Source: Treponema sp. (GTDB taxonomy: Bacteria; Spirochaetota; Spirochaetia; Treponematales; Treponemataceae). From it: a DNA stretch of 64,000 bases. Below are positions 1 through 64,000 of this stretch, piece by piece. A program made the translations under genes and the position numbers. Every line of letters starts with the position of its first letter. Positions within the stretch are counted from its first letter, which is position 1. The stretch lies in the NCBI GenBank assembly GCA_016294105.1, contig JAEDCN010000009.1, forward strand, positions 4,867 through 68,866, read 5' to 3'. The notes beneath the pieces were generated by a model, which worked only from the letters and a program-made list of their open reading frames with translations, ran no database searches and was not told the origin of the DNA.

Positions 1-856
1 ACTGTTTGAATTCTAATTGGTCAGAAGAATATTCTTTTCCATCGATTTCCCAATAACAATGCGGATAATATTTTGTCTTATCTTTTTCACCAAAAGCAGA
101 ATCTATCATGCTTTCCCAAATATACTCAAATTCATTCGTTCCATAGATGAAATTTTTGCTGTCACAAGACTTACCAAGAAATTCGATTATATCAATCATG
201 CAATTGAACAAGAGCATTGTCTTTTCATTGAAAGTCTGCGAACGCTTTATCTTGATTATGGAGAGAAAAAGATTTCTATTAAACCTTAAATTAGGTTTGA
301 GCGGTACAAATGAAGAAAACAACCAGCCGATTTTTGAGAAGCTTTCCCAAACACAATATTGATGAATTTGACTTATTAACTCATCTTCATTATGCTTTAT
401 TTTTCTTGTGATAAGCTCTTGGTAAAAAATACCTTCATCTTGAAATAAAGGCTTTACTTGTCTAACTGTTTTTGTCCAGTTTACTTTGCCGTTAGTGGAT
501 TTCGTATAGACTACTTCCTTTTCAAAATAGTAACCATTAGTTAGAAATTCTTTTATCAAGTACAGATATGCATGAATCGGGAAAAGAACTTTGTCCTTAA
601 AAGCCATTTTGGGAGTCTGGATGAATGATTCATTCCTATCATTTTTTGAAGAAAGAACTCCCAATAGATTTAATACATCCTTTTTCAACTCATCTTCTGT
701 TGAAGCCCTTTTATAACCAAGAGGAAAATTGACTCTAAAAGATTCATTTTCATATTTTATGCCCACAAAGTAATCTTTTTCGGTCAAATTAGCATTGTAA
801 ACACAAGCGTCAAAAAGAGAAAATGAACTGCCCCCTTTCTGCTTCGATTCTATCAA
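1..856 (-). CDS. McrC-like / LlaJI R2-type restriction subunit, N-terminal part (gene runs off the window start)
   Basis: This ORF is not in the supplied ORF track. I checked the minus-strand frame triplet by triplet and found no stop in 285 codons from 856 down to 2. An in-frame TAG at 860-862 caps the 5' end, so the probable start is TTG at 856-854. It begins 12 nt downstream of the McrB-like GTPase gene, which is where McrC/LlaJI.R2 sits. The family call rests mainly on context. Confidence 0.6.
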   Translation of the reverse strand, partial: MIESKQKGGSSFSLFDACVYNANLTEKDYFVGIKYENESFRVNFPLGYKRASTEDELKKDVLNLLGVLSSKNDRNESFIQTPKMAFKDKVLFPIHAYLYLIKEFLTNGYYFEKEVVYTKSTNGKVNWTKTVRQVKPLFQDEGIFYQELITRKIKHNEDELISQIHQYCVWESFSKIGWLFSSFVPLKPNLRFNRNLFLSIIKIKRSQTFNEKTMLLFNCMIDIIEFLGKSCDSKNFIYGTNEFEYIWESMIDSAFGEKDKTKYYPHCYWEIDGKEYSSDQLEFKQ

Positions 857-867
857 AAACTACCGCC

Positions 868-2433
868 TCAATTCTCAATTTCAGAGAATAAATCTTTAAA
901 GACAGAAAACTCTTTGTCATTCTTAAAATCACGAGTTAGACTTTCAAGATTTGTATAACTGTTAAAAACTTTTTCACGGCAGAATTTAAAGGCATCATCC
1001 CAAAGGTATTTCAAAACTTTTTCTACAAACAAATCTTTTGGTATGATATAATCATTTCCTAACTTTGTCGCTTTTACAAACCAACAACCAATCCGTTTAT
1101 CCTCCATACTTGAAAGCCCGGCTTCTTCACTCATTTCACCTATTTTTATGTTAATTGTCTTCTGGAATTTTTCCCAAGTAATAGTTTTTGCAGTGTCAAT
1201 GAATGCACCTTTCTGAGAATTTTCTTTATCTGTATCACCGAATACATTCTCTATTAATTTCATATTCCATCTTCGCTGAAAAGCATTATCAAGAGTAAAG
1301 ACATTTTGATCACTTGTGTTCATAGTGGCAAGAATTGAAAGATTCGGCGGTAAGCGAATTCCTGTATTAGCAGAAAAATGAATACCATTGATATCCAAAG
1401 CCTTGCCGTCAAAAGTATCATCTGTATCACGAATATAATTGTTGATTTCAGAGTTCATCACAAAATATTCGCTCCACCCTTTGCCGTAAGTATTGAGAGA
1501 GCCATCGTGCGAAGTAGTTTTGGATTCATCCTCAATCCTATCCAAAAGCTGGAATAGTTCTCCAAAAATAGCAGCAGCATTTCCACGGTTAATCTCTTCG
1601 ATAATCAAAACATAACGGTTCTGACTGTCACAAAGAGCTTTTTTTAGAATAGAAGTAAATGGCCCTGGCTTAAAAACAAAATCAGTTTTTCCCTGTACCA
1701 GTTTTGGCATTATCTGTCCAATAAAGTCCGCATTTGTGTATTCAGGATGGAATACGGTACGCTCCACAAAAACATCCTGCTCCTGTTCTGGTATATTATA
1801 TTCAGTTTCAAGTTTTTGTTTTATTTTGTGGGATTTTCCGCTTCCAGGAACACCGTAAAAGATGATTTGTTCGGGAGAGGTGTGTGGGGTGGCGGCGGGG
1901 ATTGGAAAACCTGATGTTTCAGCATCTTTTGAAAAATCCATCGAAAATCCGTTGATAGTTTTTGTAAAAACTATATCAGTCCGCCCATATTTGATTAGGT
2001 GTTCCTTTCTAATTAAACTTCCAGATTTTAACCCTAATCTATGGCGAATATATAAGCCTAAAATTTTATTGCTCTCTGGTGTTGATAATGCTTGAGGTTT
2101 GCCATCCTTAACCTTCGGCTGAGAACGACTAAACACGAAATCATTGCCTAAATCATCTATGACATGAAATGTACCATCTTCTGGGAAAAAATCTGACTGA
2201 TAAATTTCTTTAGGCAACTGAAAATATGATTCATTACCACTTCGTGATGACTCGGTTTTACCTTTTTCTATGCGTAACGTTCCTGTTTCAGGGTTAAATG
2301 CCCAGTTCAAACCATATTGAACACCATACTTCTGGTTTTCATCCAGCAAATTTATTTTTATGGTCTTACTATCAATAAACCCAAATTTATGAGGAATAAC
2401 AAATAAATCTGACACCTTGCAATCTCCTTTCAC
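868..2433 (-). CDS. McrB-like AAA+ GTPase restriction subunit (LlaJI R1-type) with an N-terminal putative DNA-binding region
   Basis: 521-aa ORF with Walker A GVPGSGKS and the McrB-type segment VLIIEEINRGNAAAIFGELFQLLDR, followed by TMNTSDQ and FQRRW. The GTG start overlaps the methyltransferase stop (GTGA, 2430-2433). Confidence 0.85.
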   Translation of the reverse strand: MKGDCKVSDLFVIPHKFGFIDSKTIKINLLDENQKYGVQYGLNWAFNPETGTLRIEKGKTESSRSGNESYFQLPKEIYQSDFFPEDGTFHVIDDLGNDFVFSRSQPKVKDGKPQALSTPESNKILGLYIRHRLGLKSGSLIRKEHLIKYGRTDIVFTKTINGFSMDFSKDAETSGFPIPAATPHTSPEQIIFYGVPGSGKSHKIKQKLETEYNIPEQEQDVFVERTVFHPEYTNADFIGQIMPKLVQGKTDFVFKPGPFTSILKKALCDSQNRYVLIIEEINRGNAAAIFGELFQLLDRIEDESKTTSHDGSLNTYGKGWSEYFVMNSEINNYIRDTDDTFDGKALDINGIHFSANTGIRLPPNLSILATMNTSDQNVFTLDNAFQRRWNMKLIENVFGDTDKENSQKGAFIDTAKTITWEKFQKTINIKIGEMSEEAGLSSMEDKRIGCWFVKATKLGNDYIIPKDLFVEKVLKYLWDDAFKFCREKVFNSYTNLESLTRDFKNDKEFSVFKDLFSEIEN

Positions 2434-3503
2434 TCGTTTATATTTGCAGGAATTGACTCATAATGAATTCCTGCAAAAGTCTTTAAGACTGCCTCAAATA
2501 TAATTTTTGCTCCATCACAAGGAACCGCCATCCCTATCTGTTTTCTGACAGATTCCTTGCTTCCCTCAAAAACATAGTTATCAGGGAAAGTTTGGAGTCT
2601 AGCACGTTCCCGATTCGTCAATGCTCTTGGCTCGCTCCAATGGTAAATATGAGTCCCCCCTCCTCCTGATCCGGTCACGGTATATGCAGGTTTACTAGGA
2701 TCGAGCCGTTTATAAATCTGACTAATTCTTGCACCACGGACATTCAATTTCAAATGGTCAGGAAGATTTGCTGTAAATGCATTCTCACCAGGTTTAATAT
2801 GATTAAGTCTCTCGACAACCTGAGCAGATTGCACCGTATACTCATTGTTACTTGCATTCTCCTGTATAGGGGGCTCATCAATAGCCTCTCTACATGTTTT
2901 CAAAACATATCCATTCGTACTGGGAACTTTGAAATCAAAAGGCAAATCATTTCTGATACCAATAATTATAACCCGATGACGAGCTTGGGGAATACCATAG
3001 TCTTCAAATTTATATAAATTGGGATAAATCTTGTATCCAGCAGCAATCATATCTGCCTTGATTTTTTCAAAAGCGGAACCTTCATTGGCACTTTTTAATC
3101 CTCCAACATTCTCCGCCAAGAACCATTGCGGTTGTTTATCTTTAAGCACTTTGATTCCATAGGAATACAATGGACCAAATTTTCCATTGATTCCCTTTTG
3201 TTCTCCAACCACACTAAAATCGTTGCAAGGAAAACCAAAAGCCAATGCGTCAATATCTCCGATATCATACAAACGGTTAAAATCAAGTTCTCGAATATCA
3301 CCACAAATAACAGATTCTGGTTTATCAGGGCAGATATTTCTGATATATGTCTGGCAAGTATCCTTATCATAGTCATTCGCCCATTGATGGATAATCTTAT
3401 AATCAGGATTACCTATTGTTGCTGTAATCGCTCCAAGCGCAAGGCCACCGGGGCCACAGAAAAGTTCGCCTAACCTAAATATCATTTGGTTTTGAAACCT
3501 CAT
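2430..3503 (-). CDS. DNA (cytosine-5)-methyltransferase
   Basis: 357 aa with the canonical m5C motifs: FCGPGG (I), GFPCNDFS (IV), ENV (VI), QARHRV (VIII) and GMAVP (X). Confidence 0.92.
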   Translation of the reverse strand: MRFQNQMIFRLGELFCGPGGLALGAITATIGNPDYKIIHQWANDYDKDTCQTYIRNICPDKPESVICGDIRELDFNRLYDIGDIDALAFGFPCNDFSVVGEQKGINGKFGPLYSYGIKVLKDKQPQWFLAENVGGLKSANEGSAFEKIKADMIAAGYKIYPNLYKFEDYGIPQARHRVIIIGIRNDLPFDFKVPSTNGYVLKTCREAIDEPPIQENASNNEYTVQSAQVVERLNHIKPGENAFTANLPDHLKLNVRGARISQIYKRLDPSKPAYTVTGSGGGGTHIYHWSEPRALTNRERARLQTFPDNYVFEGSKESVRKQIGMAVPCDGAKIIFEAVLKTFAGIHYESIPANINE

Positions 3504-3677
3504 CCAGTAGTTTGTTAAGGAAATGATTACATTTCCTTATATCCTCTCCTCTTGTTGTATGCCAAGATATGACATCGGCATACCTAAGAAACGGCATGGA
3601 TAAAACGTTTTCAAAATATATTTTACCGCAGTAAAAGTAGAGATACCATCATAAAAAAATCGAAATTCTATATACAT

Positions 3678-4055
3678 CTATACTTCCACATAAGCAAAGG
3701 ATTGTGGTGCGTACATTATATCAAAATCAGAAAGCTCTTTCTTCTGATTGTATTCTCGAGCAGAAGCTACCTTTATTGCAAAAGCATTTGCTCGGCCATG
3801 AAAATACTTGTCATAAAATTCTTGAGTTGTGCCTGCAAAATCCTTCGTCAAAGTCCACAATACAGCCGGAGAATCATTTAAAATTGTATCTATTTCAAAT
3901 TCTCCGATGACTTTTCGCTCAGGAGACGAGGAATATACAATTACACGCCTTACAGACTTGTCTTTAAAAACATTTTTTCGGAATTCATATTTTTTTGTTC
4001 CATCAAAAATCTTATGTGCATATTCAGGTTTAATCGACAACAAAACTGCCTTCAC
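3678..4055 (-). CDS. ASCH domain (PUA-like fold) protein
   Basis: 125 aa. The N-terminus MKAVLLSIKPEYAHKIFDGTKKYEFRK is typical of small prokaryotic ASCH proteins. Its start overlaps the stop of the upstream PIN-GNAT-PUA gene by 26 nt. Confidence 0.75.
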   Translation of the reverse strand: MKAVLLSIKPEYAHKIFDGTKKYEFRKNVFKDKSVRRVIVYSSSPERKVIGEFEIDTILNDSPAVLWTLTKDFAGTTQEFYDKYFHGRANAFAIKVASAREYNQKKELSDFDIMYAPQSFAYVEV

Positions 4056-5532
4056 TTTTCGTCTCCTCTAAAATAGTTTCAAATTGTGCTTTACTGATTT
4101 TTCTGAAACCTCTTGGTGCATCATTTATTCCATGGAGAATTTCAAGCTCTATCAATCTTTCCATAGTTACTCGTTTTGGGAATGAGTACACATATAGAAA
4201 ATTTACGACAAAAGGTCTTCGTGTAGAGTAATTCCACATTTCTTTTAATGAATTTTCAGAAAATACACTTCCACTAAGGCAATAATCTACAAATTCTGAT
4301 TCAGAAGAAAAAGACTCCCTTATGTCAGACACGACTCCTACTGTCGTAACAACACTTTTAAAATATCCACCAGTTCGATAGAAGATAAGAATATCTCCTT
4401 TTTTTGGATGTGGTGCGATAGCTCGTGAAACATAAACCTTGGCTATACCATTGCGATGAGGAGAGTCTTCTATAAAATCTTTTGGCGATTCCGTATTCAA
4501 TATAGAATCTGGTAGTAATTCTGTATGGTACTCAGGATAAATAGGGACTATAAAGGAATCTTGGGATTTAGATATGTATGGATAACTTTCTCTTATACAG
4601 TTGACGGAAAAGCTCGGAATGAAAGTTCTAACATATACATTCTCAGCCGCTTTCTTGCCCCAAAAAGTAAAACCCCATTTTTCCATGAGACTAATCAATC
4701 TTTTTTGTTCATCTCGCTTGTCATATATTGTGACATATATTTCATCAACTTTATTCTTTAAAGCATTGTCAAAAATAATCTTTAGAAATCGCTCTCCTAA
4801 TCTGAATCCATTGCTAATCACCTTAAAAGTACCGACTTTTAATCTTTTCTTTGGCTGAAATTGTGGAACTATATCTAGGTAGTTCTCATCGGTTCCTTCA
4901 ACCTTCAAATATAAAAAGGATAATAATCTTCCATTGTTTGAATTTACCGTTATATAAGCTTCATCATCATATTTTCTCAAAAACCAATTGTCAAATCCTT
5001 CATAGTCATCTTTAAGTGATTGAAAGAAAGTGTCATTTAAATCAATTTTAGCAAACTGGATTTTCTGAACATTAAGGACTTTATAATCCACAAGCTCAGG
5101 ATGCTCAGAATAAATCTTTTCCAGAAATTCATCTATGGTAAAAACTTTTTCGGAAATTTCCAATAGATCAGCTTTCTTATGAATTTTTTTATCTTCTGTT
5201 ATCAAGCTATCAACCCTATTAGAAAAAACTTCATTTAAAATTTGAGTATCTATCTTATCATTCTCATTTGTATCAATTTGCTGAGAGACTTTTAAAACTT
5301 GCTCACTCATAGGCGATGAATTTTCGATAATTTCATAACTCTGTAACTTAACTTTAAATGCTGAGACAGTATCAGAATTTGAATTTTTTAAAATTTCAGA
5401 AACAGTCAGATTATGAATAACTTTTATATAATGTCCTCTATCAAGCCATTTAAAAAGTGTGCCTATATCCTGATTTTTAATCTTAGAAGCTTCTCTGTGA
5501 ATTATAATATTAGTGTCAAGCAGTACTCTCAC
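4030..5532 (-). CDS. Three-domain fusion: N-terminal PIN-like nuclease, central GNAT-like acetyltransferase, C-terminal EVE/ASCH-like PUA-fold domain
   Basis: 500 aa with a GTG start preceded by GGGAGGTGA. The PIN-like part reads MRVLLDTNIIIH...LITEDKK. The GNAT-like core reads GERFLKIIFDNALKNKVDEIYVTIY...LMEKWGF. The PUA-like C-terminus reads GDILIFYRTGG...VVTTVGVV...RGFRKISKAQFETILE. Domain calls are by eye, with no HMM run. Confidence 0.6.
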   Translation of the reverse strand: MRVLLDTNIIIHREASKIKNQDIGTLFKWLDRGHYIKVIHNLTVSEILKNSNSDTVSAFKVKLQSYEIIENSSPMSEQVLKVSQQIDTNENDKIDTQILNEVFSNRVDSLITEDKKIHKKADLLEISEKVFTIDEFLEKIYSEHPELVDYKVLNVQKIQFAKIDLNDTFFQSLKDDYEGFDNWFLRKYDDEAYITVNSNNGRLLSFLYLKVEGTDENYLDIVPQFQPKKRLKVGTFKVISNGFRLGERFLKIIFDNALKNKVDEIYVTIYDKRDEQKRLISLMEKWGFTFWGKKAAENVYVRTFIPSFSVNCIRESYPYISKSQDSFIVPIYPEYHTELLPDSILNTESPKDFIEDSPHRNGIAKVYVSRAIAPHPKKGDILIFYRTGGYFKSVVTTVGVVSDIRESFSSESEFVDYCLSGSVFSENSLKEMWNYSTRRPFVVNFLYVYSFPKRVTMERLIELEILHGINDAPRGFRKISKAQFETILEETKSEGSFVVD

Positions 5533-5754
5533 AACTCACCTCCCATGGCAACTTCTACAATACCATCCTACCACACCCACTGTCCCATAGAATGACACAG
5601 TGATATATTTTTCTTACAAAATATACCGAGCATTATAATCAATAACCCGAGCCCTGACAATGAGAAGAATGGAGAAAATGAATTTTATTTATCACATTAA
5701 TCTTTGATTCAATGTAAGGTTATATGCAGATAATGGAGATTCCCTCCTCCCCCC

Positions 5755-5867
5755 AATCTTACACACGGTACTAGTGCAATCTTACACACGGTAAGATTGC
5801 CTTCTTACACATGGTAAGATTGGACTCTTACACATAGTAAGATTGGGCTCTTACACATGGTAAGATT
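5755..5867. repeat. Five tandem 23-24 bp iteron-like repeats, each containing the palindrome (AAT)CTTACACAYGGTAAG(ATT)
   Basis: Read directly. The copies are centred near 5765, 5788, 5812, 5835 and 5858. Copy 2 (5778-5798) is a perfect 8-bp inverted repeat with a 5-nt spacer (AATCTTAC acacg GTAAGATT). Copy 1 has a degenerate right arm. Confidence 0.9.
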
Positions 5868-5901
5868 GAGCGTGGAAATTATTGTGCAGGGAGATCAAGA
5901 A

Positions 5902-5931
5902 ATGATAATTTTTTTGTAAATAAATTATCAT
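5902..5931. promoter_or_regulatory. Perfect 10-bp inverted repeat (ATGATAATTT n10 AAATTATCAT), a candidate operator just upstream of the XRE gene promoter
   Basis: Read directly. The arms are 5902-5911 and 5922-5931, and the repeat ends 5 nt before the -35 box. Confidence 0.6.
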
Positions 5932-5936
5932 TTTTA

Positions 5937-5965
5937 TTGACAATAAAGTAATTTATTATTACTAT
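5937..5965 (+). promoter_or_regulatory. Sigma70-like promoter of the XRE gene
   Basis: TTGACA at 5937-5942, a 17-nt spacer, and TACTAT at 5960-5965. A GGGGGA RBS at 5974-5979 precedes the ATG at 5985. Confidence 0.55.
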
Positions 5966-5984
5966 TATAGTATGGGGGACAAAG

Positions 5985-6323
5985 ATGAACAATAACTTGG
6001 GAAACACACTCGAAAGGATGCTCAAGGAACAAAACATGAGCCAAAAGGAACTGGCCCAAAAGGCAGCTGTTACTGAGGCTGCAGTCTCCCACTACATCAA
6101 GGGGGATCGCATTCCCCGTAGCACCACCCTAGGACTCATTGCAGGAGCCTTGGGGGTTACAGCAGGTTTTTTGCTAGGAGCAGGAGTTACTTCTGCCACT
6201 GCAGAAAAGAAAAAACAAACCTTTGAAGAAACAAAGGATATGCTCAAAAAGCACAGTGACAGCTTTACCCAGCAACAGCGACTGGAGCTTATTGGTATAT
6301 TGTCACAAGGAGGGCAGGAATGA
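5985..6323 (+). CDS. XRE-family helix-turn-helix transcriptional regulator
   Basis: 112 aa. The HTH_3-type segment is MSQKELAQKAAVTEAAVSHYIKGDRIPRSTTLGLIAGALGV. Confidence 0.85.
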   Translation: MNNNLGNTLERMLKEQNMSQKELAQKAAVTEAAVSHYIKGDRIPRSTTLGLIAGALGVTAGFLLGAGVTSATAEKKKQTFEETKDMLKKHSDSFTQQQRLELIGILSQGGQE

Positions 6324-6568
6324 AAAACAAAACATAAGGTCACTCTCAAATTCGGAATGGAGTGACCAACTACGAGTAAAGCAAAAAAGCAAGAGGCGGT
6401 GGCGTTCGTCGAACACACAACTTCATGCTGCTACCGAAAGCAAAGGGCATCCCCAAAAGGAGGGAGCCTTAAATCTAATAGGGTAAAGAAGCCCGAAGGA
6501 GCAAACAATGATTTGCTTTGTACGTTGCCGGAGAGAGACTCCGGTGTATAGAAATAGGAGATATCCAA

Positions 6569-7339
6569 ATGAATACGAATTCAATCGAGAAATTGAATGG
6601 TTCAGTGAATGTAACCATCCACAAAAATTACTTTAAGAAAGACGACACAAACCATGCACGAGTCCAGCGTACTACTGCTGGTATGGACAATGTGATTGCC
6701 CTTGTCTGTGAAAAATCAAACCTTTTTGACAAAGCCTCCTTGGTGGCAGCCCAAATGCTGTTCAAGGATGCGATTCTGGACCTGTTGCAACAGGGAGCTG
6801 CAGTAAACCTTTTTGAACTAGGAACCTTGTATCCTTGTTCCCAAGGGAGTATCAATTCCAACAACCCTAGCCCTACAGAGATTCCTCCCCTCACCTTGGG
6901 ATTCACCCCCGCACAAGTTTCACTAGAAGCCGTAAGCAAGGCCACAGTCTCCATGTCTCAGCTGGCAGAAACCCATCCTGTCATTAACCTGATAGAAGAC
7001 CTTTCCACTCACAAGTCTGATTTTTCATTGAGCCTCTCAAAGCCTGTGCGCATTACCGGCAGAAGACTCAAAATTGCAGGGGATACAAGTGAAACAGGCC
7101 TGTACTTTGCCCCGCACAATGACCAGGGTTTGATTGACGAAACAGAAGCAGACTGGATCCGAGTAGAAGATGCAGCCTTTTTCAAGAACACTTCCACCTT
7201 CTTAGAGTTCATTCTTCCAGCATCTTTAAGTCCAGACACCAGCTACAGCCTAGTTATCAAGACAGCCTCTGGCCGAGGAAAAACAGTGAATAAAACTGTC
7301 CGCAAGCTCGTCTTTGACAAAACAATCACCATCAATTAA
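6569..7339 (+). CDS. HU-like DNA-binding domain protein with an Ig-like C-terminal (DUF4469-like) region
   Basis: The track ORF is 6518-7339. I prefer the ATG at 6569 (MNTNSIEKL), which is preceded by AGGAG. The architecture resembles Bacteroidetes-type HU/DUF4469 proteins often found on mobile elements. This call is from memory. Confidence 0.5.
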   Translation: MNTNSIEKLNGSVNVTIHKNYFKKDDTNHARVQRTTAGMDNVIALVCEKSNLFDKASLVAAQMLFKDAILDLLQQGAAVNLFELGTLYPCSQGSINSNNPSPTEIPPLTLGFTPAQVSLEAVSKATVSMSQLAETHPVINLIEDLSTHKSDFSLSLSKPVRITGRRLKIAGDTSETGLYFAPHNDQGLIDETEADWIRVEDAAFFKNTSTFLEFILPASLSPDTSYSLVIKTASGRGKTVNKTVRKLVFDKTITIN

Positions 7340-7350
7340 AAAATAACAAT

Positions 7351-7389
7351 GCCCCAGTTTCAGCACAAGCCGGAACTGGGGCATTTTTT
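7351..7389 (+). terminator. Rho-independent terminator
   Basis: GCCCCAGTT (7351-7359) pairs with AACTGGGGC (7374-7382) and is followed by a T6 run. Confidence 0.8.
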
Positions 7390-7457
7390 ACCCCCCCTCC
7401 CCACCTTGCCTTTTACCCCAAAAGGTGATACCCTCTTTTCCTACAAGGAGAACTGCC

Positions 7458-7865
7458 ATGAACAGAGAAGCCCAGGTGCTTGAGCGCGTTAATAATCCCA
7501 ATCTTTTCAATAGTCATAACGGCATTACCGTCACTGCTGTAGGTGGTGGCAAGGCTCAAGGAGTGCTGGAAGTCTCTTCCACCAGCCTGAATCCCCACGG
7601 TATTGTTCACGGTGGCTGCCTCTATACCCTGGCAGATACAGTGGCAGGTTCTGCCGTTGCCGCTAGCTGTGGAGGGCCCTGTGTTACCGTCAGTGGCACC
7701 TTGGAATTCCTTCGGCCAGCAACGGGAGAGGCCATTTACTGTACAGCCAGTCCCAAAAAGCTAGGAAGCACCATTTGCACCATGGAGGTGGAACTTACAA
7801 ACCAAGACCACAAGGTAGTTGCCACTGGCACCTTCATCTTCATGCTGGTACAGCCCAAGGTTTAG
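7458..7865 (+). CDS. PaaI/YbgC-type hotdog-fold thioesterase
   Basis: The preferred start, ATG at 7458 (MNREAQVLE), follows AAGGAG. The segment NPHGIVHGGCLYTLADT is typical of PaaI-family thioesterases. Confidence 0.8.
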   Translation: MNREAQVLERVNNPNLFNSHNGITVTAVGGGKAQGVLEVSSTSLNPHGIVHGGCLYTLADTVAGSAVAASCGGPCVTVSGTLEFLRPATGEAIYCTASPKKLGSTICTMEVELTNQDHKVVATGTFIFMLVQPKV

Positions 7866-8458
7866 ACCTTCATCTCATCTTTTACCCGCTTAAGCTCCAA
7901 AGGCACCTGGTCTGGAGCCATCATGTCCAGTCCTTCTGCCTTGATGCAGCTGGTTTCCTGAATACCAAAAAAATTCTTGCACAAGCTTTCCCAGTAGCTA
8001 TAACCATAGTCACAAAAAATGGGGCCACCAGCGGTGGTAATGTAGTAAAACTTTTTGGCACGGCACATTCCCACAGGAACAGCCCCCTCATAGTCAAAGG
8101 TAATGCCAGGAACACAAATATTTTCTATATACGTTTTAACGATAGCAGGAAAGGAAAGATCCCAGTAGGGGGCAGCCACCACAATCAGGTCAGCGGAGGC
8201 AAACTGATGGGCATAGTCAAACATTTCATGGTGAAAATCCCTGCTTTGCAAAAGCTTATCCCGTTCCACCAGGCTTTGTCTACTGTGACCACACAACGGT
8301 AGCTGAGCCAGATCCAATTCCTCCACCACCAACTCACCAGAATCAGCTAAATCTTTCGCTCCTGCAAAAGTGGCAGACAGCAAAGTCAAAAGATGGCGGG
8401 CTAGCTCCAAGGTTCTAGAATTCTCCCGCACGCAACCGTTTACAAACAAGAGCTTCAT
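7862..8458 (-). CDS. Flavodoxin-like-fold NAD(P)H-dependent oxidoreductase
   Basis: 198 aa. MKLLFVNGCVRENSRT...ADLIVVAAPYWDLSFPA matches the Flavodoxin_2/azoreductase-like pattern. Confidence 0.75.
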   Translation of the reverse strand: MKLLFVNGCVRENSRTLELARHLLTLLSATFAGAKDLADSGELVVEELDLAQLPLCGHSRQSLVERDKLLQSRDFHHEMFDYAHQFASADLIVVAAPYWDLSFPAIVKTYIENICVPGITFDYEGAVPVGMCRAKKFYYITTAGGPIFCDYGYSYWESLCKNFFGIQETSCIKAEGLDMMAPDQVPLELKRVKDEMKV

Positions 8459-8485
8459 GGATACTATCTCCTTTCCGTAAGTCGC

Positions 8486-9079
8486 TTATAAAATTCTATA
8501 CATTTGCATTAATTCGTAATTATTTTTAGAAATAATACTCGTATTAAGTGAACGAAAACCATTGTTTTCATAAAATCTTATTAAAGAGGTATTTTTCTCG
8601 CATTCTAAAAACACAGTTTTTCCACTTGTCATGTTAAATACGTCTTGAACCTGTTCCAGAGCAATATCCATCAAGCTACTACCTTGTATTGCTCTCGAAT
8701 TGGGAGAAAAATTCTTACCAAGTTGTGCAATTAAAATTGCAGGAATGAGATATGAAGAAAATTCTTCATCAAAATACCCAAATCGACTAATAGATTTTTT
8801 CTCAGATTGAGACAAAATATCAGCTTTTATGGTGAGCATTTTAATTGCCAAGGTAAAATATCCCAAAATATCAAAAGAGTCTTCTAAAGAAACAATGAGA
8901 TGGGTAGATGAGGTTTTTAATTTTGTAGATTGAACAGCCTTGTTTTTCAAGAAAAATTCAACATCTTTGTTTTTTGAAGAAAAAGAATCCGAGATGGAAG
9001 CAAAGAAATCTTCACCTCCATCCACAGACAAAAGGTCAATCAATCGTATAATCTGAAAATCATTTCCTCTGATCATCAA
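8486..9079 (-). CDS. GNAT N-acetyltransferase with TacT/AtaT-like (toxin-type) architecture
   Basis: 197 aa, with a TTG start at 9079 or ATG at 9076. The layout FFLKNKAVQS...ILGYFTLAIKML...IPAILIAQLGKN...IRFYENNGF resembles GNAT toxins of type II TA pairs. It lies in an AT-rich islet. Confidence 0.6.
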   Translation of the reverse strand: MMIRGNDFQIIRLIDLLSVDGGEDFFASISDSFSSKNKDVEFFLKNKAVQSTKLKTSSTHLIVSLEDSFDILGYFTLAIKMLTIKADILSQSEKKSISRFGYFDEEFSSYLIPAILIAQLGKNFSPNSRAIQGSSLMDIALEQVQDVFNMTSGKTVFLECEKNTSLIRFYENNGFRSLNTSIISKNNYELMQMYRIL

Positions 9080-9230
9080 CTATCGCTTGTAGCATGTTTT
9101 TTGATAAAATCATTACATTTGTTTTATTTAAAGGATGCTTTTTATCTTCATTTGAAAGAAGCTGTATAAAATTCTGAGCTTCTTTTTTTTCTTTTATTAT
9201 GAATGACTTAGAAATACTTGAAGTTGCCAT
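9060..9230 (-). CDS. Unannotated 56-aa ORF, candidate antitoxin/partner of the GNAT gene
   Basis: I translated it by hand (it is below the track's size cutoff): MATSSISKSFIIKEKKEAQNFIQLLSNEDKKHPLNKTNVMILSKNMLQAIVDDQRK. AAGGAGG lies 7 nt upstream of the ATG at 9230. Its stop at 9060-9062 overlaps the GNAT start region. Confidence 0.5.
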   Translation of the reverse strand: MATSSISKSFIIKEKKEAQNFIQLLSNEDKKHPLNKTNVMILSKNMLQAIVDDQRK

Positions 9231-9256
9231 ACAATACCTCCTTCGTCTACGCCTTC

Positions 9257-9292
9257 AATATATCAATTAAATTTGCAAAAGTCAATTTAATT
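9257..9292 (-). promoter_or_regulatory. Sigma70-like promoter overlapped by a 9-bp perfect inverted repeat (candidate operator)
   Basis: On the minus strand: TTGACT (9285-9280), a 17-nt spacer, and TATATT (9262-9257). The inverted repeat AATTAAATT (9265-9273) / AATTTAATT (9284-9292) spans the spacer and the -35 box. Confidence 0.6.
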
Positions 9293-9322
9293 AATCACTA
9301 TTAAAACCTGTATCTCAAGCAA

Positions 9323-10693
9323 CTACAGTCCAGCCAGTTTTTGCTCCGCATCCTTGTGGCCCAAGGCAGCAGCCTTTTCGTAGAGCCTGCGAGCTTTCTT
9401 GGGATCACTTTCTCCGCCGTAGCCTTCCAGATACCAGTCTGCCAGCTGCACCATGGCCTCCACATAGCCTGCAGTGGCTGCACTTTTCATCTTTTTCAGT
9501 GCCATCTGGCTGTCGGCCTTGTTGTAGTGATACAGGGCTAGCTCAAACTTGGCTTTGGCATTCCTGCCTCGCTCCGCCTTGGTAAAGTACTTGTACATCA
9601 GCTGTTCTGGATGTTCCTTCGAGTCAACCACTGCAGCAGGATGATGCTTGATATGGCAACCATGGAGGTAATCCTGTAGGGCCTGAATTTCCTTCAAGTC
9701 AGCAGGAGAAAAATTCACAATGGCAGCCAAAGCAATGTCGTCACCGCTTCCGTTCTTTGAAAGCTTAGGCAAGTAACGGCAAATTTCTTCCTTTACCAAA
9801 GCATCCTTACACTGCAAATCACATTGATTCTGATTCTTGCAGCTAAGCTCCTGGCATTGGGGGAATTCCGACTGCACAAAGAGATTGAACAAGGAACGAT
9901 AAAATCCTGTCACCTGCTCTTCTGTTTTGAAGGAATTGGCCACCCCGTCGGAGGTACACAGCACCACCTTGGGAATCTGGGTGCCAGCCACAGAGCGAAA
10001 TTCCTTGGTGGCAGTAGCATCGCACAGGGAAGTGGTCTGGTTCAAAAAACAGCCCTCATCCTTGGGCATGGGAAGCACAAATTCCTGACCGTCAAGAGAA
10101 AGGGCAAAATCCCCATCTCCAATCTGGATGGCAAACCAAAAATCCTTGGTGGCAAAGTAACTTACCAAGGTACAACCGTAAATGGAGTAAAGATCCTGCC
10201 CCTGACGATACAAAGCTGCAACAGAAGGCTTTTCTCCTTCCAGATAATCGAGCTCTTCCTTTGTGATGGGATGCTCCGCCAAGTCTTGGTCAATGAGCTT
10301 GTGCCAGTCCTTTACAATGGCCAAGGCCAGCTGGGAACGAATGGTGTCAAAATCACCTACCACCACCAATTCCTGGATTCTATCCATACGACGAGAAACA
10401 ATGTCCTGTACCACCTGCAGGGCGAATTCAGCTCCCTTGTGACTGCGAAAATAGGGGGTACCACCGTGGCCGTCGCTGATTCCCATAAAGCTAAAGGCAG
10501 TACCGTCAGCGGCTATCAAGGAACCGTTGACGGTGGCCCTATCCTGACAGGGAAATCGTCTTCCTGCCAGCAAATGCTCCCGCTGCAGCTCCCGCTTGCG
10601 GTGACTTTCTCCCTGCACCGCCACCGCAAATTCCATCTGCGGAAATCCAGTTTCCATGGAATTACCAGCCTTCGTCAACGCTGTCTTCTGCAT
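9323..10693 (-). CDS. PP2C-type Ser/Thr phosphatase fused to C-terminal Sel1 repeats (TerY-P phosphatase component)
   Basis: PP2C signature GISDGHGG. The C-terminal Sel1-like repeats read AGYVEAMVQLADWYLEGYGGESDPKKARRLYEKAAALGH. The start is ambiguous: ATG at 10693 overlaps the vWA gene, while ATG at 10657 lies just after its stop. Confidence 0.85.
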   Translation of the reverse strand: MQKTALTKAGNSMETGFPQMEFAVAVQGESHRKRELQREHLLAGRRFPCQDRATVNGSLIAADGTAFSFMGISDGHGGTPYFRSHKGAEFALQVVQDIVSRRMDRIQELVVVGDFDTIRSQLALAIVKDWHKLIDQDLAEHPITKEELDYLEGEKPSVAALYRQGQDLYSIYGCTLVSYFATKDFWFAIQIGDGDFALSLDGQEFVLPMPKDEGCFLNQTTSLCDATATKEFRSVAGTQIPKVVLCTSDGVANSFKTEEQVTGFYRSLFNLFVQSEFPQCQELSCKNQNQCDLQCKDALVKEEICRYLPKLSKNGSGDDIALAAIVNFSPADLKEIQALQDYLHGCHIKHHPAAVVDSKEHPEQLMYKYFTKAERGRNAKAKFELALYHYNKADSQMALKKMKSAATAGYVEAMVQLADWYLEGYGGESDPKKARRLYEKAAALGHKDAEQKLAGL

Positions 10694-11375
10694 CCAGCTC
10701 TGCCATCTTTTCCTGAATGGCAGCGGCTACTTCCTCCTGCCGTGTCTGGGCTGCATCGGCACCAGTGCGCTTGCTTCCAATTTTTGAGGAGGTAACAGAC
10801 ACAAAGCGAATCAATTTTTTCAGCATACTCTTGTCCGCAAGGTAGATGGCAGTTTCCGTGCTACCAGTAAATTCCTTTAGCACACTTAAATCAGCCCCCT
10901 CCACTCCCAGAGCAATTTTGATGGCGGAATTGAACCACTTGTTTTCCCGTAGCTTTTGGATGCCAGCCTTAAAGTTGTCCGTAGGCTCTCCGTCACTGAT
11001 AAGGATGATAACTGGAGCGTAATTTCCTACTGCATCCTCCAAAAAGGCGGAACGATTCAGCTTGGACTCCAGCTCAAGACAGGCTTCACCTAAATCGGTA
11101 ACCCCATCTGCTGCTAGATTGCTCCACTTGTACTTGTCCAAATCCTCTGGCACGGGAGTAAGCCACTCGCAGCCAGAGGCAAAGCTCATTACCGCAATCT
11201 TTATCTTGGCATCTGCATTGGTGTCCGAGATTTCCTTGAGGTCTGGCAACACTTCCCGCATGGCGTCATTCACCTGGCCAATATTGGAGCCGCTCATGCT
11301 TCCTGATGTGTCAATCAGAAAAAAGAGTGCCATTGTTTTACGGGGAATTTCCACAGCTTCATCTAACAATCCCAT
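10662..11375 (-). CDS. TerY-like von Willebrand factor A (vWA) protein
   Basis: 237 aa with the MIDAS motif DTSGSMSG. The RBS GGAGGA lies upstream. Confidence 0.88.
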   Translation of the reverse strand: MGLLDEAVEIPRKTMALFFLIDTSGSMSGSNIGQVNDAMREVLPDLKEISDTNADAKIKIAVMSFASGCEWLTPVPEDLDKYKWSNLAADGVTDLGEACLELESKLNRSAFLEDAVGNYAPVIILISDGEPTDNFKAGIQKLRENKWFNSAIKIALGVEGADLSVLKEFTGSTETAIYLADKSMLKKLIRFVSVTSSKIGSKRTGADAAQTRQEEVAAAIQEKMAELDAEDSVDEGW

Positions 11376-11390
11376 AGCCTATCCTCCAAA

Positions 11391-12704
11391 TTATTTTATC
11401 GTCCCCTCGCTCAAGGTGCCGAACTTAATGCTATTATTTCTGATAACAGGAATTACCTCTCCTGTCATACGAACTTCCTCCTTGCCACCGGGACTGCGCC
11501 GATACCAGGGCAGATTGGAAAGGTTCTTCAAGCCCCAAATCCGAGAATTCTTCTGGTTCTGCACCACAAGGCCAATTTCTTCCCGAATATTTTCCACGGT
11601 AAAATCACTGGTGGCATCAATGTCATATCGATAAATGCTTAAACCAGGCTGCAGGGGAATCCGCTGACTGCCAATCACAAGGAAGGCTGGTTGCTCAGCA
11701 GGCTTATTGCAGTTCATGCACACAGTCTGCTCCCCCTCCTTGGGATAAAAGGTGAGGTTGCCACAGTTGGCACAAAAGAACAAATCACGCCGCAGCCGTA
11801 CCAGAGCCTTGAGCCATTCTCGCTCAATGATTCTATCCTCACGATTGGCTCCATCACTTCGCATCAGCTCCTTGTGAAAGGCCCGCTGAAAAAGCTCGTG
11901 AATATAAGATGGAAACACGGGCCAAAACTTTAGGGCGTTCACGTGAATTCCTTCCTTGGGCCTGTTGGAGTCATCCTCTGGGTCAAAGATAAACACAGGA
12001 TTCTTGCAATACAGATTCAGCTCGTTCTCGTCAGGGTCGTCCCCGTCCTGATCCCGTATCCCAGCCAAGGGATGATTGCGGAACAAAAGCAAGAACAGAA
12101 TTACCGCCAGAGAAAAGCGGTCACTGAAGGTGTCGGGCTTGTGCTGACTCAGTACCACTTCCGGTGCCACATAGCGAGGCTTTCCCTGAATGCCAAGGTT
12201 TTCTCCGTCGTGGGCAACATTGTCGTTGTCTCCAATCAACACATCTCCCGACTCTGGATTGATGAAAAAATTGCCGTCGTTCAAATCCTGATAGCTTAAT
12301 CCCTTGTTGTGCAGGGTTTTGAAGCTGGCAGTAATTTGTAATGCCGCATTGATAACCGCAGCAAAGCTGGAAAATTTCACTCGGTTTAAGATAAAAAGGG
12401 AAAAATCCTTGTAGCAGTCGGGCTTTAGTTGCATCACATAGCCAAATCCCCCCTTCTCGTCCTTTTCTGTTACCGCCAAGGGCCACAAAAAGGTAGGGGC
12501 TGGGGAGCCACGAGCCACATTTTCTTTTAAGTTGTCGTAAAAACGCTGGGATTCAATCTTTTTGTACCACTTGAGGGCGTAGTATTCCTTCCTGAACCGA
12601 ATCCGGTAGATGATGCCCTGGCCACCCTCTCCCAGTATGTCCACCACCTGAAGGCTTTCTCCCTCCAAGGTTTTTAGGGTGGCACCCCGTTTTAGGCTGG
12701 GCAT
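11391..12704 (-). CDS. Ser/Thr protein kinase with an internal zinc ribbon and an FHA-like C-terminal region (TerY-P kinase)
   Basis: Kinase motifs: GEGGQGIIY, YALKW, YQDLNDGN and GKPRYVAPE. The zinc ribbon reads CANCGN...CMNC. I prefer the start ATG at 12704 (MPSLKRG), which is preceded by GGAGGTGG and forms TAATG with the upstream stop. The track start at 12734 is an extension. Confidence 0.88.
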   Translation of the reverse strand: MPSLKRGATLKTLEGESLQVVDILGEGGQGIIYRIRFRKEYYALKWYKKIESQRFYDNLKENVARGSPAPTFLWPLAVTEKDEKGGFGYVMQLKPDCYKDFSLFILNRVKFSSFAAVINAALQITASFKTLHNKGLSYQDLNDGNFFINPESGDVLIGDNDNVAHDGENLGIQGKPRYVAPEVVLSQHKPDTFSDRFSLAVILFLLLFRNHPLAGIRDQDGDDPDENELNLYCKNPVFIFDPEDDSNRPKEGIHVNALKFWPVFPSYIHELFQRAFHKELMRSDGANREDRIIEREWLKALVRLRRDLFFCANCGNLTFYPKEGEQTVCMNCNKPAEQPAFLVIGSQRIPLQPGLSIYRYDIDATSDFTVENIREEIGLVVQNQKNSRIWGLKNLSNLPWYRRSPGGKEEVRMTGEVIPVIRNNSIKFGTLSEGTIK

Positions 12705-13057
12705 TAGTAACCACCTCCAGAAACTCGTTCCCACTGGCCAAAGACCACCTCGCTCTCGCTACCGCACCAGGGGCAACGCACTTGAGATTCGTCCTTGTAG
12801 CAGTAGATTTTCTGACAGTTGCCACACTGGGCGAGCTCATGGGAGGAGCAGAAGGGACAACCGGGATATTCCTGGTCATCTACAAAATTTTCTATTTCTA
12901 TCTGGGAGGAAAAATGCTCCCGCTGGGCTACTTCTTCCTTGAGGGAAAAACTCCAGGTTTTGACCCAGGTGTTTCCTCGCTTTTCTATGCGGATACCATA
13001 AAGACGCTCAGCACTGTAGGGACAGCGGGGAGTGATTACGGCGGCAGTCTTTTTCAT
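12704..13057 (-). CDS. TerY-C metal-binding (Cys-rich zinc-ribbon) domain protein
   Basis: 117 aa with the cysteine pattern CPFC...CGNC...C...CPWCG. It is the first gene of the kinase/vWA/PP2C operon. Confidence 0.75.
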   Translation of the reverse strand: MKKTAAVITPRCPYSAERLYGIRIEKRGNTWVKTWSFSLKEEVAQREHFSSQIEIENFVDDQEYPGCPFCSSHELAQCGNCQKIYCYKDESQVRCPWCGSESEVVFGQWERVSGGGY

Positions 13058-13553
13058 CTTGTCCTCCGATTCTGCTGAATTATAACGCTTGCATGATACA
13101 GCTACTTTAATTGCACTATATCTAACTATGATACCAGAAAATCAGCAATTTGAAAAGGAAAAATAGGGAGCCACCAGCCAATAGGCTGGGAAAATCCCGA
13201 TATATTGAGCGATTTTAGCGAGTCTTACTGCGCGCTTACACACCTTGCCCCTGTAAAAGTGTATGTGCAGGGAACTCTCCAGTTTCCCAGAATAATTTGC
13301 TTGGGGCTCCCCTGCTCCCCAGATTTTGCGTAGCAAAATCGAATCTGGCTTTCAGCCAGTTCTGTAAGGAAGTGATTGGAATAGCGGCTCACGCCGCCTG
13401 CGAATCAGTGTGGCAATCTCCCCATAGCATGCTCCTCAAGGCCAGCCATGGAAAACTTTCAAAAAAAATCCAATTTTTTCTGGAAAAACGCATTTTTTTG
13501 CGAATCCAAAGCGAATAATTATTATGTAAACAATTTTTTGGAGGCAGAACAGA

Positions 13554-13757
13554 TTGTTAACGGAAGCAGAATTGCTGAAAAAGTGGGAAAGCTTAACCTT
13601 TACGGACAACTTTATTTTTTCTCGTGTGATGCACGACGAGCATATATGTCGTCAAGTAGTGGAGCTGATTCTTGGAGTACGGATTGGAGAAAAATTTTCT
13701 CCAGGGTTCTTAGGGGCGGGAGCCCCTAAGCGGTGCTGGGAAAGAATGGGGTTTTAG
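13554..13757 (+). pseudogene. N-terminal fragment of an Rpn-family (YhgA-like, PD-(D/E)XK) recombination-promoting nuclease/putative transposase
   Basis: The first ~45 aa (LTEAELLKKWESLTFTDNFIFSRVMHDEHICRQVVELILGVRI) match the characteristic Rpn-family N-terminus as I remember it. The ORF then degenerates and stops after 67 aa, whereas full-length proteins are about 300 aa. Confidence 0.45.
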
Positions 13758-13831
13758 GAGGACAAGGGACAAGACATCCTAGCCCCCTTGCCCCCGCTGA
13801 CCAGTAGAGGGTTGTCCTCCCCCGAATTTAA

Positions 13832-15016
13832 CTACTCATCCTTATACACCCGTGGCACCCGCTGGGCTATTCCACAGGTAATTTCATAAGAAATAGTTCC
13901 TGCCTTGCTGGCAATATCTTGGGCAGATTGCAAGGCCCCGTGCTCTGCAGGGCCAAAGATAATCACCTCATCCCAGCGAGACACCTTACTGTCCACTCCA
14001 AGATAAATCATGCACTGATCCATGCAAATACGGCCACACACAGGATAAGGCTTTCCGTTAATGGTTACCTCAAGGTTCTCTCCATAGCGACGGAGCAGGC
14101 CATCTCCATAGCCAGCAGGAATCACTCCCACCTGGCAATCTTCTTGAGCCACCCACTGGCGACCGTATGAAATACTTTCTCCCTTTTTCACCTGCTTTAT
14201 AGCCACAATACTGCTTCTCACATCCATCAAGGGCTTCAAGTGTACCGGAGCTTTTACCTTGGAGCTTCCTCCGTTCAAGTAGCTTTCCGTAATGTCCCCG
14301 GGATAGTAGCCATAAATCACCAGTCCAGGACGCACCATGTCAAAGTGGGATTCTGGATATTCAAAGACGGCAGAGGAATTGGCGGCATGGCATAATCCTG
14401 GCTCAATTCCCAGCTGACGAATCGTGTCCACCACCTGCGTAAAGGTTTCAATCTGCTTTTTTGTGTAGGCCACATCTGCTGGCAAAAGGGAATCAGAAAC
14501 GGCAAAGTGGGTAAAAACACCGTCAAGGCTCACGCCTTGGGAATTGGCAATGAGCTGGGCCAAGTCTGCAGCCTCATCAGGAGAACAACCAATGCGCCCC
14601 ATGCCCGTATCCACCTTCAAGTGAACTGGAATTTTTCGTCCCATGGCAGTAGCCGTTACGTTTAACATTCGTATCAACTCAGAATCACACAGGGAAGGCG
14701 CCAGATGATTTTCAATAATTTCAATAAACTCCGAAGGCTGAGGCAAGCTCAAAACTAAAATCGGAATGGTAATTCCCGCCTTCCGTAGCTCCACTCCCTC
14801 AGAAACTGCTGCCACCGCCAAATAGTCGGCACCACATTCCACCGCCATGTGGGCCACAGGAACTGCACCATGGCCATAGGCATCGGCCTTTACTGGAATA
14901 CAGAGCTTTACCCCAGGGTTCAACTGGTTTCTCACCTGTTCTATATTGTTACGTAAATTTCCCATGTAGATATTGGCAAATGTTGCTCTCATAATGTAAC
15001 TATCATACTGATTCAC
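13832..15016 (-). CDS. alr: Alanine racemase
   Basis: 394 aa with the PLP-lysine motif VKADAYGHG and the C-terminal pattern MDQCMI...ISYEI. Confidence 0.92.
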   Translation of the reverse strand: MNQYDSYIMRATFANIYMGNLRNNIEQVRNQLNPGVKLCIPVKADAYGHGAVPVAHMAVECGADYLAVAAVSEGVELRKAGITIPILVLSLPQPSEFIEIIENHLAPSLCDSELIRMLNVTATAMGRKIPVHLKVDTGMGRIGCSPDEAADLAQLIANSQGVSLDGVFTHFAVSDSLLPADVAYTKKQIETFTQVVDTIRQLGIEPGLCHAANSSAVFEYPESHFDMVRPGLVIYGYYPGDITESYLNGGSSKVKAPVHLKPLMDVRSSIVAIKQVKKGESISYGRQWVAQEDCQVGVIPAGYGDGLLRRYGENLEVTINGKPYPVCGRICMDQCMIYLGVDSKVSRWDEVIIFGPAEHGALQSAQDIASKAGTISYEITCGIAQRVPRVYKDE

Positions 15017-15095
15017 TATTTTCTTATCAATAAGTATTGTATAAAACTCAACAGGGTATTACAATGATACAAATCTATACATCGGAGATTGAATA

Positions 15096-16070
15096 ATGTT
15101 TAAAATCAGTTTTATCAGCATAGTCTTAGTATTTTGTCTGTTGTTTTCTTCTTGCTTGACCACAAAAGAAAGTGGTGACTCAGCTACACCACAACAGCAG
15201 GAAGAAGTTTCCTTAGACAATATAAGTGAAAATACCTCTACAGCAGCTGAAGAAACAGAGAGCCCTCTTGAACCAGAGCTCCCACCACCTCCTCCACTGC
15301 CAAACTTGAGCCTTCAATCAGGAAAAACACCCGCTGCAATTAGAGTGGGACAAAGCTTTAAGACTAATTTTACCGCCACCGTTGTGGACAAGGATACTAA
15401 CCTAGCAGCAGAAGGAATTACTGTTACAGTCACCTATCCTGCCAACAAGAAAAATGCTACAATTACCTTTGCCACCACAGAATTAACTACTGATGCAACT
15501 GGTACTGTTACCTTCACTCCACCAGACACCAGCTTTACCTGCAACAGCGAAATCACTTTTTCTGTGGAATCTAGAGATGGAAGGGAAAATACTACCATTC
15601 CCTATCAGGTAAAAACAGATCGCTACAACAAGGGAGGCAACATTGCCATCGTGGACTACGGCCTTACTGGCAATCCCATTCGGGACAATAGCCGCTCTGC
15701 CTCAGCCCTGTTGACCGCCCTCATCAGAAACGGTTTTTCTTCCATTGGTAATGTGGATTTTGTAAACGAAGTCCACTCTGGCGACCAAGAAAAAATTTAC
15801 CAAGCTGCCTTCAATCTTATTGGTAACAATTCAAACTTCCTCGTCTATGGAACCGTAAAGTACAACGGAGAAGTTACCCAAAAAGATGGCGTATATTATA
15901 CACCTTTGATTGGAGACCTTACCTGCCTTGAAATGAAAACGGGAAAAGAATTGTTCCACACTGTTATCGAAGTTGTGGGAACAGGAAGCTCCGAATGGGC
16001 TGCACTGCAAAATGCCCGCATGGATCTTTTTGGGCCCCAAGCTGCCGAAGCAATCATCCATGGAATGTAA
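15096..16070 (+). CDS. Lipoprotein of unknown function
   Basis: Signal peptide with lipobox LLFSSC, followed by an acidic/proline-rich linker. Confidence 0.6.
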   Translation: MFKISFISIVLVFCLLFSSCLTTKESGDSATPQQQEEVSLDNISENTSTAAEETESPLEPELPPPPPLPNLSLQSGKTPAAIRVGQSFKTNFTATVVDKDTNLAAEGITVTVTYPANKKNATITFATTELTTDATGTVTFTPPDTSFTCNSEITFSVESRDGRENTTIPYQVKTDRYNKGGNIAIVDYGLTGNPIRDNSRSASALLTALIRNGFSSIGNVDFVNEVHSGDQEKIYQAAFNLIGNNSNFLVYGTVKYNGEVTQKDGVYYTPLIGDLTCLEMKTGKELFHTVIEVVGTGSSEWAALQNARMDLFGPQAAEAIIHGM

Positions 16071-17472
16071 GGATTCTCTCGTGAAAAACATCAAGATTCC
16101 CCAGCCCCTCAAAAAGATGAACGAAATCTTTCAGGCCAATGGCTACGAAGCCTATTTGGTGGGCGGGGCTGTTCGTGACATGATTCGTGGTAAGGAAGCA
16201 TCTGACTGGGATGTGGCCACCAACGCCCAACCTGAACAGGTAGTACAGATTTTCCGTAAGGTCATTCCCACAGGCATTGCCCACGGAACTGTCACCGTCT
16301 TGTTTATGGGACATTCCATAGAAGTCACCACCTACCGCACCGAAGCAGACTACAGCGACGGGCGCCACCCAGATTCCGTAAATTTTGCAGGCACCATAGA
16401 AGAAGACCTGTCCCGCAGAGACTTCACCATGAATGCCATTGCAGCGTCACTGGAAGATGGCCATTTAGTGGATCCCTTTGTAGGACAAGAAGATATAAAG
16501 AATAAAACTATTCGTACTGTTGGTAATCCCTACGACAGATTCAACGAGGACGGCCTGCGTCCCATTCGAGCCATCCGTTTTGCCACCCAGCTGGGCTTTT
16601 CCATTACCCCAGAAACCATGGCTGCAATTCCAGCCTCTTTGGAAAAAACAGCCTCAATTTCTGTGGAGCGATTTCGTGAAGAGTTCATCAAAATATTAAA
16701 ATCACCAGAACCCTCTGTGGGCCTTAAGCTCTTAGAAGAAACTGGTATTTTAAAACTCTTTATTCCAGAACTGGTGGCCTGTAAAAATGTAGAGCAAGCA
16801 GATTGCCGTGGCTTCCATCAGTTTGATGTGCTAGACCACCTTTTTTACGCCTGCGACGGAGCTCCAGCCCACAAGGAATTGGTTCGACTTGCTGCCCTCC
16901 TCCACGATATTGGCAAGCCCAAGGCAAAGCGGTCAGGGAGCCTGCCAGACGGACGGCCTACCATCACCTTTTACAACCACGAAAAATACTCAGAGGAAAT
17001 CAGCCAAAATCTCATGACTCGGCTTAAATTTTCCAAGGCAGAAACTGCCACTGTGTGCCATTTGGTAAAAAACCATATGTTCCACTACGAAAGTAACTGG
17101 TCAGATGCCGCTGTTCGTCGCTTTTTGTTCCGTGTAACACCAGAATCCCTAGAAGACTTGTTCGACCTCCGTATGGCAGATGTATACGGAATGACACGAA
17201 GTGCACCAGTCCTCAAAGAAGGCCCTTGGAGCAGCAACTTACTAGAATTGCAAGATAGAATTACTGAGTTGTCTAGCCAGCAGCAGGTTTTAGGTCTTAA
17301 AGATTTAGCTATTAACGGCAAGGACTTAATGGCAGCAGGAATTCCTGCAGGAAAGCAGCTGGGAACCATCTTGAACCAGCTTTTAGACACAGTGCTGGAT
17401 GATCCAAGCCAGAACAATCGGCAGCAACTGTTAACCATAGCCACCAAATTAGCAGAAAAATATTGCAACTAG
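16060..17472 (+). CDS. cca: CCA-adding enzyme / poly(A) polymerase family nucleotidyltransferase with an HD domain
   Basis: Motifs GYEAYLVGGAVRD and RDFTMNA, with the HD region LLHDIGKP. The track start at 15973 lies inside the upstream gene. ATG at 16060 or GTG at 16081 is a plausible start. Confidence 0.85.
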   Translation: MECKDSLVKNIKIPQPLKKMNEIFQANGYEAYLVGGAVRDMIRGKEASDWDVATNAQPEQVVQIFRKVIPTGIAHGTVTVLFMGHSIEVTTYRTEADYSDGRHPDSVNFAGTIEEDLSRRDFTMNAIAASLEDGHLVDPFVGQEDIKNKTIRTVGNPYDRFNEDGLRPIRAIRFATQLGFSITPETMAAIPASLEKTASISVERFREEFIKILKSPEPSVGLKLLEETGILKLFIPELVACKNVEQADCRGFHQFDVLDHLFYACDGAPAHKELVRLAALLHDIGKPKAKRSGSLPDGRPTITFYNHEKYSEEISQNLMTRLKFSKAETATVCHLVKNHMFHYESNWSDAAVRRFLFRVTPESLEDLFDLRMADVYGMTRSAPVLKEGPWSSNLLELQDRITELSSQQQVLGLKDLAINGKDLMAAGIPAGKQLGTILNQLLDTVLDDPSQNNRQQLLTIATKLAEKYCN

Positions 17473-17490
17473 AAAATCACAGGGGGAATT

Positions 17491-18036
17491 ATGAGAATTA
17501 CAGGTGGAAAATTACGAGGACGAACAATTAAATGTCCCGATGGAGTTATCCGTCCTGCCATGGACAGAATGCGTGAGTCTCTTTTTTCAATTTTAGGTGA
17601 TTTATCTGGAAAATCTTTTCTGGACTTGTTCTCTGGCTCTGGAACCATTGCCATAGAAGCAGTTTCCCGAGGGGCTAGCCACGTGGAATTGGTAGAAAAA
17701 GACAAAATCAAAATCCAAACAGTATTGAACAATGTTTCTATCACAGAAAAGGAAATGGGACAAAAAATTCGCTGTCATTTTATGGCGGTGGAACTCTTTC
17801 TCAAGCGCTGTAAAAATAAATTTGACATCATTTTCTTTGATCCCCCCTTTCCCTACAAATACCACAAAAGCTTGGTAGAGATGGTGGCAAAGGGAGAATT
17901 ACTAAATCCTGGAGGAGTAGTTCTCATTCACCGTCCCAAAGAAAAGGAAATGCCTGATGCGGTACTCCAACTGGAACGTGGAGACCAACGTGAATACGGC
18001 CGTTCAATCGTAGATTTTTATTTTAATAAGCCATGA
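17491..18036 (+). CDS. rsmD: 16S rRNA (guanine966-N2)-methyltransferase RsmD
   Basis: MRITGGKLRGR...RPAMDRMRESLFSIL and the FFDPPF motif. Confidence 0.88.
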   Translation: MRITGGKLRGRTIKCPDGVIRPAMDRMRESLFSILGDLSGKSFLDLFSGSGTIAIEAVSRGASHVELVEKDKIKIQTVLNNVSITEKEMGQKIRCHFMAVELFLKRCKNKFDIIFFDPPFPYKYHKSLVEMVAKGELLNPGGVVLIHRPKEKEMPDAVLQLERGDQREYGRSIVDFYFNKP

Positions 18037-18097
18037 ATGAATATTGACAAAAAAATGAAATGTGTTAGAATGGAGAACGTGTAAAAGGCACTCTGTT

Positions 18098-18442
18098 ATG
18101 AAAAAGGATTTAGAAAAGGTATTTGAAAAGTTTCAAATGCAGGGAACCTCAGGTTTCATCAAAACTACAGAAAAGCCTACTTCTACCCTCACTTCTGAAC
18201 AAAAGGTTAGTTTAAATCGAAAAGGCAACGTATTGTTCAATCAGGGTGACATTGAGCAAGCCCGCAGAATCTTTATGACTACAGGTTATTCTGACGGCCT
18301 TACTCGAATTGCTGATGTCTATGCAAGCCAAAATCGAGAACTTGATGCGCTCAAGTTGTATATTTTGGCTCATAATAAAAGGAGATCCGAGGTGCTTTTA
18401 GAAAAAATTGCATCTGTGATTTCAAAACTTATCATAGAATGA
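18098..18442 (+). CDS. Small TPR/Sel1-like repeat protein
   Basis: I prefer the ATG at 18098 (MKKDLEKV). It has a single TPR-like helical repeat region. Confidence 0.5.
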   Translation: MKKDLEKVFEKFQMQGTSGFIKTTEKPTSTLTSEQKVSLNRKGNVLFNQGDIEQARRIFMTTGYSDGLTRIADVYASQNRELDALKLYILAHNKRRSEVLLEKIASVISKLIIE

Positions 18443-18457
18443 AGGAATAGTTAAAAG

Positions 18458-19624
18458 ATGGAAAATTTTTCCCCCACAACTGTTGTACCCGAAGATTTTC
18501 AGGGCCCCATGATGCATCACGAACATGCACCACAAGATTCCAAGGCTGCTGAAATCGCTGAATTGTCAAAGAGGGGATACCACCTTCTGAAAGACAACAG
18601 AATTGATGAGGCAAACGAAGCCTTCCACACCATTCTCAGTCTAGAAGAAAACAACAACTACGCATTGGTGGGACTTGGAGATGCAGAACGAAAGCAAAAT
18701 CACTTTCGTGAGGCTATCAAGTATTACACCCAGTGTTTGAACTATCATGCTTCCAACAACTATGCCCTCTTTGGACTGGCAGATTGTTACAAGGCCTTGA
18801 ATCAGTATCACAAGGCAATTGATATTTGGGAGCAGTACCTTGTGCACGATGACCGCAACATCACCGTCTTGACCCGCGTGGCAGATGCCTACCGCAAGAT
18901 TCGTGAGTTCAAGAAATCAAAGCAGCTGTATTTGCGTGTTCTTGACATGGAAGAAAACAACGCATATGCCCTTATCGGTTTGGGTCACCTCCACTACGAC
19001 TTCAAAGAATATCGTGATGCCTTGTACTACTGGACAAAAATGTTGGAGCTCAACGAGCAGAATGCTGATATTCGTGTATTGACTTCCATCGGAAACTGCC
19101 ATCGCAAGCTGAAAACCTTTGAAAAGGGTGTATATTACTTTGAGCGGGCCTTGGAGGTGGAACCAGGAAACTTCTATGCCCTCTTTGGTTTGGCAGACTG
19201 CTATCGTGGAATGAACCAACAGTTCCGTTCCATCGAATACTGGAACAAGATTTTGGAGAAGGATTCCAACAACAAGGTTATCCTGACCCGTGCTGGTGAT
19301 GCCTACCGCAGTATTGGAGATTATGAGCGAGCTGTTGAATATTACAACAAGGCTCTGGACATTGAATTTGACCTGTATGCAGTTCTGGGATTGGCTCTCA
19401 TTAGCAAGAGCACAGGAAAATACGAGGATGCAGCCAACAGCTTGTCCCGCTTGATTCAGTCCGACCCCAGAAACTACCGCTTCTACATCGATTTGGCTGA
19501 CTGCTACATGAAGATGAACCGTCGTACCCAGGCCATTGAAGTACTTGAAAGCTTCCATCGTCAGGGAATCAGAAGCCAGTCAGTAAACGAAATGCTGGAT
19601 AGGATTCTCTCCAACCAATATTAA
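18458..19624 (+). CDS. Tetratricopeptide repeat protein
   Basis: 388 aa made of about 9 recurring units of the type NNYALxGLADCYxxxxxxxxAIxYW. Confidence 0.85.
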   Translation: MENFSPTTVVPEDFQGPMMHHEHAPQDSKAAEIAELSKRGYHLLKDNRIDEANEAFHTILSLEENNNYALVGLGDAERKQNHFREAIKYYTQCLNYHASNNYALFGLADCYKALNQYHKAIDIWEQYLVHDDRNITVLTRVADAYRKIREFKKSKQLYLRVLDMEENNAYALIGLGHLHYDFKEYRDALYYWTKMLELNEQNADIRVLTSIGNCHRKLKTFEKGVYYFERALEVEPGNFYALFGLADCYRGMNQQFRSIEYWNKILEKDSNNKVILTRAGDAYRSIGDYERAVEYYNKALDIEFDLYAVLGLALISKSTGKYEDAANSLSRLIQSDPRNYRFYIDLADCYMKMNRRTQAIEVLESFHRQGIRSQSVNEMLDRILSNQY

Positions 19625-19625
19625 T

Positions 19626-20714
19626 ATGAACGATTGTCTCAAGCCAGAAGGTTGCACTGCTCCCCAGGAGGATTGCAACCTTTCTTGCATACAAAATCCA
19701 CACACAAAAAAAGCTTTGGCAGGACTTCTGCCAGAGGAATTAGCCCAGTTGCCCGGAGTGCAGCCAGTGTTCCGGGGAATGCAGCTATTCAAATGGATTG
19801 CATCTGGGGTCACTTCCTTTTCTGAAATGCAGAATCTTCCCAAAAATCTGCGCCAACAGCTGGAGCAGGATTGTTGCATCCGTTCTTCCTTTGTAAGCAA
19901 GAAGCTGGTGGATCCAGACGGAACCGTAAAGCTTCAGCTTACCCTCCATGACGGAAAGTGCGTGGAAACGGTGCTGCTCACCGACAAGGAAGGGCGAAGA
20001 ACTGCCTGTGTTTCTTGTCAGGTTGGCTGTGGCATGGCCTGTGCCTTTTGCCAAACAGGACGCTTGGGCTTTAGCCGTAACCTAGAGGCGGCGGAAATAG
20101 TGGAGCAATTCCAATTTTTGGAAGAAACCGTAGGAAAGCTGGACAACATCGTGTTTATGGGTATGGGAGAGCCCATGCTGAACCTGACAGCCATCCGTAA
20201 GGCTGTTGCTGTGCTTACCCATTCACAGGGCAGGAATCTTTCTGGCCGCCGTATTACCCTTTCCACCTGTGGAATTGTTTCTGGAATCTATGATTTGGCA
20301 GACAATGGACCTGCCCTGCGCCTTGCAGTTTCGCTTACCACCGCCGATGAAGCTCTACGTCAACAGCTGATGCCAGTGACGGCAGGCAATCCCCTTCCCA
20401 AACTCAAAGAAGCTATTGCCTACTACATCCAAAAAACAGGACGTCGATGCACCTTGGAGGCAGCTTTGCTGGCAGGAAAGAATACTGGACGTGAAAGTGC
20501 CCAGCGGCTCATAGATTTTGCCCGAGATTTGAACTGCCACGTAAATCTCATTCCCTGGAATCCCGTGGAAGGACTGCCCTTCCAAGAGCCTTCCGCTAAG
20601 GAATGTAAGAATTTTATCCTTCAGCTGGAGCATGCTGGGGTAAATGTAACCCTGCGCCACCGCAGAGGACGAAAAATTGGCGGAGCCTGCGGACAGTTGG
20701 GAAAAACAGAATAG
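19626..20714 (+). CDS. rlmN: 23S rRNA/tRNA adenine-C2 methyltransferase RlmN (radical SAM)
   Basis: Motifs CVSCQVGCGMACAFCQTG and GMGEP, with the C-terminal GACGQL. Confidence 0.92.
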   Translation: MNDCLKPEGCTAPQEDCNLSCIQNPHTKKALAGLLPEELAQLPGVQPVFRGMQLFKWIASGVTSFSEMQNLPKNLRQQLEQDCCIRSSFVSKKLVDPDGTVKLQLTLHDGKCVETVLLTDKEGRRTACVSCQVGCGMACAFCQTGRLGFSRNLEAAEIVEQFQFLEETVGKLDNIVFMGMGEPMLNLTAIRKAVAVLTHSQGRNLSGRRITLSTCGIVSGIYDLADNGPALRLAVSLTTADEALRQQLMPVTAGNPLPKLKEAIAYYIQKTGRRCTLEAALLAGKNTGRESAQRLIDFARDLNCHVNLIPWNPVEGLPFQEPSAKECKNFILQLEHAGVNVTLRHRRGRKIGGACGQLGKTE

Positions 20715-20863
20715 TAATTTTATCAAAAAAAATTCCACCTTTCTCTGTTTTTTTTTAACAAATGCTAAATTTTAGTAAACACAACTTCAATTCCAGTGTA
20801 AATCCCTTGAAAAAAATGAAAAAATACAGTATTTTAAGGTATCTTTAGACAAGAGGAGTTACC

Positions 20864-21073
20864 ATGCAGAAAAAGATTTACGTTGCAGGACTGATTGACG
20901 AACAAGGAGAGCAGTCTGTAAATCAAGCGGTGGCTGCTATTTCTGGTGTCACCTCATGTACTGCCAGTGCCATGAAGGCTCAGGTTCTTGTAGATTACGA
21001 TGAAGCTGTAGCTGGTATAGAAGATTCCATTAATCAGGCCATAAAAGGTGTTGGTTTGGAAGTTTTAGCTTAA
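20864..21073 (+). CDS. HMA (heavy-metal-associated)-fold small protein lacking the CxxC metal site
   Basis: 69 aa. VAGLIDEQGEQSVNQAVAAISGV aligns by eye to the canonical V-G-M-T-C-x-x-C...GV segment, with both Cys replaced. Confidence 0.55.
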   Translation: MQKKIYVAGLIDEQGEQSVNQAVAAISGVTSCTASAMKAQVLVDYDEAVAGIEDSINQAIKGVGLEVLA

Positions 21074-21096
21074 ATCCTATAATTCAAATATGAAAG

Positions 21097-21132
21097 AAAG
21101 CCCTAGGTTTTGAAAACACCGAGGGCTTTTTT
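21097..21132 (+). terminator. Rho-independent terminator
   Basis: AAAGCCCT...AGGGCTTT stem followed by a T-run. Confidence 0.75.
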
Positions 21133-21169
21133 AATACATTCCCACTAAAAAACTGGTAAAAAGTCACAT

Positions 21170-21844
21170 CTACCGTTCTTTAATCCAGCCCTTTTCTATG
21201 GCAGCAGCAACTTGTGATTCAAGCCAAGGCCACAGTGCAGGAGTTCCCGTTTTCACTGGTGCCATGCGTCGATATACTTGTTCCTTGGTAACAGTTCCCA
21301 GCTTCCAGGTATGACCCTCTGTCAGTACGTTGTGCATAAAGGGCTGGATTCGGTCAAGGCTAGCGGCAAAGCGAGAATCTGCAGTGTTCATGGCATCGAA
21401 TTCCTCCCACAGCTGACGCAATTCCTGTCCCTGTTCTTTGTCCAGCATACCAAATAGCTTTTCTGCAGCAGCTTCTTCTCGCTGGGCCTTATCTTGATTG
21501 GCAGCTGCATCAAAGGCAAAGGTGTCTCCCGCATAAATCTCAATCAGGTCGTGAACCGTCACCATAGCCAACACTCGCCCTAGATTCACTGGTTCTGCAG
21601 CATATTCTTCCAGTACAATGGCCATAAGCGCCAAATGCCAGGAATGTTCCGCATCATTTTCCCGACGGGAGCTGTCGGTCAAAATAGTTCTACGGAAAAT
21701 GTTCTTTAACTTGTCCACCTCCGCAATAAAAATCATCTGCTGCTGGAGCTTCTTTGGAAAATCCTTTACTGCAGAAAAATTAAAGACCTGTTCAATTTGA
21801 TTCGGTGTAATGTGGTGTATCACAGCAGGATCTGAGGGAATCAT
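21170..21844 (-). CDS. HD-domain phosphohydrolase (YfbR-like)
   Basis: Motifs ENDAEHSWHLA and VHDLIEIYAGDT. Confidence 0.8.
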   Translation of the reverse strand: MIPSDPAVIHHITPNQIEQVFNFSAVKDFPKKLQQQMIFIAEVDKLKNIFRRTILTDSSRRENDAEHSWHLALMAIVLEEYAAEPVNLGRVLAMVTVHDLIEIYAGDTFAFDAAANQDKAQREEAAAEKLFGMLDKEQGQELRQLWEEFDAMNTADSRFAASLDRIQPFMHNVLTEGHTWKLGTVTKEQVYRRMAPVKTGTPALWPWLESQVAAAIEKGWIKER

Positions 21845-21891
21845 AATGCCTCCAAATAAAAGGCCACCCTTTCTAGGATGGCCAAAAAATT

Positions 21892-22425
21892 CTAGTATTT
21901 GCTATCAGCGTAGCCTAACCAACCGTCATTTTCAATCAGCGCCTTTTCAAAGCCTGCTAATCGGAAGATATAGCTCTTTGAAAGGCTACCAGAAATCAAC
22001 TTTACCTTGGCAGTATCATCATCATTAATGATAATGGCACACTCTGTATCCTTGTCTGCAAAGGTGTGGAAGATGTCCTCCACGTCACGCTCAGATAACT
22101 CAATGGCCAGCATTCCGCAGTTGTACATATTCTGGCGGAAGATACGGGCAAAGTTGGGAGCAACCACCACGTTGATTCCGTTTACCTCCAAAGCCCAAGG
22201 AGCATGCTCACGGGAAGAACCACAACCAAAGTTCTCCCGAGTGATAATAACCTTTTTTCCAGGAACGTCAGCCTTAGGATCAAAGCCATCTAACTTTAGA
22301 TCTTCCAACAAATAAGGTTTTAATGCCTGCTTTGAGATTTCTGTCAAATACTTGGCGGGAATAATCTCGTCGGTATTGATGTCTGATCTATCTAAAAAAA
22401 GAACCTGTCCTCCAAACTGCTTCAT
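21892..22425 (-). CDS. Aconitase-family dehydratase small subunit (LeuD-like)
   Basis: The pattern NFGCGSSREHAPWAL is characteristic. It lies 1 nt downstream of the large-subunit gene. Confidence 0.88.
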   Translation of the reverse strand: MKQFGGQVLFLDRSDINTDEIIPAKYLTEISKQALKPYLLEDLKLDGFDPKADVPGKKVIITRENFGCGSSREHAPWALEVNGINVVVAPNFARIFRQNMYNCGMLAIELSERDVEDIFHTFADKDTECAIIINDDDTAKVKLISGSLSKSYIFRLAGFEKALIENDGWLGYADSKY

Positions 22426-22426
22426 C

Positions 22427-23731
22427 TTAGCACTCCTTGTACAATGGTGAGTTGGTAATAGTACCTGTTATAGCGGCAGCAGCGGCACTGGCAGGACTCA
22501 TCAAGTGAACCATGCCTCCCTTACCCATGCGTCCGTTGAAGTTTCGGTTAGTGGTGGAAGCACACACCTCGTTTTCTGCAAGAACACCGTTACTCATACC
22601 AAGACAAGCACCACAAGTGGGATTGGTAACACAGAAGCCAAACTTCATAAAGATGGAAATCAAGCCCTCATCAAGGGCCTGCTGATAAATGGAAGTAGAT
22701 GCAGGGGAAAGAATTCCACGAACACCAAAGGCCATGGTCTTACCCTCATCAAGGGCCTGCTTCAATACAGCGGCTGCAACCCGCAGGTCTTCAATACGGC
22801 CGTTGGTGCAGGAACCGATATACACCTGGTCAACCTTTGTTCCAGCAAACTCCTTCACAGGCTTTACCTGATCGGGCTTGTATCCAAAGGTAGCTACAGG
22901 CTCCAGATTGGAAAGATCAAAGGTATATACCTTTTCGTACTGGGCATCATCGTCAGAAACCCACTGGCTGTATTCCTGCAGGGCTGCTTCCTTGGACTCA
23001 AACTCATCCTTAATGAAGGGCCACAGGTATTCTACAGTTGTCATGTCGGGCATACAGATACCGCTGGTGGCTCCTGCCTCAACAGCCATGTTACAGATAG
23101 TCATGCGAGCTTCCATGGACATGGCATCCACAATAGGACCAGCAAATTCCATAACGCAGTTGGTGGCTCCGTTCACTCCAATCTGGGAAATGATGAACAG
23201 AATAACGTCCTTGGCATAAACACCTTCAGCCAGCTTTCCTTCCAACTGGAACTTAATGGTTTTGGGCTCCTTGAAAGAGCACACACCCTTCAGCAATCCA
23301 ACTTCCAAGTCGGTGGTACCAACACCAGCTGCAAAGGCACCAAAGGCACCATGAGTACAAGTGTGGCTGTCTCCCATGATGATGGTATAGCCGGGGCGAA
23401 CAAAGCCCTTCTCTGGGAAGATTGCGTGGCAAACACCATTGGAGCCAATATCAAAGAAGTCCCGAATCTTGTTACGATGAGCCCAATCACGGAGCATCTT
23501 ACCTTGCAGGGCTGTCTTGGAGTCCTTGGCGGGAGTTACGTGGTCAATTACCACTTTGATTTTGGAGGGATCAAAAACCCTGTCCTTCTGTTTTTCCACC
23601 AAGTCGGCAATGGCCACAGGTGTGGTGATTTCATGACAAAAAACCCGGTCAAGCTTGAGAACCCAGGTATCGGCAAAAGGTTTCTCAGCCACGTGGGCAT
23701 CAAAAATCTTTTGGGCAATGGTCTTTCCCAT
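22427..23731 (-). CDS. Aconitase-family dehydratase large subunit (LeuC/HacA-like)
   Basis: 434 aa with MGDSHTCTHGAFGAFA, IGSCTNGR and the CGACLG cluster ligands. Confidence 0.9.
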   Translation of the reverse strand: MGKTIAQKIFDAHVAEKPFADTWVLKLDRVFCHEITTPVAIADLVEKQKDRVFDPSKIKVVIDHVTPAKDSKTALQGKMLRDWAHRNKIRDFFDIGSNGVCHAIFPEKGFVRPGYTIIMGDSHTCTHGAFGAFAAGVGTTDLEVGLLKGVCSFKEPKTIKFQLEGKLAEGVYAKDVILFIISQIGVNGATNCVMEFAGPIVDAMSMEARMTICNMAVEAGATSGICMPDMTTVEYLWPFIKDEFESKEAALQEYSQWVSDDDAQYEKVYTFDLSNLEPVATFGYKPDQVKPVKEFAGTKVDQVYIGSCTNGRIEDLRVAAAVLKQALDEGKTMAFGVRGILSPASTSIYQQALDEGLISIFMKFGFCVTNPTCGACLGMSNGVLAENEVCASTTNRNFNGRMGKGGMVHLMSPASAAAAAITGTITNSPLYKEC

Positions 23732-23832
23732 AATTTTCCTCGTTAAAAATTAATTATATGTAAATTAGTTAAGTAATAATAAAGTTAAATAGGGCAAAAG
23801 TCAAGGTAGAAGCCATGGCTCCTGTGCCCCAC

Positions 23833-24294
23833 TTACCCCTTTCTGCGCACATGGCGGAGTATCGCCACCACAATTCGCTTGCCAGATGTAGCCAAGGCTA
23901 TGGCAAGGGCAATGGCTCCCGCGCAGGTTAAGGTGGAAAATCCCAGCAGCAGGGCTTCTTCCAGATTCCCCTTTACCGTAGCCTCCATGGTCTCAAACAT
24001 GCCACCACCAGGCACCAAGGGGAGAAGTCCGGGCACCAGATAAATGGTAGCGGGCTTTTGTTGCACCCGTGCAAGAATTTCTGAGAGAATGGCCACTATC
24101 AAAGCCCCTAAAAAATAAGCTCGGTTATCCGCCACCCCGCTGGCAGGCAAAAAGGCAGTATAGATTGCCCAGCCTAACCCTCCCACCAAGGCTCCCCACA
24201 CAATATTGTAGCGACTGATATTGAAGCAATAGGATAAGGCTGCAGCAGCCCCTGCTCCCCACAAGGCTGCCAGCACTAATTTATACCACAACAT
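23833..24294 (-). CDS. Threonine/serine exporter family protein (ThrE C-terminal, DUF3815-like half)
   Basis: A hydrophobic multi-pass protein. I prefer the ATG at 24294 (MLWYKLV), which overlaps the stop of the upstream half by 14 nt. Confidence 0.7.
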   Translation of the reverse strand: MLWYKLVLAALWGAGAAAALSYCFNISRYNIVWGALVGGLGWAIYTAFLPASGVADNRAYFLGALIVAILSEILARVQQKPATIYLVPGLLPLVPGGGMFETMEATVKGNLEEALLLGFSTLTCAGAIALAIALATSGKRIVVAILRHVRRKG

Positions 24295-25054
24295 GAGAAA
24301 ACACCAACAATCCAACAACGGAGCCTACCGACAAGCCTGTAGCCACCATAAAGGCATCCATCAAGCGAGCAGTACCTGCCATCAAGTCACCAGCAATCAA
24401 GTCACGGATGGAATTTACCAAGGCAAGACCAGGCACCACCTGCATTAAGGCAGCCGTCATCATCTGTACCGACTGGGGAACAATTCCTAAAACATAGATA
24501 AGCTGGCAAGCAATGGAAATAAAACCTCCGCTCATAACAGAAAGAATAAAGGAGTTCAAATTGAATTTTCCAATCCAAAGCAAAAACATCCGTAGCAAAA
24601 ATCCCACCACAAAAGCACAAATCGCCTGGGAAAGGCTACAGCCAAACATGAGACCAAAGAAAAAGCCAGTAAATCCACCCATAAGCACCAAACTCCAAAA
24701 GCTGTGGTCGGGAGAATGGTCGATTCGCTCCAGCATCCGAGAAACAAGAAGCAAGTCGGAATTAAAGCCTCGTTGAACAAGCCTGCGGGACAGGTCGTTC
24801 AGAAGGGCTATTTTCCTCAAATTTACCGTGCGGTTTGTAATACGACGCATGGCAGTGTGACTGCAATGATCCTTGTCCTGCACCGTTACCATCACTAAGG
24901 TGGGAGTTACAAAGGCAGAGGCTGACCGTGCCCCCATGGAACGAGCCATCCGAACGCAGGTTTCCTCTGCCCGATAGGTTTCTCCTCCATTTTCTAGCAC
25001 CATGGAACCAGCTTGCACTGCAATCTCCATTATCTGTTCTATGTATACGCTCAC
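24281..25054 (-). CDS. Threonine/serine exporter family protein (ThrE N-terminal, DUF1212-like half)
   Basis: The N-terminal soluble region GGETYRAEE is followed by TM helices. It is paired with the downstream half. Confidence 0.75.
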   Translation of the reverse strand: MSVYIEQIMEIAVQAGSMVLENGGETYRAEETCVRMARSMGARSASAFVTPTLVMVTVQDKDHCSHTAMRRITNRTVNLRKIALLNDLSRRLVQRGFNSDLLLVSRMLERIDHSPDHSFWSLVLMGGFTGFFFGLMFGCSLSQAICAFVVGFLLRMFLLWIGKFNLNSFILSVMSGGFISIACQLIYVLGIVPQSVQMMTAALMQVVPGLALVNSIRDLIAGDLMAGTARLMDAFMVATGLSVGSVVGLLVFSHVVV

Positions 25055-25142
25055 AAATCAAGTATACCAGATTTCTACTTGTAAAACTATTGATTATGGG
25101 CTATTATGTTGGGAAACGAATAACTTTTTTTAATGAGGTTGA

Positions 25143-26342
25143 TTGGTGTCTAAAATTCAGATGAAAAATGCCATCGCAGAGCTTGATGGCGATGAAATGA
25201 CTCGTATTCTATGGAAGGTTATAAAGGACAAGTTGTTGCTTCCTTTTGTTGATTTAAAGGTGGAATATTATGACTTGGGTCTTAAGGAACGAGATGACTC
25301 TGAAGATGCTGTCACCTACAAGGCTGCTGAGGCAATCAAGCGTCTTGGAGTCGGTGTAAAATGTGCTACCATCACCTCTAATGCAGCTCGTGTACAGGAA
25401 TACAATCTCAAAGGCTTAACCCCTAGCCCCAACGGAATTATCCGTGCCGAATTGGACGGTACCGTATTCCGCAAGCCCATTATTGTGGATAACATCAAGG
25501 GAACTGTTTCTTGCTGGAAAAAGCCCTTGATTCTCGGTCGTCATGCCTATGGAGACGTATACAAGAATTGCGAAATTGCTGTTGACGGTCCTGGAAAGGC
25601 TGAACTGGTATTTACCGCTGCCGACGGAACAGAAATCCGCAAAACCATCATGGAAATGAAGGGACCTGGTATTCTCCAGGGAATCCACAATACAGATAAA
25701 TCAATTGAGAGCTTTGCTCGATGCTGCTTCTTCTACGGTCTTTCCGAAAAGGTTGATGTATGGTTTGCCACCAAGGACACCATCAGCAAGACCTACGACG
25801 GACGTTTCAAAGAGATTTTCCAGCAGGTATACGACAAGGAGTTTAAGGCCGAATTTGAAAAGGCTGGTTTGGAATACTTCTATACCCTCATTGACGACGC
25901 TGTAGCCCGTGTTATGCAGAGTCCCGGTGGCTTCCTGTGGGCCTGCAAGAACTACGACGGTGACGTTATGAGTGACATGGTGGCCTCTGCCAGTGGAAGC
26001 CTTGCCATGATGACCAGCGTTCTTGTTTCTCCCGATGGACATTTTGAATACGAGGCTGCCCACGGAACAGTTCAGCGTCATTATTACAGATACTTAAAGG
26101 GAGAGAAAACTTCTACCAACCCTGTCGCCCTTATTTTTGCTTGGACTGGAGCCCTTGCAAAGCGTGGTGAATTGGACGGAACCCAGGAGTTGGTTGATTT
26201 TGCCCAAAAGCTTGAACGAGCAACCTTGGAAACAATTGAAGATGGAATCATGACTGGTGACTTGGCTAAAATTGCAAATCCTCCTGCAAAACAGGTTTTG
26301 GATTCATGGCAATTTATCGATGCCATTGTACAGCGTTTATAA
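25143..26342 (+). CDS. icd: NADP-dependent isocitrate dehydrogenase (eukaryote-like IDH1/2 type)
   Basis: ELDGDEMTRILW, then DLGL, CATITSN and NYDGDVMSD. The start is TTG at 25143 or GTG at 25146, after GAGG. Confidence 0.92.
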   Translation: MVSKIQMKNAIAELDGDEMTRILWKVIKDKLLLPFVDLKVEYYDLGLKERDDSEDAVTYKAAEAIKRLGVGVKCATITSNAARVQEYNLKGLTPSPNGIIRAELDGTVFRKPIIVDNIKGTVSCWKKPLILGRHAYGDVYKNCEIAVDGPGKAELVFTAADGTEIRKTIMEMKGPGILQGIHNTDKSIESFARCCFFYGLSEKVDVWFATKDTISKTYDGRFKEIFQQVYDKEFKAEFEKAGLEYFYTLIDDAVARVMQSPGGFLWACKNYDGDVMSDMVASASGSLAMMTSVLVSPDGHFEYEAAHGTVQRHYYRYLKGEKTSTNPVALIFAWTGALAKRGELDGTQELVDFAQKLERATLETIEDGIMTGDLAKIANPPAKQVLDSWQFIDAIVQRL

Positions 26343-26381
26343 ATTTTAACTGAAAATATAAGGGGATTTTCGGAGTTAAAC

Positions 26382-27401
26382 ATGGTAAAAGAGACGTTTA
26401 AAATATTGTGTGCTGATGATAGCGTTTCTATTAGAACCTATCTGACGGAGTTGCTGCAATCTTGGGGCTATACTGTTACCGCTTGTTGTAATGGAAAGGA
26501 AGCATGGGAAACCTATCAAAGGGATCCATCCTTCTCTGTCTTCTTGTTGGACTGGGTTATGCCTGAAATGAACGGACTTGAAGCTTGTAAGCTCATCCGT
26601 CAGGCTGAAGACACCGGCTACAAGTACATCATTATGCTTACCAGCAAGGATTCCACCGAGAATATCGTAGAAGCCTTGAATTCTGGTGCAGATGATTATT
26701 TGACAAAGCCCTTTCATCCTGCTGAACTAAAGGCTCGTATTCATACAGCCTATCGTTTCTTTGAGTATGAGCAGAAGCAACAGTCTATTGCCAATGAAAC
26801 TCGTTTTGCATGTTACCAGGCCTTGACTGAATTGGCTGAAGCACGAGATTATGAAACTGGACAGCACCTGTCCAGAGTTTCTACTATGTCTCGACTTTTG
26901 GCAAAACAGTTGGGTCAGGACGAAAATTTCTTGAAGCAAATTGAGCTCTTTGCTCCCATGCACGATATTGGTAAGGTTGGTATTCCCGATGGTATCCTTC
27001 ATCTTCCCCGTAAGCTTACCCCTCAGGAATTCGACATCATCAAGACCCATACCTCCATTGGATATGATATCTTGAAAGGCAAGCCTACTATGGAAATGGC
27101 TGCTGATATTGCTCATTATCATCACGAAAAATGGAATGGCTGCGGTTATCCAGAGGGCTTGAAAGGAGAAGAAATTCCCCTGTGTAGTCGCATTGTATCC
27201 ATCATCGATGTGTATGATGCCTTGCGTGCCATTCGTCCCTACAAGAAGGAGTATACCCACCAAGATTCTGTAGATTTAATTTACAGGGAAAGCGGTATCT
27301 CCTTTGATCCTACCGTAGTGGCTGCCTTTAAGGAAATTGAGCACGACATTAAAAAGCTCTTTGATGAATCCTACAAGACCTTTGCTGAAACACCAAACTA
27401 A
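26382..27401 (+). CDS. Response regulator with an HD-GYP (RpfG-type) output domain
   Basis: The receiver domain has LLDWVMPEMNG. The output domain has HDIGKVGIPD and HHEKWNGCGYPEG. Confidence 0.9.
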   Translation: MVKETFKILCADDSVSIRTYLTELLQSWGYTVTACCNGKEAWETYQRDPSFSVFLLDWVMPEMNGLEACKLIRQAEDTGYKYIIMLTSKDSTENIVEALNSGADDYLTKPFHPAELKARIHTAYRFFEYEQKQQSIANETRFACYQALTELAEARDYETGQHLSRVSTMSRLLAKQLGQDENFLKQIELFAPMHDIGKVGIPDGILHLPRKLTPQEFDIIKTHTSIGYDILKGKPTMEMAADIAHYHHEKWNGCGYPEGLKGEEIPLCSRIVSIIDVYDALRAIRPYKKEYTHQDSVDLIYRESGISFDPTVVAAFKEIEHDIKKLFDESYKTFAETPN

Positions 27402-27436
27402 TATTAGGTTTTGAACAGGTTTAGTTTCTAAAACGG

Positions 27437-27483
27437 AAAAAGCCCAACTGGAGAGCAAATCTCATCAAGTTGGGCTTTTTTTA
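27437..27483. terminator. Bidirectional terminator between convergent genes
   Basis: AAAAAGCCCAACT...AGTTGGGCTTTTTTT. Confidence 0.8.
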
Positions 27484-28299
27484 TTGCAGTAGGCCGCCCC
27501 AAGGAATGGAAAATTGGGCGCATAAATCTTGATAATAGCGGCTCATTTCTGGGCTGGAAAGCTCTGTAACGAAAAATCCCTTGTGACTAGGGGAAAACCC
27601 ACCATCAGAACTCCCAGAAGCAGGGTTTTGGAGGGAGCGGATTCGTAGTGCCTGACGAATAACCCCTTCTCGAGAATCCACCACCTGTACCGCCTCCCCT
27701 GCCAGCTGCTGGATTTCTGTGGCAATATGGAGAAAGTGGGTGCAGCCCAGCACAATGGTATCCACGTTTTGATCAAGGAAAAAATCAACAGCGGGACGGG
27801 CAGCCTGAAGATAGAGACTTTTGTCTTGGCTCAGAAGATGCTGTTCAATGAAACGAATAAGCTTTCCGTCTCCACGGCTCACCACACGACAGCTGGAGGC
27901 AAAGCTCTGGATGAGCCCCTGGGTGTAGGGATGGCGAACGGTGGCTTCTGTGGCTAAAAGACCAATGGTATTGTTCCGTGTTTTTGCTGCCGCCACCTTG
28001 ATGGCAGGAACTGTTCCAATAAAGTGGATTCCAAGAAAATCCTGACGCAGGGTTTCCAAGGAGGTAACAGACATGGTATTGCAGGCCAACACAAAGGCTG
28101 TGGGAGAAAAGCGGGAAAGAACTAATTGTACTGCTTCCTTTGTGGCGGCAATCACTTGTTCAGGAGTCTTTTCTCCATAAGGAAAGTTCTTTGTGTCTGC
28201 AAGATAGAGACAGGAGGCCTCAGGACAGGCTGATTTTAAGTAGCCCATGTAGGGCAAGCCTCCCGTTCCTGAGTCCAAAAAAGCAAAGTCAAGATGCAT
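27481..28299 (-). CDS. murI: Glutamate racemase
   Basis: Motifs FLDSGTGGL, LACNT and LGCTHF. Confidence 0.9.
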   Translation of the reverse strand: MHLDFAFLDSGTGGLPYMGYLKSACPEASCLYLADTKNFPYGEKTPEQVIAATKEAVQLVLSRFSPTAFVLACNTMSVTSLETLRQDFLGIHFIGTVPAIKVAAAKTRNNTIGLLATEATVRHPYTQGLIQSFASSCRVVSRGDGKLIRFIEQHLLSQDKSLYLQAARPAVDFFLDQNVDTIVLGCTHFLHIATEIQQLAGEAVQVVDSREGVIRQALRIRSLQNPASGSSDGGFSPSHKGFFVTELSSPEMSRYYQDLCAQFSIPWGGLLQ

Positions 28300-28307
28300 G
28301 GTAGTTC

Positions 28308-28631
28308 CTACAGGGAAAAAAGATTGTTGAAGGCACTTCTGGCAGTTTTTTTTGCCTCATCTGCCTTACCATTTGTAGAAGCAGCATGAATATTCACTGA
28401 AAAATAATCGCAAAAATTTGCAGCCTCTTTGTCCCGTACCTCCTCATCGATTGTTTCGTGACAATCGTAATGGGAACCAGGCTGGTAAAACCGACAATTA
28501 ACACAGCTGTGCAGGGAAGCCCCGCAACGGGAACACTGGGAGGATCTAAAGATTACCAAACCTTCTGCTATGGGTTCTTTACATTTCCAACACATAAATT
28601 CATCATACCCCATTTGACTAATCATTTGCAA
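28308..28631 (-). CDS. Cys-rich zinc-ribbon protein of unknown function
   Basis: 107 aa with the pattern CWKC...CSRC...CVNC...C. Confidence 0.55.
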   Translation of the reverse strand: MQMISQMGYDEFMCWKCKEPIAEGLVIFRSSQCSRCGASLHSCVNCRFYQPGSHYDCHETIDEEVRDKEAANFCDYFSVNIHAASTNGKADEAKKTARSAFNNLFSL

Positions 28632-28648
28632 TGCCCTAAACTAGAACT

Positions 28649-29281
28649 ATGTTCGTTACTAATACTTGTAGCCATCCTGGATGCCATCACGCAGGTTTAT
28701 CCTACATCAACAACGAGGGCGTGCTTACAGACAGAAGTTTTTTTTGCTTCAAGCACGTGGAAGATCCAGAGGGAATGAAAGATTCTGTCTACGATTATAT
28801 TCGGAAACACCAGAAAATCGTGGGATTGAATGCATCAGGACTCACCTTTACCGATATTGATTTGACTGACAAGCGTTTTTACGGCTGCAACTTCCAGAAT
28901 TGCACCTTCAGCAATCTGCACTCGGAATTTTTTCGCGCCCGAATGTCTATCTTTGACTTTTCCCTTTTTGTGGACTGCAATCTTCTCAAGTCAAACCTAC
29001 AATTTTCTTCTTTTGCAGGTTCCACCTTTTCCCACGTGCTTTTTACTGGTTCTGATTTAGTCCACAACAATTTTTGCGGAATCACTTCTTATCAGTCTTC
29101 CTTTGACGATTCAGATTTGTACAATTCCCGATTCATCAAGGCAAATCTCATCGATACCTCCTTCCAAAACTGCAATATAAAAAAGACGATTTTTTACGAG
29201 TCCAATCAGCAGAACATCTCCTTCAAGCAATCCAACACACGGGAAGCTGAATTCGAGTACAAAGAGGGGGTCATTTTATGA
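28649..29281 (+). CDS. Pentapeptide-repeat protein with an N-terminal Cys/His cluster
   Basis: Repeats of the A(D/N)LxF type, e.g. CNFQNCTFSNLHSEF, NLQFSSFAGSTFSHVLFTGSDL. Confidence 0.8.
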   Translation: MFVTNTCSHPGCHHAGLSYINNEGVLTDRSFFCFKHVEDPEGMKDSVYDYIRKHQKIVGLNASGLTFTDIDLTDKRFYGCNFQNCTFSNLHSEFFRARMSIFDFSLFVDCNLLKSNLQFSSFAGSTFSHVLFTGSDLVHNNFCGITSYQSSFDDSDLYNSRFIKANLIDTSFQNCNIKKTIFYESNQQNISFKQSNTREAEFEYKEGVIL

Positions 29282-29862
29282 AGGTTTACTTTCATTTTAA
29301 CATCGATGGATTTTCAAATTGCTACGTAGTTACCAACGAAAAAAACATGGAAGCCCTTATTATTGATCCAGGAAAAATAACGAAAGAGATATTGGAGCAG
29401 GTGGAAAGTGGCCCCTACAATTTGACTGCAGTGCTCATAACCCACAGACATAAAAGCCATGTACGGGGACTGGAAACCCTCAAAAAGATTTACAAGCCCA
29501 AGGTGTATGCTGCAGACTTTGATATTGCTGGCTCCGAGGAAACATTGCTGAATGGAGATGGCATCATCTACGCAGCGGGCCTGCAGATAAAGCACCTTGC
29601 CCTACCTGGTCACTCAGCAGATTCCATGGCATATAAAATCAGCCATATTGTTTTTACTGGAGATACGATTTTTGCAGGAATGATTTCCAACACCTCTAGC
29701 ACCTATGCCCGAAGAACACTGATTTCAAATATCTCCACAAAAATTCTTTCCCAGCAGGACGACATTATCTTGATGCCTGGTCATGGGCCTCCGTCAACCT
29801 TGGCTGCAGAAAAGAACTTTAATCCCGCCTTTCTACAAGCTCCTACGGAATATTTTGACTAG
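29278..29862 (+). CDS. MBL-fold metallo-hydrolase
   Basis: The THRHKSH motif region, then LPGHSADS and MPGHG. It overlaps the upstream gene by 4 nt. Confidence 0.8.
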   Translation: MKVYFHFNIDGFSNCYVVTNEKNMEALIIDPGKITKEILEQVESGPYNLTAVLITHRHKSHVRGLETLKKIYKPKVYAADFDIAGSEETLLNGDGIIYAAGLQIKHLALPGHSADSMAYKISHIVFTGDTIFAGMISNTSSTYARRTLISNISTKILSQQDDIILMPGHGPPSTLAAEKNFNPAFLQAPTEYFD

Positions 29863-31709
29863 CGACCCACCAAGGAGATTCGTCCCGCTTCCATTCCCCA
29901 TCGCTGGAACACATAATCGCTGAGCACCTGGCTGGCCTTGCTAAAGCCTGATCCCTTTGTATCTTGGATATAGGCACAAAGCTCTGGTTCTGCTCGTAGC
30001 ATGGAGCCACGCTGGGCCAAGTTGTCCGCAAAATAGGAGCCTGTTTGGGCTACCGATTGCTGCATCACGTAGGCCATGAATTCGTTGTGCATGAGATAGG
30101 TGTCATCCAGATTGTAATTAAGGGAAGCCTGCAGATTAAAGTAGCGGTGCAGGAAGTGCAAAGACAAAGGATCTGCATTATCATATACAGAGGCAACCTT
30201 GGAACGGAAATCCTCGTTCACAAAGAAAAGACCATGGAAGCCTTCGTGGGCAACAAAGGTGTACCGTAAATACAGGGCAGATTCCTGAGACAGGGAAATA
30301 ATGGCACCGTAGCCGCTTTCATAGCCGCCGCCTGCAGCCTTCTTTATAATTCCGTTATGAAGAAGAATATCCTTCAGAAGGTTTTCCTTTTCGTTTAGAG
30401 GGAAATTGGTTGATTCAGCCAAGGAAAAGAAGGCGGCCAAGGTTTCGCTGCGGTAGTCGTGGGCATTGAAGCCGTGCTTTCCCACCAAATCCTTGTCATG
30501 AACCAGCGTGCCGATGTAGCCAGTCTTTTCTGTGTAAAAAGCCAGCCGCTTGAAAAAATCATCCTGCACCTTGTAGTCAGCGGTGTCAAAGAAAAGGATG
30601 CCGGGAAACTGCTCCCACTCAAAAAGCTCGTAGTCCTCGTGGCGCCAGGAAGTTTGACTCCACAGAGGAATCATTCCAGGATCTGTTGCCAAAGGCTCCA
30701 GCACTGCCCCATCGTGACGCAGGGGCTTTTCCTCCAAGGTCATGGTTATCCCTTCCACCATATCCTCCCCTTGAAGCAAGGTAAAGGCACCGAAGGGATT
30801 TTCCAGCCCCTTGTCATGGAAAGAGGCCTTCCGCTGGTTGGGAGCACGACGCAGACGAATGACTTCGCCACCAATCTGGAAACGAAGCTGAGGCTGCTGG
30901 GAGGTTTTTTCTGGCATGGCGGGACTGGGCTTCAAAGAAAGGCTTATAAGGGCAGAGCGTGCAGGAGAGATTACAGCAGCAAAGTCCTTTTTTGCCGCGG
31001 TAAAGTCAAAGTCGGCGGAAGCCTGGCTTCTGTCCCATAGTCCACCTTGGGAGGAAAAGGAATAAGAATCAGTGCCAGAAAATCCTATTTCCATAGGTTG
31101 TAGGCCAACAGAAACGATGGATACTGGTACCGTGGAATACAAAAGGATTCCCCTAAAATCCCCAAAGTCTTGGGCAGGAATTACCATGGATAGGCTAATC
31201 TGCTGGTCAGAAGGAAGGTGCTGCTGCTCCAAGGGAGTAAGACAGCGGGCCAGGGGACGTTCTGACAAAGACTCCTTCAACTTGCCAGATGAGGTGAAAT
31301 CACTTTGATACAAAAAACCAAAGGCAAGATTTCCCTGATTTCCAGAGCTGATACTGGTGTTCGTGGCTGAATTCTTTTTTTCAGGGGGATTTGCAAGGGT
31401 AATGCGACAGGAAACACCACCCCAACTCTCCAGTGCAGGGGCCAGTTGGGGAAGCTGCTCTGGGTTTACTGCAAGATAGATATAGGCTGATTTTTCTGGA
31501 TTCAGGATGGCACCCTTCTTACCGTTGTTATTCAAAGCTTCCATGGGAAGGCTTTCCCCAGAAAAATCTTTTTCAGAACCAGCGGAAGCAGTTTGCAAGT
31601 GAAGGTTTGGTTGGAATAAAACCTGACTTTTGCTGGAACAGCTGAAACAGCTGGTTAACAGAATCACACAAAATAAATATGATGAACGAATTTTGATTTT
31701 CTTTAGCAT
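29859..31709 (-). CDS. Large lipoprotein of unknown function
   Basis: I prefer the ATG at 31709 (MLKKIKIRSSYLFCVILLTSCFSCSS), which gives a signal peptide and lipobox. The track start at 31928 adds 73 unlikely residues and would collide with the divergent gene. Confidence 0.65.
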   Translation of the reverse strand: MLKKIKIRSSYLFCVILLTSCFSCSSKSQVLFQPNLHLQTASAGSEKDFSGESLPMEALNNNGKKGAILNPEKSAYIYLAVNPEQLPQLAPALESWGGVSCRITLANPPEKKNSATNTSISSGNQGNLAFGFLYQSDFTSSGKLKESLSERPLARCLTPLEQQHLPSDQQISLSMVIPAQDFGDFRGILLYSTVPVSIVSVGLQPMEIGFSGTDSYSFSSQGGLWDRSQASADFDFTAAKKDFAAVISPARSALISLSLKPSPAMPEKTSQQPQLRFQIGGEVIRLRRAPNQRKASFHDKGLENPFGAFTLLQGEDMVEGITMTLEEKPLRHDGAVLEPLATDPGMIPLWSQTSWRHEDYELFEWEQFPGILFFDTADYKVQDDFFKRLAFYTEKTGYIGTLVHDKDLVGKHGFNAHDYRSETLAAFFSLAESTNFPLNEKENLLKDILLHNGIIKKAAGGGYESGYGAIISLSQESALYLRYTFVAHEGFHGLFFVNEDFRSKVASVYDNADPLSLHFLHRYFNLQASLNYNLDDTYLMHNEFMAYVMQQSVAQTGSYFADNLAQRGSMLRAEPELCAYIQDTKGSGFSKASQVLSDYVFQRWGMEAGRISLVGR

Positions 31710-31756
31710 AGAGTATAATACTACCTTTTTTTCAATAAAAACGCTATAGTTGCACC

Positions 31757-32368
31757 ATGTCCTCACAGAATTTTTCTGGAATAATCCTACAGCCTCACAA
31801 CACACCCTTAAGCCAGCTTTTAAGAGAGCACCGAGACATTTTGAAAAACCTCGCTCCTTGGCTCGACGGAGGAAAACTGTATCCCGTCTATCCCTGTCAT
31901 TGCTTGGTAAAAACAGAACTTTCTGCAAAGGAGCTTAAAAAACAGATTACTGTTTGCAGGATTCTTCCCCCACAGCTACAAGATGGCTTTTTATTCCGCC
32001 CTGTGGAAGTAGCTGGAGTACCGCTTCAAGCCCTGCCGCCCCAGCTACTGCACCAAATCCTTCCATTTTTATCTGAACAGGAGCTTGAAAATAAATCTAT
32101 TCCCGCTGGCTTTATTTTTGGCTATGTATCCCTTCAGCAAACAGAATCCCTCATACGACAGGGACTTGAATCCCTTTCCGCTAGAATCGAATCTCTGAAT
32201 CTACGAGTCTTTCGTTTGCAGCACATAGAATACCACTACCGAGGTAGCCCCTGTCAAGGCAACGGAACCAGTGAGCCACTCCCCAGCTCCTTGGATTGGA
32301 CTATGGAGCTTCCCCACTGGGTTAAAATTAATCCCCCGAGGAAAGATGGTTTCCGCAGAAAATTATGA
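31757..32368 (+). CDS. Hypothetical protein
   Basis: A 203-aa ORF divergent from the lipoprotein gene. I recognise no family. Confidence 0.45.
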   Translation: MSSQNFSGIILQPHNTPLSQLLREHRDILKNLAPWLDGGKLYPVYPCHCLVKTELSAKELKKQITVCRILPPQLQDGFLFRPVEVAGVPLQALPPQLLHQILPFLSEQELENKSIPAGFIFGYVSLQQTESLIRQGLESLSARIESLNLRVFRLQHIEYHYRGSPCQGNGTSEPLPSSLDWTMELPHWVKINPPRKDGFRRKL

Positions 32369-32764
32369 CTTAGTAAACTCTGCGTCTGTTGCCTCAGCTT
32401 CAGGGGCAGAAGTAGAGCCGGCTTCATCCGTTGGAGTGGCGGTGTCACCCTGCTCCTTGGCTTTAAGGCTTTCTTCTCGCTGGACAATCTCTTTTTCAAG
32501 GCGCTGGATTTCCTCCATAATTCCACTGATGAGACTGTTGTCGGCAGAAAGGGTGGCAGAGGGATTTTCTTCAAAGAATTTCAGCACTGCCTGTCCCAAG
32601 GCACGATACTCCTTGTTTTGGCGAGAAATCAACTGATGGGTTTCTATTTTGGTGACGCTTTTGTCGCTAAAATCCTGTACCGCATCGCCAGCCTTAGAAA
32701 GGGCTTCCTTTGAAACTTCTACACCCTTGTCCAGATATTCCTTCATTTTATCTAAAAAAGCCAT
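32363..32764 (-). CDS. Phasin-like coiled-coil protein
   Basis: The ATG at 32764 (MAFLDKMKEYLDKG) is preceded by AAGGAG. The helical N-terminus resembles the phasin family. Confidence 0.55.
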   Translation of the reverse strand: MAFLDKMKEYLDKGVEVSKEALSKAGDAVQDFSDKSVTKIETHQLISRQNKEYRALGQAVLKFFEENPSATLSADNSLISGIMEEIQRLEKEIVQREESLKAKEQGDTATPTDEAGSTSAPEAEATDAEFTKS

Positions 32765-32876
32765 AACCACTCCTTGGTAAAAATATCTTTAATATTAAAA
32801 TAATCTATTCTGTAACTTTTTTCCACAAAACTTTTGGATTTTTCACTAAAACTTTTGGTAAGCTCATGTTGTGCAG

Positions 32877-34013
32877 CTAAAATACAAAAGCAAATCCCAC
32901 TTGAAAGATTGATAAAGGATTGTCTCCCACGTAACGGCCACTTTCTATGGTTTGCCAAGAGGCTCCCAAAGAAAATATTCCCAAGCTCACCTGGCCTCCC
33001 ACTGCAGGATAACCGCTGGAAAGTCCACACCAGATTCTTGCCACCTTGGCCACCGCCACCTCCAAACCAAAGGCCAATGACTTAAAAAAGGTTTGAGAGC
33101 CTGAAAGGAGCTGGTTCAAGGACTTTGCTTCCCCGGAAATAACAATATCCACAGGAATTTTGCCTATAAAAAAGGGAAAGAGGGTTCCCAAGCCCACAGT
33201 AAAGGACAATTCCCTAGGAAGGGGAGCCACAGACTGGCCTGGCACAAAGTAGTCACCAAACAGGTTTTTAAGGCTTGCAGCAAGTCTCAGCTGATTTCCG
33301 CTGTATAACAAGTCGTAGCCCACCATCAAAAAACCTAAATCCACGGGAAAGCTTACATAGGGCGTGGACAAGATTCCTTCCAAAATTTCGTTTACATTGT
33401 TTCTCCCAGCCGCAATGGCATCCACATCACTGCCGTCAAGCATTTTATAAAGGGCCACGCTAGGATGAAAGGTGGCTCCCAAGGAAATATCCACCAGACG
33501 GCCTTCCACCGCCTTGAGACTATAGGCCACCGGCAGAGTAAGGTTCACCATGGTAAAGCCCTCCACTCCCAGAGGAAAGGGACTACCCTGCACAAAGGCA
33601 GAGGCTGTAATAAAAAGTCCTGCGCCCCAATTACTGCCAATATATCCAAAGGAAATGCTGGGGGTGGCACCCAAACCGCTGGAGGTAATCAAATCTTTGG
33701 CGTTCAGCAGAATTTGTCCTAGCTTGTTGTCCACTTTTGAAATATCCTTCAAGATGGGAAACAGAAACTGGGGCTTGAAATACAGCTGGGTGGAAAAGCT
33801 CAGGATAAAGCTTTTCCGTGGATAGAACAATTTTTGGGTGAGTCCAGCAGGATTGTGGATCAAGGTGTCAAGGCCCTCTGGAACAGCTGTAATTGCCCCG
33901 CCCATTCCTGTGTACCGCCAGGAGGAAGGTTCTGCAAACTTAATCACCGGGCTTTCTGCGTACAGTAGCGACAGAAAAAGCACAAAAATCGGCAACAACA
34001 TCCTGAATTTCAT
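32877..34013 (-). CDS. Secreted, probably outer-membrane beta-barrel-like protein
   Basis: I prefer the ATG at 34013 (MKFRMLLPIFVLFLSLLYA), which gives a signal peptide. The sequence has alternating aromatic/glycine-rich stretches and a C-terminal F. Confidence 0.55.
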   Translation of the reverse strand: MKFRMLLPIFVLFLSLLYAESPVIKFAEPSSWRYTGMGGAITAVPEGLDTLIHNPAGLTQKLFYPRKSFILSFSTQLYFKPQFLFPILKDISKVDNKLGQILLNAKDLITSSGLGATPSISFGYIGSNWGAGLFITASAFVQGSPFPLGVEGFTMVNLTLPVAYSLKAVEGRLVDISLGATFHPSVALYKMLDGSDVDAIAAGRNNVNEILEGILSTPYVSFPVDLGFLMVGYDLLYSGNQLRLAASLKNLFGDYFVPGQSVAPLPRELSFTVGLGTLFPFFIGKIPVDIVISGEAKSLNQLLSGSQTFFKSLAFGLEVAVAKVARIWCGLSSGYPAVGGQVSLGIFSLGASWQTIESGRYVGDNPLSIFQVGFAFVF

Positions 34014-34014
34014 C

Positions 34015-35019
34015 CTAATCCCCCCAGCTTCTGATGGTACGGGCAGTATCCTGAGCCACCAGATTATAGCCTGCATTACTGGCCATGGCTTCAAAGATAC
34101 CTGCCACAAACTTCAGCTCCTGCTTGTACTCTGAAATAATTTGCTCAGAGGGAATTTCCAATGCTTGGGAAAGCTGGTTGAACAAAGCTTCCACCAACTG
34201 TGAATCAATGGCACTTGCATTAATGACTTGATAGTAGGCTTGGCTTACACTTACCGCAAGTTGTTGATACTCCTGTGGTGAATCCTGAATGATACCAGTG
34301 GTGCTGCGTATCAAGCCTCCAAGAATACCGGACAAAAGATAGTTCTGCAAATCGCCGCCAGAATAAACGCCAAAGGGAGCGGTTTTAACCGCATCATTAT
34401 AATAATTGCTGATCCGATACAAATTGTAAAAGGCCTGGGCCATCTCCGCCAACGCAGAGTTCACATCGCTGAGCAAAAAACTTTTCACAGCATCGGTATA
34501 CACCACGAATAATTCTTCCAAAGAAATACCTGAAAGACTCAGGGCAGAAAGGGCGGGATTTGCAAAGTTGTAGATAATGTCATACACCAAGGGACTGGTG
34601 TAAATAAGGATTGTGACTGCAGCCTTCGCGGAGCGGGATAAGGTAAAGGAATAAGCACCTTCCACCAGCACCTCTTTTTCTTCAGCAATCATGGCATCTA
34701 AGGTGGAAAGGATTTTGTCCCGTTGTGCCACCGTCAGAACACGATAAAAGGCTGGGGAAGAACTATTGACCTCTAGGGAAGACAAAAGCTTCTCCCCAGA
34801 ATACCCAGAAATTTTTTCCGTATCAGGATAATCCCAGCCAGTAAACAAGCTCTGATTTGAACAGGCAATACAAAAAAACAGGGTGAAAACGCAAGAAAAA
34901 ACAAAAAGACAGGAATATAATGTCGCTTTGCAAGTTGCAACTTTGCAAGCTATCACTGGGTAAACTGCAGTTTGCGAAGTTTTACGTTGTAACCTCCATC
35001 TCTTTGTCTTCCAGTCCAT
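34015..35019 (-). CDS. Lipoprotein of unknown function
   Basis: Lipobox LFFCIAC. The start is uncertain, with candidates between 35019 and 35061 that overlap the upstream gene's end. Confidence 0.5.
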   Translation of the reverse strand: MDWKTKRWRLQRKTSQTAVYPVIACKVATCKATLYSCLFVFSCVFTLFFCIACSNQSLFTGWDYPDTEKISGYSGEKLLSSLEVNSSSPAFYRVLTVAQRDKILSTLDAMIAEEKEVLVEGAYSFTLSRSAKAAVTILIYTSPLVYDIIYNFANPALSALSLSGISLEELFVVYTDAVKSFLLSDVNSALAEMAQAFYNLYRISNYYNDAVKTAPFGVYSGGDLQNYLLSGILGGLIRSTTGIIQDSPQEYQQLAVSVSQAYYQVINASAIDSQLVEALFNQLSQALEIPSEQIISEYKQELKFVAGIFEAMASNAGYNLVAQDTARTIRSWGD

Positions 35020-36745
35020 CCTGTACAGCCTCCCCGGAGGCCTCACATTCATCACCGGCATGAATCCGATCCAGCAAAGGCTCCCCGATTCTTACCCGAA
35101 TGGAGATTCCTTGGGGAAAGACTCCCGGCAACTCCAAGTGGATAAAGTTTTCCGTTACGGCATGGGTAAGCTGCAGGCTACCAGTACTGGACAAAACCCC
35201 ACTTTCTTCCACCGATCCACCGTGGGCTTCTTGAGCAAGCACTGAAGGATTTTTCCGGTCTTGGCGGTTATGCTCCGTAATGGCAGAAACAACTTGTCCC
35301 TTCCACTGTGAAATATAGGAGCATTTTGATTGGATTGCAAATGAAGTGAGCCACTTTACCCGCTGACCTGCCACCCACTGAGGCACCTGAGATTTCATGG
35401 TGGCAGCAGGAGTTCCTGGCCGTGGAGAAAAGGGAAAGGCATGAATCCAAGCAAAGTTGCAGGTCTGGCACATGGCTTGGGTCAAGGCAAAATCCTCCTC
35501 CGTTTCCCCGGGAAACCCTGCAATGATGTCGCAGGCAATGAAGGGATTATGCTTTGCCTGACGCAGCAATTCTACGGCACGGTACACCTGGGCAGAACGA
35601 TAGGGACGACGCATAGCCTTTAAGATAGCATCGCTTCCAGACTGAATGGAAAGATGGAAATAAGGCTGAATCCGCTGGTGACTGATGACGACACAAAGCT
35701 CTTCATCCACACTTTCTGGGTAAAGACTTGAAATGCGAATACGAATGCTACGAGTATTTTCAAGAATTCTTTTCAAAAGCCCCGCAAGATTCAAGTATTC
35801 CTCACCATTCTGACCGTAATACAGGCCACGATACTGGGACAGGTTCACTCCCGTCAGTACCACCTCCTGCTGGCCAGCTTCCTCTAGCTGCTGCACTCGG
35901 CGCACCACCTCATCCACCTCTAAAGACACAGCCCTTCCTCTGGCAAGATGAATGCGGCAATAGGTACATTCACAATTGCAACCATCTTGAATCTTGATGG
36001 AGGAACGAGAATGAGCAAAGAAGGTATCCGTGGCCAACCGAAACACGGGACTCATGGAAGAAGCTTGTGAATCAACCACTGGGGTAAAGCCCGACAAAGC
36101 ACCATCTTTCAGGGGGGCTACAGACGCAAGAAGGGATTTTTTTCCACCACCCTGAGCACCCGATTGTGCTGAAGGAGCATGCTGCTTTTCAGATTCATCA
36201 CCAGGGGCTTTATGGTGAGCCTCACCGTCGGAGTGTCGACTTTTGATATTGGTGGGCTTTGGCTTTTCTACAGAAAGACGGCTCACCAAACTTTTCAAGA
36301 ATGGGGTAATTTCAATCTGTGCTACTCCAGAAACAGACTCACAGTGGGCTTCTTGGGAAGAAGAATCAAGGTGGGATTTCAGTTCCAAAGGAATATCTGC
36401 CAGCAAATCCTTTCGTGAGCCAGGCAGCACACAAACTCGCTGGTCAATGGCTTGAATTGCCTCCACCTCTAGCTCCGCATAGCAACCAGTGACAAGAACA
36501 CAGGCATGGGGCATTTTCCGCAGCAAGAGCCGAATAAGACGGCGGGCCTTTTGCTCAGCCTTTCCTGTTACGGTACAGGTATTAATGATGGAAAGCACTA
36601 CATTTTCAGGAACTGGTGCAGCTGCCGTCATGGATTCCATGTCCACCCCAAAGCCTGCATCAGCAAAAAAACGGGCGGCTGACTCAGACTCAATCTGATT
36701 CAGCCTGCACCCTAGGGTTTCAAAATGAACGGTATATTTTGGCAC
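34982..36745 (-). CDS. Radical-SAM methylthiotransferase (MiaB/MtaB family) with a long internal insertion
   Basis: The N-terminal MTTase domain has TLGCRLNQ and NTCTVT. The radical SAM motif is CNCECTYC. There is a TRAM-like C-terminus. Confidence 0.85.
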   Translation of the reverse strand: MPKYTVHFETLGCRLNQIESESAARFFADAGFGVDMESMTAAAPVPENVVLSIINTCTVTGKAEQKARRLIRLLLRKMPHACVLVTGCYAELEVEAIQAIDQRVCVLPGSRKDLLADIPLELKSHLDSSSQEAHCESVSGVAQIEITPFLKSLVSRLSVEKPKPTNIKSRHSDGEAHHKAPGDESEKQHAPSAQSGAQGGGKKSLLASVAPLKDGALSGFTPVVDSQASSMSPVFRLATDTFFAHSRSSIKIQDGCNCECTYCRIHLARGRAVSLEVDEVVRRVQQLEEAGQQEVVLTGVNLSQYRGLYYGQNGEEYLNLAGLLKRILENTRSIRIRISSLYPESVDEELCVVISHQRIQPYFHLSIQSGSDAILKAMRRPYRSAQVYRAVELLRQAKHNPFIACDIIAGFPGETEEDFALTQAMCQTCNFAWIHAFPFSPRPGTPAATMKSQVPQWVAGQRVKWLTSFAIQSKCSYISQWKGQVVSAITEHNRQDRKNPSVLAQEAHGGSVEESGVLSSTGSLQLTHAVTENFIHLELPGVFPQGISIRVRIGEPLLDRIHAGDECEASGEAVQDGLEDKEMEVTT

Positions 36746-36771
36746 AAAAAGCCTTCTTAGAGTCAGTGATT

Positions 36772-37428
36772 CTACAGACGAGCCTGAGCTCTTTCCCGCC
36801 CACGGGCAGCATCTGTTTGGCCTGCATTCAAGGAAAGGGATTTTTCATAGGCTGCCACAGCTGTACGATAGCTTCCAGCCATTTCTCGGGCGTATCCTAG
36901 TCGCATCCACCAGTAATCCAGCAGAGGCTCCAGTCGCACCGCCATGGTCAAGGAAATGTCTGCATGCTGGTATTTCCCCTGACGAATGTAAATCTCTCCC
37001 ATGAAATAATAGGCATTTCCTACCCGTCCGCTCATATTGGGAACGTAGGAAATATATTGCTCAAAAAGGTCAAGGGCCTCACGATTCTTTCCCAAATAGA
37101 ATTTGGCCTCTCCCAAAATCTCTATGAGTCGATGGTCGTAGGCATTGACCCGTAAGCCTGCATTGGCCCATTGCTCGGCTTCTGCATACTGGCGATTCTT
37201 TACCAAGGCCCAACACATAACAACGTAGGAATCAAGATTGTTGGGATTTGCCACCAATTCCTGCTGACAAGCAGCAATAGCTTGGGCATACTGACCATTG
37301 TAATACAGCTGGAGAGCATCCACCTTTTGCTGTGTCGTATTCTGCTGGGCAAAGACAAAACCTGCAACAAACAGAAACAACACTGAAATAAAAGCAATTT
37401 TATTGATTTTTACCATTAATTTTATCAT
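36772..37428 (-). CDS. Secreted TPR-repeat protein
   Basis: A signal peptide followed by TPR-like repeats. Confidence 0.7.
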   Translation of the reverse strand: MIKLMVKINKIAFISVLFLFVAGFVFAQQNTTQQKVDALQLYYNGQYAQAIAACQQELVANPNNLDSYVVMCWALVKNRQYAEAEQWANAGLRVNAYDHRLIEILGEAKFYLGKNREALDLFEQYISYVPNMSGRVGNAYYFMGEIYIRQGKYQHADISLTMAVRLEPLLDYWWMRLGYAREMAGSYRTAVAAYEKSLSLNAGQTDAARGRERAQARL

Positions 37429-37440
37429 CAGAATAACCTC

Positions 37441-37836
37441 TTATCGCACCATGGTACACTTTCCAGTAAAGCTACAACCAGGCTCCAAGGCAATCTCTGC
37501 GGAACAAATGTCTCCCGTTACAGAACCAGAGGCAGCTACAAACACAATTCGTTTGGCCTCAATGTTTCCCTGAACAGTACCACGAACAAGTACCCTGTCT
37601 GCCACAATATCCGCATTCACTAGGGCACCAGTGTCAATCACCAAGTCGCTGGTAGCGTCAATACGTCCACTTACCTTTCCCTTGATCATAAAGGGCTCGG
37701 CAAATTTAATCTGTCCAGAAAAGGAAATGTCGGAAGCAAGGACAGTGTCAAAATCCTCTTCCTCTAAATCCAGGATTGAAATATCTTTTGTTTCAAACAT
37801 AACCTTAACTCTAATAGGAATGGGAGTTTCCGTCAA
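37441..37836 (-). CDS. Bactofilin (polymer-forming cytoskeletal protein)
   Basis: Beta-helical repeat pattern FSGQIKF...IKGKVSGRI...VRGTVQGNIEA...VTGDI. Confidence 0.85.
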   Translation of the reverse strand: MTETPIPIRVKVMFETKDISILDLEEEDFDTVLASDISFSGQIKFAEPFMIKGKVSGRIDATSDLVIDTGALVNADIVADRVLVRGTVQGNIEAKRIVFVAASGSVTGDICSAEIALEPGCSFTGKCTMVR

Positions 37837-37929
37837 GTCGTGAAAGTGAAGAAAAGCCCCTTGCCTAAATCTTCAGATGGGTCTATTCTATAAAGAGTAC
37901 TAACTTTTATTCAATGTGAGGTTTGGAAG

Positions 37930-38934
37930 ATGAATTTTGTTGAGGAAATGAAGAAAAAGGCCAGTGAATATCAGAACAGCCTCGTTCTTCCTGAAGGTGC
38001 CGAAGAACGCACTGTTATTGCTGCTGCCGCCATCGTAGCCGAAAAACTTGCAAAGGAAGTAATCCTTTTGGGCAAGGAGGCAGACATCAAGAAGACTGCC
38101 GACGGAAAGGGTGTAAGCTTGGAAGGAATTACCCTGATTGATCCAGAGAATTCTCCCTGGAACGATGAATTTGCCAAGGAATACTACGAGCTGAGAAAGA
38201 ACAAGGGTATGACCCCAGAGCAGGCTGCCACCGACATCAAGCACTTCCTGCGATTCGGTGCCATGATGGTTCGCTTGGGCAAGGCCGATGCAATGATTGC
38301 TGGTGCCCTTTCCTCCACCGCAGACGTTTTGCGTGCTGGTCTCACCATCATCGGAACAGCTCCCGGCATGACCACCGCCTCATCCTGCTTCGTTATGGAC
38401 ACCCACAATCCCAAGTGGGGCTCCAACGGCTTGATGATTTTCTCCGACTGTGCTGTTATTCCTCTGCCTTCTGCTACCCAGCTGGCAGACATTGCTGTTT
38501 CCGCCGCTGATTCCTGCCGCCAGATGATTGGAGCAGAGCCAGTTGTAGCCATGATGTCCTTCTCTACAAAGGGCTCTGGTGGTAAGAACGAAAACGTGCT
38601 CCGTGTACAGGAAGCTGTAAAGCTTGCCAAGGAAAAGGCTCCCGACTTGTTGCTGGACGGTGAATTGCAGGCTGATGCCGCACTGATTCCTGATGTAACA
38701 GAGAAGAAGGCTCCAGGTAGCCCCATTACTGGTAAGGTAAACACCCTCATCTTCCCTGACTTGGGAGCAGGAAACATTGGATACAAGCTGGTACAACGCC
38801 TTGCTGGTGCTGACGCTTACGGTCCCTTCCTTCAGGGATTTGCTAAGCCCATCAGTGACCTGTCTAGAGGCTGTTCCGCCGACGACATCGTTGCCACTGC
38901 AGCTGTTACCCTGGTACAGGCCGGTAAGAAATAA
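37930..38934 (+). CDS. pta: Phosphate acetyltransferase
   Basis: 334 aa. LVLPEGAEERT, then MMVRLGKADAMIAG, DCAV and GANILIFPDL-like segments. Confidence 0.92.
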   Translation: MNFVEEMKKKASEYQNSLVLPEGAEERTVIAAAAIVAEKLAKEVILLGKEADIKKTADGKGVSLEGITLIDPENSPWNDEFAKEYYELRKNKGMTPEQAATDIKHFLRFGAMMVRLGKADAMIAGALSSTADVLRAGLTIIGTAPGMTTASSCFVMDTHNPKWGSNGLMIFSDCAVIPLPSATQLADIAVSAADSCRQMIGAEPVVAMMSFSTKGSGGKNENVLRVQEAVKLAKEKAPDLLLDGELQADAALIPDVTEKKAPGSPITGKVNTLIFPDLGAGNIGYKLVQRLAGADAYGPFLQGFAKPISDLSRGCSADDIVATAAVTLVQAGKK

Positions 38935-38990
38935 AGTTTCCGGGCCGGTAAGAAATAAAGTTTCCGGGCCGGTAAGAAATAAAACTTCCG
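38919..38990. repeat. Three tandem 24-bp copies of GGCCGGTAAGAAATAAAGTTTCCG; the first contains the pta stop codon
   Basis: Read directly. Copies lie at 38919-38942, 38943-38966 and 38967-38990 (2 substitutions), with a partial fourth copy after them. Confidence 0.95.
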
Positions 38991-39055
38991 AGCTGGTAAA
39001 ATATTTTATTAGTAAAGAAAGAATAAATTATCCTAGCCAGTTAAGCTGAAAACCA

Positions 39056-39099
39056 AGAAAGGCCACCTTTGAAAAAACTTCCAAGGTGGCCTTTCTTTA
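39056..39099. terminator. Bidirectional terminator between pta and deoC
   Basis: AAAGGCCACCTT...AAGGTGGCCTTT flanked by A/T runs. Confidence 0.8.
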
Positions 39100-39123
39100 T
39101 AGTCTAAAAACCTGCTAAAAAGC

Positions 39124-39786
39124 CTATTCCAGCTCAGCCATAATTGCAAGGCCTGCTGAACAACCGATTCTGTTGGCTCCTGCTTCCACCATGGCAAGGG
39201 CATCCTTAGCAGTGCGGATTCCACCTGCAGCCTTTACCCCAATGTCTGGTCCCACGGTTTTCCGCATAAGAGAAACAGCTTCTACCGTGGCACCTCCATC
39301 ACCAAAGCCCGTGGAGGTTTTTACAAAGTGGGCTCCAGCCTGAACTGCAGCCTTACAACAAGATACAATCTCATCCTCGGTCAAATAGCATACCTCAAGA
39401 ATTACCTTAACAATGGCAGGCTTACTGGCGGCTACTACGCCAGCAATGTCTGCCTCCACATCATCAAAGCGCCCTTCCTTGGCAGCTCCAATGTCAATCA
39501 CCATGTCCACCTCAGTGGCTCCTTCCTGTACTGCCCAGGCTGCTTCTTGAGCCTTTACTTTGTGGCTGGTGGCTCCCAGGGGAAATCCCACCACGGTACA
39601 CACCTCCACAGAGGATCCAGACAAAAGCTGGGCTACCAAGGGCACCTGCACAGGATTTACACAAACTGAGGCAAAGTCATTGTTTTTGGCTTCCTCACAA
39701 AGCTTTTCCACATCCTGCCTTTTTGCCACCGCCTTCAAAATCGTATGGTCAATCATAGCTGCCATTTGTTTTTTATTCATATTCAT
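39124..39786 (-). CDS. deoC: Deoxyribose-phosphate aldolase
   Basis: IDHTILK, then CVNP, VVGFPLG and the FVKTSTGF Schiff-base lysine motif. Confidence 0.92.
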
Positions 39787-39836
39787 CCTCCTAAAAACTC
39801 TAGTCGTCTCAACAAAAAATCACTATATTATACACC

Positions 39837-40784
39837 ATGAAAAGAAATATATCACCATGGAACCTAAAAAAGGTTACCACCCTGAAAAAGCTTGCTAGCA
39901 CAGGCATCCTATTCACCTTGTTTTGTCTGCTCCTTCTTTTTGGTTGCGGCAAAAAAGATACTGCCTCACAAAAAAATGATGCAACGGCAGAAACCCAGAT
40001 TACCGCCAGCTTTTATCCCCTGTACGTTATGCTTATGAATATTACAGAAAACGTGCCAGGAATCAAGCTGAACCTCATGGCCCCAGCAGATACGGGCTGC
40101 CTTCACCACTACCACCTGTCTCCTGCCGACATGAAGCTGGTTCAAGACACAGACATTATGGTGGTAAACGGAGCCCACATGGAAGAGTTCATGGACAAGA
40201 TTCTTGACACATTGGATCCTAGCTCCATCGTTACCGCCACGGGAGACTGGCCCTTGGTAGATGAGAATCCCCATGTCTGGGTGTCTCCTGCAGGTGCCAT
40301 TCATCAGGTGGAGCAGATTACTGCAGGACTTTGTGCTTTGGATGCAGCCAACAGTCAGCTGTACCAGCAGAATGCCGCCAGCTACATTGCCAAGCTGCAG
40401 GATTTACAAAGCACCATGCACTCCACCCTCCAGCCCTTTGCAGGAGCCTCCCTCATCACCTTCCACGAAGCCTTTCCCTACTTGGCCCAAGAGTTTAACT
40501 TTAGCCTAGAGGGAAGCATTGAACGGGAGCCAGACAGTGAGCCCACCGCCAAGGAATTGGTGGAAACCATCAATCTAATTAAGGAGGTTCAGGCAAAGGG
40601 TAAGCCCTTGGCTCTCTTTGCAGAATTGAACTATGCCTCCTCCGCTGCAGAGGTTATCGCCAGAGAAACAGGGCTTACGGTACACCAGCTTGATCCAGCC
40701 GTTACGGGAATCCTTGATAAGGATGCCTATCTGCGTGCCATGGAATACAATACTCAAGTTCTGCAGCAGGCCCTGTCACAGTAA
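39837..40784 (+). CDS. Metal (Zn/Mn-type) ABC transporter substrate-binding lipoprotein (ZnuA/TroA family)
   Basis: Lipobox LLFGCG, plus the patterns NPHVWVSP and FHEAFPYLAQEF. Confidence 0.85.
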   Translation: MKRNISPWNLKKVTTLKKLASTGILFTLFCLLLLFGCGKKDTASQKNDATAETQITASFYPLYVMLMNITENVPGIKLNLMAPADTGCLHHYHLSPADMKLVQDTDIMVVNGAHMEEFMDKILDTLDPSSIVTATGDWPLVDENPHVWVSPAGAIHQVEQITAGLCALDAANSQLYQQNAASYIAKLQDLQSTMHSTLQPFAGASLITFHEAFPYLAQEFNFSLEGSIEREPDSEPTAKELVETINLIKEVQAKGKPLALFAELNYASSAAEVIARETGLTVHQLDPAVTGILDKDAYLRAMEYNTQVLQQALSQ

Positions 40785-40967
40785 TTTTTTGTTCCTGCAA
40801 GACCAGCTACAGGATTACCTATAGAATTATCTACAGGAAATTGACCTTTGGAAAAAGGATTCCTTATGATAATTCTATCTTTAACAAGGTTTAGATAGAT
40901 TTAAACCTTGTATTTTGTCTATTATTGTGGTATAGTAAAAGTATACTACTTTATAAGAGGTGTTAAA

Positions 40968-41141
40968 ATGGCACATAAGATTGATGCTAATGGATGCGTA
41001 AACTGCGGTGCTTGCGAGCCCGAATGTCCAGTTGGAGCAATCAGTGAAGGCGATGGCGTTCGCGTTATCGATGCTGGAACTTGTATTGACTGCGGTGCAT
41101 GTGCAGGCGTTTGCCCCACAGAAGTAATCAGCCAGGAATAA
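40968..41141 (+). CDS. 2x[4Fe-4S] ferredoxin
   Basis: 57 aa from the ATG at 40968, after GAGG. The cluster motifs are CVNCGACEPECP and CIDCGACAGVCP. Confidence 0.9.
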   Translation: MAHKIDANGCVNCGACEPECPVGAISEGDGVRVIDAGTCIDCGACAGVCPTEVISQE

Positions 41142-41160
41142 ACGTATTTTACGTTTTGTA

Positions 41161-41209
41161 AAAACAGGTTCGGCTGGAGGGTGTAACTTTCTGCTGAACC
41201 TGTTTTTTT
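41161..41209 (+). terminator. Rho-independent terminator
   Basis: AACAGGTTC...GAACCTGTT followed by T7. Confidence 0.8.
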
Positions 41210-41223
41210 CTTACAAAGAGAAA

Positions 41224-41652
41224 ATGATACAGAAAATTGTTAGTGGCTACGGAAAACTTCTTTTATCCTTTGTTAAAATTCTAGCTTTAGTTGGCCTGTG
41301 TGCCGTCTTTGCATTTGTTTTGGTTCTCCCTCTCTGGAAATTTGCTACTGTTGCTCCTGACCTGTACAGTATCCTGATTATCCTTCTCTTTGTGGCAGGA
41401 CTTGTTTTTTTTGCTGGAAAAAGCCTGAAAAATTTCTTGTGTGCAGGCTTTCCCACACCACAGGAGCGAAAAAAGCGTATCAAGCGGCTACTGAATCTGG
41501 CAGGAAGAATTTTCGTAATTCTTGCAGGTGTATTTGGAATTGTGATGAGTATCTTGAATGAATCAGCGATGGCCCTCTGGATTGTACTTCTGCTGACCAT
41601 TATTATCTATGGAGTTTTGGCATTTGGAACAAAAAAAGAAAAGAAATTGTAA
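41224..41652 (+). CDS. Small integral membrane protein
   Basis: 142 aa with four hydrophobic segments. Confidence 0.6.
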   Translation: MIQKIVSGYGKLLLSFVKILALVGLCAVFAFVLVLPLWKFATVAPDLYSILIILLFVAGLVFFAGKSLKNFLCAGFPTPQERKKRIKRLLNLAGRIFVILAGVFGIVMSILNESAMALWIVLLLTIIIYGVLAFGTKKEKKL

Positions 41653-42637
41653 TCCCATTCTCAGTTTTCTTCTTCTGCTGCTCACCAGCTTTGGTTCGGT
41701 GCATATTCTTGCCCAAACTACAACCACAGAGCTTCCTTCTGACATCACTGCAGAATATGCCAATCTGAGTCAGTCCCACCAGAATATGGTGGATACCTCC
41801 CTGCTACCAGTAATTACCAGCCTTTCCTCCCGCAACAGGGAATTTGCACAGTATATGCAGAATGTGGAAAAGTCATACCAAAATATCAGTGCTGGAAGAA
41901 ATTTCCAGCCAGGATTTTATCTGTATACGGTAACGGCAGATGATACCTCATTACCCGTACGAAATCTGGTGAGCCTGGCTGCTCGGTGCAGCGTTCCATA
42001 TGGCGAGATTGCCCTGCTGAATGATTTAACTTCTGCTGAGGAGGATTTAACGGGAAAAACCTTGATTCTCCCCGACGCTCCAGGCCTGTTCGTTCCCTTG
42101 AATCCTGCCACCTCCATTGGGACTCTGGTAAAAAAACGGCTTTCCAACCCAGATTTTGGAAACGAGTTTACCGTCAACGGAAAAAGCTACCAGTATTTTC
42201 CCCAAGAGCGGCTTACTCCCACGGAGCTAGCCTTTTTCTTGGATACTAATTTGAGAATGCCCTTGGACAATAGTGTTTTGACTTCTGGATTTGGTAACCG
42301 AGTAAGCCCCATCACAGGACTGAACCACCAGCACAAGGGAATCGATTTGGCCGCACCAGAAGGGACAAAGGTGTATGCCTGCAAGGGTGGAACGGTGGCC
42401 ATTGCCAGCTATGACATGACCTACGGAAATTATATTATACTGGATCATGAAAACAAGACTCAAAGCGTCTATGCTCATCTTTCGGCTGTGCTGGTAAAAA
42501 CTGGGGAAGAAATTTCCCGTGGAGCAGTTATTGGCAAGGTGGGCAGTACTGGGGCATCTACAGGCCCTCATCTTCATTTTGAAATTCGTGTAAACGGTGC
42601 GGCCCAAGATCCCCGCAGACTGTTGCCAGCTATTTGA
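41609..42637 (+). CDS. LysM-like / M23 family metallopeptidase
   Basis: The M23 motifs are HKGIDLAAPEGTKV and GSTGASTGPHLHFE. The start is uncertain because it overlaps the upstream gene. Confidence 0.85.
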   Translation: MEFWHLEQKKKRNCNPILSFLLLLLTSFGSVHILAQTTTTELPSDITAEYANLSQSHQNMVDTSLLPVITSLSSRNREFAQYMQNVEKSYQNISAGRNFQPGFYLYTVTADDTSLPVRNLVSLAARCSVPYGEIALLNDLTSAEEDLTGKTLILPDAPGLFVPLNPATSIGTLVKKRLSNPDFGNEFTVNGKSYQYFPQERLTPTELAFFLDTNLRMPLDNSVLTSGFGNRVSPITGLNHQHKGIDLAAPEGTKVYACKGGTVAIASYDMTYGNYIILDHENKTQSVYAHLSAVLVKTGEEISRGAVIGKVGSTGASTGPHLHFEIRVNGAAQDPRRLLPAI

Positions 42638-42644
42638 GGTTTAA

Positions 42645-43631
42645 ATGAAAAGGAATATATTATTTTTTACCCTATTCGTTCTCCTGAACATGATGGCCAC
42701 AGGAGAAACCTTTAGAATCCACAAGACGGTGATGGTGGAAATGCCAGAAACAGGAAATGTGGTTGTCCAAGCAGGAATTAACGATGCCTTGGCCATTGTC
42801 CTCCCAGAGGATACCACTTTTTTTCAGGGTGTTGAGCTGGACATAAAGATTCCAGAGGTGCTTTCCCGGTATTATGGTTCCGTGGCCTATTCCCTATATA
42901 CAGACTTGACTCCCATGCCTACAGCCGCCACCATCAATTATACTGGTACTAGGGAAATGATAGACACCATTCCCGGACGGCTCAGCTTGAATCTGATTCT
43001 TCCCTTGGTGGAGCCCAATACCATCAAAAAGACTCCCTACAATATAGTTTTGCCCGCTGTATACAACCTGAATTCAGCAGTACTATTCTTTCGATTCCAG
43101 CTTGTAATGAAGGGCATCCCAGAAGACTACGAAAAGGAACCTTTTGTGGTAACGGTAAAGCCTGTATACATCGACAAGGGGAGAATGGAGTTAAAGGTAA
43201 CCTATCCTCAGAATGAAGATGGCCAAAAATTGGAATTCCCCTACACCGTTTTCATCGACGAAGAATTAGCCACATTGGAAGATGGAAAACTGATTTTGGA
43301 TACAGGAACCCACTATATTTCCATGGTATCGGACCACTATCGCAATGAAACAAGAACCTTTTCTATTGAAAGCGGCAAAACCACACGGGTGGAAGTGGAG
43401 CTCCGAGACATTGCCCCTACCCTGCAGTTTGTGGCACCAGACAATACTAAGATTTTCCTAGATGAAATTGAAATTCCTTACACCAAGGATGCCTTTGTCA
43501 TTTCTCAGGGGGAACATCAGATTCGATTTGTAGTGGGAGATTATGAGACCGTAAAAACTATTCAAGCGGTGAACGGAAGATCCTACGTGATAAACCTTTC
43601 TTTGGATGTTGAGGTTACAGAAACGCTGTAA
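42645..43631 (+). CDS. Secreted protein of unknown function
   Basis: 328 aa with a signal peptide. It appears co-oriented and co-transcribed with the M23 peptidase gene. Confidence 0.55.
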   Translation: MKRNILFFTLFVLLNMMATGETFRIHKTVMVEMPETGNVVVQAGINDALAIVLPEDTTFFQGVELDIKIPEVLSRYYGSVAYSLYTDLTPMPTAATINYTGTREMIDTIPGRLSLNLILPLVEPNTIKKTPYNIVLPAVYNLNSAVLFFRFQLVMKGIPEDYEKEPFVVTVKPVYIDKGRMELKVTYPQNEDGQKLEFPYTVFIDEELATLEDGKLILDTGTHYISMVSDHYRNETRTFSIESGKTTRVEVELRDIAPTLQFVAPDNTKIFLDEIEIPYTKDAFVISQGEHQIRFVVGDYETVKTIQAVNGRSYVINLSLDVEVTETL

Positions 43632-43725
43632 TTTTCACTAAAGAATTTTGACTTTATCCCGATAATCTAGTATCGGATGTGCAAATCCCCTCCCACCCAT
43701 TGCACATCCGGATGCCTGATGGCAT

Positions 43726-43751
43726 GGCCGGCAATAGCCGGTCTTTTTTTT
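43726..43751 (+). terminator. Rho-independent terminator
   Basis: GGCCGGC aata GCCGGTC followed by T8. A second hairpin, GGATGTGCAA...TTGCACATCC, lies just upstream. Confidence 0.75.
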
Positions 43752-43801
43752 GCCCTGGTGATTATCCGCAATCTACAGAAAACGGAGAACCACAGGATAC
43801 A

Positions 43802-44728
43802 TTATGACAGATGATTAAGAGATTCCTGCAGTAATCCCAAGAAACGAGCTTTCAGCAGGGAAAAATCTACGGAAGGAATCCTACAAGAAGAAAGATGCTG
43901 ACCTAAAAGGGTACAGTCTTCGTGGAGATCCTTCTTGTCTGCTTTGGAGGAATGAGGAAGGGAATAAAAGGATTGTAGCTGTTGGTCAAAATACTCTCCA
44001 GCGGCTTCCAGCATATCCTGAATTTCTTTGGGAGACAGGGGAAGCTTTGTTCCAATGAGCTTGTTTTCCAGCTCACGGCTATGCAAACGCAGGGCACCAC
44101 AAAAGGCAATCCGCAGGTTCATGAGGGTTTCCTTCTGAATGCTGGCCAAAAAGGCGTAAGAAGCACAATTTTCGTTCAAAGTCCAAGAGGGCCCCACCCG
44201 TCGGAACAATGACAGCTCCCATTCATCTAGGGGAACACGAACCTTGGTAAGCACGCTACCTGCAGGAACGAGGTTGCCGGCTGTAAAGGTGGAAAACTGG
44301 GTCATGGGTAGGGAAAGGATTTCGGAATTGACGCGGAACTCTAGCTTGGCATCTAAAGCCAGCAAGGGTGCAAAAAGGGTTCCACAGAGAGGCTCAATGC
44401 AAAGGTTTCCTCCCAGAGTAGCAACATTACGAACCAGCGGTGTAGCTATGGAGTTAAGGGCTTGGTATAAAACTGGAGGAACGTGCTTTTCTCCCAGCTC
44501 CATGATAGAAGCTAGAGTAACACCTGATCCAATTTCTATGTAACGCTCCTTTTTTTCAATGAGCTTGAACTCCTTGATGTTTCGGATAATCATGGAAACA
44601 GGAGGCAATTCCTTTAGGTAGGTACAGCCACCACAAATCTTTAGATTGGATCTGTTTCTCAGCTGATAGAGTACTTCCTCAAGGCTGGTTCCAAAATAAA
44701 CGTCCTTAGTTCTTTCCTTTTCGTCCAT
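43802..44728 (-). CDS. Xanthine-dehydrogenase-family FAD-binding subunit (CoxM/XdhB-like), divergent
   Basis: I prefer the ATG at 44728 (MDEKERTK). It has an FAD_binding_5-like layout and overlaps the 2Fe-2S subunit gene by 23 nt. Confidence 0.65.
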   Translation of the reverse strand: MDEKERTKDVYFGTSLEEVLYQLRNRSNLKICGGCTYLKELPPVSMIIRNIKEFKLIEKKERYIEIGSGVTLASIMELGEKHVPPVLYQALNSIATPLVRNVATLGGNLCIEPLCGTLFAPLLALDAKLEFRVNSEILSLPMTQFSTFTAGNLVPAGSVLTKVRVPLDEWELSLFRRVGPSWTLNENCASYAFLASIQKETLMNLRIAFCGALRLHSRELENKLIGTKLPLSPKEIQDMLEAAGEYFDQQLQSFYSLPHSSKADKKDLHEDCTLLGQHLSSCRIPSVDFSLLKARFLGLLQESLNHLS

Positions 44729-45239
44729 TTTTATTGGTCCTGTTTGTGTTCTTTTCTTTTTCCTGCCGCTTGAGGGCAATGCTTTGAAAGGCAGCCACCG
44801 CATAGATAATACCCTGCACTAAGCTGTCTTGCTCTGTACAACTACAATTAAAGTGGCGCACCATATCATACATCAGCTGCTGGGAAGGCCTTTGGTAGGT
44901 TGAAATGAGACTGTAGGTTCCAAGGATTTTTCCTGCGTTGCAAAAACCGCAGAACTGGATTCCAGCCTTTTCAAAGGATTCCATAATCAGCTCGTATTCC
45001 TTTGTCTTGGAAAATTGCTCCATAGTTACGATGGAAGCGTCACGGACAGCCACAAAGGGAATGATGCAGGTAGGGACCGCCTTTCCGTCCAGCAACACTG
45101 TGCAAGAGCCACAGCGGCCTTGGGCACAACCTAGCTTTGCAGAAATAAATCCCTCCCGCCGTAAAACCTCCAAAAGACTCATGGAGGGGTCGGCTTCCAG
45201 TACCCTCATTTCTCCGTTCAAGGTAATGGGAATTTTCAT
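44706..45239 (-). CDS. Xanthine-dehydrogenase-family [2Fe-2S] subunit
   Basis: GCAQGRCGSCTV...C and QFCGFC...CSC match both 2Fe-2S cluster ligand sets. Confidence 0.85.
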   Translation of the reverse strand: MKIPITLNGEMRVLEADPSMSLLEVLRREGFISAKLGCAQGRCGSCTVLLDGKAVPTCIIPFVAVRDASIVTMEQFSKTKEYELIMESFEKAGIQFCGFCNAGKILGTYSLISTYQRPSQQLMYDMVRHFNCSCTEQDSLVQGIIYAVAAFQSIALKRQEKEKNTNRTNKNGRKGKN

Positions 45240-47377
45240 TCTGAAACCTCCTGCACGTCCTCTTCACCAGTATGGTTTTCAGTTTCACTTGCATTCGCAG
45301 TCTGCGCTTTAGCTTGAGCTGGGGGCTGTTCCTCTGGCTGGGGAGAAAAAGCTTGGTACACATAATCACTTTGAAAGGGAATGCTGGAAATAGCCTTATT
45401 ACAGGCTTGGGAAATGGCAGAGGAAATGGCAGAGGGCAACAGGGAATACACTAGGTTTCCAAGCTGCTTTGGCTCCTTGCTACCAGGAAGTAGTTCCACA
45501 AAAATATCCAGAACTTCCATTTCCTCTAAAGTTACTAACTCCTGTAAACTCTCCCGTACTGCGGCCTTGATAGTAGCCACCGCCCGCTCAGGAGACAGAA
45601 TTTCTCCACCCTCAACGGCAATCCAAATGCCTCGAATAAGGGTTTTATAGGTAAAGGTATCCAGTTCCACCTCCACCACCGCAGCACCTGTGGCAATGGA
45701 AAAGAAGGGAGAACCAGAAAAGCTTTCTTGATCCCATTGTTTTTTCTGGGTACTGGTAAGCCCACGGGACACATGGATGGGTAGAGGCTGCTGAAAGCGC
45801 TTTTTCTGGACTGCAGTGCAAGCCTTTCGGAGCAGTTGGGTCATCAAACCCACGTTTCCAAAGAATCCTGCAGGATAAAGGGGCTCCGTGTCCACAGAAA
45901 AGTTTCCATCAATACGGATATTCTTTTCCTCCACGTCCAGCTCCTTGGAAACAATCTTTATCCACACCTGCTGTACCCAGGCAGAAGGAGGATAAGAATG
46001 GATTACCACCGTTCCGTCCTTTTCCAGAGTGAGCTCCATGGTCAGGTCTTGGATATACCGAATGGCACCTAAAAATCCACTACCTTCAAATCCACAGGAA
46101 ATTCCAATGCCACGAATGGGAACGGGACTTGCCAGTTTTTTTTCGTAGGAATCATTTTGGGAAAGATTATAGGACCAGTATTTTCTTTGAAAGCTACTTT
46201 TGTCCACCACCGCCTTGAGCACCTTTTCTAAATAGGTAAAATTGAACTTAAAGGGTTTTGTGGGCATGCTTTCATGGTTCAAAAGTCGAACTTCATGAGG
46301 CATTCTTCCCACCTTACGTGCAATCTCCGACAGATGGGATTCCAAAGCAAAGAAAATCTGGCTGTCCATCCGCTGCAGGGTTAAGGCTGTGGGAGGAGTG
46401 TGGGACTGGATGGCGTAAGCTTCTATCTTGTACACCGCAGGATCGTAGACACCAACGGCAGCCACAATCATTCTGTTCATCAATTCCTGAATAAAGGGAT
46501 TGTAGATTCCCGTATCCAAAACGATGGAAACAATCATGGCCAAAATCTTTCCTTCAGGAGAAACGGAGCTACGATAGCTGACCACAACAGGAGCTGGTCG
46601 CTCGTAGTACAGGCCTTGCTCCTCTCGGGTAAACATCATCTTTACTGGCTTACCACATAAATAGGCTGCCACAGCCATCTGGGCAGACAAGATAGCAAAG
46701 TACCACTGCGACCTATTGTTGCCACCAGCCACTAAGGTCTTTCGTATTTCTACCTGTTCTGGAGATATACCAAGGCCAGCGGCAATGGAACGGCGCACTT
46801 GACTAAACCACTGGACAGGGGCATAAAGAATCAAGCGATTGTCTTGATACAGTGCAATGCCCCCAGCTGTTTCTCCACAATGGGGCGAATAACAATTGCT
46901 GGAATAGCTGCCCTCCACTTGAATGTCAGCCTCGGCAAAAAGCAACTCAGCCTCATTGCCCGCCCCAACGGTTCGCTGGGTAATAATATGTTGGCTTTCC
47001 AAGGATTCTGAGATTCCTGGCCCTTCCTGCACTGGGTGAAATCGGGTGATAACCTCCTTGGACAACTGACCAAGTCGCAGTTTGTCTGGCCCCACCAGAA
47101 TTGCCAAAGGCTCCCCTTGATAGGAAACCTCATCTTGTGCCAGCAGGGGAATCTCCGTTCCCAGCAAAGAAATAGTTTTTGCTCCAGGAATATCCTTGGC
47201 GGTGTATAAAAAATATCCTTCAGGAAGCTGAGGATGGGAAATAGACCTGATTTTACCTCTGGGCAGGGGACTGCGAACCAGCACCCCATACATCATGTCG
47301 GGAAGCCGCAAGTCAGAGAAAAAGGAGGAGGCAAAATCCACCAGCTGCTTTCCGGTGACCTTCCTTTTAGTTGCCAT
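45236..47377 (-). CDS. Xanthine-dehydrogenase-family molybdopterin-binding large subunit, apparently divergent
   Basis: 713 aa whose overall layout and several blocks align by eye with XDH/CoxL large subunits. The key motif positions look altered (see findings). Confidence 0.7.
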   Translation of the reverse strand: MATKRKVTGKQLVDFASSFFSDLRLPDMMYGVLVRSPLPRGKIRSISHPQLPEGYFLYTAKDIPGAKTISLLGTEIPLLAQDEVSYQGEPLAILVGPDKLRLGQLSKEVITRFHPVQEGPGISESLESQHIITQRTVGAGNEAELLFAEADIQVEGSYSSNCYSPHCGETAGGIALYQDNRLILYAPVQWFSQVRRSIAAGLGISPEQVEIRKTLVAGGNNRSQWYFAILSAQMAVAAYLCGKPVKMMFTREEQGLYYERPAPVVVSYRSSVSPEGKILAMIVSIVLDTGIYNPFIQELMNRMIVAAVGVYDPAVYKIEAYAIQSHTPPTALTLQRMDSQIFFALESHLSEIARKVGRMPHEVRLLNHESMPTKPFKFNFTYLEKVLKAVVDKSSFQRKYWSYNLSQNDSYEKKLASPVPIRGIGISCGFEGSGFLGAIRYIQDLTMELTLEKDGTVVIHSYPPSAWVQQVWIKIVSKELDVEEKNIRIDGNFSVDTEPLYPAGFFGNVGLMTQLLRKACTAVQKKRFQQPLPIHVSRGLTSTQKKQWDQESFSGSPFFSIATGAAVVEVELDTFTYKTLIRGIWIAVEGGEILSPERAVATIKAAVRESLQELVTLEEMEVLDIFVELLPGSKEPKQLGNLVYSLLPSAISSAISQACNKAISSIPFQSDYVYQAFSPQPEEQPPAQAKAQTANASETENHTGEEDVQEVSE

Positions 47378-48662
47378 AATATTTTCGTCCCAGCTGTACT
47401 ACGGTGTCAATTACCCGTTCCACCATTTCCTGGCTCATGCCAGGCCAAAATGGCAGAGAAAAGCTTGTTTCAAAGCGTTTCTGGGCATTGGGATAGTCAG
47501 CAGCATCAAGACCAAAGGTTTGACGAAGATAGGACAGACGGAAATGGGGAATAAAGTGCATGGAAATACCCAAGCCTGCTTCCTGGAGCTTTTGGGTAAA
47601 CTCATTACGAGTAATTGTAAGTTTTTCTGGGACCACCCGCAAAATATACAGATGCCAAGCATTTCCGTCACCATCAGGAGGCAGCTGCAAAAAGTCACAA
47701 TCAGCAAAGGCTTTGTTGTATTGCTGGGCAATGGCCTTTCGCTGCTGGAATAGAAGGTCTGCCTTTTGCAGCTGCACCCGCCCCATGGCTGCCAGTACAT
47801 CTGGCAAATTAAACTTATAACCGGGAGCCACCACATCGTATTCCCAGGAAGCCTTTTCTGAGGTGTAGCGGTTCCACACTGGCCGGTCTATGCCGTGCAT
47901 TCGCATGGTGGACATGAACTTATGATACTCAGGATTTTTAGTACAGACCATGCCCCCTTCCGCCGTAGTAATGGTTTTGGTGGCATAAAAAGAATAGACG
48001 CCAATGTCTCCCAAGGTTCCTGCATAGCCATTCTTTGTTTTTGAAGGAAAGGCATGGGCAGCATCCTCCACCACAGGCACTCCGTATTTGGCTGCAATGG
48101 CACAAATCTCTTCCATGTTGCAGGGAAGCCCAGCAATATGTACTGGCACCACCGCCCGAATATCCTTGTCTTGAGCCAATCGCCGCTCCACCTCAGCAGG
48201 ATCTATGTTGTAGCCATCAGCTTCCACGTCGGCATACACCACGCCACCACCAAGATGGCAGGCAGCAGTAGCGGTGGACACAAAGGTATAAGGTGTGGTA
48301 AGGATTTTTCCCGGTGTGGAATATTTTTTTCCTGAAGTAAAAAATCCTGAATGAGCAGTACCTTCGGAACTGGCACCACCTTCGGTATTGGAGGTAACCC
48401 AATCAAAGCCCACACCACAGGCTTGGTAAGCCAACTGCAAGCCACTGGTGGCACTATTTACCGCCAGCGCCTTTACACCAGCTACCCCACCTTCAGCTCC
48501 ACCAACAAAGCTGGCGAACTCCTGCTCAAAGGACAAAGCTTCCTTGGCGGTGGTGAGCCAGCCAGAATCCATTACCCGAAGCACCGCATCCTTTTCTTCC
48601 TGTCCAAGGGCTGGCACAGAAAAGGGGATAAAATCAAGGGACTGCTCATTGGCCTTGCTCAT
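47367..48662 (-). CDS. DegT/DnrJ/EryC1/StrS-family sugar aminotransferase (PglE-like)
   Basis: VMDSGWLTT, then SATSGL and YSFYATKTITTAEGG, which contains the PLP lysine. Confidence 0.9.
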   Translation of the reverse strand: MSKANEQSLDFIPFSVPALGQEEKDAVLRVMDSGWLTTAKEALSFEQEFASFVGGAEGGVAGVKALAVNSATSGLQLAYQACGVGFDWVTSNTEGGASSEGTAHSGFFTSGKKYSTPGKILTTPYTFVSTATAACHLGGGVVYADVEADGYNIDPAEVERRLAQDKDIRAVVPVHIAGLPCNMEEICAIAAKYGVPVVEDAAHAFPSKTKNGYAGTLGDIGVYSFYATKTITTAEGGMVCTKNPEYHKFMSTMRMHGIDRPVWNRYTSEKASWEYDVVAPGYKFNLPDVLAAMGRVQLQKADLLFQQRKAIAQQYNKAFADCDFLQLPPDGDGNAWHLYILRVVPEKLTITRNEFTQKLQEAGLGISMHFIPHFRLSYLRQTFGLDAADYPNAQKRFETSFSLPFWPGMSQEMVERVIDTVVQLGRKYYGN

Positions 48663-50133
48663 CGTAAAACTCCTTTAACGAGGGAACTGCATCACAAAGG
48701 GTTTGCACAAGGTATTCCCCATTTCGGTACAATTCAGCCTTGGCGGGATTAAACATACAGGTTGGTGCTAATTTATCCAGCAATGCGTTCAAGCTTTCTC
48801 CCATGGAAGTGCTGCGGAGCCGTAAAATTTTGGGATACTCCGTGGGAGTAGGCTCCTCCTCCTCCAGCCACAAGGGTTCGTCCAACCGCTCCCCCTTCCG
48901 CAATCCGGTGAGAACAATGTCCACATCCTTGTAGGGTTCATAACCAGAAAAGCGAATCACCTGTTCCGCCAAGTCAAGAATTTTCACTGGTTCTCCCATG
49001 TCCAAAAGGTAGGTGGAACCATTTTGTCCCACTCCGCCAGTTTCCAGTACCAAGGAACAAGCCTCTGGAATGGTCATGAAATAACGCTTCATCTCAGGAT
49101 GAGTTACCGTCAGGGGCAATCCCGTTTTAAGCTGGTCCATAAACACTGGCAGCACCGAACCTCGTGAACCAAGTACATTACCAAAGCGAACGAACATAAA
49201 GGAATCCTGCACCCGCGCCTTGTTGGCAGCATCCAACACCAGCTTTTCACAGAGCATCTTTGACACACCGTACACAGAAACAGGAGACACCGCCTTATCG
49301 GTGGAAATCAGCACAAAACGATGGACCCCGTTTTCCAAGGCTGCATCCAGCAGGTTTTTTGTTCCAAAAACATTATTTTCAATCACCGCCACAGGATTTT
49401 CTTCCATCAGGGGAACGTGCTTGTAGGCAGCACAGTGGAAAATAACATCACAGCGAAGCTTAGAAACAATGTGGCGGGTATATTCCCTATCCTTCAAATC
49501 ACCAATAATAGGAATGATGGTGGCCTTCTCCCCTACTCCTTCCCGCTGCAGGGTTCTCAGCTCACGGTCAATCAAATAGATGGAGTTTTCTCCGTGGCCC
49601 AAAAGATAGAGCCGCTGGGCACCTCCCGACAAAAGCTGGCGGGCCAACTCGGAACCGATTGAACCACCAGCTCCTGTAATCAGCACCCGCCGTCCCCGCA
49701 GGTAGGCCAAGCTCTTTTTCAAAGGGATGGTTACTGGAGTTCTTCCTAAAATGTCCAAGGGATCAATTTCACGAGTTTGAATAAAGTGAGCGTTTCCGTC
49801 TATAATTTGCGAAATGGCAGGCAAAATCTTAATGCGACTAAAACCACGCTTTCGCAGACAATCGTACACCGTTCTGATTCTGTCGTTGGGAGTGCTGGGC
49901 ATGGCGATAATAGCCTCATCACCATCCTCATAGCCCAAAATGGGGATGGTCTTGTCTATGGGGCCCAGCACAGGAATGCCATCAATCTCAGAACCAATGA
50001 TGTTGGCATCATCGTCAAGAAAGGCTACCACCCGACCAAAAATCTTTTTCCGGGCAATTTCTTCCGCAATCATCTGGCCTGCAAAGCCAGCCCCAATTAT
50101 GTACAATTTCTTTCCAGTCTGCCCAATCTTCAT
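48646..50133 (-). CDS. CapD/PglF/WbpM-like nucleotide-sugar 4,6-dehydratase
   Basis: VLITGAGGSIGSEL, then HCAAYKHVP and LISTDKAV. Confidence 0.88.
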   Translation of the reverse strand: MKIGQTGKKLYIIGAGFAGQMIAEEIARKKIFGRVVAFLDDDANIIGSEIDGIPVLGPIDKTIPILGYEDGDEAIIAMPSTPNDRIRTVYDCLRKRGFSRIKILPAISQIIDGNAHFIQTREIDPLDILGRTPVTIPLKKSLAYLRGRRVLITGAGGSIGSELARQLLSGGAQRLYLLGHGENSIYLIDRELRTLQREGVGEKATIIPIIGDLKDREYTRHIVSKLRCDVIFHCAAYKHVPLMEENPVAVIENNVFGTKNLLDAALENGVHRFVLISTDKAVSPVSVYGVSKMLCEKLVLDAANKARVQDSFMFVRFGNVLGSRGSVLPVFMDQLKTGLPLTVTHPEMKRYFMTIPEACSLVLETGGVGQNGSTYLLDMGEPVKILDLAEQVIRFSGYEPYKDVDIVLTGLRKGERLDEPLWLEEEEPTPTEYPKILRLRSTSMGESLNALLDKLAPTCMFNPAKAELYRNGEYLVQTLCDAVPSLKEFYDEQGQ

Positions 50134-50379
50134 ATAGCAAAACTATAGCACACAAAAATCATTTCTTCAACGAAAACTCGTTGAAATGAAGGGAAAATTG
50201 TCATGACTTTTGCAACTAGTTCTAATCTCTAAAAAAAAAAAGTCGATAAATAAAAAGGTGTCCTTTTAAAATCTAAGGAAAGCCAATAAACGCTTCTTTT
50301 CTGTAAATTCCAGGGGGAATCCTTTCCAAGGAAATTTCATGGAAAAGGAGTATTCTGACAACATACCTGTTGTCTGGGG

Positions 50380-50904
50380 GTGGGAATGAATAAAAAGAAT
50401 CCGCTGGTCTGGTGGTTTTGTCTCCTCTTTTGCCTTGTAGCCTTGCCTGCAGGTGCAACCACAATCTCCATTCAGATTGTACAGATGGACGATGTCCATG
50501 GAGATGTAACTGATTCCTCATTGCTGATTGAAGAAAGCATTATGGATTTTATGTTTTCACAGGGTTACATCGTATCAAATTCACCTATCATCTCTGACAA
50601 GGAAAAGGCACAAAACGGTATGATTCTCTCCCTGGATGATGCCATTAACGGTGGTGCCGACTACCTTGCATATATCACCGTTTATTTTAACCGAAAGAAA
50701 TCAACTGCATCAGAGTTGAACCTCCTTTCCAACATTGAGCTGGCCCAATGGAGCATAGTAAAGGTGCGGGATAGACAACAAATTGATGCAGGCACAGAAA
50801 AACCAGGACAACTGGTACAAATGGATAATTCTGAAAAAGGTATTAACACCTTTGGACAACAATTAGCAAAGGTTATCAATACTGCATTGCGGAAGAAAAA
50901 CTAG
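50380..50904 (+). CDS. Secreted protein of unknown function
   Basis: The signal peptide is LVWWFCLLFCLVALPAGA. Confidence 0.5.
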   Translation: MGMNKKNPLVWWFCLLFCLVALPAGATTISIQIVQMDDVHGDVTDSSLLIEESIMDFMFSQGYIVSNSPIISDKEKAQNGMILSLDDAINGGADYLAYITVYFNRKKSTASELNLLSNIELAQWSIVKVRDRQQIDAGTEKPGQLVQMDNSEKGINTFGQQLAKVINTALRKKN

Positions 50905-50920
50905 AAAAAGAGGATAGATT

Positions 50921-52297
50921 ATGAGACGGTTTATTTTTTCATTGCTGATTATTTCATTGACTGCAACCCTTGCTTTTGCCACCTCTAAGCCATCCTTGGA
51001 TGGACGGGCAGTGGTAGCTGAAGAAGGCGTGCTCCCTGCAGGCTTGTTTGCAAAGACAGTGGGTTATTTGCCTGGAGACAGCGTCAGTGTTACCAACCCT
51101 GCCACAGGAATCACCATCAACGTGTTGATTCTTGGCTCCATTGACCCTTCCGCTGGGGTAGCAATCCTTCTTTCACCAGAAGCTGCCGACAAGCTTTTCA
51201 TTACTCCAGACTCAAATACCCAAGTAAAGATTACCAAGCGAACTGGAATGTTGGATGAAGCTGGTTCTGGCTCGGGAACTTTGGTGGCAGACACATCTAC
51301 TGACCCCCTGTTGCCTAACCAGATTAAAGACGACTTGGATTCCAAGCTCAATTCCTTGGATGAAACCTTGGGTACAGCCAGCACCGAAGAAAAAGTTCCT
51401 GAAGAAGCCCTGACAGAAGCAGCTTTGGCAGAAGGAGCCATGGCCTATGTACCAGCTACAGAGGAAGCTGCCCATACACCAGAAGAGGTTGCAATTACTT
51501 CCGTAGAAGAAGTGCCCATGAACCACGTGCTGTCTGAGCATGATCCAGTTTACATCGTGGAATCCCTCAGTGAAGATCCCTTCTCAGGCTTTGAAACTGA
51601 ACCTGAGCTAGCTGCAATTACCCCTGAGGAAGAACCTACAGAAGAAACTTTATCTGAAGAAGTCTCAGAAGAAGATACTACAGAAGAACCAGATGGCGAA
51701 TCAGTTGCAGAAGAAATTGAAGAAGCCATTGTACTGATTTCAGAGGAATCAGCACTGGAAACTTCAGAGGAATCCACACTGACTCCTCTGGACGAATGGC
51801 CTTCTTCAGAAGATACCACCTTTGCAGACGAATACCTGGCAGCAGATGATGCTTCTTTGGTGGATCCCTTTGCACCAATCATTCTGGTTCCAGCAGAGGA
51901 AAATCCACCAGTGGAAGAAACCCCAGCTGAGGAAATTCCTCCAGCAGTGGAAGCAGAATCCACCTTTGTTCCCGTACCTGTTGAAAGTGCTGTAACAAAG
52001 AGTGCAACACCTTCCAGCAGCTTGGGAACGACAGCCCAGAAGGACATGATAAAATCCCTTGACCAGCTTGAGTCAGGCAAATATTACGTCCAGGTTGCTA
52101 CCTTTGCAGAGCAGGAAAACATCCATCGGATGTTGAAGGACTACGGCAGCAAGTACCCCTTTGTTATGGTTCCCCTGAAAAGCGGTAAGGCCATGCAGAT
52201 GATGGTTGGCCCCTTGAATGTTGATGAATACGGAGCAATTTTGGCTCGCTTCAAAAGCCTTGGTTTCAAAGACGCTTTTTTAAGAAAGATAAGATAA
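50921..52297 (+). CDS. SPOR-domain (septal peptidoglycan-binding) protein with a long acidic low-complexity linker
   Basis: The C-terminal SPOR pattern is YYVQVATFAEQENIHRMLKDY...GFKDAFLRK. The middle of the protein is E/T/P/A-rich. Confidence 0.8.
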   Translation: MRRFIFSLLIISLTATLAFATSKPSLDGRAVVAEEGVLPAGLFAKTVGYLPGDSVSVTNPATGITINVLILGSIDPSAGVAILLSPEAADKLFITPDSNTQVKITKRTGMLDEAGSGSGTLVADTSTDPLLPNQIKDDLDSKLNSLDETLGTASTEEKVPEEALTEAALAEGAMAYVPATEEAAHTPEEVAITSVEEVPMNHVLSEHDPVYIVESLSEDPFSGFETEPELAAITPEEEPTEETLSEEVSEEDTTEEPDGESVAEEIEEAIVLISEESALETSEESTLTPLDEWPSSEDTTFADEYLAADDASLVDPFAPIILVPAEENPPVEETPAEEIPPAVEAESTFVPVPVESAVTKSATPSSSLGTTAQKDMIKSLDQLESGKYYVQVATFAEQENIHRMLKDYGSKYPFVMVPLKSGKAMQMMVGPLNVDEYGAILARFKSLGFKDAFLRKIR

Positions 52298-52306
52298 TAG
52301 TTACCC

Positions 52307-52340
52307 AGTGGCCAGTTCCAAACTGGTCACTTTTTTTTTT
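52307..52340 (+). terminator. Rho-independent terminator of the SPOR gene
   Basis: GTGGCCAGTT cca AACTGGTCAC followed by T10. Confidence 0.8.
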
Positions 52341-52341
52341 G

Positions 52342-52375
52342 AAAAAAAACGACTCGATATACATCGAGTCGTTTT
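52342..52375 (-). terminator. Rho-independent terminator of glgC
   Basis: ACGACTCGAT...ATCGAGTCGT with a T-run on the minus strand. Confidence 0.75.
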
Positions 52376-52425
52376 AATGGAGTTAAAACTACTAAAGTTA
52401 GTTTAGAAAAATGTACCAGGCTGGC

Positions 52426-53697
52426 TTAGAAAATTGTACCAGCTGGAATTATTGCATTCTTCCGGATAATGATGATTCCATTAGAAGTGAAGAACTCCCC
52501 ATGTTCACCGTCTTCATATACCTTGCCATTTACACCAATCTGACAGTTATCACCAATGTGAGCGTTCTTGTCTATGATTGTATTGGCAATCTTACAGTTG
52601 CGACCAATTCCCAAGTGAGGAATACCCCGCTCTGCAGCAAGCTTCTTCTGCTCCTCGTTTTCGTAGCTGTCGGCACCCATACAGATAACACCGTTCAACT
52701 CAGTACCACCTTCGATTATGGTACGTACACCGATAATGGAGTCGTTGATGACAGCATCGGTAATAACACAACCTTCTGTGGCCAAGGAACGGTTCATCTC
52801 TGCTCTGTTCAGCTTGGAAGGAGGCAGATTACGAGGATGGGTATAAATGGGCTGATCCTCATCGTAGAAATTAAATTTAGGATTAATGCGGGTAAGATCA
52901 AGATTTGCATCATAGAAGCTACGGATGGTTCCGATATCCTCCCAATAGCCGTTATAGATGTAGGACTGTACCTTTGACTTCTTGATGGCCATAGGAATGA
53001 TTTCCTTACCAAAATCAGTAAAGTCATTGTCCAAGGCTGCACGCATGGTATCAGCATTAAAGATGTAAATACCCATAGAAGCCAAGTAATCCTTGCCTTC
53101 GGGCAGACCATCACGTGCATTTTCAGGAATCTTCCAGTCATCAATGTTCAAATCAGCAGCAGGTTTTTCCATAAAGGCTGTAATACGCTGCTTTTTGTCA
53201 ATCTTCATGATACCAAAGCCAGAAGCATCCTCACGATTTACGCAGGTGGTGGCAATAGAAATATCTGCACCAGAAGCAATGTGCTTGTCCAAGAAAGCCT
53301 TCAAGTCCATGCGATACAACTGGTCGCCAGAAAGGATAATATAGTGGGTGGGATTTTGGGTTTCAAAGTGAACAAAGTTCTTGCGAACAGCGTCAGCAGT
53401 TCCCTCGTACCAACCAGAATGCTCCAAGGTCTGCTCTGCTGCCAAAATCTCAACAAAACCGTGGGTAAATCGGTCAAAGTTGTATGCCTTGGAAATATGC
53501 ATGTGCAAGGATGCAGAGTTAAACTGAGTCAAGATATAAATCTGACGGAAACCTGAGTTGATACAGTTTGAAATTGGAATGTCAACAATTCTATGCCGAC
53601 CACCAAAGGGTACTGCAGGCTTGGAACGTTCCTTTGTCAAGGGATATAGACGAGTTCCCTTTCCGCCACCAAGAATAATTGATAAGACCTTTGCCAT
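52426..53697 (-). CDS. glgC: Glucose-1-phosphate adenylyltransferase
   Basis: I prefer the ATG at 53697 (MAKVLSIILGGGKGTRLYPLT), after GGAGG. There is a left-handed beta-helix C-terminus. Confidence 0.92.
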   Translation of the reverse strand: MAKVLSIILGGGKGTRLYPLTKERSKPAVPFGGRHRIVDIPISNCINSGFRQIYILTQFNSASLHMHISKAYNFDRFTHGFVEILAAEQTLEHSGWYEGTADAVRKNFVHFETQNPTHYIILSGDQLYRMDLKAFLDKHIASGADISIATTCVNREDASGFGIMKIDKKQRITAFMEKPAADLNIDDWKIPENARDGLPEGKDYLASMGIYIFNADTMRAALDNDFTDFGKEIIPMAIKKSKVQSYIYNGYWEDIGTIRSFYDANLDLTRINPKFNFYDEDQPIYTHPRNLPPSKLNRAEMNRSLATEGCVITDAVINDSIIGVRTIIEGGTELNGVICMGADSYENEEQKKLAAERGIPHLGIGRNCKIANTIIDKNAHIGDNCQIGVNGKVYEDGEHGEFFTSNGIIIIRKNAIIPAGTIF

Positions 53698-53901
53698 ATT
53701 ACCTCCGAAATTACTTACAGCACACACAAGAATTTCCTCCCCACAGGAAATTGAGGTTAACTTGGGCCCCAATTCAAGCTGATTCAACAATTACTCTTCT
53801 TGCGTTATTGTATCAGTATAAACCTCTTAGGCAGAAAATGCAATTAAATTTTTATACAAAAAAAAACCTCCAAAATCACAAGGATTTGGAGGTTGAAAAG
53901 A

Positions 53902-55266
53902 TTATGCAGGACGACCTTCTGGCAAGGGCTTTATCTCCTTGTTATAGGTTTTCCGAATAAATATGGTACAGAGGATAACTGCAGCCACATCAGCCAAGGG
54001 AAAAGCCCACCATACCAAGTGAAGATTTCCCGTTCTGGCCATGAGCCAAGCGATTGGCAGCAAAACTGTTAACTGACGTACCAGAGAAACGTTCATGCTC
54101 AACACCCCCTTTCCCAAGGCTTGGAACACAGAACCACACACAATGCCGTAGCCTGCCATCAAAAAGCTGATGCTGATAATCCGTAGGGCTGGTACACCGA
54201 TTTCAATCATTTCGGGAGAAGCCTTAAAGAAGGACAACAGAGTAACTGGGAATATCTGGAAGATGGCAAATCCCACCGTCATGATGATTGTGGCATAGAT
54301 AATGCACAGAATAATGGTTTTCTTGATGCGGAGCCTGTTCTGGGCACCGTAATTGTAGGAAACAATGGGAATCATTCCATTGTTAAGACCAAATACTGGC
54401 ATAAAAACAAAGCTATTGAGCTTGATGTACACACCAAAAACTGCAGTGGCAGTGGAGGTAAAGGCCATGAGAATCTTGTTCATTCCAAAGGTCATGACAG
54501 ATACAATGGAAGCCATGATGATAGAAGGAATTCCGATGGCATAAATGGCACGAATTGTTTGCAGGTGAGGACGGAAATGCTTTACATCCAGCTTTACCTC
54601 GTGGTTTCTTGTTACATTGAAGAAGATGGAAAGGAACATACCAGCAATCTGTCCAATGACGGTAGCCCAGGCTGCTCCCGCCACACCCAAAGCAGGAAAT
54701 CCCAAGAGACCAAAAATCAGGATGGGATCAAGGATGATGTTGATGACAGCACCGGCTCCCTGGGTAAACATAGTGTAAACGGTTTTTCCCGTAGCCTGCA
54801 AGATTCTGTCGTTGGTAATCTGAAGGAAAAGACCAAAGCTCATGATGGAACAGATTTTCAGGTAGTCGCAGCCATACTGAATGATTTCTAGGTCGGAGGT
54901 TTGAGTTTGGAAAAATAAGGGAGTGAAGAACAGTCCGAACACGATGAACAGAAGGCTACTACAAATAGACAAGAACAGACCGTTGGAAGCCACCTTACCT
55001 ACTGCCTTAAAATCCTTTCGTCCCAAATTCATGGACAAAAGGGCATTGATACCAACACCAGTACCTGTGGAAATGGCAATCATTAGGTTTTGGATGGGAA
55101 AGGAAAGAGATACGGCGGTAAGAGCCTTTTCGCTAATTCTCGCTACGAAGATACTGTCCACCACATTGTACAAGGCTGTTACCAGCATTGCCACAATCAT
55201 TGGAAGGGACATGGTGATTATCAATCGGTTTACGGGCATAACGCCCATTTTATTTTCTTGCTGCAT
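53902..55266 (-). CDS. MATE-family efflux transporter
   Basis: 454 aa with 12 predicted TM segments. The N-terminus MPVNRLIITMSLPMIVAMLVTALYNVVDSIFV is typical of the family. Confidence 0.88.
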   Translation of the reverse strand: MQQENKMGVMPVNRLIITMSLPMIVAMLVTALYNVVDSIFVARISEKALTAVSLSFPIQNLMIAISTGTGVGINALLSMNLGRKDFKAVGKVASNGLFLSICSSLLFIVFGLFFTPLFFQTQTSDLEIIQYGCDYLKICSIMSFGLFLQITNDRILQATGKTVYTMFTQGAGAVINIILDPILIFGLLGFPALGVAGAAWATVIGQIAGMFLSIFFNVTRNHEVKLDVKHFRPHLQTIRAIYAIGIPSIIMASIVSVMTFGMNKILMAFTSTATAVFGVYIKLNSFVFMPVFGLNNGMIPIVSYNYGAQNRLRIKKTIILCIIYATIIMTVGFAIFQIFPVTLLSFFKASPEMIEIGVPALRIISISFLMAGYGIVCGSVFQALGKGVLSMNVSLVRQLTVLLPIAWLMARTGNLHLVWWAFPLADVAAVILCTIFIRKTYNKEIKPLPEGRPA

Positions 55267-55390
55267 TGCTTACTCCGAACCAAGAGAACGTAAAATTTTC
55301 ACAAATAATACATCAAAACGTAAAAAAAAGCAAATATAGCAAGAAAAAGAAAATCAACTAAAGTGAGCCTTAACCGCCGTACAGCAGAAC

Positions 55391-56323
55391 TTAAATTTTA
55401 TCCACCGTGAGAGACTGGTTGGTGGTAAAACTTTTTCCCGGCTGTAAGGTCACCAGCCCAGCCTTTTCTTCCCATCGATGGTTTGTATCTGCACAATCAG
55501 GCAAACCATACCAGGGCTCTATGCACACAAAGGGATGCTGTTCAGAAGGACTTTGCCATAGCACCAGATACGGGTAGCCGTCAGTGTTCACCTTTACCCT
55601 ATCACCAGTGACGGTATTTTCCAAAGCCACCCACCGTGAGGTAAAATTGGTGAGAATGTGACCGCTAGCAAAAAATCCATCCTGCAGCTTAATCTGTCCT
55701 GAGGTAATGTGGGGATACGGAATTGTTTGGGGTACAAAGCTTTTTTTCTGAGACTGGCCATTTTCTTCAGCCTGCCAAGAGCCCAGAGGAAATCCGTCGA
55801 CTGAAACTTGAACAAAATCAGGCACCTCCTGCTGCTCAAATCGAATTACAAAGTCATCCTTTGAAGAGCCTGCCCAAGGATAGACCAATCCAGTGTGGCT
55901 TCCAATACTGAAAGAAAGTTCCTCCTGCCCGGAATTAGTAACTGTAGTACAAAATACCAAGGTGGAGCCTTCCAATCGATACTCCGTCTCCAGCACAAAG
56001 GGCCAAGGAAAGAGCTTGTGGGTATATTCACCGTCAGTGAGTCGCCACAAAACTCTAGTGGCAGAGGATTTCACCACGGTATGCTCTAAGTCACGAGCAA
56101 AGCCATGGTTTGTTAAAGGATATTCCTTTTCCTGCCAAAGATAATAGCCATCCTTGAGACGGCTTACAATGGGAAAGAGAATGGGAGCGCGGAATTTCCA
56201 TACCTGGGGATTACCGTTCCAGATATGCTCTACACCAGTGGAACGATTCTTAAAAGAAAGAAGCTGGGCACCACTACTTGAAATACAGGCTTGAAAGCCA
56301 TCGTTGCTAAGGGTAATTTCCAT
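55391..56323 (-). CDS. Aldose 1-epimerase (galactose mutarotase-like) family protein
   Basis: 310 aa with LFPIVSRL, HGFAR and EPWYG-type blocks. Confidence 0.8.
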   Translation of the reverse strand: MEITLSNDGFQACISSSGAQLLSFKNRSTGVEHIWNGNPQVWKFRAPILFPIVSRLKDGYYLWQEKEYPLTNHGFARDLEHTVVKSSATRVLWRLTDGEYTHKLFPWPFVLETEYRLEGSTLVFCTTVTNSGQEELSFSIGSHTGLVYPWAGSSKDDFVIRFEQQEVPDFVQVSVDGFPLGSWQAEENGQSQKKSFVPQTIPYPHITSGQIKLQDGFFASGHILTNFTSRWVALENTVTGDRVKVNTDGYPYLVLWQSPSEQHPFVCIEPWYGLPDCADTNHRWEEKAGLVTLQPGKSFTTNQSLTVDKI

Positions 56324-56376
56324 AGAATTAGTTTACAGGAATTGGTAAATCAGAACAACTGTTTAAAATAAAAAAA

Positions 56377-56484
56377 GCTGGCAACTACCTACTTTCCCGC
56401 GGATGCAGTATCATCGGCGTTGGAGGGCTTGACTTCCGTGTTCGGGATGGGAACGGGTATTGCACCTCTACCATGGTCACCAGC
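56377..56484 (-). rRNA. rrf: 5S ribosomal RNA
   Basis: The minus strand reads GCTGGTGACCATGGTAGAGGTGCAATACCCGTTCCCATCCCGAACACGGAAGTCAAGCCCTCCAACGCCGATGATACTGCATCCGCGGGAAAGTAGGTAGTTGCCAGC. The conserved CCGAAC...GAAGT...CGCCGATG...AGTAGG blocks are present, and helix I pairs GCTGGTGAC with GTTGCCAGC. A T-run follows the 3' end. Confidence 0.93.
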
Positions 56485-56493
56485 AATGATTGG

Positions 56494-56522
56494 ATAATAG
56501 CAGAGGAATTATTTTTTGTCAA
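56494..56522 (-). promoter_or_regulatory. Near-consensus sigma70 promoter driving the 5S gene
   Basis: On the minus strand: TTGACA (56522-56517), a 17-nt spacer, and TATTAT (56499-56494). The -10 box ends 9 nt before the mature 5S 5' end. Confidence 0.75.
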
Positions 56523-56528
56523 GTTAAA

Positions 56529-56562
56529 ACTGCAAAAAAAATAAAAATTTCTTGCAGTTTTT
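56529..56562 (-). terminator. Terminator hairpin after hydE
   Basis: CTGCAA...TTGCAG stem with T-runs on both strands, located between the hydE stop and the 5S promoter. Confidence 0.6.
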
Positions 56563-56569
56563 TTCCTCC

Positions 56570-57649
56570 CTAGCCCATACGTGGAGCATCTGCCCTAGAG
56601 GTGTCTACAGTAAGTCCTGCTGCTGCAGCAAGAGGAGCCAGCATACTTGGAGCTGTAGTGTTTTCCTCGCTGATACAGCGCTTTCCCGGATAGATGGCAT
56701 ATTTTTTCTTGCAGTCATCAGGAGAAAAATTAGGCATTACCACGTTGGCTCCCTGCATCAGGGCATCAAGACGATAATCTCTGTCCATGCTCCCCAAGGC
56801 AGTAGTGGCGGGAATCCAGGCTTCGGGCAGCAATAGGCGAGCAAGCGATACCGTTCTCAAGGTCAAGTCTACACTTCCCGCTTTTTCATTACGAAAAGGT
56901 GTGTCGGGATGGGGAATAAAAGGACCAATTCCCACCATATCGTATCCCTTTTCTGCAAAAAAAAGCAGATCCTTTACTATGTGGCTTGTTGTTTGACCAG
57001 GAACACCAATCATCAGGCCGCTTCCTGTTTGGTAGCCCAAGGATTGCAAGGTGTCCAGACACTGGATGCGAGTTTCAACCTGCCGCCCCTGATGCAAGGA
57101 AGCGTAGAGCTCAGGATCGCTGCTTTCAATTCGTAACAGGAAGCGGTCTGCTCCAGCTGCCTTCCAACGGCGGTAATCTTCTGCACTCCGTTCCCCCACA
57201 GACAGGGTGATGGCAAGATTGGGATGGGCAGCCTTAACGGAACGAAGCACCTCCTCCAAAAACTCAGCCCTTGTTCCATCTTCCCCTGACTGAAGCACCA
57301 TGGTACCGATTTGGGCATCACAAATGGCGCTGGCACAACTTAAGATTTCTTCTTTGGTAAGCCGATACCGTTCAGCCCGTGGATTCCCCCGATTCAAGCC
57401 ACAGTACAGGCAGGTATTACCACAATAGCTGGAAAATTCCACCAATCCCCGCACAGCAAGCCGTGGCCCACACCAGCGGTTTCTCATGTCCACTCCAGCT
57501 TGAGCCAGCTGAGACAATGCATCTTGATCTTGAGTCTCCAAAAACCAGATAATGGCAGAGGTAACAGCTTCCTTTTGGGAAGGAAGATGCCCCTTTCTGC
57601 ATTCCTGACCGTATGTAATGATGGTATCAATAGCTTGTTGAACCTTCAT
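56570..57649 (-). CDS. hydE: [FeFe]-hydrogenase maturase HydE (radical SAM)
   Basis: CGNTCLYCGL radical SAM motif on a BioB-like scaffold. I prefer the ATG at 57649 (MKVQQAIDTI), which forms an ATGA overlap with the hydF stop. Confidence 0.85.
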   Translation of the reverse strand: MKVQQAIDTIITYGQECRKGHLPSQKEAVTSAIIWFLETQDQDALSQLAQAGVDMRNRWCGPRLAVRGLVEFSSYCGNTCLYCGLNRGNPRAERYRLTKEEILSCASAICDAQIGTMVLQSGEDGTRAEFLEEVLRSVKAAHPNLAITLSVGERSAEDYRRWKAAGADRFLLRIESSDPELYASLHQGRQVETRIQCLDTLQSLGYQTGSGLMIGVPGQTTSHIVKDLLFFAEKGYDMVGIGPFIPHPDTPFRNEKAGSVDLTLRTVSLARLLLPEAWIPATTALGSMDRDYRLDALMQGANVVMPNFSPDDCKKKYAIYPGKRCISEENTTAPSMLAPLAAAAGLTVDTSRADAPRMG

Positions 57650-58905
57650 TTTGCCTCCCGATAGGCTGCTAAAGCCTGTGGAAAGGGAGACAAACACCGT
57701 TCCAGCACTCCTGTAAGGGCGGCAATGGTCATACCATAGTTGGTGATGGGAACAGAAACTGCCGAGGCAGCTTCAATTCTATTGCCCATTTCCCGATTGG
57801 TCAGCATACAGCCACCACAATGGATAACCACGTCATATTCATTAAGATTGTGAGGATAGTCCTTGCCATTACAATGGCTAATGGTCAAAGGTGCATTCTT
57901 AGTGTAGGAGGCAATCCATCGAGGAATCTTTACCCGGGCAATGTCGTCCTCGATGGAATGGTGGGTACAGGCTTCTGCAATAAGCACCCGATCCCCAGCC
58001 GAAAGCTTTTCGATTCTGGCTGCACCACGAGCTTGCTCCACCATATCCCCCTTGCTACGAGAAAGCAGAATAGAAAAGGTAGTACAGGGAATGTCTTCAG
58101 GACAGGCCTGGCAAATTTCCTTGGCCACCTGGGAATCACACACCACCAAGCAGGGCGCCTCAGCAAGAGCTTTCAAAGTGGCAGAAAATTCCTGGGGTTG
58201 GGTTACCACCGCAACACCATGGCCATCCAAGGCCTCTCGAATGGCCATCACCTGAGGCATAATGAGTCGTCCCTTAGGAGCCTCACTGTCAATGGGAGCA
58301 ACCAAAACTACTAGTGGCAAGCCTTCAACATGTTCCAGTAAGTCCAAGAGCAGTGGCGGCTTTTTCGTTTCAGCCTTTGTTACCTGGGCAACAAGGTTCG
58401 TGAATTCCTGCAACACCCGCTGCCTCTCTTCAGCAAGCTGCTGAGCCTTGTGGCAGGAAAGGGGCAAAATCCCCGCCGCCTTTTTGGCAAGAGTCTCCAT
58501 TTCACCCTGCTCAAGAGGATGTAGATCAATCTTGTTGCGAAGAATCAGCAAGGGAGTGGAGGTTTTCTTGCAGGCAGCTGCCACAGCTTGTGCCTCCTCT
58601 CCCCATTCACCAGTATCCACCACCAAAACTGCCACATCCACTGCCTTCAAGGCCTTTTCTGTGGCAGCTATACGATGAGGTCCCAAAATTGAAGTATCAT
58701 CCAAGCCTGCAGTATCTACCAAAATGACAGGTCCCACAGGAGGAAGCTCCATGTTTTTTTCCACAACGTCGGTGGTGGTTCCAGCCTGCTCCGATACAAT
58801 GGCCGTTGACTGACCAGTAAGCAGGTTTAACAGGCTGGACTTTCCCGTATTGGTCTTACCAAAAAATCCGATTCGTAATCGCATGGATTTTGGTGCTTGT
58901 TCCAT
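57646..58905 (-). CDS. hydF: [FeFe]-hydrogenase maturation GTPase HydF
   Basis: G1 motif GKTNTGKSS, plus DTAG and NKID. The C-terminal Cys/His cluster region reads CTHH...HCGGC. Confidence 0.88.
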   Translation of the reverse strand: MEQAPKSMRLRIGFFGKTNTGKSSLLNLLTGQSTAIVSEQAGTTTDVVEKNMELPPVGPVILVDTAGLDDTSILGPHRIAATEKALKAVDVAVLVVDTGEWGEEAQAVAAACKKTSTPLLILRNKIDLHPLEQGEMETLAKKAAGILPLSCHKAQQLAEERQRVLQEFTNLVAQVTKAETKKPPLLLDLLEHVEGLPLVVLVAPIDSEAPKGRLIMPQVMAIREALDGHGVAVVTQPQEFSATLKALAEAPCLVVCDSQVAKEICQACPEDIPCTTFSILLSRSKGDMVEQARGAARIEKLSAGDRVLIAEACTHHSIEDDIARVKIPRWIASYTKNAPLTISHCNGKDYPHNLNEYDVVIHCGGCMLTNREMGNRIEAASAVSVPITNYGMTIAALTGVLERCLSPFPQALAAYREAK

Positions 58906-58914
58906 TCCTTCCCC

Positions 58915-60330
58915 CTAGAACCGGAAATCCCGCTTTCCTCGCATTCCCTCTTGAAGGTAATTTTCAGCCAAACGACGAACCTTCAAGTCAGGAATCCGGA
59001 ACAATTCCTTTGCAATAAGCTGGGTTCCAATGGACTTTGTTTCCGCAGAAGCATAATCCTCCAAATACTCCTGCAGGGTAATCAGTGCATTGGGATGGCA
59101 GCAGTTACCAATTTGACCAGATTTTACTAGCTCCATAAATCGGTCTCCCGTTCGGCCTGCCCGATAACAGGCTGTACAGAAGCTAGGAACGTATTTTTGC
59201 TCCATAAGCCAACGGACGATTTCATCCAAGGTTCGAGTATCGCTTACATCAAACTGGGCAGTCTCATCATGGCGCTCCTCCTGGGTATAGCCACCAACAC
59301 TGGTGCGGGAGCCACCGGAAATCTGGGAAACACCTAAACGCATTACCCGCTCCCGCACAGCCTGGGACTCACGGGTAGACACAATCATTCCAGTATAAGG
59401 CACCGCTAAGCGGATAATGGTAACAATCTTAGCAAAGGTATCGTCATCAATTCCGTTGGCAAAGGAAGAAGCATCGATTCCATCTGCATCACGAATTCGA
59501 GGTACACTGATGGTATGAGGCCCCACACCCTTAGCTGCTTCAAGGTGCTCTGCGTGCATCAGCAAGCCCACCAAATCATAGCGATACAGGTTCAAGCCAA
59601 AAAGCACTCCAATACCCACATCATCAATGCCACCGTCCATGGCTCTATCCATGGCTTCTGTATGCCAGTCGTAATTGCTCTTGGGACCAGTGGGATGGAG
59701 CTTTTCGTAGGTTTCCTTGTGGTAGGTTTCCTGGAACAGGATATAAGTTCCAATTTCCGCCTCGTGGAGCATTCTGTATTCTTCCACCGTAGTAGCGGCA
59801 ATGTTCACGTTTACACGACGGATGGCACCATTTTTGTGTTTAACAGAATAGATGGTATTAATACTTTCCAGAATATATTCAATGGGATTGTGCTTTGGAT
59901 CCTCTCCGGCTTCCAGTGCAAGTCGTTTGTGTCCCATATCCTGCAGGGCAATAACCTCTCGCCGAATATCTTCCTGACTCAGCTTGACGCGGGGAATAGT
60001 TTTATTGCTTCCGTGATAAGGACAATAGGTACAGCCGTTAATGCAATAATTTGACAAGTACAAGGGAGCAAACAAAACAATTCTGTTGCCATAGATTCTC
60101 AGCTTTAATTCCTGGGCGATATTTTCCATGGCTGTGTTCAAGTCGTCCTGGTCACACTCCAGCAAAACAGCTGCTTCCCGATGGGTCAATCCACCGCCTT
60201 TGCGAGCCTTTTCAAGAATGTCTCCAATAAGCTGGCGATCAGACTTGTGGGCACTGGCCCATTCCAAGGTGTCTAAAATTTCCTGATGGTCAATAAATTC
60301 CTGAGCATGAGGTGAAGCTACATTATACAT
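58915..60330 (-). CDS. hydG: [FeFe]-hydrogenase maturase HydG (radical SAM tyrosine lyase)
   Basis: 471 aa with CINGCTYCPY on a ThiH-like core. The C-terminal extension carries CTACYR...GNCCHPN. Confidence 0.9.
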   Translation of the reverse strand: MYNVASPHAQEFIDHQEILDTLEWASAHKSDRQLIGDILEKARKGGGLTHREAAVLLECDQDDLNTAMENIAQELKLRIYGNRIVLFAPLYLSNYCINGCTYCPYHGSNKTIPRVKLSQEDIRREVIALQDMGHKRLALEAGEDPKHNPIEYILESINTIYSVKHKNGAIRRVNVNIAATTVEEYRMLHEAEIGTYILFQETYHKETYEKLHPTGPKSNYDWHTEAMDRAMDGGIDDVGIGVLFGLNLYRYDLVGLLMHAEHLEAAKGVGPHTISVPRIRDADGIDASSFANGIDDDTFAKIVTIIRLAVPYTGMIVSTRESQAVRERVMRLGVSQISGGSRTSVGGYTQEERHDETAQFDVSDTRTLDEIVRWLMEQKYVPSFCTACYRAGRTGDRFMELVKSGQIGNCCHPNALITLQEYLEDYASAETKSIGTQLIAKELFRIPDLKVRRLAENYLQEGMRGKRDFRF

Positions 60331-60340
60331 ACATCACCCC

Positions 60341-60592
60341 CTATACCTTTGCCAAGGTAGACTTTACAGTTACATTGGACAATTGTCCAACCTTTCCAGT
60401 AAGAGAACCGATTTCGTCAGTGGTTGCATCCACAATTAAGGTGATGATGTTTAAATCACGTTCTTGATAGGGAATCCCCATACGCCCAATGATAATGTGT
60501 CCAAACTGACTGAGAATGTCATTAAGCTGCTTGGAAGACCCTTCCCGATTTTTCACAATAATGGCAATTACGCCTACATTGCGTTCACTCAT
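60341..60592 (-). CDS. Small ACT-like protein of the TM1266 type (putative iron-only hydrogenase system regulator)
   Basis: I prefer the ATG at 60592 (MSERNVGVIAIIVKNREGSSKQLNDILSQFGHIIIGRMGIPY...), after GGAGG. It lies immediately upstream of hydG. The track's 146-aa version adds an unlikely N-terminus. Confidence 0.7.
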   Translation of the reverse strand: MSERNVGVIAIIVKNREGSSKQLNDILSQFGHIIIGRMGIPYQERDLNIITLIVDATTDEIGSLTGKVGQLSNVTVKSTLAKV

Positions 60593-60790
60593 AAATACCT
60601 CCAAAATCGCTGGAGGCCTGATGATATGGGGGCACGATGCACCAGAATGCAAAATGCATGAGGTGCTTTCTTTTTGTACGCTCCCCTTGGCTTCAAAGTA
60701 CAAATACTTCTGACCGCAGGCACAACGATATATAAAGATACTACTCTTTTTTAAAGAAAGATACAAGTCTTGAAAATACAAAAAACACTA
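60593..60790 (-). promoter_or_regulatory. Structured 5' leader of the ACT-hydGFE operon with an RBS-sequestering hairpin
   Basis: In minus-strand RNA, CCUCCA (60616-60611) can pair with the UGGAGG Shine-Dalgarno sequence (60603-60598). Further upstream lie hairpins GCACC...GGTGC (60639-60666) and TTTGTAC...GTACAAA. I recognise no known riboswitch consensus. Confidence 0.4.
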
Positions 60791-60794
60791 TTCT

Positions 60795-60820
60795 AAAAAA
60801 ACCCCGCCAATAGACGGGGC
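60795..60820 (-). terminator. Rho-independent terminator following the repeat array
   Basis: On the minus strand: GCCCCGTC tatt GGCGGGG followed by T7. Confidence 0.7.
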
Positions 60821-60825
60821 ATTTT

Positions 60826-61090
60826 AGCTTCAGCTTGCTAGTTGAGTTTCTACCGCTTTATTTATTTAATGCGGTAGAAACGTCAGGACGCAAGCTGTCG
60901 CTTGCTAATGGAGTTTCTACTGCCTTATTTATTAAGGGCGGTGGAAACATCAGGACGTAAGCCTTCGGCTTACTAGTTGAGTTTCTACCGCTTTATTTAT
61001 TTAATGCGGTAGAAACATCAGGACGCAAGCCTTCGGCTTACTAGTGGAGTTTCCACTGCTTATTTGCTAAGGGCAGTGGAAACATCCACG
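60826..61090. repeat. Four tandem ~67-bp structured repeat units; the last unit contains the 3' end and stop codon of the GGGtGRT gene
   Basis: Units start at about 60826, 60892, 60959 and 61027. Each has a short hairpin (AAGCC ttc GGCTT; variants AAGC tgtc GCTT and AGCT tc AGCT) and a long hairpin (GTTTCTACCGC ...13-14 nt AT loop... GCGGTAGAAAC; the last unit has GTTTCCACTGC...GCAGTGGAAAC). Confidence 0.95.
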
Positions 61091-62070
61091 GCGACGGCAA
61101 CGGTGGCACCAACCATGGGGTTGTTTCCGATTCCCAAGAATCCCATCATTTCTACGTGGGCAGGAACGGAAGAAGAACCTGCAAACTGAGCATCAGAGTG
61201 CATTCTTCCCATGGTATCGGTCATGCCGTAGGAAGCAGGACCTGCGGCCATGTTGTCGGGGTGCAAGGTACGACCAGTTCCACCACCAGAAGCAACGGAG
61301 AAGTACTTCTTGCCCTTCTCTACACATTCCTTCTTGTAGGTACCAGCTACAGGGTGCTGGAAGCGAGTGGGGTTGGTGGAGTTACCAGTAATGGAAACGT
61401 CAACTCCCTCGTGCCACATAATGGCTACACCTTCACGAACATCGTCTGCACCATAGCACTTTACCTTTGCACGGTTACCCTTGGAGTAAGGAATCTCCTT
61501 TACAACCTTCAGCTCACCAGTGTAATAGTCAAACTGGGTCTGTACATAGGTAAATCCGTTGATACGGCTAATAATCTGAGCAGCGTCCTTTCCAAGACCG
61601 TTCAAGATACAACGCAGGGGCTCCTTACGTACCTTGTCTGCCTTGGCGGCAATCTTAATAGCTCCCTCAGCAGCAGCAAAGGACTCGTGACCAGCCAAGA
61701 AGGCAAAGCACTTTGTCTCTTCCCGCAACAAACGAGCAGCCAGGTTTCCGTGACCCAAACCAACCTTGCGGTCTTCGGCTACAGAGCCAGGAATACAGAA
61801 GGCCTGCAAACCAATTCCGATTGCTTCAGCAGCATCGGCAGCGTTCTTGCATCCCTTCTTGATGGCAATGGCAGCACCAACAACATAGGCCCACTTTGCG
61901 TTTTCAAAACAAATGGGCTGTGTTTCCTCTACAGTCTTGTAGGGATTGATGCCAGCCTTGTCACAAATATCCTTAGCCTCTTCAATAGAAGCGATTCCGT
62001 TTTCATTCAACGCCTTGTTGATCTTGTCGATGCGGCGCTCATAGCTTTCAAATGTAATCTTATCTGCCAT
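61060..62070 (-). CDS. GGGtGRT-family protein (function unknown)
   Basis: 336 aa containing the family-defining SGGGTGRTLHPDN segment. Confidence 0.85.
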   Translation of the reverse strand: MADKITFESYERRIDKINKALNENGIASIEEAKDICDKAGINPYKTVEETQPICFENAKWAYVVGAAIAIKKGCKNAADAAEAIGIGLQAFCIPGSVAEDRKVGLGHGNLAARLLREETKCFAFLAGHESFAAAEGAIKIAAKADKVRKEPLRCILNGLGKDAAQIISRINGFTYVQTQFDYYTGELKVVKEIPYSKGNRAKVKCYGADDVREGVAIMWHEGVDVSITGNSTNPTRFQHPVAGTYKKECVEKGKKYFSVASGGGTGRTLHPDNMAAGPASYGMTDTMGRMHSDAQFAGSSSVPAHVEMMGFLGIGNNPMVGATVAVAVDVSTALSK

Positions 62071-62085
62071 TTTCTCACCTCCGCC

Positions 62086-62787
62086 TTACTCGTGCCGTGG
62101 GTCAATCAGCTTCACAGCACCATCTTCTGGAGTGGTGCGGCCATAAGAACCACGAGCCTTTTCCATAGCTGTGGCAGGATCGTCGCCCTTCTTGATAAAG
62201 TCCATCATCTTACCAAAGTGGATGAACTTGTATCCGATAATGGCGCCTTCCTCATCAACGGCAACCTGCTCAACATAGCCTTCTGCCATCTCAAGGTAAC
62301 GGGGACCCTTCTTCAAAGTGGCAAACATGGTTCCAACCTGGGAACGCAGACCCTTTCCAAGGTCTTCCAGAGAGGCACCAACTACCAGACCACCCTCACT
62401 GAAGGCAGACTGACTGCGACCATATACAATCTGCAGGAACAGCTCGCGCATAGCAGTATTGATAGCATCACAAACCAAGTCAGTGTTCAGAGCCTCAAGA
62501 ATAGTCTTTCCGATGAGGATCTCAGAAGCCATTGCAGCAGAATGGGTCATTCCAGAACAACCGATGGTTTCTACCAATGCTTCCTGAATGACTCCTTCCT
62601 TAACATTCAAAGTCAACTTACAAGCACCCTGCTGGGGAGCACACCAACCCACACCATGAGTAAAGCCAGAAATGTCCTTCACTTCCTTTGCCTGCACCCA
62701 CTTTCCTTCCTGGGGAATGGGAGCTGGTCCATGATAGGCGGACTTAACCAGTGGACACATATGCTCCACTTCTGTTGAATACACCAT
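62086..62787 (-). CDS. NifU/IscU-like iron-sulfur cluster scaffold-domain protein (the usual partner of GGGtGRT genes)
   Basis: 233 aa. The Cys positions (WCAPQQGAC...GCSGMTHSA) are arranged as in NifU-N-like domains. It lies directly upstream of the GGGtGRT gene. Confidence 0.7.
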   Translation of the reverse strand: MVYSTEVEHMCPLVKSAYHGPAPIPQEGKWVQAKEVKDISGFTHGVGWCAPQQGACKLTLNVKEGVIQEALVETIGCSGMTHSAAMASEILIGKTILEALNTDLVCDAINTAMRELFLQIVYGRSQSAFSEGGLVVGASLEDLGKGLRSQVGTMFATLKKGPRYLEMAEGYVEQVAVDEEGAIIGYKFIHFGKMMDFIKKGDDPATAMEKARGSYGRTTPEDGAVKLIDPRHE

Positions 62788-62964
62788 AGATTTTCTCCTC
62801 GAAAAATTGAAGAATATGTTCCTTTTTGGAACTGTAGCATTATACCATATATATACCCTAAAAGCTAGTATCCAAGAGTTAATATTCTATATTTTCATAT
62901 CTAATTGCATTTGACAGACTATTTTCTTTCGTGTTAGTCTGTAAAAAATCATTTTGGAGGAAGA

Positions 62965-63402
62965 ATGAAACAAAAAATTTTTATTATTTTGCTACTTTTT
63001 TTCACTTTGTACCTTGGAGCCCAGAGTAATTCTAGCCAGCAATTTACCATAGGAGGAACAGGTCCTGCAGGAGGCACCATCTTTGCCATCTCCAAGAATT
63101 TTGTCTGGGAAATGAGCGAGCCTTTGGGCCACATGACCTGGGACAAGGCCTTCAAATCCTGTCCCCAATATCAGGGAGGAGGCTACACTGACTGGTACTT
63201 GCCCACCAAGGATGAGTTGGAAAACATGTACTACAACGTAATAAAGCCAGGTCTTGTAAAGGACCACGAAGCCTATTGGTCATCAAATCAGGAAGAAAGC
63301 ATGGCATTGTGGGGCTACAACTTTAAAAAAGGTCGTCCAGGATTGTATGGTGCTGCAAAAAAATTAGCAGTCAGAGCGGTGAGATGCTTTTCAATCCAAT
63401 AG
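62965..63402 (+). CDS. DUF1566 (Lcl C-terminal-like) domain secreted/lipoprotein
   Basis: A signal peptide, then GGYTDWYLPTKDELENMY...YWSSN...AVRCF, typical of DUF1566. Confidence 0.75.
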   Translation: MKQKIFIILLLFFTLYLGAQSNSSQQFTIGGTGPAGGTIFAISKNFVWEMSEPLGHMTWDKAFKSCPQYQGGGYTDWYLPTKDELENMYYNVIKPGLVKDHEAYWSSNQEESMALWGYNFKKGRPGLYGAAKKLAVRAVRCFSIQ

Positions 63403-63515
63403 CATCTCTGTTGCTTTCAAATTTAACTGCATCGGCAATGCTTCCAAATCCATCAACATCGCTGGTGTTTTAAGTTAAACCTACTACAGATACTTTTTAT
63501 GATTTAAAATGAAAA

Positions 63516-63580
63516 AGGGCTGTTTGGTGGAAAGCTTCATGAAGAATCTTCACAAAGTTTTCACCACAGCCCTTTTTTAT
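63516..63580. terminator. Long imperfect hairpin with flanking A/T runs, a bidirectional terminator
   Basis: AAAAAGGGCTGT..GGTG...CACCACAGCCCTTTTTT. Confidence 0.65.
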
Positions 63581-63613
63581 TTAGCCTTCGATTACTTGTT
63601 GAAGTAACCTACC

Positions 63614-64000
63614 CTAGTCTTTTGCTTCAACAACTTGTCCTAACATGGTATCAAGCATAATCAAGCAACGTGGCACGTGGAAGGGTCCCTTAAAGGTACT
63701 TCCCTTGGTAGAAGGCATGGTAGGCTTGCCATCACGGCGCAGATAGCCATACCACTCTCCATATTCAGGATCGCAGAAGTACTGCTTGCAGTAGTCCACA
63801 ACCTTATTAAACCAATCAAGGTATTCCTGACGGCCAGTATCACGATAAATCATCAAGCTGGCAATAAGCATTTCGTTATGAGGCCACCACAGCTTCATAT
63901 CATGCTCATAAGCTTCAGGAGGATTGCCAAGACAATCAGTAAAGTACAGGAGTCCCTGATACTCATTGTCCCAACCGCCCTTTGCAGCCCAGTCAAAGAT
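63614..64000 (-). CDS. N-acylglucosamine 2-epimerase (AGE)/cellobiose 2-epimerase family protein, C-terminal part (gene runs off the window end)
   Basis: I checked by hand that the frame stays open from 63898 to 64000 (..WDNEYQGLLYFTDCLGNPPEAYEHDMKLWWPHNE..). KLWWPHNE and the FKGPFHVPR blocks are AGE-family features. Confidence 0.8.
   Translation of the reverse strand: MFDWAAKGGWDNEYQGLLYFTDCLGNPPEAYEHDMKLWWPHNEMLIASLMIYRDTGRQEYLDWFNKVVDYCKQYFCDPEYGEWYGYLRRDGKPTMPSTKGSTFKGPFHVPRCLIMLDTMLGQVVEAKD

Follow-up and report, generated by a model that had tools for sequence, protein, structure and literature searches.

The window, that is, the whole stretch of 64,000 nucleotides from Treponema sp. 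analyzed here, carries two overlapping genes, A and B, which adjoin an operon for restriction-modification (R-M) (Table 1). Neither gene is a chance open reading frame, since the number of homologues exceeds 6,100 for A and 3,900 for B. The initial annotation placed the pair in an AT-rich block, and the composition of the window bears this out: the GC content is 0.29–0.35 over positions 3501–6000 and 0.45–0.52 past position 6000. The pair has the minimal form of two genes: partners of the AAA_17, HNH or membrane kind are absent, and no phage structural genes are found near it in the window. On the 5′ side of A there is an intergenic region of 450 nt and then a divergent gene for an XRE-type HTH protein; the list of open reading frames of the window holds no antitoxin gene upstream of A. 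It should be noted that the candidate promoter of A is a match to the consensus only and that promoter-like sites in this region are not more numerous than expected from shuffled sequence.

Judged by its sequence, the adjoining operon is of the LlaJI type of R-M, which is protected by methylation, and it includes a Dcm methyltransferase of its own; it is not a modification-dependent McrBC system. Of the m5C-methyltransferase/McrBC-type operon that had been proposed to stand here, the methyltransferase is thus retained and the McrBC type is not. A PUA domain serving a modification-dependent nuclease, as in the McrBC/type IV model, is not a feature of the window locus.

Table 1. Features of the A-B pair and of the adjoining operon (positions in the window)
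Feature	Position	Strand	Remarks
LlaJI-type R-M operon	1..3503	minus	adjoins the A-B pair
R2 gene (RE_LlaJI), partial	1..856	minus	RE_LlaJI E 1e-21
R1 gene (B3-like + AAA_5 McrB-like)	868..2433	minus	LlaJI-type operon
Dcm m5C methyltransferase gene	2430..3503	minus	LlaJI-type operon
Gene B	3678..4055	minus	125 aa, GTG start (from list of open reading frames)
ASCH octapeptide of B	3978..4001	minus	G19-T-K21-K-Y-E24-F-R26; GxKxxExR motif
A/B overlap	4030..4055	minus	26 nt; end of A and start of B
Gene A	4030..5532	minus	500 aa, GTG start (from list of open reading frames)
C-terminal PUA-like (EVE/ASCH-fold) domain of A	4048..4575	minus	aa ~320–495
Shine-Dalgarno-like element GAGGAG	4063–4068	minus	8–13 nt upstream of the GTG of B
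GNAT-fold domain of A	4618..5070	minus	aa ~155–305; Foldseek probability 1.0
PIN domain of A	5143..5532	minus	aa 1–130; PIN_3 E 1.8e-4, Foldseek
Candidate sigma-70-like promoter, TTGTCA-17-TATAAT	5632..5660	minus	~100 nt upstream of A; consensus match only

Domains and conserved residues of A and B

The AlphaFold (AF2) model of A has a pLDDT of 90.5, and a Foldseek search of the PDB with this model matched a PIN, a GNAT and a PUA-like fold. In its modeled structure A is a PIN-GNAT-PUA(EVE-like) three-domain fusion, the architecture that had been read from the translation, and the corresponding Pfam families are found in its relatives (PIN_3 in 19, EVE in 13 (E<0.01) and Acetyltransf_1 in 6 of 72). 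The profile of the A family had no match among the sequences of the PDB, and a Foldseek search of viral structures with A returned generic GNATs only.

The PIN domain matches Pfam PIN_3 over aa 2–116 with 22.7 bits, which is under the cut-off of 27; its Foldseek matches include VapC15 (4chg), PAE0151 (2fe1) and HARP (7og5). All four acidic residues (D6, E14, D108 and D114) are kept in the window protein. Among 49 PIN-bearing representatives these positions are 80–86% conserved, and in approximately 15–20% of the family members acidic residues are substituted.

The GNAT-fold domain has no Pfam GNAT match in the window protein. Its Foldseek matches are PaiA, NatD, Ard1, TacT (5fvj) and GmvT (9ilr), with target TM-scores of 0.5–0.6. 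It is the most conserved domain of A (mean pairwise identity 0.44 versus 0.29–0.31), with the invariant residues K232, K237, Y266, T268, F288 and E297 located on beta4 and beta5. None of the 72 family members has the strict acetyl-CoA motif A (Q/R-x-x-G-x-G/A) in the aligned position or close to it; where it would be, there is a conserved derived loop, G242-x-R/K244-L-G246-E247-R248-F249. A low-confidence alignment with RimI puts T268 and M283 at the positions of the catalytic Glu and Tyr of RimI, which at a probability of 15% is only a hint.

The C-terminal domain of A is certainly PUA-like; its assignment to EVE rather than to ASCH, or the reverse, is soft. For example, Pfam EVE (PF01878) matches aa 377–489 with 18.9 bits (cut-off 23), and the best fold in the PDB is that of ZmASCH (5y6c; TM 0.79, rmsd 2.8). 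K365 is invariant in this domain and Y385 is 97% conserved. An alignment with the B family by hhalign covers only beta1-alpha1 (13% probability), and the domain therefore lacks the GxKxxExR octapeptide.

B, with 24.8 bits for Pfam ASCH (PF04266; cut-off 21.2), is as predicted a canonical stand-alone ASCH protein, and it falls into the GKER class as defined in a recent preprint (bioRxiv 10.64898/2026.02.27.708502). G19, K21, E24 and R26 of its octapeptide are 100% kept in 55 unique and 44 aligned homologues. The structure model of B, made from a shallow alignment, has a pLDDT of 58.8; by sequence its closest solved relative is ZmASCH (E 8e-8, 29% identity). The Lys and Glu of the octapeptide, which B has in common with the ASCH amidohydrolases and deacetylases YqfB, TthASCH, ZmASCH and EOLA1, are essential in TthASCH, EOLA1 and TRIP4 as known from mutants, and all 19 of the 19 ASCH proteins assayed, ZmASCH among them, removed ac4C from tRNA in vitro (2026 preprint, bioRxiv 10.64898/2026.02.27.708502). 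Given the invariant octapeptide and these activity data, B is apparently an active enzyme.

Conservation and earlier descriptions of the pair

In 60 of 61 genome loci from many phyla B lies directly downstream of A, so that the proposed two-gene module is indeed conserved as a pair, and in 53 of the 61 the genes overlap by 4, 23, 26 or 29 nt, which makes the suggested translational coupling probable. On three independent contigs A and B are fused into a single chain. The conserved adjacency and overlap and the natural fusion point to a functional link between the two proteins. The N-terminal effector of A is either PIN, TIR or none, and the ASCH partner is kept: PIN-less members of ~350 aa are widespread, and in a natural variant, whose Acetyltransf_1 match is above the gathering threshold, TIR stands in place of PIN. 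Since the PIN-less forms are widespread and GNAT is the most conserved domain, the conserved core is the GNAT-EVE part together with an ASCH protein that is apparently catalytic.

These variants bear on a reading put forward by Matelska et al. (2017; PMC5499597) and in part by Bell et al. (2020; PMC7641849). The GNAT, argued to be inactive by Matelska et al. (PMC5499597), would be a degenerate scaffold, the PUA domain would serve in RNA targeting, the PIN RNase would be the sole source of toxicity, and the ASCH protein would be a regulator or stoichiometric antitoxin. Such a division of labor agrees with the lack of canonical motif A in all 72 members, with the complete set of acidic residues in the PIN of the window, and with the situation in alpha-proteobacteria, which recalls a DNA-binding antitoxin: there the ASCH protein carries a fused HTH domain, and its gene stands ahead of the one for PIN-GNAT-EVE. 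It does not agree with the large share of family members that have no PIN, among them a phage protein annotated as toxin, with the substituted acidic residues, or with the replacement of PIN by TIR. Moreover, no other domain is as conserved as the GNAT, whose derived loop is also strongly conserved, unlike what one would see in a decaying domain, and the octapeptide of B is invariant. We regard it as improbable that toxicity resides in the PIN alone.

The pair is almost certainly a member of a family that appears as (PIN)-GNAT-EVE + ASCH, as PDC-M11 and as GevTA. A matches PADLOC PDC-M11A (PDLC04422) over aa 1–499 of 500 with an E of 1.7e-212, B matches PDC-M11B (PDLC04425) over its full length with an E of 1.6e-47, and between PDC-M11 and the window pair there is no structural difference. 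PDC systems are untested candidates, predicted because they lie within BREX, DISARM and Type I R-M loci (bioRxiv 10.1101/2024.01.29.577857); in the literature searched, PDC-M11 is mentioned a single time, in a strain inventory. The (PIN)-GNAT-EVE + ASCH operon was described computationally by Bell, Wolf and Koonin in 2020 (PMC7641849) and, as PIN_15/PIN_17, by Matelska et al. in 2017 (PMC5499597); in each paper the credit goes to Iyer et al. 2013. These operons, as they are described there, have the same three-domain fusion and second PUA/ASCH gene as the window; their optional AAA_17 ATPase, their association with Type I R-M and their dispensable PIN are reproduced here in relatives of the window pair. 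They differ from the window in that the latter lies beside an R-M operon of the LlaJI type rather than of Type I.

GevT and GevA are annotated in GenBank as toxin and antitoxin of the lambdoid Escherichia phage PhiR47_2 (PV340567.1), and the two labels have no other source than this annotation. The GNAT-EVE core of A is 39% identical (E 1e-65) to GevT over residues 12–356 of the latter, and B is 44% identical (E 1e-40) to GevA (125 aa). The genes come in the same order and overlap by 23 nt as compared with 26 nt in the window, but GevT, which is prophage-borne between cI and kil, is without the PIN domain that A has. A literature search returned no paper with the names GevT or GevA and no published functional test or mechanism for the (PIN)-GNAT-EVE + ASCH family, which has been flagged repeatedly since 2013.

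The window pair is therefore a new example of a catalogued candidate defense/toxin-antitoxin module, one more instance of it, and not the undescribed system that the initial annotation took it for. New here are the counts of pair conservation, the derived GNAT loop, the invariant octapeptide of B, the TIR swap and the A-B fusion. The TIR-GNAT-EVE variant, the fusion and a membrane partner of ~340 aa do not occur in the accessible portions of PMC7641849 or PMC5499597.

Genomic neighbors and carriers

The module is widespread, with thousands of homologues in bacteria, archaea, prophages and plasmids (including archaeal plasmids near Cas3), and its distribution over phyla, phages and plasmids is sporadic. 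A minority of the loci is embedded in R-M operons, either of Type III (L006) or of Type I (L022, L026 and L042), and in most loci R-M genes are not adjacent to the pair. Other neighbors in relatives are PDC-S14, HNH, Abi-like ATPases and integrases. At locus L015 a gene of ~334 aa lies between A and B; compared with the c0 membrane partner it gives E-values of 0.01–0.08 by BLAST and no match by HMM. The profile of the c0 membrane partner has no match among PDB sequences.

The embedded loci and the LlaJI-type neighbor in the window raise the question of whether A and/or B might be helpers of R-M, which would remove or alter hypermodified phage bases for the linked restriction enzyme or would give the R-M complex its modification specificity. 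Consistent with this, the gap of 174 nt between B and the Dcm gene holds no terminator-like or promoter-like site, and an ASCH-HsdS fusion in Methanohalophilus is mentioned by Bell et al. (PMC7641849). A precedent is BapA, an ASCH-fold glucosyl-5hmC hydrolase that broadens the defense by the Brig3 glycosylase (PMC13160076); BapA differs from B in its two-barrel structure and is a glucosyl hydrolase whose substrate is DNA. Against a helper role, besides the many loci free of R-M genes, stands locus L003, which has an identical A-B pair without the LlaJI-type operon, so that operon and pair are separable. Also, the lambdoid prophage copies, which occupy the rexAB position beside cI, have no R-M partner, and the module brings its own effectors (PIN, TIR) and accessory nucleases (HNH). 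A role restricted to assisting R-M appears to us to have a low probability.

PIN-less GNAT-EVE + ASCH pairs are found in lambdoid phages, in SopEPhi, in Lj965 and in a Helicobacter phage, and a phage-protective role is proposed by Bell et al. (PMC7641849). The GNAT-EVE core could accordingly be a weapon of mobile elements for protection from restriction, for addiction or for exclusion, with the chromosomal copy being a relic or domesticated. We consider a benefit to the phage very improbable: in lambdoid phages the pair is in the lysogen-expressed rexAB position by cI, which is typical of prophage defense or exclusion rather than of lytic counter-defense, and the window copy, with no phage structural genes nearby, is of the PIN-bearing form that is associated with R-M loci of the host.

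Least of all do we believe in a housekeeping function in which the pair would take care of ac4C, or of a mark like it, on the RNA of the cell, without any role in conflict. The in vitro deacetylation of tRNA ac4C by ASCH proteins (bioRxiv 10.64898/2026.02.27.708502) and the frequency of PUA-like domains among RNA-modification enzymes, noted by Bell et al. (PMC7641849), would fit it. It is opposed by the sporadic distribution, by the location in a low-GC island at a position that differs between near-identical strains, by the fusion to PIN or TIR effector domains, and by the fact that only 275 of 5,426 complete E. coli genomes (~5%) carry the pair in its GevT/GevA-type form.

Proposed toxicity, antidote and mechanism

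With TacAT, AtaRT, KacAT and GmvAT the pair shares the GNAT fold and a two-gene toxin-antitoxin-like organization. The window protein of 500 aa is, however, multi-domain and without motif A, and whereas toxins of the TacT/AtaT/GmvT type have an upstream RHH/DUF1778 antitoxin, its partner is a downstream ASCH protein; for these reasons A is not a member of the GNAT-toxin family. In VapBC a single-domain PIN toxin is preceded by a DNA-binding antitoxin, whereas in A the PIN makes up the first 130 of 500 aa and an upstream antitoxin is missing; in addition, the PIN is dispensable in the family of A, which is not compatible with the definition of VapBC. With DarT-DarG the pair would share the proposed logic only, namely a nucleic-acid-modifying toxin and an enzyme that removes the modification; folds and chemistry (ADP-ribosylation, macrodomain) are unrelated.

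A role in conflict, be it defense or toxin-antitoxin, is quite likely, and the general flavor given to the pair at the outset is in this sense upheld. It is supported by the low-GC island, the embedding in R-M loci and the other neighbors in relatives, the carriage by prophages and plasmids, the swap between PIN, TIR and none, and the definition of PDC-M11 as a PADLOC defense candidate. More specifically, we think it reasonably probable that the pair is a toxin-antitoxin-like anti-phage module in a low-GC defense island which is independent of the LlaJI-type R-M system. We slightly favor the assignment of the toxin to A and of the antidote to B.

What we infer with respect to toxicity, substrate, acyl transfer, the antidote role of B and a phage phenotype can be put as follows. 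A would be the effector, whose PUA/EVE-like domain would bind (modified) nucleic acid, with RNA or tRNA as the most likely target, and whose GNAT-fold domain would carry out the core toxic reaction, probably of the acyl-transfer type. The PIN RNase would be an add-on effector, which other members have replaced by TIR or do without. B, as a co-translated GKER-class ASCH enzyme, would restrain the activity of A. Most plausibly B would be an eraser that hydrolyzes the N-acyl product of A, in the way that DarG acts for DarT; alternatively, it would bind A or the substrate of A. The view of B as an enzyme is based on the invariant G, K, E and R of its octapeptide and on the ASCH activities in the preprint. 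An enzymatic writer-eraser mechanism is helped by the ac4C deacetylation by GKER-class ASCH proteins and weakened by a GNAT without canonical acetyl-CoA motif A, and we hold it to be doubtful. It should also be considered that a presumed toxin gene in first and antidote gene in second place and covalent A-B fusions are atypical of classic type II toxin-antitoxin systems. The absence of motif A from all 72 members, the inactivity of the GNAT as argued by Matelska et al., the hint from the RimI alignment, the PIN substitutions and the fact that only a minority of loci is inside R-M operons likewise count against the preferred explanation of a toxin-antitoxin-like anti-phage module.

The most far-reaching version, in which A and B form an immune switch based on reversible nucleic-acid acylation, we deem unlikely. 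With the EVE-like domain as the reader that guides it, the derived GNAT of A would write an N-acyl mark (e.g., N4-acylcytidine) on phage nucleic acid, mRNA or tRNA; B would erase the mark in uninfected cells, infection would tip the balance, and a fused or neighboring PIN, TIR, HNH or membrane protein would execute the response. If true, the switch would give DarTG its first counterpart based on acylation, and bacterial ASCH erasers would for the first time have a physiological role. Our comparative results together with the 2026 preprint on ASCH and ac4C (bioRxiv 10.64898/2026.02.27.708502) make the hypothesis of writer-eraser immunity directly testable.

Finally, ZmASCH was considered as a cognate partner of a GNAT-EVE protein and rejected: the upstream gene of 375 aa in Z. 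mobilis codes for an unrelated secreted protein, and BLAST and profile searches came back empty. The ZmASCH gene is thus, unlike B, not part of a GNAT-EVE operon. On alpha-proteobacterial plasmids, on the other hand, PIN-GNAT-EVE genes do have a ZmASCH-like gene at their side in 7 of 12 cases.

Membership and prior description of the pair

Genes A and B, encoding respectively a 500-aa PIN-GNAT-PUA (EVE-like) fusion and a 125-aa stand-alone ASCH protein, form a further example of a candidate system already catalogued and well described computationally, which is best supported as a toxin-antitoxin-like conflict module. The two genes overlap by 26 nt, and a Shine-Dalgarno-like element (GAGGAG) is found 8–13 nt 5' of the start codon of B. 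They lie in an AT-rich block with a GC content of 0.29–0.35 (positions 3501–6000) versus 0.45–0.52 past position 6000. With over 6,100 homologues for A, nearly all of approximately 500 aa, and over 3,900 for B, both open reading frames are real genes. The two genes divergent from A have the higher GC content of the flanking genome and are therefore probably outside the low-GC island.

In Pfam searches with A only sub-threshold matches to PIN_3 and EVE were obtained and GNAT was not found. The sequence-level support missing here is provided by relatives, of which 19 of 72 match PIN_3, 13 EVE and six Acetyltransf_1. From a confident AlphaFold2 model of A built on 72 diverse family members (pLDDT 90.5, pTM 0.74) all three folds were recovered by Foldseek against the PDB at probability 1.0. 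The modeled PIN fold resembles those of VapC15, PAE0151, and HARP, the modeled GNAT fold those of PaiA, NatD, Ard1, TacT, and GmvT (target TM-scores 0.5–0.6), and the C-terminal PUA-like domain best matches the ASCH protein ZmASCH (TM 0.79, rmsd 2.8 Å). ZmASCH is also the nearest solved relative of B by sequence (E 8e-8, 29% identity), and B is above the Pfam ASCH threshold. The anatomy proposed in the initial annotation, with PIN, GNAT, and PUA folds in A and an ASCH partner, is on these grounds correct.

The same annotation considered the system undescribed, which can no longer be upheld. A and B match over their full lengths the PADLOC-DB families PDC-M11A (E 1.7e-212) and PDC-M11B (E 1.6e-47), which belong to a catalogue of 145 explicitly untested candidates derived by "guilt-by-embedding" within BREX, DISARM, and Type I restriction-modification (R-M) loci (bioRxiv 10.1101/2024.01.29.577857). 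PIN-GNAT-PUA fusions were described already in 2017 as PIN_15 and PIN_17, in passages that mention operons with a second PUA/ASCH gene and, in Bacteroidetes, extra ATPase genes, that mention PIN-less variants, and that argue for a GNAT without motif A (Matelska et al., 2017; PMC5499597). In their treatment of "(PIN)-GNAT-EVE" proteins, Bell, Wolf and Koonin (2020; PMC7641849) list an ASCH gene as nearly constant and an AAA_17 ATPase as frequent partner, place PIN-bearing forms beside Type I R-M systems and PIN-less forms in prophages, and state that no module had been characterised; in each of the two papers credit is given to Iyer et al. (2013). Our literature search revealed no functional study of the (PIN)-GNAT-EVE + ASCH family.

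When phage genomes were searched by tblastn, PIN-less homologues were found in lambdoid Escherichia coli phages, SopEPhi, Lj965, and other phages. For example, Escherichia phage PhiR47_2 (PV340567.1) carries a homologous pair annotated as "GevT toxin" and "GevA antitoxin" between cI and kil, the slot of rexAB in lambda. The GNAT-EVE core of A is 39% identical to GevT across the whole length of the latter (E 1e-65), and between B and GevA the identity is 44% (E 1e-40). In the literature search no paper using the Gev names was found. The PhiR47_2 locus is present in 275 of 5,426 complete E. coli genomes (≥99% identity), chromosomal every time. Residence in phages may also suggest a phage-benefit factor, a reading that fits fewer of the observations than a conflict module does. 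That A-B belongs to the PDC-M11 / (PIN)-GNAT-EVE / GevTA family is essentially certain.

Operon forms and restriction neighbors

Features of the window and of the loci compared (L-numbers denote contigs)
Feature	Location	Strand	Remarks
Gene A, 500-aa ORF	4030..5532	-	GTG start, ORF listing
Gene B, 125-aa ORF	3678..4055	-	GTG start, ORF listing
Dcm-type m5C methyltransferase	2430..3503	-	3' of A-B, same strand
R1, B3-like + AAA_5 McrB-like protein	868..2433	-	3' of A-B, same strand
R2, partial gene, leaves window	1..856	-	RE_LlaJI match, E 1e-21
XRE-type HTH	5985-6323	+	divergent from A
HU-like + DUF4469 protein	6518-7339	+	divergent from A
Second low-GC islet	8486-9230	-	GC ~0.30
Islet ORF, 56 aa	9060-9230	-	
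Islet ORF, 197 aa	8486-9079	-	
TerY-C / Ser-Thr kinase / VWA / PP2C-Sel1 cluster	9323-13057	-	just past island
5S rRNA gene	56376-56484	-	
TIR-GNAT-EVE variant	L071:280-2251		TIR_2 (E 1.7e-13) in place of PIN
PIN-GNAT-EVE-ASCH fusion	L072:769-2667, L073:339-2237		632 aa
c0, ~330-400 aa (~340)	L006:8990-9994, L016:2327-3415		27/61 loci (25 further); directly upstream of A
AAA_17 kinase-like protein			17 loci; abuts A, co-directional
HNH_5 nuclease			10 loci; abuts A, co-directional
~140-aa protein			6 loci; abuts A, co-directional
~334-aa protein	L015:11478-12482		also L013, L044, L046; between A and B

We compared 61 genome loci, mostly from Bacteroidota, the others being from Elusimicrobium, Lentisphaerae, Myxococcota, Gammaproteobacteria, Anaerolineae, Brachyspira, Helicobacteraceae, and a Woesearchaeota MAG. 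At 60 of them A is followed on its own strand by a homologue of B, and the two genes overlap by 4, 23, 26, or 29 nt at 53; at the remaining loci a third gene lies between A and B, or A is frameshifted. A-family proteins of approximately 500 aa consist of PIN and core, those of about 350 aa of the core alone, and those of about 615 aa have a further ASCH domain N-terminal to PIN and core. The TIR-GNAT-EVE variant has retained an ASCH partner encoded by an overlapping gene, and its GNAT domain clears the Pfam Acetyltransf_1 gathering threshold. A single-chain fusion of all four domains occurs on three independent metagenome contigs; B is not encoded separately there, and the flanking genes are NERD and TnpV.

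At many of the 61 loci co-directional accessory genes abut A. The most frequent, c0, encodes an unannotated protein with C-terminal transmembrane helices, often overlaps A by 4 nt and had no match in Pfam, PADLOC, or, by profile, the PDB; a role as membrane effector in an extended system is possible. The fullest form has five genes, for the AAA_17 kinase-like protein, c0, the HNH_5 nuclease, A, and B (L012, L016, L018, L064). In one Flavobacteriia/Bacteroidia lineage the approximately 334-aa protein, which has a C-terminal transmembrane helix, is encoded by a gene that shares 26 nt with A and directly adjoins B; the similarity of this protein to c0 is weak (BLAST E ~0.01–0.08, no HMM match). 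None of the c0, AAA_17, HNH_5, or ~140-aa genes is present at the A-B locus of the window, which is thus the minimal form.

The operon adjoining A-B (positions 1–3503) had been thought to be of the McrBC type. Its Dcm-type methyltransferase, its B3-like/AAA_5 gene and its RE_LlaJI match, however, make it a LlaJI-type, methylation-protected R-M system rather than a modification-dependent McrBC system. It looks complete, with R2 cut by the window edge, and contains only one methyltransferase gene; the LlaJI prototype from Lactococcus has two. A 100% identical A-B pair is found on another contig (L003), where the LlaJI operon is missing and the pair is placed differently with respect to the shared backbone genes; A-B is separable from this operon. 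Elsewhere the pair is embedded before Res of a Type III R-M system (L006) or before HsdR of Type I systems (L022, L026, L042), has PDC-S14, Abi-like ATPases, or integrases as neighbors, and is also found on an archaeal plasmid near Cas3. Help to R-M systems, for which there is a precedent in BapA, an ASCH-fold hydrolase that deglucosylates the 5hmC DNA of phages on behalf of a partner defence enzyme (2026 preprint, PMC13160076), explains fewer of the observations than a toxin-antitoxin-like module; the latter is likely to serve in defence or addiction.

Conserved sites and candidate activities

Among 49 PIN-bearing representatives the GNAT domain has a mean pairwise identity of 0.44 (PIN, 0.31; PUA, 0.29), and the GNAT fold is thus the most constrained part of A. 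Its invariant residues map to predicted strands beta4 (K232, K237), beta5 (Y266, T268), beta6 (F288) and beta7 (E297). In GNAT enzymes the cofactor and substrate site is formed by this beta4–beta7 region. None of 72 A-family sequences has the acetyl-CoA motif A in its strict form (Q/R-x-x-G-x-G/A); in its place there is a highly conserved loop G242 (92%)-x-R/K244 (90%)-L/I-G246 (94%)-E247 (94%)-R248-F249, a pattern characteristic of a site that is derived and functional and not of one in decay. The acyl donor of this site is uncertain. A has all four acidic PIN residues (D6, E14, D108, D114), which across the family are only 80–86% conserved, and PIN is dispensable, being absent from many family members. 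A PIN-only toxin with the GNAT domain as mere scaffold would accommodate fewer of the observations than a protein A that acts through its GNAT-EVE core.

The ASCH octapeptide of B, G19-x-K21-x-x-E24-x-R26, is kept without exception in 55 unique homologues. The PUA domain of A lacks it and keeps Y385, which corresponds to the tyrosine that EVE and ASCH proteins typically have in the cleft. The absence of the octapeptide together with the retained tyrosine suggests a reading rather than an enzymatic role for this domain. All 19 ASCH proteins assayed, ZmASCH included, are reported to strip ac4C from tRNA in vitro, and mutants of TthASCH, EOLA1, and TRIP4 showed the octapeptide Lys and Glu to be essential (2026 preprint, 10.64898/2026.02.27.708502). 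With tRNA as substrate a housekeeping RNA-modification role comes to mind, which agrees with fewer observations than a conflict module. As such a module, A would be a nucleic-acid-directed effector, its conserved activity lying in the GNAT-EVE core and PIN being an add-on effector, and B, a putatively catalytic ASCH protein, would be its antidote, most attractively by reversing the product of A. Writer-eraser chemistry of this kind is a minority hypothesis, rather improbable in our view and testable. The family is still without a published mechanism, and the TIR swap, the A-B fusion and the membrane partner offer concrete experimental handles, as does the invariant, putatively catalytic ASCH partner beside a derived GNAT loop.

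Other features of the window

The 5S rRNA gene seems to be unlinked, since no 23S or 16S rRNA match at gathering threshold was found anywhere in the 64-kb window. The TerY-C cluster resembles a "TerY-phosphorylation triad"; its Pfam labels were taken from identical genes on contig L001. In the second islet the two open reading frames overlap by 20 nt. The longer one has no Pfam match; it contains a GNAT-like C-terminal RFYENNGF motif and weakly matches the N-acetyltransferase toxin GmvT in the PDB (9ilr, E 0.037). The two genes of the islet may form a divergent toxin-antitoxin pair in which the toxin is a GNAT protein.

Follow-up and report, generated by a model that had tools for sequence, protein, structure and literature searches.

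The locus examined here raises the question of what a row of similar repeats is doing at the end of a GGGtGRT protein gene in a Treponema sp. genome, and in particular whether the repeats act in the mRNA of that gene or are a by-product of how DNA recombines there. The window, which is the whole stretch of DNA that was analysed, is 64,000 nt long. The host gene and its neighbours are as follows.

61060..62070, minus strand: GGGtGRT protein gene, 336 aa (open reading frame list; Pfam PF14057, E 1e-196).
61062-61060, minus strand: stop codon TAA of the GGGtGRT gene.
62086..62787, minus strand: NifU-like gene, immediately upstream of the GGGtGRT gene (weak match to Pfam NifU_N).
About 60341..60592, minus strand: TM1266-like putative iron-only hydrogenase system regulator (PF21699).
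58915-60330, minus strand: HydG-like radical SAM gene with Radical_SAM and BATS domains (PF04055, PF06968).
57646-58905, minus strand: HydF gene (HydF domains).

The NifU-like gene sits 5' of the GGGtGRT gene at the related loci examined and is probably the first gene of a two-gene operon that has the array at its end. The TM1266-like gene, called as 83 aa in public contigs (L001-L010), lies outside the element, since array lineages elsewhere (L149-L158) have other downstream genes. An identical copy of the GGGtGRT protein was present on 23 public contigs, and the best genome matches were Treponema sp. MAGs from the guts of water buffalo and other ruminants (L011, L012). GGGtGRT proteins are highly expressed in vivo in gut anaerobes and are among their most abundant proteins (PMC11204068), they are included in rumen metaproteomes (PMC7035244), and the GGGtGRT/NifU pair of B. 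thetaiotaomicron is strongly iron-regulated, being 11-13-fold lower under iron depletion (PMC10434189). High expression of GGGtGRT and iron regulation of the NifU/GGGtGRT pair make a stabilised transcript plausible.

Four head-to-tail units of 67-68 nt were found downstream of the GGGtGRT stop codon, with a canonical terminator after the last of them. Tandem Repeats Finder reported the array at 60828-61086 with a period of 68, 3.8 copies and 80% matches, and also a second period of 135 with 1.9 copies and 89% matches, so that the latest expansion duplicated a two-unit block. A repeat search gave four copies, spaced by 67, 68 and 68 nt, with inverted arms of 11-15 nt in all units. A covariance model, itself built from the array units, placed them on the minus strand at 61020-61086, 60952-61019, 60885-60951 and 60814-60884, and a hairpin pattern had three matches plus the gene-proximal variant compared with none in 100 shuffles. 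These results bear out the four tandem units of about 67 bp that had been recognized in a sequence-only reading of the window. The units and the terminator are listed below.

61020..61086, minus strand: unit 1, gene-proximal (covariance model match of 82 bits; sequence read directly).
60952..61019, minus strand: unit 2 (repeat search; covariance model match of 89 bits).
60885..60951, minus strand: unit 3 (covariance model match of 74 bits).
60826..60884, minus strand: unit 4, distal (repeat search; covariance model match of 59 bits at 60814-60884).
60794..60820, minus strand: intrinsic terminator, GCCCCGTCTATTGGCGGGG followed by T7 (terminator scan).

Each unit, read on the mRNA, consists of GAY, a long hairpin, the linker CUC(A/C)A(C/U)UAG, a short hairpin and GUCCU. 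The long hairpin has 10-12 bp and, in the window units, 11-12 bp with a loop of UUA-AGC/AAU-AAA-UAA; a folding program lengthens its stem by 2-5 pairs across a one-base bulge, and this extension draws on the Asp codon GAY and an invariant UC 3' of the stem. The short hairpin is predicted to be very stable and has 6-7 bp and a loop of GAA, GAAA or GACA, and its versions in the window are GTAAGCC-GAA-GGCTT(G/A)C and GCAAGC-GACA-GCTTGC.

The array derives from the 3' end of the GGGtGRT gene, as had been proposed, and the gene-proximal unit holds the true end of the reading frame. The 5' arm and loop of unit 1 are the last codons of the gene, GTT TCC ACT GCC CTT AGC AAA TAA. Its long-hairpin arms, at 61073-61083 (coding GTTTCCACTGC) and 61049-61059 (GCAGTGGAAAC), are 11 nt each and 100% complementary, which agrees with the 11-bp hairpin described earlier, and the loop contains L, S, K and the stop codon. 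The short hairpin of unit 1 (61025-61041) reads GTAAGCC-GAA-GGCTTGC on the mRNA. In unit 2 the arms are at 61002-61016 and 60981-60995 with the core GTTTCTACCGC/GCGGTAGAAAC, the reading is DVSTALNK-stop, and the short hairpin (60957-60973) is GTAAGCC-GAA-GGCTTAC. The long hairpin of unit 3 is formed by arms at 60937-60948 and 60913-60924, and on the mRNA two of its positions are C-A mismatches; the short hairpin, at 60890-60905, is GCAAGC-GACA-GCTTGC. Unit 4 has a complete long hairpin (arms 60867-60881 and 60846-60860), and its short hairpin is cut off at the junction with unique DNA (60826-60838). On the minus strand each distal unit gives D V S T A L N K stop, in agreement with the VSTALNK-stop noticed before. 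The earlier reading was correct that the short stem varies between units; its boundaries needed correction, to 6-7 bp, and its supposed AGCT/AGCT variant is only the truncated junction of unit 4. A small open reading frame on the plus strand (60835-60960, 41 aa) was treated as spurious; it lies wholly inside the units, and its length would track copy number.

The terminator that follows the array, also predicted from the sequence, has an 8-bp stem on the minus strand (60820-60801) with seven T after it, and its position is constant in all strains of the window lineage, whatever the unit number. The units are transcribed with the gene, since in every lineage they fall between the stop codon and the intrinsic terminator; this is the place that the earlier suggestion of a multi-hairpin 3' untranslated region calls for. 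The units were considered as intrinsic terminators in their own right, and this was rejected because they are followed by CUCAACUAG and not by a U-run. The terminator scan found no minus-strand terminator inside the array; the sole match to the terminator consensus there is on the plus strand at 61042-61058, antisense to the mRNA.

Conservation of pairing was assessed in an alignment of 23 distinct full units, with both helices counted (19 pairs). Standard pairs occupied 92.5% of cells compared with 76.1% in column shuffles, none of 500 shuffles reached the observed value, and pairing fell to 30-43% when partners were slid by 1-3 columns. Double-sided changes were present in 14 of the 19 pairs, although the units are related by descent and these counts are not independent events; the most variable pair, columns 9-34, occurs as UA, AU, CG and GC. 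Compensatory changes thus keep both hairpins, as the first reading had claimed on much weaker evidence. Short-hairpin stems differ wholly among units and lineages (GTAAGCC, GCAAGC, ATACACC, AGTCGGT, GTACGCC and ACAGCGCAGC), and such complete turnover between conserved flanks would be hard to obtain without a constraint on pairing. Seven gene-proximal stems (GTTTCCACTGC, GTCAGTACAGC, GTTTCTACCGC, GTTTCAACTGCC, GTTGCGACTG, GTTTCAACTGTT and GTTAGTACAGTT) are each perfectly complementary over 10-12 bp and all encode V-S/A-T-A/V; their variants include a switch of serine codon, from TCN ACY to AGT ACA. In all array lineages the stop codon is in the loop and the 3' arm begins 0-2 nt past it. The perfect stop-spanning stem has 10-12 bp in array lineages but does not exceed 6 bp either in the 101 other GGGtGRT loci compared (L055, described below, apart) or among 58 other open reading frames of the window. 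Across the 23 units, conservation was higher in loops and flanks than in stems.

These patterns have to be weighed against a neutral origin at the DNA level, in which the quasi-palindrome at the gene end promotes replication slippage and unequal crossing-over, tandem duplications are gained and lost, the array has no function, and the arms stay complementary because the copies are young and because intramolecular template switching at quasi-palindromes rewrites one arm on the pattern of the other. We regard this explanation, the main rival, as possible though doubtful. Without selection the short hairpin would be expected to decay, but it is instead replaced by different 6-10-bp stems between conserved flanks; the stop-spanning stem stays perfect through synonymous changes that include the TCN/AGY serine switch; and loops and flanks are more conserved than the stems. 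The hairpin is, nonetheless, not always kept, as units with mismatched arms (L152 unit 1, L009 unit 2 and window unit 3) indicate, and such chimeric units are what a neutral process would leave. In L152 unit 1, a 5' arm of one type is joined to a 3' arm of another with four mismatches and the proximal hairpin is disrupted. The departures are smaller, one or two C-A mismatches per unit, in window unit 3, L002 unit 2 and L009 unit 2. The mismatched units look like recombinants between unit types.

Folding of the array gave -141.7 kcal/mol (z -13.9) for the mRNA strand and -144.8 kcal/mol (z -13.0) for the opposite strand, in both cases far more stable than shuffled sequence. The two C-A positions that had been taken as a weak hint of a functional plus-strand transcript are indeed present in the unit at 60885-60951, but the hint itself did not hold. 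Over the 23 units, raw counts gave 13 departures expected to form G-U in the mRNA and 13 expected to form G-U in an antisense transcript (G-U and A-C types, respectively), and removal of alignment artefacts and shared events left about 6 vs. 5. The equal folding of both strands and the absence of a G-U/A-C strand bias do not demonstrate a role as sense-strand RNA over a hairpin at the DNA level, and wobble-type departures without strand bias fit the neutral explanation. GNRA-type tetraloops and C-GAA-G loops are unusually stable, and their complements UUC and UUUC are not. The GAA, GAAA and GACA loops of the short hairpin on the mRNA-sense strand are the only pointer and favour, if anything, the sense strand, although loop type does not separate RNA from single-stranded DNA.

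Comparison of strains with the identical protein showed that the array expands, contracts and reshuffles by unequal recombination. Among ten such contigs the distance from the stop codon to the next gene was 265, 332-333, 399-401 or 467 nt, corresponding to one, two, three or four units, while the terminator and downstream promoter region remained collinear. Unit order also differed, being a-b-c-b in the window, a-c-b in L004, a-c-b-b in L002 and a-b-a in L003. Between L003, with three units, and L008, with one, identity is 100% across both 984 nt of the gene and the 1200 nt downstream. All of the related sequences are short-read metagenome assemblies, in which tandem repeats can be collapsed or made chimeric, and the single unit of L008 could be an assembly collapse because units 1 and 3 of L003 have about 50 identical bases in common. 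The differing orders and contents across independent assemblies, including four NCBI MAGs, cannot all be artefacts. The array is a recombination hotspot, as the sequence-only reading had allowed, insofar as nearly identical strains differ in how many units they have and in what order, and such differences in otherwise identical sequences are also what slippage without function predicts.

Two further tandem repeats that include a stop codon were found in the window.

38919-38999: pta tandem repeat including the stop codon, 24 nt x 3.4.
52403-52446: glgC tandem repeat including the stop codon, 23 nt x 2.

The pta repeat is polymorphic, with 1-4 copies between strains, and the two repeats indicate that duplications of this kind are common and tolerated in this species, again in keeping with a neutral origin. 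Like the array, they are arranged head-to-tail and their first copy is the real gene end. Their 'hairpins', however, arise only from short self-complementary words (CCGG, CCAGCTGG) in tandem, and unlike the array they have no covariation and no second hairpin.

Arrays were also detected in more distant relatives. A second Treponema lineage, with 97% protein identity (P0004, Spirochaetaceae MAGs), carries homologous arrays ahead of the original gene end, and some of its units are 112 nt long with additional hairpins. The number of extra units in this lineage was as follows.

No extra unit: L149, L151, L153 and L157.
One extra unit: L152, L154 and L158.
Two extra units: L150 and L155.
Four extra units: L156.

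Strains with a single unit or without an extra unit indicate that the extra copies are dispensable, which is a further point for the neutral explanation. The upstream gene in this lineage differs from that of the window, and the downstream genes vary and include toxin-antitoxin-like genes. L156 ends its array with the same gene end and terminator that the array-less L017 has, so duplication has pushed the original gene end distally. At 92% protein identity, Treponema sp. UBA1240 (L015) carries a single full unit, whose stems are different (GTTGCGACTG/CAGTCGCAAC and ACAGCGCAGC/GCTGCGCTGT), and then a second copy of the gene end; in L180 (92%) the gene end recurs 170 nt downstream. The persistence of the architecture in L015, where the DNA has diverged, argues against neutrality. 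The array is restricted to these lineages. It is absent, with an ordinary terminator in its place, from the Treponema-like loci L014, L016 and L017 and the P0006, P0011 and P0015 lineages, and likewise from all Bacteroidales, Clostridia and other homologues examined; the unit is absent from about 100 other GGGtGRT loci.

One of the other loci, L055 ('Azospirillum sp. CAG:239'), repeats 49 nt of its gene end without a single difference and has an 8-bp stop-spanning stem. It was left out of the evidence as a single case with 100% identical copies and a possible assembly artefact. GGGtGRT homologues of 384-494 aa with higher scores were considered as extensions into the array and rejected; they are internal duplications with GGGtGRT-type tails of the expected length and no array sequence, and are most likely metagenome assembly chimeras.

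In the sequences searched for dispersed copies, the unit lay at this gene only. With filters off, the covariance model found just the four units in the 64-kb window, and in 94 related loci (537 kb) it found none outside Treponema GGGtGRT 3' ends. No Rfam family, the subject of another proposed check, matched at E up to 1 in window positions 58000-64000 or in five related arrays. A metagenome scan with the non-coding linker GCTTRCGTCCTGAYGTTTC returned 58 single matches, none of them unit-like or adjoining its hairpin and about half of them in one conserved coding sequence, so that the scan is uninformative on dispersal. No recombinase, integrase, transposase, cas or reverse transcriptase gene was present among the eight genes nearest the array, and no transposase among the 15 annotated proteins of the window, which include those eight. 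Because the unit is homologous to the last codons of GGGtGRT itself, local tandem duplication is the parsimonious origin.

The same searches bear on whether the units are a mobile or recombinase-related element, be it REP/MITE-like, attC-like or leftover att sites at the GGGtGRT 3' end. Such an element would fit the displacement in L156 of an original gene end, identical to that of L017, to the far end of the array, and the downstream genes, toxin-antitoxin-like ones included, that differ among strains of the 97% lineage. We nevertheless judge it extremely improbable, given that covariance model and pattern searches placed the unit nowhere else in the window or the 94 related loci, that the units are homologous to the last codons of the gene, that arms varying so freely offer no fixed recombinase site, that neither integrase nor transposase is encoded by the eight nearest genes, and that no unique DNA separates the units.

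Several specific assignments were rejected. Integron attC sites have conserved R''/R' core boxes (RYYYAAC ... GTTRRRY) at the stem base and an integron integrase nearby; the stem bases of the units vary (GTTTC...GAAAC, GTCAG...CTGAC, GTTAG...CTAAC), and the eight nearest genes include no integrase. Diversity-generating retroelements combine a variable repeat at the 3' end of a gene with a template repeat, both some 100 nt long or longer and differing from each other at adenines, and a reverse transcriptase gene lies nearby; the repeated coding part here is 24 nt, differences between units are compensatory stem changes and not adenine-specific, and the eight nearest genes include no reverse transcriptase. 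Operator sites for the TM1266-like regulator were dismissed because arm sequences vary among strains with the same proteins and because arrays are also present where that gene is not downstream. The MITE reading was rejected alongside the attC, retroelement, CRISPR and terminator readings.

We propose, with moderate confidence, that the array forms a structured 3' untranslated region with hairpins under selection for pairing, that this region stabilises the mRNA or directs its processing, and that unequal recombination makes it longer or shorter. We infer that the hairpins act as RNA and affect the stability of the message. The array would have originated by tandem duplication of the gene end together with its downstream hairpin, and RNA polymerase would read through one to four modules (elsewhere zero to four extra) before it meets the real terminator. 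A terminating ribosome would have to melt the first long hairpin, because the last codons are its 5' arm and the stop codon is in its loop, whereas the downstream copies would lie beyond the ribosome footprint; with the first hairpin opened by ribosomes and the others out of their reach, there is a simple reason why extra copies could help. The stack would most likely block 3'-to-5' exonucleolytic decay of the mRNA of an abundant protein, or define processing sites in it, and more units would make a more robust barrier to decay. Unequal or slipped recombination between units would also move alternative synonymous gene ends into coding position.

The position of the stop codon could also mean that the stop-spanning hairpin modulates translation termination, for example by pausing followed by cleavage or rescue, with the distal copies incidental. 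The placement of the stop codon and 3' arm that all array lineages share, described above, fits such a role, and in E. coli a REP element near a stop codon can make ribosomes stall, with cleavage of the mRNA as a result (PMC12306157). Down-regulation of so abundant a gut-anaerobe protein would have no obvious benefit, however, the same structure in distal units that are not translated would be left unexplained, and in L152 the proximal hairpin is disrupted, so that we consider this explanation very unlikely.

The units might have yet another use, as a platform for an RNA-binding protein or sRNA or as the source of a small RNA derived from the 3' untranslated region, in which case copy number would set the amount of factor bound or sRNA released. 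The loops (UUAA-N-AAAUAA) and single-stranded flanks (AC-UC-N-A, YUGAY) are invariant or nearly so in the 23 units while the stems vary, and a strong terminator directly after the last unit is the usual anatomy of 3'-UTR-derived sRNAs. Much of this conservation is explained, however, by the coding origin of the sequence (L-S/N-K-stop, Asp GAY) and the 2-5-bp stem extension. With no Rfam family and no partner identified, and with searches of the 64-kb window and of related loci totalling about 537 kb yielding no further copy, we think a platform or sRNA source quite improbable.

It is unlikely that the module is a cis-regulatory RNA of a kind not described before, dedicated to GGGtGRT transcripts in Treponema of the ruminant gut. 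In that case the hairpin that sequesters the stop codon may couple translation termination to the fate of the mRNA, and the invariant A-rich loops and flanks of the downstream copies may be where a protein or nuclease binds. The heritable, fast-changing copy number may tune an abundant iron-related protein between strains, and the array may be a reservoir of synonymous gene ends exchanged by recombination.

If the stabilising or processing role is correct, a gene-specific 3' untranslated region of conserved structure and variable copy number would be a natural handle on how GGGtGRT expression is set in Treponema, and the near-isogenic strains with zero to four extra units would offer a clean test, provided by nature, of the number of stem-loops that an mRNA needs in bacteria. 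It would also mean that a REP-like array of 3' hairpins can arise from the end of a gene itself, without a mobile element. From the further polymorphic stop-codon duplications in the species, it seems that the 3' ends of genes are hot spots where tandem duplication is tolerated. If the neutral explanation is right, the array is mainly a caution for the assembly and annotation of such loci.

Among known systems, CRISPR arrays resemble the element in the regular spacing and partly palindromic nature of their repeats. CRISPR arrays have unique spacers, whereas here the full period of 67-68 nt repeats (80-93% identity) with no unique segment between copies, and no cas gene was found among the eight nearest genes; the earlier view that the array is not CRISPR-like therefore holds.

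The likeness to REP elements and BIMEs is closer. The palindromes of these elements are imperfect, lie in intercistronic DNA or in 3' untranslated regions, often stand in rows and are transcribed with the upstream gene, and the units of the array likewise form imperfect palindromes in transcribed DNA between a stop codon and a terminator. REPs are thought to evolve by gene conversion. They are present in hundreds of dispersed copies, whereas the array unit occurred at one gene only in the 64-kb window and the 537 kb of the 94 related loci. The REPs of a BIME alternate in orientation, whereas the copies in the array are all direct and head-to-tail, and REPs are linked to RAYT (IS200/IS605-like) transposases, of which there were none among the 15 annotated proteins of the array window. 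Unlike a REP, the array unit reproduces the end of a gene, namely its last eight codons with the stop, and has a second, separate hairpin. REP elements stabilise upstream mRNA (PMC12306157), which is the role proposed here for the array. In the cip-cel operon, intergenic stem-loops set transcript stability and cleavage (PMC10311766).

Stem-loops at 3' ends that act as stabilisers or processing signals form the other related class, and they share with the array stable hairpins without a U-tract that follow a highly expressed gene and precede a terminator, and that are expected to block 3' exonucleases or mark cleavage sites. Examples, besides the cip-cel stem-loops, are the 'positive retroregulator' of Bacillus thuringiensis cry and the intercistronic hairpins of Rhodobacter puf. 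The array has the stable, maintained hairpin in the transcript 3' of the stop codon that characterizes this class. The structures in those examples are single and fixed, whereas the array is built of modules that overlap the end of the coding sequence and whose number differs within one species. The array is a real, well-defined, lineage-restricted and rapidly evolving element that belongs to no described family and would work in the manner of REP-type or stabiliser stem-loops.

The four-unit array 3' of the GGGtGRT gene is not the only tandem repeat in the window that takes in the end of a gene. Two further examples, at the ends of pta and of a glgC-like gene, occupy the following positions (window coordinates):

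37930-38934, + strand: pta (phosphate acetyltransferase) gene
38919-38999: pta gene-end tandem repeat, 24-nt unit, 3.4 copies
52426-53790, - strand: glgC-like gene (glucose-1-phosphate adenylyltransferase)
52403-52446: glgC-like gene-end tandem repeat, 23-nt unit, two copies, 90% match

The 3' end of pta reads GCC GGT AAG AAA TAA, and these codons and the stop lie inside the 24-nt unit. Among contigs encoding the identical Pta protein (loci L181-L187), the repeat was present in 1, 2, 3 or 4 copies. The pta repeat is a second gene-end tandem repeat that varies in copy number in the same species as the array. The 23-nt unit of the glgC-like gene likewise includes the last codons and stop, and the palindromic word CCAGCTGG forms a 5-bp stem across that stop. 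In total, a stop codon was contained in three of the seven long-period tandem repeats of the window.

The homologous arrays of the lineage with 97% protein identity (L149-L158) are mosaics rather than simple copies. The second units of L155 and L156 were 112 nt long; an inserted segment of 44 nt gave them two additional hairpins (CAAGTTTTGT/ACAAAACTTG and GAGTGG-GAA-CCACTC), and the stop-overlapping stem of the L155 second unit was a different one, of 7 bp (GCATTAT/ATAATGC). Genes 3' of GGGtGRT differed from strain to strain (locus positions about 2550-4011) and included HTH_3, a DUF4160 pair, PIN, LRR_5 and Lcl_C. The GGGtGRT gene end in this lineage adjoins a variable region in which toxin-antitoxin-like genes are abundant.

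Outside this lineage, a locus from the MAG 'Azospirillum sp. CAG:239' (L055), whose GGGtGRT protein was 85% identical, had its gene end, with the stop, repeated directly and without mismatch over 49 nt (3975-4100). The second copy lies 75 nt downstream of the first, and a stem of 8 bp bridges the stop codon. Either the same kind of duplication arose independently in an unrelated taxon, or the repeat is an assembly artefact. GGGtGRT identity was 82-90% between Treponema, Bacteroidales, Clostridia and one Succinivibrio MAG (L011-L090), an unusually high value across phyla that suggests strong constraint or horizontal transfer. Longer homologues in the protein database (384-494 aa; P0001-P0003, P0005, P0007, P0010, P0013, P0014, and P0025) had internal duplications of 50-160 residues; most likely they reflect chimeric assembly of this very conserved gene from metagenomes rather than real variation.

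Two other structured elements of the window lie between genes:

63507-63582: long hairpin with A-runs and T-runs on its flanks, between convergent Lcl_C-domain and GlcNAc 2-epimerase genes
5754-5868: five tandem 23-bp units between divergent genes, 5' of a Cro/C1-type HTH gene (5985-6323)

The hairpin is an ordinary bidirectional terminator; its Rfam microRNA match, on both strands, was at chance level. Each 23-bp unit is an inverted repeat (TCTTACACAYGGTAAGA), and the five together look like an array of operator sites.
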